Source: Bacteroidales bacterium
GTDB lineage: Bacteria; Bacteroidota; Bacteroidia; Bacteroidales; Dysgonomonadaceae
Assembly: GCA_012728155.1 (NCBI GenBank)
Contig: JAAYFR010000244.1
Span: 1 to 36,553, forward strand
Reading direction: 5' to 3'
Length of the DNA: 36,553 bases
Shown one piece after another: positions 1 to 36,553 of the stretch; within the stretch, counting starts at the first letter, position 1; each line of letters opens with the position of its first letter. Both the position numbers and the translations under genes were made by a program. The notes under the pieces are model-generated. The model saw nothing but the letters and a program-made list of their open reading frames with translations, was not told where the DNA came from and did no database searches.

Positions 1-1322
1 CATCTGGCACCACTGCCAACCCGAAAGGGATTATGCTCACCCATGGCAACTACGTATGGAATGCAGAGCAGGCAGTCGACCGTCTCAACGGCATTCCCTC
101 CCATTACCGCACCCTGCTGATACTGCCATGGGATCACTCCTTCGGCCATACCGCCGGAATTTACTCTTTTATGAAGTGCGGCGCCTCCATTGCCTCTGTG
201 GCGAAAGGGAAATCACCCATGGAGATACTGCGTAACGTACCCAAGAGCATCAAGGCGATCAACCCACATATCCTGATGAGTGTACCCGCTCTGGCCTCCA
301 ATTTCCGAAAAAATATCGAGAGTGAGATTGAGAAGAAGGGAAAGTTTACTGCTTCATTATTCAAGAGGGCGCTCAAAACGGCATACACCTATAATAAGGA
401 GGGATACAACAAAGGTGGCTGTGGACGCCTAATGCTTTCCATTTACGATAAACTGATCTTCTCTAAGATACGGCAATCATTTTCCAGCAATATGAAGTTC
501 TTTATCGGTGGCGGAGCGCTTCTCGATATCGAACTACAACGGTTCTTTTATGCTATCGGCATCCCGATGTACCAAGGCTATGGATTGTCGGAAGCCACCC
601 CCATCATTTCGGCAAATAGTCCACATGCCCACAAGCTGGGGTCGTCGGGGAAACCGGTTCCTCACATGGATATCAAGATTGTGGATGACGAACTCGCGGA
701 AGTGCCGACGGGAGAAAAGGGAGAAATCATCATCCGTGGTGGCAATGTGATGAAGGGATATTGGAAAAATCCGCAGGCAACAGCCGAAACTATTGTAGAT
801 GGATGGCTCCGCACCGGTGACATGGGTTATATCGACAAAGATGGATTTCTCTATGTGCTTGGGCGTACCAAATCGCTGTTGATCAGTGATGATGGCGAGA
901 AGTTCTCTCCCGAAGGGATTGAAGAGTCTATGATCTCCACCTCCACCATTATTGATCAGTGTGTATTGTACAACAACCAGAGTCCCTATACCACCGCGTT
1001 GGTTGTACCCAATGTGGCGGCGTTGAAAAAAACTGGTGTCGACCCCGAACAGGCGGCGCTACTGATAGAAAAAGAGATCAACGAGTACCGGAGTGGCGGC
1101 AAGCACGAAAGTCTATTTCCGCACCGGTGGATCCCTTCAGCCTTTGCCGTGATTGAAGAGCCCTTCTCCGAACAAAACGGATTGGTGAACTCCACCATGA
1201 AAATTGTGAAGCACAAGGTTTATGAAGCATATGCTTCAAGGATCGCTTCACTTTATACCCCCGAAGGGAAGCAGGCCACTTCACCGGAGAATCTGGAAGC
1301 GTTGAAGAAACTTCTCGGGTAA
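1..1322 (+). CDS. Long-chain fatty acid--CoA ligase (AMP-dependent synthetase), 5' end outside the window
   Basis: The frame is open upstream of the listed ATG and reads SGTTANPKGIMLTH (AMP-binding motif). It also has YQGYGLSE, GWLRTGDMG and GRTK adenylate-forming motifs. Confidence 0.9.
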   Translation, partial: SGTTANPKGIMLTHGNYVWNAEQAVDRLNGIPSHYRTLLILPWDHSFGHTAGIYSFMKCGASIASVAKGKSPMEILRNVPKSIKAINPHILMSVPALASNFRKNIESEIEKKGKFTASLFKRALKTAYTYNKEGYNKGGCGRLMLSIYDKLIFSKIRQSFSSNMKFFIGGGALLDIELQRFFYAIGIPMYQGYGLSEATPIISANSPHAHKLGSSGKPVPHMDIKIVDDELAEVPTGEKGEIIIRGGNVMKGYWKNPQATAETIVDGWLRTGDMGYIDKDGFLYVLGRTKSLLISDDGEKFSPEGIEESMISTSTIIDQCVLYNNQSPYTTALVVPNVAALKKTGVDPEQAALLIEKEINEYRSGGKHESLFPHRWIPSAFAVIEEPFSEQNGLVNSTMKIVKHKVYEAYASRIASLYTPEGKQATSPENLEALKKLLG

Positions 1323-1335
1323 CATCACTCTTGAT

Positions 1336-1380
1336 ATAGATAAAAAAGCGGAAGAATTTAGTTTCTCCCGCTTTATCTAT
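1336..1380. terminator. Probable bidirectional intrinsic terminator between convergent genes
   Basis: Imperfect inverted repeat ATAGAT..AAAGCGGAAGAA / TTCTCCCGCTTTATCTAT between the stops of two convergent CDS. Confidence 0.6.
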
Positions 1381-1399
1381 TTCTGAAAAGAGTAACTTA

Positions 1400-3118
1400 T
1401 TACTCGTCGATAACCTGTTTGTAATAGCCCAAATCTTCAATACGCGACTTGGAAATGAAGTGCCAATTCTTCATTACCTCTATCTCTCCGTAATGGATAT
1501 AGACCTCCGCACTACGACGGAACAGTTCTTGGTCTTTATTGGCATCCTGCAGGAGAAGGTGTCCCATAATGATGTGGGCAGCACTCTCTACCAACCGGCG
1601 TGCATGAAAATCGAGATAATCGGTATCTTTGGTTGAAGTAACCGCCTCTGTCATTTTCTCATAATTCACCGCCATATTGGCCAGGTCACGTTTCAACGAT
1701 TCCAGTTCAGGTACGACCGGCATTGCGGCATATTCCTTGATCTGTTGCAGATAGGTGCCGGTGGTAACGTGGCGGATAGCAGCGATCACCTGCAATTGGG
1801 TAGTACCTTCATAAATATTGGTGATACGTGCATCACGATAAAGGCGCTCGCACTTGTAATCTTTCATAAAGCCCGAACCGCCATGGACCTGGATAGCATC
1901 ATACGCATTCTGGTTGGCGTACTCGCTGCTCATTCCCTTACCAAGAGGGGTGAAAGCATCGGCCAAACGCGAATAGAACTTCATCTCGTTCCGCTCCTCC
2001 GGTGTCAATTTACGTTCCCGGCTGATATCTTCCAGCGTTTTATACAAATCTACGAAGCGACAAGTCTCGTAGAGCAATGCACGGGTCGCATCGGTCTTGG
2101 CACGCATATTGGCCAGCATCTCATATACCGGCGGGAACTCGATAATAGCGTTGCCAAACTGGCGACGCTCCAAAGCATATTTGTAGGCCTCACGGGTAGC
2201 CGCTTCGGAAAGTCCCACCGACTGTGCCATGATTCCCAGTCGGGCTCCGTTCATCAACGACATCACATACTTGATAAGCCCCATACGGCGCGTTCCGACC
2301 AACTCCGCTTTGGCATTCTTGAACACCAATTCGCAGGTGGGCGCGCCCTTGATTCCCATCTTATTCTCGATACGACGGACATTCACACCGCCACTATTCT
2401 TGTCGTAGATAAACATCGACAAGCCACGTGCATCTTTGGTACCCTCTTCGGAACGTGCCAGCACCAAGTGGATATCGGCATCGCCATTGGTGATAAAACG
2501 CTTCACCCCGTTCAGGTACCACTGGTTTTCCTTCTCGTTGAAAGAAGCTTTCAGCATCACCGCCTGCAGGTCGGAACCGGCATCGGGTTCGGTAAGGTCC
2601 ATCGACATGGTTTCGCCCTTCACGATGCGCGGCAGGTATTTATCTTTCTGTGCCTGGTCGGCAAATTCATAGATGGTCTCACCGCAGTCCTGCAACATCC
2701 AGATATTTTGAAAACTGGCATCGGCACGGCTCACGATGTCGGCACTCATCATATAGGGTACCATCGGAAAGTTAAGTCCGCCATATTTGCGGGCAAGTCC
2801 CATTCCCATCAGTTCTGCCTTGTTGAGAGCATCCAAATTCTCCTGCGTGGGTGCGGCATAGGTCACACGTCCACTGCTCACAGTCGGCCCACTTTGGTCT
2901 ACCGCTTCCGCATTCGGCTCAATAATTTCGCCACAGATCTCGCCCACCACTTCCAGCACTTTGTTGTAGCTGTCCATTGCATCCTCAAAATCCATCGGGG
3001 CATAATCACAAGTCTCACTGTCTGCGTAATTTCTCTCTTTCAATTCCACAATTCGTTTCATCAGCGGGTGCTGGAGGTAATGACGGAATTGCGGTGTATC
3101 TGTATAAAAGTTTGCCAT
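1400..3118 (-). CDS. Acyl-CoA dehydrogenase (Bacteroidales ETF-linked type)
   Basis: Motifs MDLTEPDAGSD, NGVKRFITNG, KMGIKG, R-QFG, QVHGGSGF and IYEGTTQLQ. Starts 1 bp after the etfA stop. Confidence 0.93.
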   Translation of the reverse strand: MANFYTDTPQFRHYLQHPLMKRIVELKERNYADSETCDYAPMDFEDAMDSYNKVLEVVGEICGEIIEPNAEAVDQSGPTVSSGRVTYAAPTQENLDALNKAELMGMGLARKYGGLNFPMVPYMMSADIVSRADASFQNIWMLQDCGETIYEFADQAQKDKYLPRIVKGETMSMDLTEPDAGSDLQAVMLKASFNEKENQWYLNGVKRFITNGDADIHLVLARSEEGTKDARGLSMFIYDKNSGGVNVRRIENKMGIKGAPTCELVFKNAKAELVGTRRMGLIKYVMSLMNGARLGIMAQSVGLSEAATREAYKYALERRQFGNAIIEFPPVYEMLANMRAKTDATRALLYETCRFVDLYKTLEDISRERKLTPEERNEMKFYSRLADAFTPLGKGMSSEYANQNAYDAIQVHGGSGFMKDYKCERLYRDARITNIYEGTTQLQVIAAIRHVTTGTYLQQIKEYAAMPVVPELESLKRDLANMAVNYEKMTEAVTSTKDTDYLDFHARRLVESAAHIIMGHLLLQDANKDQELFRRSAEVYIHYGEIEVMKNWHFISKSRIEDLGYYKQVIDE

Positions 3119-3119
3119 C

Positions 3120-4145
3120 TTATTTAGAATTTTTCTTATAATATTTGATCATCTTCGGAATCACTTGCTCAATCTCTCCGGTTATCACATAATCGGCGAT
3201 GGAGTTGATCGGTGCATTGGGGTCGTTATTGATAGAGATGATGATGGAGCTCTCCTGCATGCCAGCGATATGTTGAATCTGTCACGATATGCCGCAGGCG
3301 ATATAAAGTTTGGGGCGGACAGTGATTCCGGTTTGTCCCACCTGGCGTTCATGTTCCACAAAACCGGCATCAACGGCCGCACGTGAAGCACCCACTTCTG
3401 CCCCCAACACATTGGCGAGCTGGTAGAGCAACTGGAAATTCTCTTTCGATCCCACGCCATACCCACCGGAGACAATAATAGGCGAGTTTTTGATATTTAC
3501 TTTCGACTTTTCGATATGGCGGTCGATAATGTTCACCACAAAATCCTCCTCTTTCACAAAGTCGGCTACATCATGCTCTATGGTTTCACCTTTATAATAA
3601 GGATCGAAGATCTCTTTTTTCATCACCCCCTCACGGACGGTCGCCATCTGTGGGCGGCAGTCGGGATTGATGATCCACGCCACAATATTACCTCCAAAGG
3701 CGGGACGTATCTGGTAGAGCAGGTTTTTATATATCTTTCCCGCTTTTTTATCTTCATGGTCGCCAATCTCAAGCGAAGTACAGTCAGCGGTAAGTCCGCT
3801 TCCCAGAAGTGATGACACACGCGGTCCCAAGTCGCGTCCGATAATGGTAGCACCCATCAGGCAGATTTGCGGTTGCTCTTTCTGAAAGAGTTCCGCCAGG
3901 ATGGAGGTATGTGGAAGTGTAGTGTATGGCGACAAGCGGTCATCTTTAAAAAGATGAAGAAGATCCACACCGTAAGGAAATACCTGCTCTCCTATTTTTT
4001 CGAGATCGGCAGCAGATCCGGCGGCAATGACTTCGAGTTTACAATCCAGCTGACTGGCCAATGAACGCCCTTTGGTCAGTAGCTCCAAGCTGACATCGGC
4101 TACTACTCCCTCCTCTATTTCCAAATATACAAATAAGTTGTTCAT
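3120..4145 (-). pseudogene. etfA: Electron transfer flavoprotein alpha subunit interrupted by an in-frame TGA at 3282-3284
   Basis: EtfA motifs [28 protein letters not shown] and [10 protein letters not shown]. After the TGA the same frame continues [25 protein letters not shown]...KKNSK to TAA at 3120. The full-length product would be 341 aa. Confidence 0.85.
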
Positions 4146-4163
4146 ATCTAATATATCCTTTTG

Positions 4164-5036
4164 TTATCCAATCGTGTGACTATCTATCAGTTCTTTCATC
4201 AGCTCCTCGATATCGACATCATCGTCGGTAAGCTGTCGACTCTCCTTAGCTTGAAAAACCACATTCTCAATCTTTTTCACCTTAGTGGGAGAACCGGAGA
4301 GGCCGCACTGTACCTTGTCGGCTTCCACATCCTCTACACTCCATTCGGTAAGATTCAGGTAGGGGCGGCTGTTATAGATATCTATATAGTCGATATTCTC
4401 AGTCTGACGCTCGGTAACCGTTTTGGCATGCTTATATTTCAATAGCAATTTAGCATTACGGGGACGACATGCGCGGGCGGTTCCGTTTACCGTGATAACC
4501 ACAGGAAGCGGGCATTCCACCACTTCCACCCCGTTTTCCAAACGACGCTTGACTGTAATTTTTCGGCCTTTGATCTTCTCGATATTCTCGGCATAGGTGA
4601 TTTGTGGAATTCCCAACTTTTCAGCCACTTGGGGACCAACTTGTGCGGTATCTCCGTCGATTGCCTGACGACCGGAAATGATGATATCGAACTTTCCGAT
4701 CTTACGGATCGCCATCGACAAGGCGTAGGAAGTAGCCAACGTGTCTGCTCCTGCAAAAGCCCTGTCGGTCAATAATATTCCATCGTCAGCCCCACGAAAC
4801 AATCCTTCACGTAAAATCTCCGCCGCACGCCCCGGTCCCATCGTCAGCACCGTAATCTTTGAACCGGGGAACCGGTCTTTAATATCCAGCGCCTGCTCCA
4901 TCGCGTTTAAATCTTCCGGATTGAAGATAGCGGGGAGCGCCGCCCTGTTCACTGTTCCATCGGCTTTCATCGCATCCTTTCCCACATTCCGTGTGTCGGG
5001 AACCTGCTTAGCCAACACAATAATATTAAATGTCAT
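4164..5036 (-). CDS. etfB: Electron transfer flavoprotein beta subunit
   Basis: Motifs KQVPDT, AGADTLATS, GRQAIDGDTAQVG and GLSGSPTKV. ATG at 5036 preferred over TTG at 5042. Confidence 0.93.
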   Translation of the reverse strand: MTFNIIVLAKQVPDTRNVGKDAMKADGTVNRAALPAIFNPEDLNAMEQALDIKDRFPGSKITVLTMGPGRAAEILREGLFRGADDGILLTDRAFAGADTLATSYALSMAIRKIGKFDIIISGRQAIDGDTAQVGPQVAEKLGIPQITYAENIEKIKGRKITVKRRLENGVEVVECPLPVVITVNGTARACRPRNAKLLLKYKHAKTVTERQTENIDYIDIYNSRPYLNLTEWSVEDVEADKVQCGLSGSPTKVKKIENVVFQAKESRQLTDDDVDIEELMKELIDSHTIG

Positions 5037-5087
5037 ACTCAATTAGATTAGTTTATCTCTTATAGATATTTTATTTTTTTGAAGGGG

Positions 5088-5095
5088 CAAATATA
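5088..5095 (-). promoter_or_regulatory. Bacteroidota primary-sigma -7 element for the etfB-etfA-acd operon
   Basis: TATATTTG on the minus strand matches TAnnTTTG, about 50 nt upstream of etfB. Confidence 0.6.
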
Positions 5096-5394
5096 GTGAA
5101 AGTTGAGTGAACAGCCAAGCTTGATTACACTATTTCGGCAAGAGAGAATAGGAAAAGTATCCTCTCTTTTCCAAACGCACCCTAATATTATCAAATAGAG
5201 AATAATTTGAAATCTCTGTTGTGTTGATATCAATTTTTAATTATGGAATGTAGCATTAAACCAAACCGAAAAAAACATATCTCTATTATGCACGATCGCT
5301 GTATGGAAGTCCGAACGAAACATTTCCGACAAACAATTCAAAGAAAGGCATCCTAGAAATAGAAATATAACATTCATGTATCAATGAAATATGA

Positions 5395-5402
5395 TAACTT
5401 TG
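5395..5402 (+). promoter_or_regulatory. -7 promoter element for the lipoprotein gene
   Basis: TAACTTTG 17 nt upstream of ATG 5420, which supports that start over 5384. Confidence 0.6.
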
Positions 5403-5419
5403 CAGTAAATTATACGCAT

Positions 5420-6469
5420 ATGCAAAAAACAACATTCCCTCTGATCACTCTTCTTCTGACTCTACTGATGAGCAGTTGTGCAGGAATTAAATACCTGACA
5501 GTGGAAACGAGAGAACCCGCTCAGGTAAATTTCCCTTCGAATATACATTCAATAGCGATTGTTAATAATGTAGTAAATCAGCCGGATGAGGTTGGTCATG
5601 ATATCATTCCAATAGGGCACACGCAAGCTGAAAGGAAAAAAGTATCGTCCGACAGTGCGGCTATTTTTTATACCGAAGCGTTGGCTCAATTTGTGGATGA
5701 GGAAGATTACTTTTACAGGGTGATCTATTATAACGAACCATTGAGGAAGGACAATGATTTTTTTATGGAGAGACCTATCGATCCTGAGATAATGCTCAGG
5801 ATCAGGCGTGAAACCGGTGCCGATGCGATCATCTCTCTTGATAAGTTGATCATCGAAACAAGAGAGAGTGAGAATTTCAAGCTACAGGGGTATATCCACG
5901 CCGATTTGAAAGGAAAAATACATTCTATCCTCCGCGTCTATATGCCTACTATGGAAGGAAAAATTCCTGCCGTACAATACAACGACAGTATTCGTTGGGA
6001 AGGGTTTAACATCCATGATGGCAAAGCCTATTCTGACCATATGCTCCCTTCCCGAGAAGAGGTAATTAAACTACTGGCAGTGAGAGCTGCAGAGAAGATG
6101 ACCTACGTATTTGTGCCACATTGGGAAATGCAGGATCGGTGGTATTATACCTTGTTCAACACATTGATGCGAGAAGGAGAGAGCTACGCCAGAGGGTCGC
6201 AGTGGAACAAAGCGATTGAAAAATGGGAAGCTTTTTATCACCATAGTTCTAAGAAAATCGACAAGGCAAAAGCCGCCAATAACATTGCGTTGGCCTATGA
6301 AATGTTGGACGAGATGGATCGGGCGTTAGAATGGGCAAAACAATCAAATAACCTATTCATTGAATCCACGGCAGCCAACTCTTTGGAGAGAAGGAGATCA
6401 CTGCTCTATAAAAACGAGATCGAAAGACGAAACAATCATTCAAACAGATTGAATATCGATGATTTTTAG
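5420..6469 (+). CDS. Lipoprotein with C-terminal TPR-like helices (DUF6340-like)
   Basis: Signal peptide with lipobox (LLLTLLMSS-C) and a TPR-like segment AANNIALAYEMLDEMDRALEWA. Confidence 0.75.
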   Translation: MQKTTFPLITLLLTLLMSSCAGIKYLTVETREPAQVNFPSNIHSIAIVNNVVNQPDEVGHDIIPIGHTQAERKKVSSDSAAIFYTEALAQFVDEEDYFYRVIYYNEPLRKDNDFFMERPIDPEIMLRIRRETGADAIISLDKLIIETRESENFKLQGYIHADLKGKIHSILRVYMPTMEGKIPAVQYNDSIRWEGFNIHDGKAYSDHMLPSREEVIKLLAVRAAEKMTYVFVPHWEMQDRWYYTLFNTLMREGESYARGSQWNKAIEKWEAFYHHSSKKIDKAKAANNIALAYEMLDEMDRALEWAKQSNNLFIESTAANSLERRRSLLYKNEIERRNNHSNRLNIDDF

Positions 6470-6661
6470 AAAAAGAGAGCCACACTTTCGTAAAACCAAA
6501 TAATCGGAATCAAGCTTGTTTGAGTTATCTACTACTGAAAAATAGTCAAATCGTAGTGAATCATAATAGGTCAATATCTCTATTTCGATCACTTTTGGAG
6601 ATTTTTTTTAATTGAACCCCAAAAAACAACAAACTTAATTTCCAGTTTTCAAAAAAAGAGC

Positions 6662-6669
6662 TATCTTTG
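6662..6669 (+). promoter_or_regulatory. -7 promoter element of rho, implying a 5' leader of about 270 nt
   Basis: TATCTTTG matches TAnnTTTG. No closer match was seen before ATG 6948. Confidence 0.55.
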
Positions 6670-6947
6670 CCCTCAAATCTTATAACAGTAATTTTTCTCA
6701 TTACTACTGTGCAATTTCATTAGGCATTTTCTTATCAGACTTTTGGTACTCGATATAGTCTCATAAAATTTTAGTAATTTCCATTTTTTATTGCTTCGGC
6801 AAACTTCAGTTGACGGCTAACCGGAACTAAAAACAAACTTCTTTGAATTTTGGTGAAGTGCAATGTAAATTAAACAGTACTCACAACAATCGTATATTAT
6901 CAATAGTAATATTTTTTCAAAAACCATAACGAATTTCATACACCTAC

Positions 6948-8903
6948 ATGGCTTATAACATTATTGAGCTTAATGAAAAGCTCACAACAGAATTGAGAGT
7001 TCTTGCCAAGGAGATGGGAATAAGACGCCCTGACGCATACAAGAAAGAGGAGCTCATTTATAAAATTCTTGATGAACAGGCAATTGCCGAAACAAAAAAA
7101 CTGAGCATCGACAGTGGCACCCAACAGAGTCACACACCGAGAAAAAGTTCAGAAAGCAAAACAAATTCTCAGAAAAATAAGAGTGTCACCAAAAAAGAGG
7201 AAACTAAAGAAAAAGAGAGCGACAAGAAAGAAGATCGCATAAAACCTCAGAACCAATTACAGACTATACAGCCTTCTGAAAGGCCAAAGTTAGTAAAAAA
7301 GGAGAGTTCCCCTACCGAACAAAAGGCGCCGGTTACACAAGAGAATGCTCCCCGCACTCAATCGGAAATAAAACCGGTAACCAGCAAAACAGTTCGGGGA
7401 AAAAGTATAGAAGCTTCCGAAGTTAAAGCTGATACTCCCGAGAAAAAAGTTGTTGAGACTACGCCAAAAGCTCCCGGTAAACCTATTCAGTTGGTCTTTC
7501 GTTCTTCCAAACAGAGAAAAGAGGAGAAGAGCACGCCTGCTCCCGTTATATTACCCCCTGTAGTGGCAGAGGAACCCTCGGAAGAAAAAACAGACACACC
7601 CGTGAAAGAGGCGCCCGTTCCTGGCAGTAAATTTTCGATGATGGATCTCATGTCGCCTTCTCCTTTACAGTCTAAACAGCCGGCTACCCAACAAAGCAGA
7701 CAGCCCCAAGCCCATCAGGTTCAATCACAACCGCATGCTCAGGCACAAGCTCCACAACTCAAGGAAAAAGAATCCACTTACGATTTCGACGGCATACTCA
7801 ATGCCTCCGGCGTATTGGAGATCATGTCTGACGGTTACGGTTTTCTGCGTTCTTCCGACTACAACTACATGTCGTCACCCGACGACATATATGTATCTCA
7901 GTCGCAGATCCGTCTCTTCGGATTAAAAACAGGAGATGTGGTAGAGGGCCCTATCCGTCCACCCAAAGAAGGTGAGAAGTTCTTTCCATTGGTAAAGGTA
8001 GATAATATCAACGGTCAGGATCCGGATGATGTACGCGACCGTGTACCTTTCGATCATTTAAAGCCACTCTTTCCCAACGAAAAATTCAATCTCACCAAAG
8101 GACATAACGACAATCTTTCCTGTCGTGTAGTTGATCTTTTCTCCCCAATTGGTAAGGGGCAACGCGGTTTGATTGTGGCGCAACCCAAAACAGGGAAAAC
8201 TATGTTGTTGAAAGATATTGCCAATGCTATTGCCGACAATCATCCGGAAGTATATATGATTATTTTACTGATCGACGAACGCCCGGAAGAGGTTACCGAT
8301 ATGGAACGGAGCGTAAATGCAGAAGTAATTGCATCTACTTTCGATGAACCGGCCGACCGACACGTGAAGATTGCCGAGATTGTATTGAACAAAGCCCGTC
8401 GACTGGTAGAGTGTGGTCATGATGTAGTGATATTGCTCGACTCCATCACCCGCTTGGCACGTGCGTACAATACCGTACAGCCCGCGTCGGGAAAAGTGCT
8501 CTCGGGGGGTGTGGATGCCAACGCGCTACACAAGCCGAAACGTTTCTTTGGTGCAGCCCGCAATATCGAACATGGTGGCTCACTTACTATCATTGCAACA
8601 GCACTCACAGAGACCGGTTCCAAGATGGACGATGTGATCTTCGAAGAGTTCAAAGGCACCGGCAACATGGAATTGCAGCTCGACCGTAAGCTCTCCAACA
8701 AGCGAATCTTTCCTTCTGTGGACATCATCGCATCGAGCACACGTCGTGACGATCTGCTCTTATCACAGGAAACACTCAGCCGCATGTGGGTACTCCGCAA
8801 TTTCTTGTCGGATATGAATTCGGTAGAAGCCATGGAATTCTTGCTAACTCGTCTGAGACGCACTTCAAGTAATGAAGAGTTTCTAATCTCCATGAATGAC
8901 TGA
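6948..8903 (+). CDS. rho: Transcription termination factor Rho with a long N-terminal low-complexity insertion
   Basis: Rho_N helix bundle, about 230 aa of K/E/P/Q-rich insert, RNA-binding DGYGFLR and DIYVS, Walker [28 protein letters not shown] and FKGTGNMEL. Confidence 0.98.
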
Positions 8904-8942
8904 TTATCGGATAGATAATAGATCAAAGATCCCAAAATATTG

Positions 8943-8977
8943 AAATAAGCCCTCTATTGTATGGGGCTTATTTTTTT
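8943..8977 (+). terminator. Intrinsic terminator downstream of rho
   Basis: AAATAAGCCC...GGGCTTATTT stem running into a T tract. Confidence 0.8.
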
Positions 8978-9080
8978 GATTTTACGCTACAACAAACAGG
9001 TTAAGAGCAAAGCCTATATTCCATTACGAAAGTGAATTTTTAAAATTTTTACACAAGAAGGTCTTTATTTTTGAATTCTC

Positions 9081-9111
9081 TTTGATAAGCCTATTAAAAG
9101 TATTAATTTTG
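9081..9111 (+). promoter_or_regulatory. Bacteroidota promoter (-33/-7) of the glutamate mutase operon
   Basis: TTTG at 9081-9084 and TAATTTTG at 9104-9111 with a 19-nt spacer, 27 nt upstream of ATG 9139. Confidence 0.65.
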
Positions 9112-9138
9112 CAGCATACTTTTACTGAAAAATACATT

Positions 9139-9552
9139 ATGGGTGAAAGAACTATCGTAACTGGTGTCATAGGAGCCGACGTGCATGCCGTGGGGAATAA
9201 GATTCTGGCATTTGCTCTAAGAGAAGCAGGATTCAAAGTGGTTAACCTGGGTGTAATGGTCTCCCAGGAAGAATATATTGAAGCTGCTATAGAAACAAAT
9301 GCCGATGTCATCTTGGTCTCTTCACTCTACGGACATGGTGAAATCGACTGTCACGGCTTACGTCAGAAATGCGACGAAGCCGGATTGAAAGAGATCCCCT
9401 TACTTGCGGGTGGAAATTTAGTGGTTGGAAAACAAAATTTCGAAGATGTGGAAAAACGGTTCCTGGCCATGGGATTCACCAGGGTCTATCCTCCCGGCAC
9501 CACAGTTGAAACATGCATTGAAGACCTCAAGGAGCTGTTTCAATCGGAATAA
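9139..9552 (+). CDS. glmS: Glutamate mutase (methylaspartate mutase) sigma subunit, B12-binding
   Basis: 137 aa from ATG 9139. Base-off/His-on motif [22 protein letters not shown] and RVYPPGT. The symbol refers to the glutamate mutase S subunit (mamA), not glucosamine-6-phosphate synthase. Confidence 0.95.
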
Positions 9553-9607
9553 ACCTTGTTTATAAGGGATCACTACAAAGAAGACAACCTGATTCGATTT
9601 TTTAAAA

Positions 9608-10990
9608 ATGAATTTGCTTACTGCAGATATAGGTAGCACCTACACCAAACTGACAGCCATCGATTCGATCCGGAAAAAGATCATAGCCACATCGTCTGCC
9701 TTCACTACCATTGAGACCGATGTGATGGAAGGGTTCTCATCCGCTTATGGTCAATTGAAAAAGATTGCAGCCAATTTCGAATACGATCAATTGCTCTGTT
9801 GCAGCAGTGCCGGTGGTGGGCTTAAGATGGTTGCCCTCGGTCTTGTGCCGGAATTAACCTCTAAAGCGGCAAAGCTTGCAGCAGCCAGTGCCGGCGCCAA
9901 AGTGGTAAAAACCTATGCCTTTGAGATATCGCAGTCGGAGCAAAACGAGATATTTGAAATTGATCCCGATTTGGTTTTACTTTGCGGTGGCACCGATGGC
10001 GGCAATAAAGAGGTCATCCTCTCCAATGCCCGTCGATTGACTCAGATTCAAAGATCGTTTACCATCATAGCGGCAGGCAATAAAAGTGCATCTTTTGAGT
10101 TGGAAAAGATATTCTCCGAATCGGGGAAAGCTTTTGTAATTACCGAAAATGTGATGCCGGAGTTCAACAAGCTCAATATCGAACCGGCAAGACAAAAGAT
10201 AAGGGAACTCTTTATCAGCCGGATTATTGAAGCCAAAGGATTGAGTCGGATTCAGGAACTGTGCAAGACAGCTATCATTCCCACTCCTTTGGCGGTACTG
10301 GACGGTTGTGAATTATTAAGTAAGGGTACAAAATCAATTTCGGGTATCGGTGATTTGATGGCGATTGACCTTGGAGGAGCAACTACCGATATCTATTCCA
10401 TCGCTAAGGGGAAACCAACACGAACCAATGTAACGGTCAGAGGATTACCTGAGCCTGCAAGTAAACGGACAGTGGAAGGGGACTTGGGAATGCGATACAG
10501 CCTCTCCCCGCTTGTGAATGGTCTGGAGTTAAACGATCTTTCAGATGAATTGGGAGTCGAAAGAGCAATTTTAGCAGATTGGATAGATGCTTGCATCCAA
10601 AATCCGGCGTTATTGCCACCACCCGGATCGATCGAACAAAAGGTGGAAGAGTTTCTTGCACGCAATGCTGTAAGAATAGCCACAGAACGCCATTGCGGGT
10701 CCTATCAGTCGGTTTACACTCCTTTTGGGCAGATGTTCACACTTACCGGTAAGGATCTCTCCGCAGTACCATTTGTTATTGGAATAGGAGGAGCGATCAT
10801 CAATTCCCATCGACCTCATTATATTTTAGAGGGAGTAAAACCTCTTGTCAATGATTTCGAATATGCCAAACCCGAAAATCCTCATTTTCTGATTGACAAA
10901 AAATATATTTTCGCTTCCATGGGATTGATCAGTTCTGTTGATGCCGATTTGGCAATCACATTACTGAAACAGGAAATTATCAATTCATAG
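9608..10990 (+). CDS. glmL: Glutamate mutase reactivating/accessory protein GlmL (ASKHA ATPase fold)
   Basis: DIGSTYTK, CSSAGGGLKM, GGTDGGN, DLGGATTD and KRTVEGDLGMR. Canonical position between the S and E subunit genes. Confidence 0.92.
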   Translation: MNLLTADIGSTYTKLTAIDSIRKKIIATSSAFTTIETDVMEGFSSAYGQLKKIAANFEYDQLLCCSSAGGGLKMVALGLVPELTSKAAKLAAASAGAKVVKTYAFEISQSEQNEIFEIDPDLVLLCGGTDGGNKEVILSNARRLTQIQRSFTIIAAGNKSASFELEKIFSESGKAFVITENVMPEFNKLNIEPARQKIRELFISRIIEAKGLSRIQELCKTAIIPTPLAVLDGCELLSKGTKSISGIGDLMAIDLGGATTDIYSIAKGKPTRTNVTVRGLPEPASKRTVEGDLGMRYSLSPLVNGLELNDLSDELGVERAILADWIDACIQNPALLPPPGSIEQKVEEFLARNAVRIATERHCGSYQSVYTPFGQMFTLTGKDLSAVPFVIGIGGAIINSHRPHYILEGVKPLVNDFEYAKPENPHFLIDKKYIFASMGLISSVDADLAITLLKQEIINS

Positions 10991-11028
10991 AATTAAAATG
11001 CACAAATGCAGTTGAAAGAGGAAAAAAC

Positions 11029-11102
11029 CCGACATATTTAAAATAATCATTAAACACCCGAAGGGAATGATTATTTTGAACATCAAAGGTTCCATACACC
11101 GA
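11029..11102 (+). repeat. 74-bp hairpin-forming intergenic repeat, copy 1 (glmL-glmE)
   Basis: 71/74 identical to 12607-12680 and contains the inverted repeat AAAATAATCATT / AATGATTATTTT. Confidence 0.9.
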
Positions 11103-11127
11103 AATATGAAAAATAAAACCAAAATAT

Positions 11128-12585
11128 ATGGAAATAACCAATAAAAAACTATCAGACGATGCTTTTTTCGCCCAACGAAAAGAGGTCCTGCAACAGTGGC
11201 ATACGGGGAAAGAGGTCAATTTTGACGAAGCCGTAGCCTATCAAAAATCAATTCCTCCACATAAACGCTTCGGCACAAAACTGGCGAAAGCAGTAACTGA
11301 GAACACCACACTCATCCAACCAAGGGCAGGTGTGGCACTCTATGATGAGCACATAAAACTGCTACAATATCTCGAGGAGGAAGGTGAAGCCGATTTGCTT
11401 CCGTCAACGGTTGACAGTTACACCCGTCTCAACAGGTATAACGAAGCCGAAACGGGGATTGAAAAGAGTAAAGAATCGGGACGTTCAATGCTCAATGGCT
11501 TTCCCATCGTAAACTATGGTGTGGATATCTGTCGGATTGTAACATCATCATTAAAGAAACCGGTACAAGTGCGTCATGGAACCCCTGATGCCCGTTTATT
11601 GACTGAAATCAGCATTGCAGGAGGGTTCACTTCTTATGAGGGAGGAGGCATCTCCTATAATATCCCCTATTCTAAAAATCATTCCATTGAGAAGACCATT
11701 TCCTATTGGCAATATACCGATCGGTTAGTCGGTGTATATGAGGAGGCAGGGGTATCGATCAACCGGGAGCCATTCGGGCCACTCACCGGAACACTTATTT
11801 CGCCCTGTATCTCCAATTCGGTGGCTATTATTGAAGCATTGCTTGCAGCCACACAAGGAGTAAAAGATATTACTGTGGGGTATGGTCAGTGTGGAAACCT
11901 TATTCAGGATGTAGCAGCCATCCGTTCGCTTACACGGGTGATACGGGAGTATCTCGATAAATACGGCTTCCATGATGTACGAATTACCACTGTTTTCCAT
12001 CAGTGGATGGGAGGGTTTCCCCAGAACGAGGCCAAATCTTTCGGCGTCATCTCGTGGGGAGCAGCTGCCGCAGCGTTGGCGAAAGCCACCAAAGTAATTG
12101 TCAAAACGCCACATGAAGCCATGGGTATTCCCACTAAAGAAGCAAATGCCTCAGGATTACATGCTACAAAACAGGTGATTTCCATGTTAAAGGACCAAGA
12201 TTTCCGTGAAATTCCAGCGGTCATTTCCGAAAGTGAAATCATAGAGAAAGAGATGAGATGTATCCTCAATAAGGTGGAAGAGTTGGGCAAGGGCGATTAT
12301 GCGATCGGCACGGTAGCCGCCTTCGAGGCGGGGGTACTTGATATTCCTTTTGCGCCAAGCCGTTACAATGCCGGGAAGGTGATGCCTGCCCGCGACAATA
12401 TGGGTGCAGTCCGTCTCCTTGAGATAGGCAATCTGCCGTTTACTCCTGATTTAATCGACTTCCATCGTCAAAAGCTGGAAGAGCGTGCCAAACAGGAAAA
12501 ACGGACTGTCAGCTTCCAGATGGTGATCGATGATGTCTATGCCATTGGCAAGGGTTTTTTAGTGGGACGTCCGAAAAAGAATTAA
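11128..12585 (+). CDS. glmE: Glutamate mutase epsilon subunit
   Basis: 485 aa. [60 protein letters not shown] and KTPHEA. Confidence 0.96.
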
Positions 12586-12606
12586 AAATAAAATAATCGT
12601 ATGAAA

Positions 12607-12680
12607 CCGACATGTTTAAAATAATCATTAAACACCCGAAGGGAATGATTATTTTAAATATCAAAGGTTCCATACACCGA
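12607..12680 (+). repeat. 74-bp hairpin-forming intergenic repeat, copy 2 (glmE-mal)
   Basis: Near-identical to 11029-11102. 18-bp stem with one G-U pair, plus an outer stem GTATGAAACC / GGTTCCATAC. Confidence 0.9.
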
Positions 12681-12686
12681 CAAGGA

Positions 12687-12764
12687 AAAAATAAAATAAT
12701 CGTATGAAACGAGCATGATAACTGTTCTCACACAAGAACATGACGAAAAGCGAGTTCCATACGA
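12687..12764 (+). repeat. Related palindromic unit with the same termini but a different interior
   Basis: 12687-12710 exactly repeats 12584-12607 (24 nt, period 103). TCGTATGAAAC (12700-12710) pairs with GTTCCATACGA (12754-12764). Inner hairpin TGTTCT-CACACA-AGAACA. Confidence 0.7.
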
Positions 12765-12869
12765 CACCTTTGAATTTTATAGAAAAGTGAATACAGAGAT
12801 AAAACTTGTTTTAACTATGTTGAGCGAAGAAAAAATCTAAAGAAATTGAAAATAAATAATTTTAGTCGT

Positions 12870-14087
12870 ATGAAAATTATCAAACTTATTTGTGCATCCG
12901 GAAAAACAGGGTTCTTTTTTGATGATCAGAAAGCCATTAAACAGGGTGCTAAAAATGATGGCGCTTTCTATGAAGGTAACCCCGCAACATCTGGTTTCAC
13001 CTCCGTACGCCAAGCCGGCGAATCTATTTCCATTATTTTTGTCCTTGAAAACGGAGCTTATGCTTATGGTGATTGTGCTGCTGTGCAATATTCGGGTGCG
13101 GCTGGTCGTGATCCCCTTTTTTTGGCAGAAAATTTTATTCCGGTGATCGAGAAAGAAATTGCTCCGCTCTATGTAGGAAAAGAGATCACCACCTTCAGGG
13201 AAATGGCAAATATTGTTGATAGTAAGAACTATCATACTGCCATCCGTTACGGTGTCACACAGGCTTGTCTCGATGCGGTAGCAAAGAGCAAAGGAAAACT
13301 TATGACAGCGGTAATTGCTGAAGAATACGGCTTGAAAATATCAGACCGGTTAATTCCTATCTTCTCACAATCGGGCGACGACCGATATCTCAACGTCGAC
13401 AAAATGATTATGAAAGGTGTGGATGTGCTGCCGCATGCTCTTTTCAACCACGTAGAAACCAAGGTGGGTTGGAAAGGTGAAAAAATCAAAGAGTATTTGG
13501 AATGGCTCCGCGACCGCATCCTGACTAAAAAGCCATTCGACGGCTATAACCCTGTCATCCATATCGATGTATACGGCAATTTAGGTATTGTCTTCGAAAA
13601 TGATTTTGATGCCATTGTCCGGTATATCGGTGAGTTGGAAGAGATTGTGAAACCGTTCAAACTCCGTGTGGAAGGCCCGGTGGATATGGGTGAAAAGGAG
13701 GCACAGATAAAAGCTCTGCGCGTTATCCGTGAAAAGATGGAAGAAAAAAAGATCTACGCCGAAATTGTGGCCGATGAATGGTGCAACACCCTTGAAGATA
13801 TTATCGATTTTTCCGCCCAAAAAGCGGGACATATGATACAGATAAAAACACCCGACCTCGGTGGAATCAACAACAGTATTGAAGCGATCATGTATTGCAA
13901 GGAACATGGGATGGATGCTTATTTAGGTGGCACATGCAATGAGACCAACCGTTCGGCCGAAATATGTGCACACATCGCCATGGCGGCGTCACCCGTGCAG
14001 ATTCTCGCCAAACCGGGTATGGGTGTCGACGAAGGTTATATGATTATATATAACGAAATGAACAGAATTCTGGCTATTAGCCACTAA
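12870..14087 (+). CDS. mal: Methylaspartate ammonia-lyase (beta-methylaspartase)
   Basis: TGFFFDDQKAIK, GDCAAVQYSGAAGRDP, QSGDDRY, VLPHAL, HIDVYG, ADEWCN, QIKTPDLG, GGTCNET and AKPGMGVDEG. ATG at 12870 preferred over TTG at 12846. Confidence 0.96.
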   Translation: MKIIKLICASGKTGFFFDDQKAIKQGAKNDGAFYEGNPATSGFTSVRQAGESISIIFVLENGAYAYGDCAAVQYSGAAGRDPLFLAENFIPVIEKEIAPLYVGKEITTFREMANIVDSKNYHTAIRYGVTQACLDAVAKSKGKLMTAVIAEEYGLKISDRLIPIFSQSGDDRYLNVDKMIMKGVDVLPHALFNHVETKVGWKGEKIKEYLEWLRDRILTKKPFDGYNPVIHIDVYGNLGIVFENDFDAIVRYIGELEEIVKPFKLRVEGPVDMGEKEAQIKALRVIREKMEEKKIYAEIVADEWCNTLEDIIDFSAQKAGHMIQIKTPDLGGINNSIEAIMYCKEHGMDAYLGGTCNETNRSAEICAHIAMAASPVQILAKPGMGVDEGYMIIYNEMNRILAISH

Positions 14088-14099
14088 AGATTTACATAT

Positions 14100-15458
14100 A
14101 TGGAAGAACTCAGAATACTCTCCCCTACTGCCATTCTCGGATACGGCTTCCCAATGGAGTCATTTGAAGAGGGAATGAAACGAAAGCCGCATGTAATCGC
14201 GGTGGATGCCGGTTCTACCGATCCGGGACCCTTTTATTTAGGTGCCGGGAAATCGTTTACCGACCGAAATTCGGTGAAACGCGACCTTGAAATTATGATC
14301 CCTGCCGCTCTTGAAGCCGGAATTCCTGTTATCGTGGTAACGGCGGGCGGTTGTGGTGGCCGACCCCATGTGGAATTTGCCGTGGAGATTGTGATGGAAA
14401 TTGCCCACGAAAAACAGTTGTCGTTCAAATTGGCTGTCATTCAATCGGAATTCGACCGGGAATTTGTGAAAGAAAATATCCGTGCAGGCAATATTTCACC
14501 GCTTTTCCCTGCCCAGGAGATAGGTGAAGCCGATGTGGAAGAGTCGGTACGCATTGTCGCCCAGATGGGAGAGGAGCCTTTTATTGAGGCGTTGGACAAC
14601 GGTGCCGATGTGATCCTTGCCGGTCGCAGCTACGATCCGTCGGTATTCGCCGCCCTGGCAATCCGGGAGGGGTTCGACAAGGGGCTTGCCATCCATCTGG
14701 GTAAGATACTGGAATGTGCCGCCATTGCAGCGCTGCCCGGCAGCGGAAGTGATTGCATGTTCGGCTATCTCCATCATGATGACTTTGTTCTTGAGCCGCT
14801 TTCTCCGTTACGTAAATGTACCGCTCTCTCGATAGCAGCACATACACTGTATGAAAAGAGCAATCCCTATATTTTACCCGGTCCCGGTGGCAGCATCAAC
14901 CTTCACCATGCGCAGTTCGAGCAAATAGATGACAATAAGGTGAAGGTGAGCGGTAGCCGTTTTATACCCACCCACGACTACTTCGTAAAACTGGAAGGTG
15001 TACGCCGCACGGGATACCGCACTATTTCCTGTGCAGGTGTGAAGGACCCGATTATGATGGGAAAGATTGACGCCATTGTCGAGAGCGTGAAGGAGCGTGT
15101 GGAGAATAATTTTGAAAATTACGGGATCAAAGATTTCTTTCTCGATTTCAAAATTTATGGTCGGAATGGTGTGATGGCGATCTTCCCGGATATTGCCCAT
15201 AGTGCAGGTGATGAGTTGCTGATTATTATTGAAGCGGTGGCCGACACCCAAGAGCAGGCCGATACTATCTGCGGATTTGCCCGCAGCACCATGCTTCACT
15301 TTGGCTACGAAGGGCGTATCGCCACTGCCGGAAATCTGGCATTTCCTTTCTCCCCCTCCGATTGTAAAATGGGCGAGGTATATGAATTCAACATCTATCA
15401 TCTGATGAAGGTGGAAGATCCGAAAACGCTCTTCCCTATTGAATATTTCCAATTGTAA
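14100..15458 (+). CDS. Acyclic terpene utilization AtuA (DUF1446) family protein; candidate citramalate lyase large subunit
   Basis: ILGYGFP, DAGSTDPGPFYLG, IVAQMGEEPF, AGRSYDP, GKILECA and AHTLYEK, which I recognise as typical of AtuA-like proteins in methylaspartate clusters. The function is inferred from context. Confidence 0.8.
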   Translation: MEELRILSPTAILGYGFPMESFEEGMKRKPHVIAVDAGSTDPGPFYLGAGKSFTDRNSVKRDLEIMIPAALEAGIPVIVVTAGGCGGRPHVEFAVEIVMEIAHEKQLSFKLAVIQSEFDREFVKENIRAGNISPLFPAQEIGEADVEESVRIVAQMGEEPFIEALDNGADVILAGRSYDPSVFAALAIREGFDKGLAIHLGKILECAAIAALPGSGSDCMFGYLHHDDFVLEPLSPLRKCTALSIAAHTLYEKSNPYILPGPGGSINLHHAQFEQIDDNKVKVSGSRFIPTHDYFVKLEGVRRTGYRTISCAGVKDPIMMGKIDAIVESVKERVENNFENYGIKDFFLDFKIYGRNGVMAIFPDIAHSAGDELLIIIEAVADTQEQADTICGFARSTMLHFGYEGRIATAGNLAFPFSPSDCKMGEVYEFNIYHLMKVEDPKTLFPIEYFQL

Positions 15459-15469
15459 AAACAATAATA

Positions 15470-15790
15470 ATGATGGAATACAAATTAACCGACATAGCAT
15501 CTGTCATCCGAAGCAAGAATTCGGGACCCTACGAACTGACTTTCGATGTTATTTTCAAAGATTTCGAGATGTATGAACGGGTGAAAACGGCCAATATATT
15601 CAATGCTGCCATGTTTGCGCCGTTGTATGGTATCCCCGAATCGGACATCATCAGTCTGGTCTATTTTGATCCTGCCAAAGCTATCAAAATCACCATCGTA
15701 CGCCCTATTCCGTCGGGTTCGCTCGGTGAGACCGACGTATACGGGGCACAGCAACATGCTCCATTGATGGGGGTGAAATTTGAATTGTAA
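15470..15790 (+). CDS. DUF4387 family small protein, partner of the AtuA-like protein
   Basis: IRSKNSGPYELTFD and DVYGAQQHAPL motifs. Starts 11 bp after the AtuA-like gene. Confidence 0.8.
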   Translation: MMEYKLTDIASVIRSKNSGPYELTFDVIFKDFEMYERVKTANIFNAAMFAPLYGIPESDIISLVYFDPAKAIKITIVRPIPSGSLGETDVYGAQQHAPLMGVKFEL

Positions 15791-15831
15791 CAGACAAACA
15801 AAATCCTGATTCAAAGCCAAACTCAACCGAA

Positions 15832-16794
15832 ATGAAAAATTTCATTCAAGAATATATGGTGTCGTCGCAATACTTCGCACCGCGCGGCAAAGAGCGGCTG
15901 ATGTTCCTTGGCGAACAGATAGCGCATCGGCATCTGAATTACAGTGATCGGCTGATTGGCGTTGTAGGAGATGCGGGAGCTGGAAAATCGTCTCTCATCA
16001 AAGGGATGTTTCCGGGGCTTCAACTCTCTAACGACGATGATATCGTAAGTCCCCGGAAAATCATGCAGGTACGTAGTTCACTGATGGAGGTGGAAGATGC
16101 CACCACCTTTCACATCGACATCCGCTTTCAAATGGCTTTCACCCAAATGTATGAAATTGTGGACTACGTAAATTCGCTTTTGGAACGTAAACGCAGGGTG
16201 GTAATCGAGCATTTTAACCTGCTCTATCCGGTGTTGGGTAAAAATGCCAATATAATTGTGGGTATTGGAGAAGAAATTATCGTAGCACGTCCAAGTGTTT
16301 TCGGCCCTCAACCCCAAAGTATTTACCAAATTGTACACGAATCCCTCCGGTACCGAAAAATGGCACATTCGGCCGAAGATGTCACGACAGATGTCCTGCA
16401 TGAAGTTTTCGATATCAAAGAAGAGGAGTATTTTTTCTCCGATGTAAGAAATGGTTTTGTGCTGAAATTTTTAAAAAAACCCAATGTTGATCTGGAAAGA
16501 CTGGCTATACTGATTGATGAACGGATTGCCCAGCATCTCAATATCTCCTATTACGATGAGGATCATATTATGCTGGGTGATAAGATCATGGGATGCGATG
16601 GTCCACGATTTCACGTGGGTAACACCTCCGAAATAGAGAATTTCTCCCTTGTGAGGGAGTTTATTTATGATCCAACCACCAAGGCCTACTGTCTGGTCGG
16701 ACTGGTAGACAGACATACAAAAAATTTAGAGAATAGAAATACGCACTATTTCTTGACCCGGGAGTGTTTTAATGAGAAAGATAAGTACATCTGA
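15832..16794 (+). CDS. Uncharacterised P-loop protein with a C-terminal Ala/Thr-tRNA synthetase editing-like (second additional) domain
   Basis: Walker A GDAGAGKS (15967-15990). RKMAHSAED and GCDGPRFHV resemble the HxxxH / CxGxH motifs of the tRNA_SAD fold. Confidence 0.7.
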   Translation: MKNFIQEYMVSSQYFAPRGKERLMFLGEQIAHRHLNYSDRLIGVVGDAGAGKSSLIKGMFPGLQLSNDDDIVSPRKIMQVRSSLMEVEDATTFHIDIRFQMAFTQMYEIVDYVNSLLERKRRVVIEHFNLLYPVLGKNANIIVGIGEEIIVARPSVFGPQPQSIYQIVHESLRYRKMAHSAEDVTTDVLHEVFDIKEEEYFFSDVRNGFVLKFLKKPNVDLERLAILIDERIAQHLNISYYDEDHIMLGDKIMGCDGPRFHVGNTSEIENFSLVREFIYDPTTKAYCLVGLVDRHTKNLENRNTHYFLTRECFNEKDKYI

Positions 16795-17176
16795 TATAAC
16801 CAATTTGGTTGAACGGCTTTGCATTGAAGCCTGTTGTGTGATCACCGACGATATCAGCAACAAGTTTAAAAGCTGTCTGCAGAGCGAAAGGTCACCTCTG
16901 GGTAAACAAATATTACATACCCTTATTGAAAATGCCCGCATTGCCCGCGATGAACGAAGTCCGATCTGTCAGGATACAAGAATATATTTTGCCGCCATCG
17001 GTGGAGCGGCAGCTCTTATGGCTCAACGTGTAGAAAGTGCGGAAGTGATCGCTTTCGAAGAGTTTGGCACAGAAGCCATTCGCCGTTTACACGTAAAGGA
17101 GTTACCCGTAGTAGTAGCCATCGATTGTTATGGCAACGACATCTATAAAATAGCGAGAGAGAGATACCAAGAATAA
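16772..17176 (+). pseudogene. Class I fumarate hydratase/mesaconase remnant: alpha-subunit N-terminus fused in frame to beta-subunit C-terminus
   Basis: Residues 1-69 resemble the alpha N-terminus and end at PICQDT. Residues 71-134 resemble the beta C-terminus (YFAAIGGAAAL, GTEAIRRL, PVVVAIDCYGNDIY). Total length is only 134 aa. Confidence 0.85.
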
Positions 17177-17182
17177 TTATAT

Positions 17183-17911
17183 CTATAAGTTACGGATCCA
17201 TATATTCCTGAAGGATACGGCAGTTCCATGATCCTGAAGCATCAGCGGGAGCCGTCCATGGGCATTGTATTCCGGTAGTCCGATATAGGGTGTGTGCCCT
17301 TTCAGTATATAATTGTTTTGTACCACAATACCGTTCAAGACCACGGTAATCATTGCCGGTGATTCGAGCTTACCTTCCGAACCAAATATGGGAGCTTTCC
17401 AGTAGATATCATATACCTGCCACTCACCGTTTTTCGTATAGGCGTTGGCCAGTGGGGCCTGTTGTTTGTATATGCTGCCTACCATACCGTTTACATAGGT
17501 ATCGTTATTGTCACCATCGAGTATCTGTACCTCATAATGGCTCATAAGGAAAATTCCACTATTGCCCCGGTTTTGTCCACTATGGTTTTCGGGATCTGGA
17601 GATCTGAACTCGATATGTAACTGACAATCGCCGAAATGATCTTTCGTCATAATTCCCCCTGTGCCAGGTTTCACAGACATAACTCCATCACTCACATTCC
17701 ACTGGGGAGCGTCTCCTTTTACATGTACCCATTTCGAAAGATCAGTTCCATCAAATAAGAGGATAGCATCGGAAGGGGCAGATCCTGCCATCTTTCCGGG
17801 AGTTACTTTTTCGGGTACTGGATAATACCATTCTGTTTGAGCAGGCGTCCATTGCGTAAAAGCAGAGAGAGAATAGACGATGCAGATCATTAAAAAAACA
17901 CTCTTTTTCAT
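17183..17911 (-). CDS. Secreted DUF1080 (3-keto-disaccharide hydrolase) family protein
   Basis: Signal peptide, APSDAILLFDG, FGDCQLHIEFR, GNSGIF, YEVQILD and LQDHG..VSFRNIWIR. Confidence 0.88.
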   Translation of the reverse strand: MKKSVFLMICIVYSLSAFTQWTPAQTEWYYPVPEKVTPGKMAGSAPSDAILLFDGTDLSKWVHVKGDAPQWNVSDGVMSVKPGTGGIMTKDHFGDCQLHIEFRSPDPENHSGQNRGNSGIFLMSHYEVQILDGDNNDTYVNGMVGSIYKQQAPLANAYTKNGEWQVYDIYWKAPIFGSEGKLESPAMITVVLNGIVVQNNYILKGHTPYIGLPEYNAHGRLPLMLQDHGTAVSFRNIWIRNL

Positions 17912-17964
17912 TATATTACTACATTTAAATTACCATTTTACGGAGCAACCGATCGATTCGTCAG

Positions 17965-18714
17965 CTACAGCCAGATATTATCGGGATAGATCACCTTTTC
18001 CAGAAAGAGGGCATGGCCTGGTGCCGATTCTCCGGCCACACTACGGTTTCGGGCTTCGATAATCCGTCGAAATCCCTGTTCATCGAGTCGTCCCCTGCCC
18101 GCCTCGAGCAATGTTCCCACGATGGCACGTACCATATTTCGCAGGAAACGGTCGGCACGAATAGTGAATTGATACAACCCTCCTTTTTTTTCCCACCGCC
18201 CATATTCAATCCTACAATTATTGGTTTTCACATCGGTATGTAGCCTGCTGAAACTGGTGAAATCAGTATACTCTTTCAATATTTCACACAGTTTATTCAT
18301 CGCTTCAATATCGGGTTGAAAAAACAACCTGTAACTATATTCATGAATAAACGGGTTTTTCACCGTCGTCACATAATATGTATAGGTACGAGAAATGGCG
18401 CTGAAACGAGCATGCGCATCTGGGCGTACCTCTCGGATAGTGGAGATAGAAATATCTTTCGGAAGAAAATTATTGAGTTTATAGACCAAATCGTCGAGAG
18501 CAAAAGGATCTCCCTCCCAGTCGAAATGAGCTGTCATTTCACGGGCATGCACACCGGCATCTGTCCTGCCGGCTCCAACCACCTCCACCTCTTGCCTCAA
18601 AATAGTTGAAAGTGATTGTTGTAATGCTTGTTGCACACTCATGCCGTTGGGTTGGATTTGCCACCCCACATAATTTTTACCGTCATAGGAAAATGTGATA
18701 AAAAAACGATACAT
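17965..18714 (-). CDS. truA: tRNA pseudouridine(38-40) synthase
   Basis: YDG..Y.GWQIQPN, GAGRTDAGVHA, HARFSA and FLRNMVRAIVG. Confidence 0.96.
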   Translation of the reverse strand: MYRFFITFSYDGKNYVGWQIQPNGMSVQQALQQSLSTILRQEVEVVGAGRTDAGVHAREMTAHFDWEGDPFALDDLVYKLNNFLPKDISISTIREVRPDAHARFSAISRTYTYYVTTVKNPFIHEYSYRLFFQPDIEAMNKLCEILKEYTDFTSFSRLHTDVKTNNCRIEYGRWEKKGGLYQFTIRADRFLRNMVRAIVGTLLEAGRGRLDEQGFRRIIEARNRSVAGESAPGHALFLEKVIYPDNIWL

Positions 18715-18726
18715 CCTAAAGCGGGT

Positions 18727-19497
18727 TTAACTATTCATCGAACGAAGTCTGATTTTAGTAAGTATTTGTTTTGTGTTGAGCGGGAAGTCACCATCCATCA
18801 TCCAGGCATAATAGCTCGGCTCTTTATTAAGAACTTCCGCTACCGATTTTCCTTTGTGTTTTCCGAAGTTGAAAATCTCAATTCCTTTCTCATCGTAAAT
18901 AAATCTTCCTGCAAAATCTACGTTATTGTTATAACTCGAATATTCTTTCGATAGTGCTTCGATATCATTCTCCAGATCAGGATAGCGGTCGAGTTGTGAT
19001 TGCAACACCTCATAGGTCGCTATGGTATCTGCTTCGGCTGAGTGCGCATTCTCCAGTTTTTTATTGCAGTAAAATGCATAAGCTGCCTCAAGGGTACGTT
19101 GTTCTTTTTTATGAAAGATAATCTGTACATCTACAAATTTACGTTTACTCATATCGAAGTCCACTCCTGCGCGGAGGAACTCCTCCGCCAGCATCGGCAC
19201 ATCGAACCGGCTGGAATTGAAGCCGGCCAAGTCACATCCTTCCAACTGTTCGGCAAGTGAACGAGCTACCTGTTTGAAGGTAGGTGAATCTTTCACGTCA
19301 TCATCAGTGATACCGTGAATGGCAGTAGCTTGAGGAGGAATAGGTATCTCGGGATTGATGCGGCGTGATTTGATCTCCTCCTTACCGTTGGGATGGACTT
19401 TTAAAAATGATATCTCTACAATACGGTCATGCGTAACGTTAATCCCAGTGGTTTCCAGATCGAAGAAGACCAGTGGATTCTTCAGATTTAGTTTCAT
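18727..19497 (-). CDS. dnaQ: DEDDh 3'-5' exonuclease (DNA polymerase III epsilon-like)
   Basis: FFDLETTG, FNSSRFD and AHSAEAD. Adjacent to dnaN, as is usual in Bacteroidales. Confidence 0.85.
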   Translation of the reverse strand: MKLNLKNPLVFFDLETTGINVTHDRIVEISFLKVHPNGKEEIKSRRINPEIPIPPQATAIHGITDDDVKDSPTFKQVARSLAEQLEGCDLAGFNSSRFDVPMLAEEFLRAGVDFDMSKRKFVDVQIIFHKKEQRTLEAAYAFYCNKKLENAHSAEADTIATYEVLQSQLDRYPDLENDIEALSKEYSSYNNNVDFAGRFIYDEKGIEIFNFGKHKGKSVAEVLNKEPSYYAWMMDGDFPLNTKQILTKIRLRSMNS

Positions 19498-19507
19498 TTA
19501 AACAACA

Positions 19508-20632
19508 TTAATCATTCAACATCATCGGCATCAATAGTGTCAGCAAATCTTCCTCTTCATCTTTCTCCACCGGCAGAATTAATCCGGCACGTGAAGGATC
19601 AGAGAGTTCTATCCTAACATCATAAGAGGGTATATTGTCGAGAATGTCAATCAGGAAAGAGGCTTTAAAACCAATATTCATCACATTTCCCTCATAAGAA
19701 CAGGGAATTGTTTCTTCTGCGGTGGTCAGGAAGTCGATATCCTGAGCGGTCACCACTATCTTATCTTCCGAAAGTTGAAGTTTCACCAGATTACTGGAGG
19801 AATTGGAGAATACCGCTACACGTTTGAGAGCGTTCAACAGTGTCAATCGGTCTAAGGTGAATATATTGGAGTTGTTCTGCGGAATTACCGAATTGTAATT
19901 GGGATATCGTCCTTCCACAAAGCGGCATATCATCTTATAGGAAGACATATTGATATAGGCATTATTTTCATCGAACTTGATCTCTACCGATCCTGATTCT
20001 TTCGTAAGGAGTGATTTGAGTAGATAGGCCGGTTTTTTGGGTAATATAAACGATGACCGCCCTTCACCTCTAGCATCCGTGGTGGTTACTCTCACCAGCT
20101 TATGCCCGTCGGAAGCGACAAAGGTGAGATCATCAGTCGTAATATCGAAATAGATACCATTCATCACCGGGCGTAATTCATCGTCGGCAGTTGCAAAGAG
20201 AGTCCGATTGATACCCGCGAAGAGTGTGTCGGCTTTAAGAGTCAACGTCATATATGAATCTTTCAGCGCCTTGGGTTCAGGGTATTCATCTCCTTTCAGA
20301 CCCACAAAATTATATTTCCCATTGTGATAATAGAGAAAAATCTCCAACGTTTCATCATTGATATCGAACGTAAGCGGCTGATCGGGCAATTCACGCAACG
20401 GATCGAGCAGGTTCCGGGCATTGATAGCCAGATTTCCCTCACCTTCCGCGCTACTCACTTCTACTGTTGTCTCCAGCGGGGTTTCATTGTCGGCTGCAGC
20501 AAGTGACAAAAAATCACCTTTCAGTTCGAGTAGAAAACAGTCGAGGATTGGCAATGTATTTTTAGAATTGATCACTCTACTTATGGCCTGCAGGTGACTT
20601 AACAATACGGTGCTTGATACTACAAATTTCAT
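19508..20632 (-). CDS. dnaN: DNA polymerase III beta sliding clamp
   Basis: 374 aa. LPILD, DELRPVMNG, VASDGHKL, EGRYPNY and C-terminal LLMPM. Confidence 0.97.
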   Translation of the reverse strand: MKFVVSSTVLLSHLQAISRVINSKNTLPILDCFLLELKGDFLSLAAADNETPLETTVEVSSAEGEGNLAINARNLLDPLRELPDQPLTFDINDETLEIFLYYHNGKYNFVGLKGDEYPEPKALKDSYMTLTLKADTLFAGINRTLFATADDELRPVMNGIYFDITTDDLTFVASDGHKLVRVTTTDARGEGRSSFILPKKPAYLLKSLLTKESGSVEIKFDENNAYINMSSYKMICRFVEGRYPNYNSVIPQNNSNIFTLDRLTLLNALKRVAVFSNSSSNLVKLQLSEDKIVVTAQDIDFLTTAEETIPCSYEGNVMNIGFKASFLIDILDNIPSYDVRIELSDPSRAGLILPVEKDEEEDLLTLLMPMMLND

Positions 20633-20662
20633 GAGTGTTCTTTCTGTTTATTTATTATTCAG

Positions 20663-20670
20663 CAAATATA
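20663..20670 (-). promoter_or_regulatory. -7 promoter element for dnaN-dnaQ-truA
   Basis: TATATTTG on the minus strand, 30 nt upstream of dnaN. Confidence 0.55.
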
Positions 20671-20787
20671 TAAAATTATCCTGCTTTATCGGTCGTTTTT
20701 CCAATAAATTTTGATGATTGTTTGAAATTCAAAAATTAAAAATCATCTCATTCCTCTTACCTCTCCCGATTCATCGGGATTGCCATA

Positions 20788-21678
20788 TCAACTTCTCGGA
20801 TGATGTTCTATAATCTCCTGTCGCAAAAAATGTCGATCGATATGTGTATAAATCTCTGTTGTTGTAATCTTCTCATGTCCCAGCATTTCTTGGATCACCC
20901 TTATATTGGCACCTCTTTCGAGCAGGTGGGTAGCAAAAGAATGTCGAAAAACATGCGGGCTGATCTTTTTTTGCAAACCCATTTTCTCCGCATAGAGTTT
21001 GATATAGTGGAAGACGGTAACTCGGGAGATGGCTTTACCGCGCGAGCTGACAAAAAGGAACTCCTCATTTCCTTTTTTAATAGGGATTTGATTCCGATAA
21101 TAAATCCAATCCTGAATCTTTTGAATGGCAACATCAGAAATAGGCACCAACCGCTGTTTACTTCCCTTCCCTTCTACACGTATGAACCCCTCTTTAAAAT
21201 AGAGATTTGAGAAACGAAGGTTAGTCAGTTCAGATATGCGGAGTCCGCAACTGTACAATGTTTCAATGATAGCATAATTGCGGGTTCCTTCAGCTGTCGA
21301 TAGATCAATGACACCCAATAATGAATCGATCTCCTCCAGTGACAAGACAACCGGAAGTTTCAATCCGATCTTGGGGGCCTCCAATAATTCGGCAGGATCA
21401 TCCAATCGGATCTTCTCCAGTATGAGAAAGCGGAAAAATGATTTCAATCCCGATATAATACGGGCAATAGAACGAGATGAGATATTTTTATCGTGCAATT
21501 CGGCGAGAAACTCCTCCAGATGAATCGTCTGGACAGATTTCATGTCAATCGCTTTACCCTCCATGAATTTCATCAATTTTTTCAGATCGGTCATATAAGC
21601 ATCAATGCTGTTTGCCGATAATCCTTTTTCGAGCAGCAAATAACGTCTATATTTTTCTACTTTTGGATCCCGCTCCAT
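20788..21678 (-). CDS. xerD: Site-specific tyrosine recombinase XerD
   Basis: LYSCGLRISEL, GKGSKQRLVP, SPHVFRHSFATHLL, LGH..I.TTEIY and terminal HHPRS. Confidence 0.9.
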   Translation of the reverse strand: MERDPKVEKYRRYLLLEKGLSANSIDAYMTDLKKLMKFMEGKAIDMKSVQTIHLEEFLAELHDKNISSRSIARIISGLKSFFRFLILEKIRLDDPAELLEAPKIGLKLPVVLSLEEIDSLLGVIDLSTAEGTRNYAIIETLYSCGLRISELTNLRFSNLYFKEGFIRVEGKGSKQRLVPISDVAIQKIQDWIYYRNQIPIKKGNEEFLFVSSRGKAISRVTVFHYIKLYAEKMGLQKKISPHVFRHSFATHLLERGANIRVIQEMLGHEKITTTEIYTHIDRHFLRQEIIEHHPRS

Positions 21679-21679
21679 T

Positions 21680-24217
21680 TCACTTTCCCTCGAACTTCTT
21701 TTTAAGGAATTTAGCCTCTTCGAGATAATCCTGGATCTTGGTCAATACAAAATCCTTCTCCTTCTCCGGCAAAGTTTCTCCTTTTTCTAATTTTTCCATA
21801 ATGCCAATTAACGATTCACTCCCCATCGACCGAAAAAGTGGCAATATCTTATGGGTAATTCCTTGGATCACTTTTTCTTCTTTCTTCTGAAAAGCTTCCT
21901 GAAGTTGAACCCAAGAGATACCGGTTTCGTTGATAAAAGATTCCAATATAGCTTGTGACGTCTCTTTGTCATCACTTACAAATTCAATTAACGCGCTGAC
22001 ACCCTTCTCTTCAAATAATTGTTTTTCTTCTATTTCAAAAGCATCATGTGCAGGATCTTCTTCCCTCACATAATTCCAAATCGTATTGTATAGTCTATTT
22101 GAGGTAAATGGTTTGACGAGGAAATCGGTGAATCCGACACTCTTTATCTTTTCTTTCGATATATCCGATCTGGCTGACAACCCAATTACCGGCATATTTT
22201 TTATCCGCTCACTTCCTAACCGACGAATCCTGTCAACAAGTGAAAATCCATCGGTACCGGGCATTTGAATATCCAGAAACAAGATATCGAATGGCTTCGA
22301 TTCAAGAAGCGGCAACACTTGATCGGGGTTCATCTCTATCACTGTCTTTATCTTCTTCCTCGAAAGCATTTCCGAAGTCATTGTCAACTGAACAGGATCA
22401 TCATCCACAAGAAGTACGTAGATGCCCTCAAGCTCTTGCTGTGCTATGCCGGAATCATTTTTATCCTTGTTCTTCTTCTGCGGCTCCTCCTCCTTTGCAT
22501 CGTTCAGAGGAATCTCAACAATAAATTCAGATCCTTCTCCTTTTCGGGAATTGAGACGGATGGATCCATTTAATGTCTCTATAAATCCTTTGGTAATGGC
22601 TAATCCCAGACCGCTTCCTTCCTCTCCCAACGGGTTATCTAATTGCCTGAATTCTTGAAAGATAATTTGTTGATCATCCTCATCGATTCCTTCACCGGTA
22701 TCGATGACTGAAAAAAACAGATGTTTCCGAGGCTCCTCCGTTAAACGGGCTTTGATCTGCACACCTCCTTCCGATGTATATTTTACTGCATTAGAGATGA
22801 TATTATTCACAATTTGCCGTATCATATAGAAATCGCCATAGACAGTCAGCTGGTCAGGCAACTCATTCTCAACAGTATAGTGCAACCCTTTCCGCTCTAC
22901 CAACGGTTCAAAGCCTGAAGCTGTAGTAGAGATAAGTTCATGCAAGTTGAAATTCGTTTCTTTCAACTGCCAGCTTCCCTCCTCTAATTTATGATAATCG
23001 AGCAAAGCGGAAGCAAGCGATAAGATATGTTCACCCGAATTTCTCATATTATCCAGGTAAGTCTCGTTCTTCCGATCTCCCTGGGTATCCATCAATTCGA
23101 TGAAACCCAGGATAGAACTTACAGGTGCCTTGATATCATGTGAAATGGTAAGCATCAGTTTCTCTCGCGAGGCAAGTAGGTCAGAAATACGTTTATTCGA
23201 CGCCTCCAATTGCCTTCGGTAGCGCTGACTTTTATTAATATCTATCAGTAACAACAAGGCAAAGATAAAAGCGACAAGCAACGCCACACAGAACGCTATG
23301 AACATGGTATGTTGCGAATTGGCTAAGGTCTCCTCTTTTTCCTTAATAAGTTGTATCGATCTCTCCAACTCCTCCTGTTCAATACCCTTCAACAGCTCGT
23401 CGATACGGGAAGTAAGCATCCGGTTGGTTTCATTCATGCTCTCCTGACGTTTGAAATAGGCCAATTGAAAATACCTTTGTCGTTCCAGATCAACTCTCTC
23501 CGAATAACGCACCTTGTGGATAATAGTATCCACGATCAGTTTGAGATCACTTTCCGACACAATCGATTTCTTCTCAATCACAACAGTAGAATCGGTACGG
23601 GCTACAAACACGTCTCGCACCCGATCAAGGAAACCTCTCCTATTTCCAACCACTACGCTGGTATCATTTTGGTGAGTATCTTCACTGTTCAGGTTCTTAT
23701 TTTCAAGAAAGTCAGCTATCTCCCGGTTCAATTTAGGCGGTACATAACTGCTTTCGGTCTGTTGCACAATCCTTGGCGCACGGCGAATGGAGTCAAGCAA
23801 TACTGCTACTCCTTGTAGATTTTCCCTTTTCCTATCGACCAATAACTCAATAGAGTCCAATTTCTCTACCCGCGAAGAATCGGCTGCCACCTGCTTCAAT
23901 TCAACAAGATTGGCTTTGATCTTGGGAGAGATAGAGTCATATTTGAGAAAATATTGTTCTGCATTATCAGCATTGATCAGGTTTTGTTCGCTCTCAATCT
24001 CATAAAGCATAGAGAGCGTATTTCCCACAATCAGTAATTCCGACATATCCTCGTTGCTTATTCTTTTGTTCGAATAGTCAACCAAGTTACGATAAAGGAC
24101 AACAAGTCCAAATGCCATTACTACTACTACAAGAAAATATCCAATAATGACGGTAAATTTAATCTTCAATGAGTTTTGTTTCTTATTTTCAGGTAAAGAT
24201 TGCATATTGATTTTCAA
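21680..24217 (-). CDS. Hybrid sensor histidine kinase (2 TM, HisKA, HATPase, receiver, Hpt-like tail); RteA-like architecture
   Basis: Two hydrophobic helices, ISHDIKAP, NIISNAVKYT, DTGEGI, GSGLGLAI and receiver VDDD/LDIQMP/KP. The TTG start overlaps the upstream stop; an alternative ATG lies at 24205. Confidence 0.9.
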   Translation of the reverse strand: MKINMQSLPENKKQNSLKIKFTVIIGYFLVVVVMAFGLVVLYRNLVDYSNKRISNEDMSELLIVGNTLSMLYEIESEQNLINADNAEQYFLKYDSISPKIKANLVELKQVAADSSRVEKLDSIELLVDRKRENLQGVAVLLDSIRRAPRIVQQTESSYVPPKLNREIADFLENKNLNSEDTHQNDTSVVVGNRRGFLDRVRDVFVARTDSTVVIEKKSIVSESDLKLIVDTIIHKVRYSERVDLERQRYFQLAYFKRQESMNETNRMLTSRIDELLKGIEQEELERSIQLIKEKEETLANSQHTMFIAFCVALLVAFIFALLLLIDINKSQRYRRQLEASNKRISDLLASREKLMLTISHDIKAPVSSILGFIELMDTQGDRKNETYLDNMRNSGEHILSLASALLDYHKLEEGSWQLKETNFNLHELISTTASGFEPLVERKGLHYTVENELPDQLTVYGDFYMIRQIVNNIISNAVKYTSEGGVQIKARLTEEPRKHLFFSVIDTGEGIDEDDQQIIFQEFRQLDNPLGEEGSGLGLAITKGFIETLNGSIRLNSRKGEGSEFIVEIPLNDAKEEEPQKKNKDKNDSGIAQQELEGIYVLLVDDDPVQLTMTSEMLSRKKIKTVIEMNPDQVLPLLESKPFDILFLDIQMPGTDGFSLVDRIRRLGSERIKNMPVIGLSARSDISKEKIKSVGFTDFLVKPFTSNRLYNTIWNYVREEDPAHDAFEIEEKQLFEEKGVSALIEFVSDDKETSQAILESFINETGISWVQLQEAFQKKEEKVIQGITHKILPLFRSMGSESLIGIMEKLEKGETLPEKEKDFVLTKIQDYLEEAKFLKKKFEGK

Positions 24218-25524
24218 TTATTGATAAATATGTTATAGAGTTTAATTTTGTTGTAAAGTGTTTTTCTGTCGATATTTAGGATGGAAGCAGCCATTGTTTT
24301 ATTACCTTTGGCCAGTTCCAATGCCTCCATAATTTTCTCTTTTTCATAATATTCCTTACGAAGACCCTCTATCGGATTCAACAATAGTCCGCGGTTATTG
24401 ACCTTTGTCTTATCTACGAACAGTTCCGGAATGATAGACTCCGGAATGATCTTACCCTCTGTAAGCAAGGCTGCTTTTATAATACAGTTTTTTAACTCCT
24501 GTATATTTTCCGGCCAGCCATATTCGGTCAACCGCATCTCTACGGCAGGATCAATGGATTCTATCTGTTTGTTAAGTGTAGCATTGGCAAATTGAAGAAA
24601 GTGGTGGGCAAGGAAAATAACTACCTCCGTCTTATCTTTCAGGGTAGGTAATATAATACAATTTTGTATAATCAGGTTATAAAGTTTGGGTATGAGACGT
24701 TTCTGCAACTCATCCTTACCTACGTCAGAACTCATGATTACCTGAATAAAATCATCGCCTTTTTTTTGTCTTGTGAGGATGTTTAGCAACTCATCCTGCT
24801 GATTGATATCGAGATAAGCTATTTCACGTATATATAAAAGTCCCCCCTTTGCTTCACGGAATTTTCGCATAAGCGGCGATTTCTCATCCCTTCCGTTAGA
24901 AGATGTACGGTAACTATTTACCCTATTTGCAGATTTATCATCATCGAAAATCACAAAGGGATTCGATAAATGGGTTCCTTTTTCATAGATATATCTCGCA
25001 CCGGAAAGTTTTCCTGTACCTGGATCTCCAATAATTAACCGATGTTGGTTATTTTCTGCAGCTTGGTCGAACTGTGTGTAGAGCTTTTTATACTCTTCGT
25101 CCGGGAATTTGATGAAAATATCTAAAAAACGGGTCTGTTTCAACATCCGTTCCTGACGAATAAACGCTTCATCAATTTTTTTGAAGAGCTGTTCCGGTTC
25201 AATCGGCTTGGAGATATAATCCACTGCGCCCGATTTCATCGATTCAACCGCTGATTCAATATCTGCATAGCCAGTCATCATGATTACAAGTATATCAGAA
25301 TCATATTTCTTTACCCAGGAAAGGAAACTGAACCCATCTGCATCTGGCATCCTTATATCACTTAAGATTAAATCGAACGGTTGTTCTTTAACTTTCTGCT
25401 TCGCCTCCTTCACACTGGCAGCGGTATCCACGCTGAAACCTTTTTTTCTCAACCATGATTTCAGCATCAGACAGACAGTCAGATTGTCGTCAATAACAAG
25501 TATATTCTTGTTTGTATTGTCCAT
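24214..25524 (-). CDS. NtrC/Fis-type response regulator with a degenerate sigma-54 activator domain
   Basis: Receiver (VIDD, SDIRMP, MTG, KP), GDPGTGK, WPENIQELKN and a Fis HTH (GNKTMAASILNIDRKTLYNK). No GAFTGA motif. Confidence 0.88.
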   Translation of the reverse strand: MDNTNKNILVIDDNLTVCLMLKSWLRKKGFSVDTAASVKEAKQKVKEQPFDLILSDIRMPDADGFSFLSWVKKYDSDILVIMMTGYADIESAVESMKSGAVDYISKPIEPEQLFKKIDEAFIRQERMLKQTRFLDIFIKFPDEEYKKLYTQFDQAAENNQHRLIIGDPGTGKLSGARYIYEKGTHLSNPFVIFDDDKSANRVNSYRTSSNGRDEKSPLMRKFREAKGGLLYIREIAYLDINQQDELLNILTRQKKGDDFIQVIMSSDVGKDELQKRLIPKLYNLIIQNCIILPTLKDKTEVVIFLAHHFLQFANATLNKQIESIDPAVEMRLTEYGWPENIQELKNCIIKAALLTEGKIIPESIIPELFVDKTKVNNRGLLLNPIEGLRKEYYEKEKIMEALELAKGNKTMAASILNIDRKTLYNKIKLYNIFINN

Positions 25525-25554
25525 AATAAAAAATTGAGGGTAAAGAGCCGGAAT

Positions 25555-25899
25555 TTAAAGTTTGTTTTTCTCTTTTTCCAATTCACGGGGTATCATGACA
25601 GCTGCATAAAACAGAAATATCGCTCCTACGATCATTACCAACGCCCACTCGTTTCGTTCCTTGAACATCAGATAGGTCGCCACAATCATCGATATGCATG
25701 AAAAAAGTTGAAAATTAAACAACCTCTTACCACGGATACTCTTACCTGGATAGGGATTCATAAATGTCATGAGAGTGAAAATTACCACTGAAAAAGCCAT
25801 TATCCAAGGAGCTACATCAGGGATGAAAAGATAAAATACCGCTGATAATAAAATCAAGACAGCCGAAATACGCAATAAAAGATTCTTTACTCGGTGCAT
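25555..25899 (-). CDS. Small integral membrane protein (about 4 TM), function unknown
   Basis: Four hydrophobic segments. TATATTTG -7 box at 25955-25962 upstream. Confidence 0.7.
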   Translation of the reverse strand: MHRVKNLLLRISAVLILLSAVFYLFIPDVAPWIMAFSVVIFTLMTFMNPYPGKSIRGKRLFNFQLFSCISMIVATYLMFKERNEWALVMIVGAIFLFYAAVMIPRELEKEKNKL

Positions 25900-25994
25900 T
25901 GTATGTGTGCTAATTTTTTTAAAAAAACCAACCTTAATTCGACCATAAACCTTACAAATATAGCACTTTTTTCATTATTAAACATAATCGTTTA

Positions 25995-26309
25995 TTACTT
26001 CTTCTCTTTAATAATAAAAATCTCCTCATTTTCTTTTTTCATAAAATAATTTTCACGTGCAAACTTCTCAAGATCATCCTTATTCGACTGAAGTTCATTT
26101 AGTTTTCCCCTGTCTATTTCAGCCTGCTTCCGATAGAATTCTACCTGAGACTCAAGATCTTTTATCTGAGACTCATACTTCATTCTTTTGGTAACTGTTG
26201 TATCACTAAAAAAAAAGAGCATCGCAATAAGCACTAAAAGAATAATAATCTGATAGGTAGTAAGTCCCAGTATTCTTCCTGAACCAAATTCTTTTATATA
26301 TTTACTCAT
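25995..26309 (-). CDS. FtsB/DivIC family septum formation initiator
   Basis: One TM, a coiled coil and LEKFARENYFMKKENEEIFI. ATG 26309 preferred; TATTTTTG box at 26370-26377. Confidence 0.85.
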   Translation of the reverse strand: MSKYIKEFGSGRILGLTTYQIIILLVLIAMLFFFSDTTVTKRMKYESQIKDLESQVEFYRKQAEIDRGKLNELQSNKDDLEKFARENYFMKKENEEIFIIKEKK

Positions 26310-26545
26310 CTGGTTACAAATTAATTGTAAAATATGAATTATTAATTGTAAGCTATCTTTCAACTATTGCAAAAATAACCTCTTTTTTCCAAATCTGCGA
26401 ACCATTGCTTGAAAATAATAGAAAATATCCATTCTACCCTTTAGGCAAATTAAACAAAATAAAGTATCTTTACACGCAAGTTTAAAAACAAGATATAGAA
26501 TCGAGGTTAAAAACTTACTCTATACTCTTTATTCTAAACAATTAT

Positions 26546-28183
26546 ATGAAGAAATTTATTGCTGCAAGCGCGTTCATGCTCGTAACCTTCGTATCCTTTC
26601 CCTGTACCAATTTGCTGGTAGGGAAGAAAGCCTCCACAGACGGATCCACACTGATATCTTATGCAGCCGACTCCTATGCACTCTATGGAGAGTTATACCA
26701 TTGGCCGGCCAAACAATACCACCCGGGAGAGATGCTCAAAGTATATGAATGGGATTCGGGAAAATATTTGGGAGAGATACCCCAAGTATTACAGAGTTAC
26801 AATGTAATCGGCAATATGAACGAATATCAGTTGGCTATTGGCGAAACCACTTTTGGAGGGAGGAGTGAACTCTCAGATTCTACAGGCATCATGGATTACG
26901 GAAGTCTCATATATATCACGCTTCAACGGGCGAAGAATGCCAGGGAAGCTATCACCGTGATGACTGACCTTGTAAAGGAACATGGCTATTGCAGTGGGGG
27001 AGAATCGTTTTCCATTGCCGATCCAGATGAGGTATGGGTGATGGAAATGATCAGCAAGGGCACTGGGAATAAGGGAGCTGTATGGGTTGCTGTTCGTATT
27101 CCCGACGATTGTGTGTCAGCCCATGCCAACCAGGCGCGTATCCAGCAATTTCCGTTAAACGACCCGAAAAACTGCCTCTATTCTCCCGATGTGATCTCTT
27201 TCGCACGTGAACAAGGATATTTCAATGGCGACGATGCCGATTTTAGCTTCGCCCAAGCTTATGCGCCACTCGATTTTGGAGCACTCCGCTACTGTGAAGC
27301 ACGCGTATGGTCGTTCTTCAACAAAGTAAACAAGGATATGGCGCAATATGTGACCTATGCTCAGGGCAAGACCACTGATCCCATGCCACTCTACATCAAA
27401 CCCGACAGGAAACTAAGTGCTCAGGATATCCAAGAGATGATGCGCGACCATTATGAAGGAACCGAACTCGATTGGCGTTTCGATGTAGGTGCCGGTCCTT
27501 TTAACTCTCCATACCGTTGGAGTCCGCTCACTTACGAAGTTGACTCGGTAGAATATTGCAATGAGCGTCCTATTGCTACCCAGCAGACAGCATTCTCGTT
27601 TGTGGCGCAAATGCGCTCTTGGCTACCCAACGAAGTAGGTGGCATCCTCTGGTTCGGTATCGACGATGCGGCACAGACTGTCTATTACCCGTTCTATTGC
27701 GGTCATACCGAAACGCCCCACGAAATGGCCATAGGAAATGGCGATCTACTCAATTTCTCATGGACTTCTGCTTTCTGGATCCACAATTGGGTCTCCAATA
27801 TGGTCTACACCCGTTACAACGACATGAGTATCGACATGAAAAAAATACAAGCGACACTCGAAGAAAAATTCAGGGCTTCACAGCCTGAAGTGGAAAAAGA
27901 AGCGATACGGATTCACCAACAATCTATCTCTCAATCTGTTGATTATCTGACTCAATATACCAATAACCTCGTAAAGGAAGGGGTGGCAGAATGGAAAAAA
28001 TTGGGCGAGTATCTTATGGTGAAATTTTTAGATGGTGTAATCAAAAGGGAGGAGAATGGGCAATTCAAGCGTAATCCGTATGGGGAACCGACCTCTCCTT
28101 TACGCCCGGGGTATTCGAATGAATATTACAGGAAGATCATCGACCAGACCGGCGAAAAATATAAAGTACATCCTATTGAATAA
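26546..28183 (+). CDS. Peptidase C69 family dipeptidase, secreted
   Basis: Signal peptide followed by the N-terminal nucleophile CTNLLVGKKASTDGST. Also GNMNEYQLAIGETTFGGR, AHANQARI and NERPI. Confidence 0.9.
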   Translation: MKKFIAASAFMLVTFVSFPCTNLLVGKKASTDGSTLISYAADSYALYGELYHWPAKQYHPGEMLKVYEWDSGKYLGEIPQVLQSYNVIGNMNEYQLAIGETTFGGRSELSDSTGIMDYGSLIYITLQRAKNAREAITVMTDLVKEHGYCSGGESFSIADPDEVWVMEMISKGTGNKGAVWVAVRIPDDCVSAHANQARIQQFPLNDPKNCLYSPDVISFAREQGYFNGDDADFSFAQAYAPLDFGALRYCEARVWSFFNKVNKDMAQYVTYAQGKTTDPMPLYIKPDRKLSAQDIQEMMRDHYEGTELDWRFDVGAGPFNSPYRWSPLTYEVDSVEYCNERPIATQQTAFSFVAQMRSWLPNEVGGILWFGIDDAAQTVYYPFYCGHTETPHEMAIGNGDLLNFSWTSAFWIHNWVSNMVYTRYNDMSIDMKKIQATLEEKFRASQPEVEKEAIRIHQQSISQSVDYLTQYTNNLVKEGVAEWKKLGEYLMVKFLDGVIKREENGQFKRNPYGEPTSPLRPGYSNEYYRKIIDQTGEKYKVHPIE

Positions 28184-28207
28184 ACAATAAAATAAGAGTG
28201 TTTTAAT

Positions 28208-29959
28208 ATGGAACAAGAAACATTATTGGCACAAGTCACCGACAAGGCTATGTCTTGGATTAACGGAAATTACGATTCCGAGACGAAACAAGAAGTACAA
28301 CAGATGCTCGACAGCGAAGAAAAAACCAAACTGATCGACGCATTCTATAAAGATCTTGAATTTGGAACAGGAGGACTGCGCGGTATTATGGGTGCCGGCA
28401 GCAACCGTATGAATATCTATACGGTAGGTTCTGCCACGCAGGGGCTTTCGAATTACCTCAAAAAAGAGTTTGCCAACCTCGATGAGATCAAGGTGGTAAT
28501 CGGACACGATTGTCGTAATAACAGCCGTAAATTTGCTGAAATATCGGCCGACATATTCAGTGCCAATGGCATCAAGGTATATCTTTTTGAGAGCCTGCGT
28601 CCCACCCCCGAAGTATCTTATGCAATCAGACGGTTAGGATGCCAGAGTGGAATTATGATTACCGCCTCGCACAATCCAAAAGAGTATAACGGTTACAAGG
28701 CCTATTGGGACGACGGCGCACAGGTGCTTGCACCCCACGATAAAAATATCATCGCAGAGGTCAACCGTATTAAATCGACAGATGATATCCGCTTCGAAGG
28801 GAACAAGGAGTTGATCGAAATAATAGGCAAGGATATGGATACGGCATTTATCGAGGAGGTAAAGAAATTGGTACTCTCTCCCGAATCCATTGCACGCCAT
28901 AGTGATCTGAAGATTGTCTATACACCGATTCATGGTGCCGGGAGCATGCTGGTACCCGATGCTTTGAGGGCGGTAGGATTTACCCAAATCATCTCCGTCC
29001 CTGAGCAGGATGTGTTAAGTGGCGACTTCCCTACTGTGATTTCCCCCAATCCGGAAGAATCGGCGGCACTCGATCTGGCGATAAAAAAAGCCATTGAGAC
29101 CGGTGCAGACCTGGTGATGGCTACCGATCCCGATGCCGACCGTATTGGCACCGCCATCCGCGATAAGAATGGGAATTTCGTCCTGGTCAATGGCAACCAG
29201 ACTATGCTGATCTGCCTCTATTATCTGATGACCCGTCGTGATGAGCTGAATTTACTTACCGGAAAAGAGTTCGTGGTAAAAACCATTGTCACCACCGAAT
29301 TGGTGAAAAAAATCGCCGATAAGAGAGGAATTGAGCTTTTCGATTGTTATACCGGATTCAAATGGATCGCAGAGATTATCCGCCAAAACGAAGGAATAAA
29401 GAAATACATTGGCGGCGGAGAAGAGAGTTACGGTTTCCTTGCCGGTGATTTTGTACGCGACAAAGACTCCGTATCGGCATGTACCCTCTTCGCAGAGATA
29501 GCGGCCTGGGCACGTGACAACGGTAAGAGTATGTATGAACTGTTACAGGATATCTATCTCGAATATGGCTATTCCAAGGAGGTTGGAGTATCTCTGGTAC
29601 GTAAAGGTAAAGAAGGAGCCGACGAGATAGAGTCCATGATGAAGAATTTCCGGGCGAATCCCCCGATCTCATTGGCTGGCTCTCCAGTTACCCTTATAAA
29701 AGATTTTGCAAAACTGGAAGCTATCGATTTCCTTAGTAACGAACATATCTCCCTTGAAATGCCAACCACTTCAAACGTACTGCAATACTTTACAGAAGAA
29801 GGAAGCAAACTTTCTATCCGTCCTTCGGGTACAGAACCAAAGATCAAATTTTATATTGAAGTAAAGGGTGGAGTAGCAAAAACAAGAGAGGCGCTGGAAG
29901 AAGCAGATGCAATAGCCAATCAGAAAATTGCCACTATTCGCGAAGAACTGGGAATTTGA
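28208..29959 (+). CDS. pgm: Phosphoglucomutase / phosphomannomutase
   Basis: FGTGGLRG, TASHNP (phosphoserine), DPDADR (metal loop), GEESYG and RPSGTEPKIKFY. Confidence 0.93.
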   Translation: MEQETLLAQVTDKAMSWINGNYDSETKQEVQQMLDSEEKTKLIDAFYKDLEFGTGGLRGIMGAGSNRMNIYTVGSATQGLSNYLKKEFANLDEIKVVIGHDCRNNSRKFAEISADIFSANGIKVYLFESLRPTPEVSYAIRRLGCQSGIMITASHNPKEYNGYKAYWDDGAQVLAPHDKNIIAEVNRIKSTDDIRFEGNKELIEIIGKDMDTAFIEEVKKLVLSPESIARHSDLKIVYTPIHGAGSMLVPDALRAVGFTQIISVPEQDVLSGDFPTVISPNPEESAALDLAIKKAIETGADLVMATDPDADRIGTAIRDKNGNFVLVNGNQTMLICLYYLMTRRDELNLLTGKEFVVKTIVTTELVKKIADKRGIELFDCYTGFKWIAEIIRQNEGIKKYIGGGEESYGFLAGDFVRDKDSVSACTLFAEIAAWARDNGKSMYELLQDIYLEYGYSKEVGVSLVRKGKEGADEIESMMKNFRANPPISLAGSPVTLIKDFAKLEAIDFLSNEHISLEMPTTSNVLQYFTEEGSKLSIRPSGTEPKIKFYIEVKGGVAKTREALEEADAIANQKIATIREELGI

Positions 29960-29962
29960 TTG

Positions 29963-30003
29963 ATTCCTACTTGTCGGGGTACGTTATCCCGACAAGTAGG
30001 AAT
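29963..30003. terminator. Perfect 16-bp inverted repeat; probable terminator or REP-like hairpin between convergent genes
   Basis: ATTCCTACTTGTCGGG-9 nt-CCCGACAAGTAGGAAT, starting 3 bp after the pgm stop. Confidence 0.7.
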
Positions 30004-30076
30004 AACTTACCCCGATTTAATTTCAAAGGAGACAGCGCCCCCTTTCGTCATAAATTTCACAGCGTTGGCAAGTAAG

Positions 30077-30736
30077 CTACCCATACACACTTTCCATCCT
30101 GATAATCCCTTTTCTCAGTGCATACTGTACCATTTCGAGGGTACTGTTAATACCCAGTTTGCGAAAAATATTATTTTTATGGTTATCCACTGTGCGGGGA
30201 CTAATAGAGAGCCGCTCGGCAATCTGTTTTCCTGAAAGTCCCTCCTGAGAAAGTACAATAATTCGTAATTCCTGTTTGGTAAACTCTCTACTCACTTTTG
30301 AAGTTTTTTCCTTTGCCGCGTAAATTTGGTAAATAATATCTGAAATATCTTTGCCAAAGTATTCCAATCCACTTGCTACCATCCCAATTGCCTCCAAAAG
30401 CACATCCATCGTTCCGGCCCGTTTACTGATAAAACCGTCAATACCCAAATCCACCATCGCCTCTACTGTTTCCATGGTGTTCGCAGGCGATATGGCCAAT
30501 ATCTTAATTTTGGGATAGGTTATCCGCAATAAACGTACTATTTCAGTACCATGCATATCCGGCAATACAATATCAAGTAATATAATATCTACTTCTACCT
30601 TTTCGAGTAGCCGAAAAAGTTCCTCCCCAGTTTCTGCCTCCCCCACAATATCGATATCGGTCTGTCGGTTTTCTATTACCGTCTTCACTCCTAATCGAAA
30701 TAATTCATGATCGTCCACTACAATTACCCGTATCAT
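30077..30736 (-). CDS. NarL/LuxR family response regulator
   Basis: VVDDHELFRLG, LLDIVLPD and LuxR HTH (QIAERLSISPRTVDNHKNNIFRKLG). Confidence 0.93.
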   Translation of the reverse strand: MIRVIVVDDHELFRLGVKTVIENRQTDIDIVGEAETGEELFRLLEKVEVDIILLDIVLPDMHGTEIVRLLRITYPKIKILAISPANTMETVEAMVDLGIDGFISKRAGTMDVLLEAIGMVASGLEYFGKDISDIIYQIYAAKEKTSKVSREFTKQELRIIVLSQEGLSGKQIAERLSISPRTVDNHKNNIFRKLGINSTLEMVQYALRKGIIRMESVYG

Positions 30737-30867
30737 ATCGTTTCATTCATAGGTTTATATTATCACCTATTCTCTCTGTTCAATTGAATTCAAATATCCA
30801 CTAATTTTGATGTGACGGCATAAAGTTAAGTGAAAAACTTTAAATAAAGTATCATAATGTCCATTTT

Positions 30868-30887
30868 AATAAGTAAAATTACTTATT
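30868..30887. promoter_or_regulatory. Palindromic operator in the divergent regulator/HTCS intergenic region
   Basis: AATAAGTAA-AA-TTACTTATT, with perfect 9-bp arms. Confidence 0.55.
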
Positions 30888-30941
30888 GACAGGAAAAATC
30901 ATTCTATTTACTTTTATATTATCTATTGAAGAAGAGGCGGT

Positions 30942-33821
30942 ATGAGAGCAATAACTATGAAAATATTACAATATTTGGCTACAATCACAATATTATTGAC
31001 CTTTTTATTGCCGGCATGCAACCCGATGGAGAAAGGGTATGATCATGAATTGGAAGTGCAAAAGCGACGGTGGAAAATGGAGATAGGGGAAGATTTCCCG
31101 AACTGGACAACCGACACTGTGGAAATGGAGAACCGCCTTGCCCATTTCCGGAAGAGCGGCAATAAAATGGGTGAGCAAGCGATGCTCCGGATGCTTGGCA
31201 ACGAATTCCGCAACAGTTCTCGATTCCAACCCGCCATAGAGAAACATACACAGGCGTTACAGATCGCCTACGAACTCAACGATACCGTGCTCATCACAAC
31301 GCTGCTCAACGAGTTGGGTACCGATTTCCGCCGCACGGGTATCTATGAGGAGGCAATCAAGTACCACTATCAGTCGCTGCAACTCTCCGAGAATTACATG
31401 GGCAGCGACGCAAAGACCATCACCCGCAACATTGCTTCTTCGCTTAATGGCGTTGGCATCGTCTACAGCACCATGAACGAACCCGACGAAGCGATCCAGG
31501 CTTACGAGAAAGCCCTGGAGATAGAAATCGGGAAACACAACCTCAAAGGGATGGCGATGAACCACGCCAACATAGGTTCGGCCTATTTCGACAAGGAGGA
31601 GTTTGACAAGGCGGAGAGCTACTTCCACAAATCGCTCCAGAACAATATCGATGCCGACTTACCACTGGGAATCGCCCTATGTAATATCAATATCGGAAGG
31701 ATACACGAAACACGGGGCGAACAGAATATCGCACTGGAACAATATCAGTTAGCGTATAACATCCTCTCGGAGATGCCCGACAAATGGCATTGGATAAAAT
31801 CGGGCCTCCACCTTGGAGAAGCATATATGAAAACAGGTGATTACCAGAGCGCGCGCATCTATCTCGACGAAGCGCTTCAAACGGCTTTTGAATTAAAATC
31901 GCCTGCCTATATTCAGGAGGCATATGAATTACTTTCCCGTTATAACTACCACAACGGAAATTATAAGCAATCGGCCGACGAGTTGAGGTTGAGTCAACTT
32001 TATGCCGACAGCGTGCGGTACAACCTTGAAACCAGTCGCCTGTTGGAGTCGCGCATCAAATACGAGACTGAAAAATTTACGCGACAAATTGAAGAACTCG
32101 ACCGGCAGAATCAGGAACAGGTTTCAAGAAAGAGGCATGCCATCCTGATGATGGTTGCCCTGTTGGTGGTGCTAACCGGTTTGCTACTGCTTATCCTCTA
32201 CAAGCGGAAGCTGGAACAACAACAGGCGATAGAGCTGAAAAATCTGGAAAAGATGCGTTCCAACTTCTTCACCAACCTCACCCATGAGTTGAGGACTCCC
32301 ATCACCGTGATTAACGGGCTGAGCAAACACCTTATGTCGGAGATGGACGACCTCTACTGTACCGATGCCAAAAACTTGCAGGCAATCCAGCGACAAGGGA
32401 ATCACCTGTTGCATCTGGTCAACCAGTTACTCGAATTCTCCCGTTCCGAATCGGGCATCGTCAAACCTAAATGGCGATATGCCAACATGGTGGAATACAT
32501 CAACGTATTAACCGAATCATACACGCAGTACGCCCGCAATAAAGGCATAGAGATGTTCGTTTATAGCGAGGAGCCGGTTATTTTCATGAACTTCGCCCCC
32601 TCTTCCGTGAAGAAGGTGATGGACAACCTTCTCTCCAACGCCATCAAGAATTGCACCGAAGGAAACCGCATCATTGTACATATCCAACACAACCAAGCAA
32701 CCCAAAAGTGCCTTATCATGGTCAAGGATAGCGGCAAGGGCATCGCATCGGAAGAGCTGCCCAACATATTCAAGCTCTATTATTCGGTCGATCCCCGTCA
32801 CGAACAGACGAGCAGTGGCATAGGTCTGGCACTTACCAAACAGCTTATCAACGAGATGGGCGGCAGCATCAACGTTACCAGCACTCCCGGAGAAGGAGCT
32901 GAGTTTACCGTTACCCTACCCATATCGGATAGACCCATCCCCCCGGAAGAACGTGAAGAACTTCACTATGATCCGACGGAAATAAACGGAGCACCGCAAA
33001 GTGATGATAAAAACGATGACCTTAATTTCACACCAACCTCCGCCAATGGGAAGAAAACCATCCTCGTTATCGAAGACAACAAAGATGTAATACACTATAT
33101 ATCCACCATCCTCTCCGATCAATATATGGTAATCCATGCCTCCAACGGGAACGAAGGCCTACTGATGGCAGAACAGCATATCCCCGATCTGATCATCACC
33201 GACGTGATGATGCCCGAAAAAGATGGATATAGATTCACCGCCGATCTACGCAATTCCCTTGCCATATCACACATTCCGGTCATTATAATTACCGCCAAGG
33301 GCAGCACTGAGGAGAAACTTCAAGGGCTAAAATCGGGTGCCGACGCCTTCCTGACTAAACCATTCGACGAACAGGAGCTGAAGGTACGCATTCAGCAGCT
33401 ACTCAAGAGCCGGACAATGTTGATGGAGACCTACACAGCTGCATTTCTGCAGGAGAGTAAAAACACCGTTGTCGATAGCGACCACAATATGACCTTCATC
33501 ACCAAACTTTCAATAGAGGTCAACAACCACCTCGACGACCCACAATACTTCCCCGATGGGCTTTCGAGCGACATGTGCCTAAGCGAGTCGCAACTCAACC
33601 GAAAACTGAAAGCCATGACGGGACATACCATCTCCTCGTTCGTGATGCGTGCCCGCCTCAACAAGGCAAAGCAGTTGCTCTCCAAACGGCAGATGAATAT
33701 CACTGAGGTCGCCCTCACCTGTGGTTTCAGTGATCTCAGTTATTTTTCCCGTTCATTCAAGAAAGTATTCGGATATACACCCTCTGAATTCATGAAAATT
33801 CCCGAAAAGCAAGAAGAATAG
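30942..33821 (+). CDS. Hybrid two-component system protein: TPR sensor, TM, histidine kinase, receiver, AraC HTH
   Basis: N-terminal hydrophobic signal, multiple TPRs, TM, THELRTP, NLLSNAIK, DSGKGI, GIGLAL, receiver ITDVMMP and AraC tail (GFSDLSYFSRSFKKVFGYTPSEF). Confidence 0.93.
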   Translation: MRAITMKILQYLATITILLTFLLPACNPMEKGYDHELEVQKRRWKMEIGEDFPNWTTDTVEMENRLAHFRKSGNKMGEQAMLRMLGNEFRNSSRFQPAIEKHTQALQIAYELNDTVLITTLLNELGTDFRRTGIYEEAIKYHYQSLQLSENYMGSDAKTITRNIASSLNGVGIVYSTMNEPDEAIQAYEKALEIEIGKHNLKGMAMNHANIGSAYFDKEEFDKAESYFHKSLQNNIDADLPLGIALCNINIGRIHETRGEQNIALEQYQLAYNILSEMPDKWHWIKSGLHLGEAYMKTGDYQSARIYLDEALQTAFELKSPAYIQEAYELLSRYNYHNGNYKQSADELRLSQLYADSVRYNLETSRLLESRIKYETEKFTRQIEELDRQNQEQVSRKRHAILMMVALLVVLTGLLLLILYKRKLEQQQAIELKNLEKMRSNFFTNLTHELRTPITVINGLSKHLMSEMDDLYCTDAKNLQAIQRQGNHLLHLVNQLLEFSRSESGIVKPKWRYANMVEYINVLTESYTQYARNKGIEMFVYSEEPVIFMNFAPSSVKKVMDNLLSNAIKNCTEGNRIIVHIQHNQATQKCLIMVKDSGKGIASEELPNIFKLYYSVDPRHEQTSSGIGLALTKQLINEMGGSINVTSTPGEGAEFTVTLPISDRPIPPEEREELHYDPTEINGAPQSDDKNDDLNFTPTSANGKKTILVIEDNKDVIHYISTILSDQYMVIHASNGNEGLLMAEQHIPDLIITDVMMPEKDGYRFTADLRNSLAISHIPVIIITAKGSTEEKLQGLKSGADAFLTKPFDEQELKVRIQQLLKSRTMLMETYTAAFLQESKNTVVDSDHNMTFITKLSIEVNNHLDDPQYFPDGLSSDMCLSESQLNRKLKAMTGHTISSFVMRARLNKAKQLLSKRQMNITEVALTCGFSDLSYFSRSFKKVFGYTPSEFMKIPEKQEE

Positions 33822-33942
33822 GCAAGGAAAAAGAGATTTCCAATGACACCGACAACAACATTTTCAGCCAAGGTGCATTTTTTTAAATTTATTAAAAGTT
33901 GACAAACATATTCACTATTATTCAGTAAGTTAGTTAATCGCA

Positions 33943-34040
33943 ATGCAGATATAGTACAAACTTGAAGAGCATCATGCGGATTTAGTACAAACTTTTGCCG
34001 AAATATTGAAAGCTTTTCCAGTGCAACATTTCTACATTTG
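33943..34040 (+). promoter_or_regulatory. Tandem 21-bp direct repeat (candidate HTCS/AraC operator) plus -7 box
   Basis: ATGCAGATATAGTACAAACTT (33943-33963) and ATGCGGATTTAGTACAAACTT (33974-33994), 19/21 identical with a 31-bp period. TACATTTG at 34033-34040. Confidence 0.65.
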
Positions 34041-34061
34041 CTCGAAACAGAAAAGAAATAT

Positions 34062-34328
34062 ATGGATCCCGAAATAATGCAACTAATACAATCAAGGCGC
34101 GACACCCTCTACCGGCATTACGACCTTCCCGACAGTGAACGGCAAAAAGCCGAAGCATTATTTATTCGCATGGAACAATTTGGAGAAAAATGCAGAAATC
34201 AAAAGGAGTTCGAAAAAAAACTCTCTACCGTCACCATGAACAATGAATACAACAATCTCTTCGTCGAATTCACTGCTTATGCAAAGGAGGAGAATATACC
34301 GACGGGTGATGGCTCAAATTACAAATAA
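34062..34328 (+). CDS. Small helical hypothetical protein (88 aa)
   Basis: ATG 21 nt after a -7 box; apparent first gene of the SPFH operon. No family recognised. Confidence 0.6.
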   Translation: MDPEIMQLIQSRRDTLYRHYDLPDSERQKAEALFIRMEQFGEKCRNQKEFEKKLSTVTMNNEYNNLFVEFTAYAKEENIPTGDGSNYK

Positions 34329-34364
34329 CATATTTTATTTTTCATCATTTAACATCAAGACAAC

Positions 34365-35531
34365 ATGGCCTTTTTAAACAAACTCAAAGAAAAAGCATTC
34401 GGTGAATTTATAGATATCATCGAATGGACCGACAGCAGTTCTGACACCATGATTTGGCGTTTTCCACGCTATAACGCCGAAATCAAAAACGGAGCACAAC
34501 TCACCGTACGGGAGACGCAGGTAGCTGTGCTGGTCAACGAAGGACAGTTTGCCGACGTATTCCAGCCGGGACGTTACGAACTCACCACCAACAATATGCC
34601 TATCCTCACCACTATTAAGGGATGGAAATACGGCTTCAACTCGCCTTTTAAGGTTGATGTATATTTCGTCAATACCAAACAGTTTCTCAACCAACGTTGG
34701 GGCACTGCCAACCCCATCATGATGCGTGATCCCGAGTTCGGCCCCATCCGCATGAGAGCCTTCGGATCGTATAACTTCCGGGTGCAGGCCGACCCCATCC
34801 CGTTCATCCGCAACGTGGCAGGCACCAGCGGCGAGTTCACCACCGAAGGGATTAGCGAGCAACTGCGCAACTTCGTCATCACCAAATTCACCGATTACCT
34901 AGGAGAATCGAAGATTGCCGCCCTCGATCTGGCTGCCAACCTCAACGAGTTCTCACAGGGACTGACCGACGGTCTTAAGGGCGACTTTGCCGAGTATGGC
35001 ATCGAGTTGACACGCTTCCTGGTAGAAAATATCTCGCTACCCGAAGCGGTGGAAGAAGCACTGGATCGTCGAACCAGCATGGGCGTGATTGGCAATATGA
35101 CCGCTTATACACAAATGCAGTTTGCAGATTCACTGAAAGACTCCGCCAACAACCCTGCCGGAGGTGGAAATCTTGCCAGCAATGCCATGGGTGCCGGAAT
35201 CGGTTTGGCAATGGCAGGGCAGATGGCGGGACAAATGGTGAATCCTCAAGCCGGGCAGTTTGTGGGTAGTCAGCAGCAAGCACCACAACAAGCACCGCAG
35301 CAAGCACCACAACAAGCACCGCCACCCATGCCGCCACAAACTACATATCATGTGGCTGTTGGCGGTGTACAACAGGGACCTTATCCGGTAGCACAAATCC
35401 AACAAATGATTCAGCAGGGACAGATCACCCCTGACACATTGGTTTGGACAGCCGGCATGCCGGCATGGGCAGCGGCAAATAGTGTGGCTGAACTTTCACA
35501 ACTGTTTGGAGCTGTACCACCACCATTATAA
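34365..35531 (+). CDS. SPFH/band-7 domain protein (YdjI-like) with a C-terminal GYF_2/DUF4339 domain
   Basis: IKNGAQLTVRETQVAV, SPFKVDVYFVN, WGTANP, RAFGSY and ISLPEAVE. Q/P-rich linker, then QQGPY...TLVWTAGMPAW and a terminal PPPL. Confidence 0.85.
   Translation: MAFLNKLKEKAFGEFIDIIEWTDSSSDTMIWRFPRYNAEIKNGAQLTVRETQVAVLVNEGQFADVFQPGRYELTTNNMPILTTIKGWKYGFNSPFKVDVYFVNTKQFLNQRWGTANPIMMRDPEFGPIRMRAFGSYNFRVQADPIPFIRNVAGTSGEFTTEGISEQLRNFVITKFTDYLGESKIAALDLAANLNEFSQGLTDGLKGDFAEYGIELTRFLVENISLPEAVEEALDRRTSMGVIGNMTAYTQMQFADSLKDSANNPAGGGNLASNAMGAGIGLAMAGQMAGQMVNPQAGQFVGSQQQAPQQAPQQAPQQAPPPMPPQTTYHVAVGGVQQGPYPVAQIQQMIQQGQITPDTLVWTAGMPAWAAANSVAELSQLFGAVPPPL
35274..35321 (+). repeat. Coding tandem repeat (QQAP)x4, a perfect 24-bp duplication
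   Basis: CAGCAAGCACCACAACAAGCACCG repeated twice. Confidence 0.85.
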
Positions 35532-35618
35532 GCTGGATTCCGGAAAAAGAGTAAGAGTTTATAACCAATTACTGATTTAAAAATTAAAGTACCAAACACT
35601 TTAAAAAAAAACAATAAA

Positions 35619-36553
35619 ATGAAAACAATAAAAACAGTCATCACCATGTTGGTGCTTGCACTGGTATTTCCGTTACAAGCACAAATCAACCTGAATAAAT
35701 TAGGTAAGCAGATGAAAAAATCGGCTGAGGGACAGGTAGAACAGAAAATCAAAGAAAAATCTGCAAGAGAAACCCGTAAAGCGTTAGACAAGACTGAAAA
35801 GAAGTTTGATCAGGCGGTTCAGGATGCTGTATCGGGCAATGCAAGTGGTAAATCGAGTGCATCTAAAAAAAGCAAGAGCGGAGCAGTAGCTGCCGAAAGA
35901 AAAACCGGATCGAAAGAAATTTATGTTTCAGCCACAAGAGGGAGCAATAGAAACGACGGCAGCATTGATGCTCCGTTCAAAGATTTACAAAAAGCGGTTG
36001 ATGAAGCACCGGAAGGTGCAGTGATTTTGGTTGCTGAGGGGAACTATCAAGGTAAACTGGATGCAGGATATATCAAAATCGACAAATATCTTTCAATTGT
36101 TGGCGGCTTCAGCGATGATTTTTCAAGTTGGGATCCTATAAGGTTTCAGACCATGATCCGCCCCGGTGCAGCAGCATCAGGCACAGGAGCCAATCATGGA
36201 CTGTTGGATATTTATGTGAAAGGGAAACGAAAAGGGGAGGTTTTGATTGACGGACTGATTCTGGATAAAGGTGAGATGAACTGTTATTTCCTGCCCGATC
36301 CGTCCAATCCAAAAAGCGGTACTCCGGAAGGGTGTGAGACAGGCAGATTAGATCCGCCGGGGTTCCAATCCTCCGGTGCACCCAAGATGGACAAGGTTTC
36401 TGTTTCCAATCAGCTGATTCACGGCGATGTGGAGGGAGCGGTTACCATACGCAATTGCGTATTGTTGAATGGTGCCCACTTTGGCATTCAAATGGGAAAT
36501 ATGGGAGGGCATTTCGATATCTATAACAATCTGTTTCTGGCAAACAGGATGGC
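35619..36553 (+). CDS. Secreted right-handed parallel beta-helix (DUF1565/pectin lyase-like) protein; runs off the window end and is absent from the ORF track
   Basis: Manual translation gives the signal peptide MKTIKTVITMLVLALVFPLQA-Q, a K-rich helical linker, then IYVSATRGSNRNDGSIDAPFKDLQKAVDEAPEGAVILVAEGNY. No stop was seen before the window end. Confidence 0.82.
   Translation, partial: MKTIKTVITMLVLALVFPLQAQINLNKLGKQMKKSAEGQVEQKIKEKSARETRKALDKTEKKFDQAVQDAVSGNASGKSSASKKSKSGAVAAERKTGSKEIYVSATRGSNRNDGSIDAPFKDLQKAVDEAPEGAVILVAEGNYQGKLDAGYIKIDKYLSIVGGFSDDFSSWDPIRFQTMIRPGAAASGTGANHGLLDIYVKGKRKGEVLIDGLILDKGEMNCYFLPDPSNPKSGTPEGCETGRLDPPGFQSSGAPKMDKVSVSNQLIHGDVEGAVTIRNCVLLNGAHFGIQMGNMGGHFDIYNNLFLANRM

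Follow-up and report, generated by a model that had tools for sequence, protein, structure and literature searches.

A fused TsaE/UbK-like and AlaX-like protein encoded in glutamate mutase operons is a candidate regulator of GlmE

The window, a stretch of 36,553 nucleotides from a bacterium of the Dysgonomonadaceae (Bacteroidales), carries on its forward strand a glmS-glmL-glmE-mal-cmlA-cmlB operon followed by an open reading frame, which we call X (15832..16794). The first four genes, coding for the B12-binding S subunit GlmS (9082..9552), the accessory protein GlmL (9608..10990), the glutamate mutase E subunit GlmE (11128..12585) and the methylaspartate ammonia-lyase MAL (12846..14087), all score above their NCBIfam cut-offs. 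GlmL has an actin-like (ASKHA) ATPase fold, which matches that of the diol dehydratase reactivating factor. The AtuA/DUF1446 and DUF4387 proteins encoded downstream match the two subunits of the solved citramalate lyase CmlAB (cmlA, 14100..15458, PDB 9ERQ_A, E 2.9e-149; cmlB, 15470..15790, PDB 9ERQ_B, E 4.7e-29). The original prediction placed X in an operon that makes a non-proteinogenic amino acid. 3-Methylaspartate is indeed made, but as an intermediate and not as the end product, and the operon is one for glutamate degradation.

The X reading frame overlaps a remnant of the two-subunit mesaconase/fumarase (16772..17176), in which residues 1-69 of the alpha subunit are fused in frame to the last ~65 residues of the beta subunit, with a deletion of about 1 kb at this site. 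Contigs of two DNA runs, possibly derived from the source sample, span the fused remnant, and one RNA-library contig diverges from the window at position 16983, as an undeleted form of mesaconase would. A single-chain class I fumarase encoded on contig C94 (65% to E. coli FumD) could substitute for the remnant. X itself is covered by RNA-library contigs in one of two runs, although such contigs cannot show transcription. The glmE-mal (12586-12880) and glmL-glmE (11026-11118) spacers contain a dispersed repeat with 77 BLAST matches in the genome and a contig depth of ~30-fold in public runs, which is probably a MITE- or REP-like element. An Rfam scan of positions 8700-17400 gave no match.

X is a protein of 320 amino acids, in which a TsaE/UbK-like P-loop domain is fused to an AlaX/ThrRS editing-type domain. 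The N-terminal domain (15832..16311, about residues 1-160) contains a YFAPRG motif, a Walker A motif at residues 46-53 (within LIGVVGDAGAGKS, 15952-15990), an NDDD motif (residues 67-70), an HxDxR motif (H94, D96, R98) and an EH pair (E126, H127). The C-terminal domain (16312..16716, about residues 161-295) carries R175, H179, E182, D/E183, D204, C255, R259 and H261, with the HSAED and CDGPRFH motifs encoded at 16366-16380 and 16594-16614, respectively. The Walker A, HSAED and CDGPRFH motifs are located where the original prediction had placed them, and their conservation was assessed in 93 non-redundant full-length homologues with less than 80% identity to each other and down to 32% identity to the query. 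G46, G51, K52, H94 and E126 are present in 93/93 sequences, D96 in 91/93 and the Switch II residue R98 in 91/93. The TsaE-like ATP- and magnesium-binding residues K52, S53, H94, D96 and E126 are invariant or nearly so. In the C-terminal domain, H179, E182, C255 and R259 are each kept in 92 of the 93 homologues, D/E183 in 91 and H261 in 88; R175, E182, D204 and R259 are near-invariant. These motifs are not due to chance. As judged by tree length (8.2 for the N-terminal versus 18.8 for the C-terminal domain), the ATPase domain is the more conserved half, and its conservation equals that of the pathway enzymes. In all four Prevotellaceae sequences of the non-redundant set (L030, L035, L040 and L041, from Prevotella/Hoylesella) H261 is replaced by Gln, and one locus (L206, G816:C23) has a tandem duplication of X, with Lys at R259 in one copy and Lys at R98 in the other.

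No Pfam or NCBIfam family matched X above its cut-off: the score was 19.9 bits for PF02367 (cut-off 26.6) and 18.3 bits for TIGR00150 (cut-off 60.1), and PF07973 gave weak matches in 41 of 101 family members. Automatic database names vary between "alanine-tRNA synthetase second additional domain protein", "lantibiotic ABC transporter" and "TsaE", an Atlas search gave DUF3388 as lead (0.77), and PDB sequence searches returned P-loop noise only. The closest named relatives belong to the Dysgonomonadaceae, such as Proteiniphilum (94% identity), and no viral homologue was found. The literature searched, which covered few subscription journals and no supplements, contained no paper on X.

The AlphaFold model, built from 101 sequences, predicts a compact protein of two domains (pLDDT 86.9, pTM 0.81). 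The N-terminal domain of the model superimposes on YdiB/TsaE with a Z score of 10.5 over 120 residues, and a profile-profile alignment gave a probability of 94% to TsaE, with cross-controls below 1%. The C-terminal domain aligns with AlaX-M (9IUW; VIA-align Z 13.4, rmsd 2.8, 123 aligned residues) and with the ThrRS editing domain (1TJE; Z 11.3), in agreement with Foldseek searches for each domain; pairwise profile alignments gave E values of 2e-6 to AlaRS and 1e-5 to ThrRS. The tRNA_SAD-type fold suggested by the original prediction is thus borne out by the model.

Members of the TsaE/YjeE/YdiB (UbK) family (PF02367; 1HTW, 5NP9, 6N9A) are partner-activated ATPases, and TsaE is reported to reset its platform through ATP hydrolysis (PMC6614819). 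[quoted passage not shown] Compared with the residue roles described for TsaE (PMC6614819, PMC4330362), X shares the fold, the Walker A motif, the His and Asp of HxDxYR and the magnesium-binding Glu, but differs in several respects. It lacks the SPT/S loop of Switch I (SPT(F)/SPT/S motif), with no SPT consensus at positions 73-75 (N in 64, P in 61 and R in 67 of the 93 homologues), has HxDxRF in place of HxDxYR and EH in place of EW, carries the additional YFAPRG, GMFPG, NDDD and GIGEE motifs, is fused to a second domain and scores below the Pfam cut-off. Because of the absent loop and the two altered motifs, kinase activity of X is not assured. By analogy with TsaE/UbK, X probably needs a partner for ATP turnover. 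The source genome codes for a separate, canonical TsaE.

The C-terminal domain shares its fold (Z 11-13) with AlaX and the editing domains of AlaRS and ThrRS (tRNA_SAD, PF07973; 9IUW, 1V7O, 1TJE), and the first His, the Cys, the last His, the GF strand and the HVxNTxEI segment are in register. In contrast to these proteins, X has HxxE[DE] for HxxxH and CxGPRxH for CxGxH, lacks the helical insert of 20-30 residues of AlaRS/ThrRS, the acidic residue before the Cys and the Arg of the last strand, and carries a P-loop domain. Alignment with AlaRS/ThrRS editing domains confirmed the replacement of the second His (D in 58, E in 33 and H in 0 of the 93 homologues) and the two-residue insertion between Cys and His, both of which had been predicted. 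For EcAlaRS H568A and PhoAlaX-M H103A it is reported that the second His, like the zinc, is dispensable for deacylation, and that the Cys and the first His matter (PMC12003907). As the latter two are kept in X, ester hydrolysis is chemically possible. The domain may therefore have retained the capacity to bind an amino acyl group or to hydrolyse it, and to judge from the conserved residues this group would probably be an acidic one. The missing R693-type Arg was at first taken as an argument against tRNA binding and then dropped, because human and yeast AlaX are described as lacking this Arg as well (PMC11260482). The source genome has its own AlaRS editing domain. As X departs from defining motifs of both TsaE and AlaX and the mechanism of neither can be assigned to it with certainty, we place it in neither family.

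X is closely linked to glutamate mutase, as the original prediction had supposed. Of the 80 best X loci in GTDB genomes, upstream sequence of 8 kb or more was available for 46, and glmE was found in 42 and mal in 41 of these 46. For the four loci without the adjoining genes, glmE is encoded elsewhere in the genome in all three tested, and the fourth has mal elsewhere. We also searched four evenly drawn samples that comprised 301, 251, 151 and 201 genomes, counting the centre genome of each. Leaving aside five weak matches in the first sample (E above 1e-4), these yielded X in 21, 6, 1 and 41 genomes, respectively, and glmE was found in 20, 6, 1 and 41 of these. In total, 69 of the 904 genome searches yielded X and 68 of these 69 genomes also have glmE (20/21 in Clostridia, 6/6 in Bacteroidales, 1/1 and 41/41); the sole exception is a 2.1-kb contig, on which X follows cmlAB. 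The number of matching stretches among GTDB species genomes is estimated at ~1,200. The cross-phylum groupings of the X and GlmE trees are the same. Evolutionary-rate covariation over 41 loci did not make even the known pairs GlmS-GlmE (0.09) and CmlA-CmlB (0.07) stand out.

X is present in most of the sampled anaerobes that have the canonical pathway, but glmE is less regularly accompanied by X than X is by glmE. X was not found in 5/25, 2/8 and 8/49 glmE-carrying genomes and in six genomes with a divergent GlmE in the third sample, nor in the E. coli O157 chromosome, proteobacterial plasmid clusters, G128, G173, G277 and the Clostridium-type clusters with the full pathway. For Ensifer and Salmonella this covers plasmid records only, and for most negative calls the search had scored only 7-15 candidates in each genome, with many of the genomes being metagenome-assembled. 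That X was not found in E. coli O157, G128, G173 and G277 indicates that it is not needed for mutase activity. Three further ideas were rejected. X is not a lyase-specific factor, as the lyase encoded nearby may be CmlAB, CitDEF or neither; it does not take the place of the cobalamin adenosyltransferase, as both occur together; and genomes with and without X cannot be told apart by their type of AspRS, with 35 of 37 matching the bacterial type.

In the fourth sample, some low-scoring GlmE proteins are encoded directly next to X, in the order GntR or MarR or murI, glmE, sometimes gerM, X and rph. We hand-picked 25 genomes from this sample and searched them for glmS, mal and the GlmL family; among those carrying X, 8 lacked a glmS that exceeded the cut-off, 7 a mal and 5 a GlmL-family match. 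Six genomes have a degenerate GlmE in the murI/gerM/rph region and no glmS or mal was found in them (L197-L202; G814, G842, G724, G801, G868 and G781), with G724, G781 and G842 being essentially single-contig genomes. Other small B12-binding proteins are present in these genomes. The arginine claw residues R66 and R100 together with E171 are described as substrate-binding residues of glutamate mutase (PMC10947579), and the numbering of the window GlmE matches the PDB chain of the crystallised enzyme. R100 and E171 are lost in all six GlmE proteins next to X and R66 in five of them. The reading frames are nevertheless full-length, share 24-64% identity with each other and keep the C-terminal 400-480 region. 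X is full-length in four of the six loci, with 21-22 of 23 checked residues and an intact C-terminal site, and is reduced to the P-loop domain in the other two; R98 is changed in all six. The intact forms come from Bacillota, and two of their genomes are essentially closed. X persists after GlmS, GlmL and MAL and the active site of the mutase are gone, whereas persistence after loss of GlmE itself was not seen in these samples. It could also be that both X and the degenerate GlmE are relics, kept at the murI-rph locus for separate reasons.

A second line of evidence comes from GlmE itself. In an alignment of 95 sequences, Tyr471 (codon 12538..12540, computed from the reading frame start at 11128) is found in 71/71 GlmE proteins from genomes with X and in 4/24 from genomes without, where F, N, R, H, S, T, M, W or L take its place. 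It is the top-ranked GlmE column, with a difference of 0.87 compared with 0.62 for the next, and among 454 conserved columns of GlmS, GlmL, GlmE and MAL nothing comparable was found in GlmS, GlmL or MAL. Among the six lowest-ranked columns listed for each gene, Y471 is the only one in which several dissimilar residues (N, F, R) replace the conserved one. The signal is carried by only two or three independent losses; Clostridium-type and proteobacterial GlmE share several other swaps and may count as one. An independent-pairs sign test gave 2 same, 0 opposite and 2 unchanged pairs (p 0.5), a test without power. Tyr471 is kept in four genomes in which X was not found. In G133 glmE is split over contig ends, in G893 the contig ends where X sits in the relative G781, and G783 is the third; G173 has a complete cluster, all candidates were scored and it may be a true exception.

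The co-occurrence, the persistence next to degenerate GlmE and the Y471 pattern are together most simply explained if the C-terminal helix of GlmE is where X acts. As glmS, mal and GlmL can be missing where X stays with GlmE, elimination also points to GlmE as the partner. From these sequence patterns we propose, with a little more than even confidence, that X is a dedicated ATP-using regulator that targets GlmE at Tyr471 and is possibly a tyrosine kinase under the control of an acidic amino acid, and we regard physical binding of X to GlmE as somewhat more probable than its absence. In our model, the TsaE/UbK-type domain would dock on the GlmE C-terminal helix around Tyr471 and possibly phosphorylate this residue, and the switch would be gated by an acidic amino acid, glutamate being the probable one, that occupies the AlaX-type pocket. 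An acidic ligand is suggested by the invariant R175 and R259 beside the His/Cys/His site. We infer that such a switch would, at low glutamate, prevent the mutase from depleting the pool. Alternatively, the C-terminal domain may be the activity that removes the modification.

Tyr471 is invariant and never Phe when X is present, which suggests a phospho-acceptor; a hydrogen-bonded docking site fits as well. That a phosphoryl group is transferred to Tyr471, as opposed to ATP-driven gating of a non-covalent kind, receives about half of the confidence given to binding of X to GlmE. It is also a tentative suggestion, and clearly the less probable part, that X is a UbK-type tyrosine kinase that is gated or reversed by a repurposed tRNA-editing domain sensing glutamate and switches GlmE via Tyr471 phosphorylation. 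On that same reading, X and GlmE might have survived in some spore-forming Bacillota as a kinase and pseudo-enzyme signalling module after loss of the pathway. Among the functions considered in the original prediction, an amino acid-sensing NTPase regulator fits best.

Glutamate mutase is a classic B12 radical enzyme and has been studied mainly in its clostridial form. Clostridium-type clusters in our samples lack X, and the crystallised clostridial GlmE has Phe at position 471, because of which the textbook enzyme would hide such a switch. AceK, HPrK/P and GlnE are converter enzymes of central metabolism, and X would resemble them in logic only, namely that a ligand-gated enzyme modifies one residue, with no homology implied; we know of no such converter enzyme for a B12 radical mutase. 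If X does control GlmE at Tyr471, this would be a case of post-translational regulation of a B12 mutase and of a tRNA-editing fold reused as a metabolite sensor, and it would bear on glutamate turnover in digesters, gut and mouth and on engineered methylaspartate pathways.

A different partner within the operon would be GlmL, together with which X could use ATP to reactivate or assemble the B12 mutase, in the way that TsaE works with the TsaBD platform. TsaB and TsaD share the actin-like fold class with GlmL, and the likeness of GlmL to the diol dehydratase reactivating factor, the loss of R98 where GlmE is degenerate and the resetting of the platform by TsaE (PMC6614819) would all be in keeping with this. 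We nevertheless consider it unlikely, as X persists in genomes without a GlmL-family or GlmS match (G724, G801, G868, G736) and where GlmE has lost the active site that would be reactivated, enterobacteria and Clostridium-type clusters have GlmL but not X, and no GlmL column co-varies with X in the way Y471 does. The B12-enzyme chaperone also named in the original prediction fits less well for the same reason, namely that GlmS and GlmL can be missing where X persists.

The function favoured in the original prediction was that of a trans-editing or detoxifying factor for methylaspartate, that is, one hydrolysing 3-methylaspartyl-tRNA(Asp/Asn). A precedent is the canavanyl-tRNA deacylase CtdA, which like X is a stand-alone editing-type protein beside a non-protein amino acid pathway and adjoins a catabolic operon (PMC10018355). 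The AlaX fold with its kept catalytic Cys and first His agrees with such a role, given that the lost second His is reported to be dispensable (PMC12003907); R259 and R175 would suit a carboxylate side chain, and the lacking R693-type Arg does not exclude editing (PMC11260482). However, CtdA is annotated as a B3/4-domain protein (PMC10018355), whereas X combines an AlaX-type with a P-loop domain and is retained in genomes that should not produce the amino acid. The genomes with a degenerate GlmE, in which no glmS or mal was found, should not form 3-methylaspartate by this route, and the intact C-terminal site in four of them argues against methylaspartyl-tRNA editing as the main job. In addition, X was not found in several organisms with the full pathway, among them E. 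coli O157 and those with Clostridium-type clusters, and editing explains neither the more conserved ATPase domain nor GlmE Y471 nor the forms consisting of the N-terminal domain only. The literature searched yielded no paper on whether AspRS charges methylaspartate. The proposal is weakened by these observations, and we now think it improbable.

Regulation of GlmE can also be compared with two functions that need no contact between the proteins. X might be a small-molecule kinase or a metabolite-repair hydrolase acting on a glutamate-related metabolite, to which the two conserved sites in the compact model and an N-terminal domain as conserved as the pathway enzymes would be suited; every catalytic step is already assigned, though, and neither the retention next to degenerate GlmE nor the Y471 pattern would be explained, which makes this a doubtful option. 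A general tRNA or translation quality-control factor (for example for D-glutamyl- or mis-glutamylated tRNA) with a historical glmE link, in line with the descent of both domains from tRNA-handling proteins and the frequent position of X directly 5' of rph near murI in Bacillota, is very unlikely, since the rph position is as expected if the entire glm cassette had inserted between murI and rph (L207), the copies in Bacteroidales lie away from rph, the 80 loci show no tRNA-gene bias and X co-occurs almost without exception with glmE.

Two further groups of GlmE-like proteins were noted. In five loci (L203, L205, L212, L213 and L217, from G775, G736, G740, G811 and G778), the GlmE active site is largely intact and no GlmS match was obtained; in L212 and L213, GlmE is followed by genes that, read by eye, resemble a 2-hydroxyacyl-CoA dehydratase subunit and its activator. 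Divergent GlmE-like families (L151 in G032, L158 in G387, and L248-L254) have changed active-site residues, with MAL in one of five genomes, and are probably mutases for other substrates.
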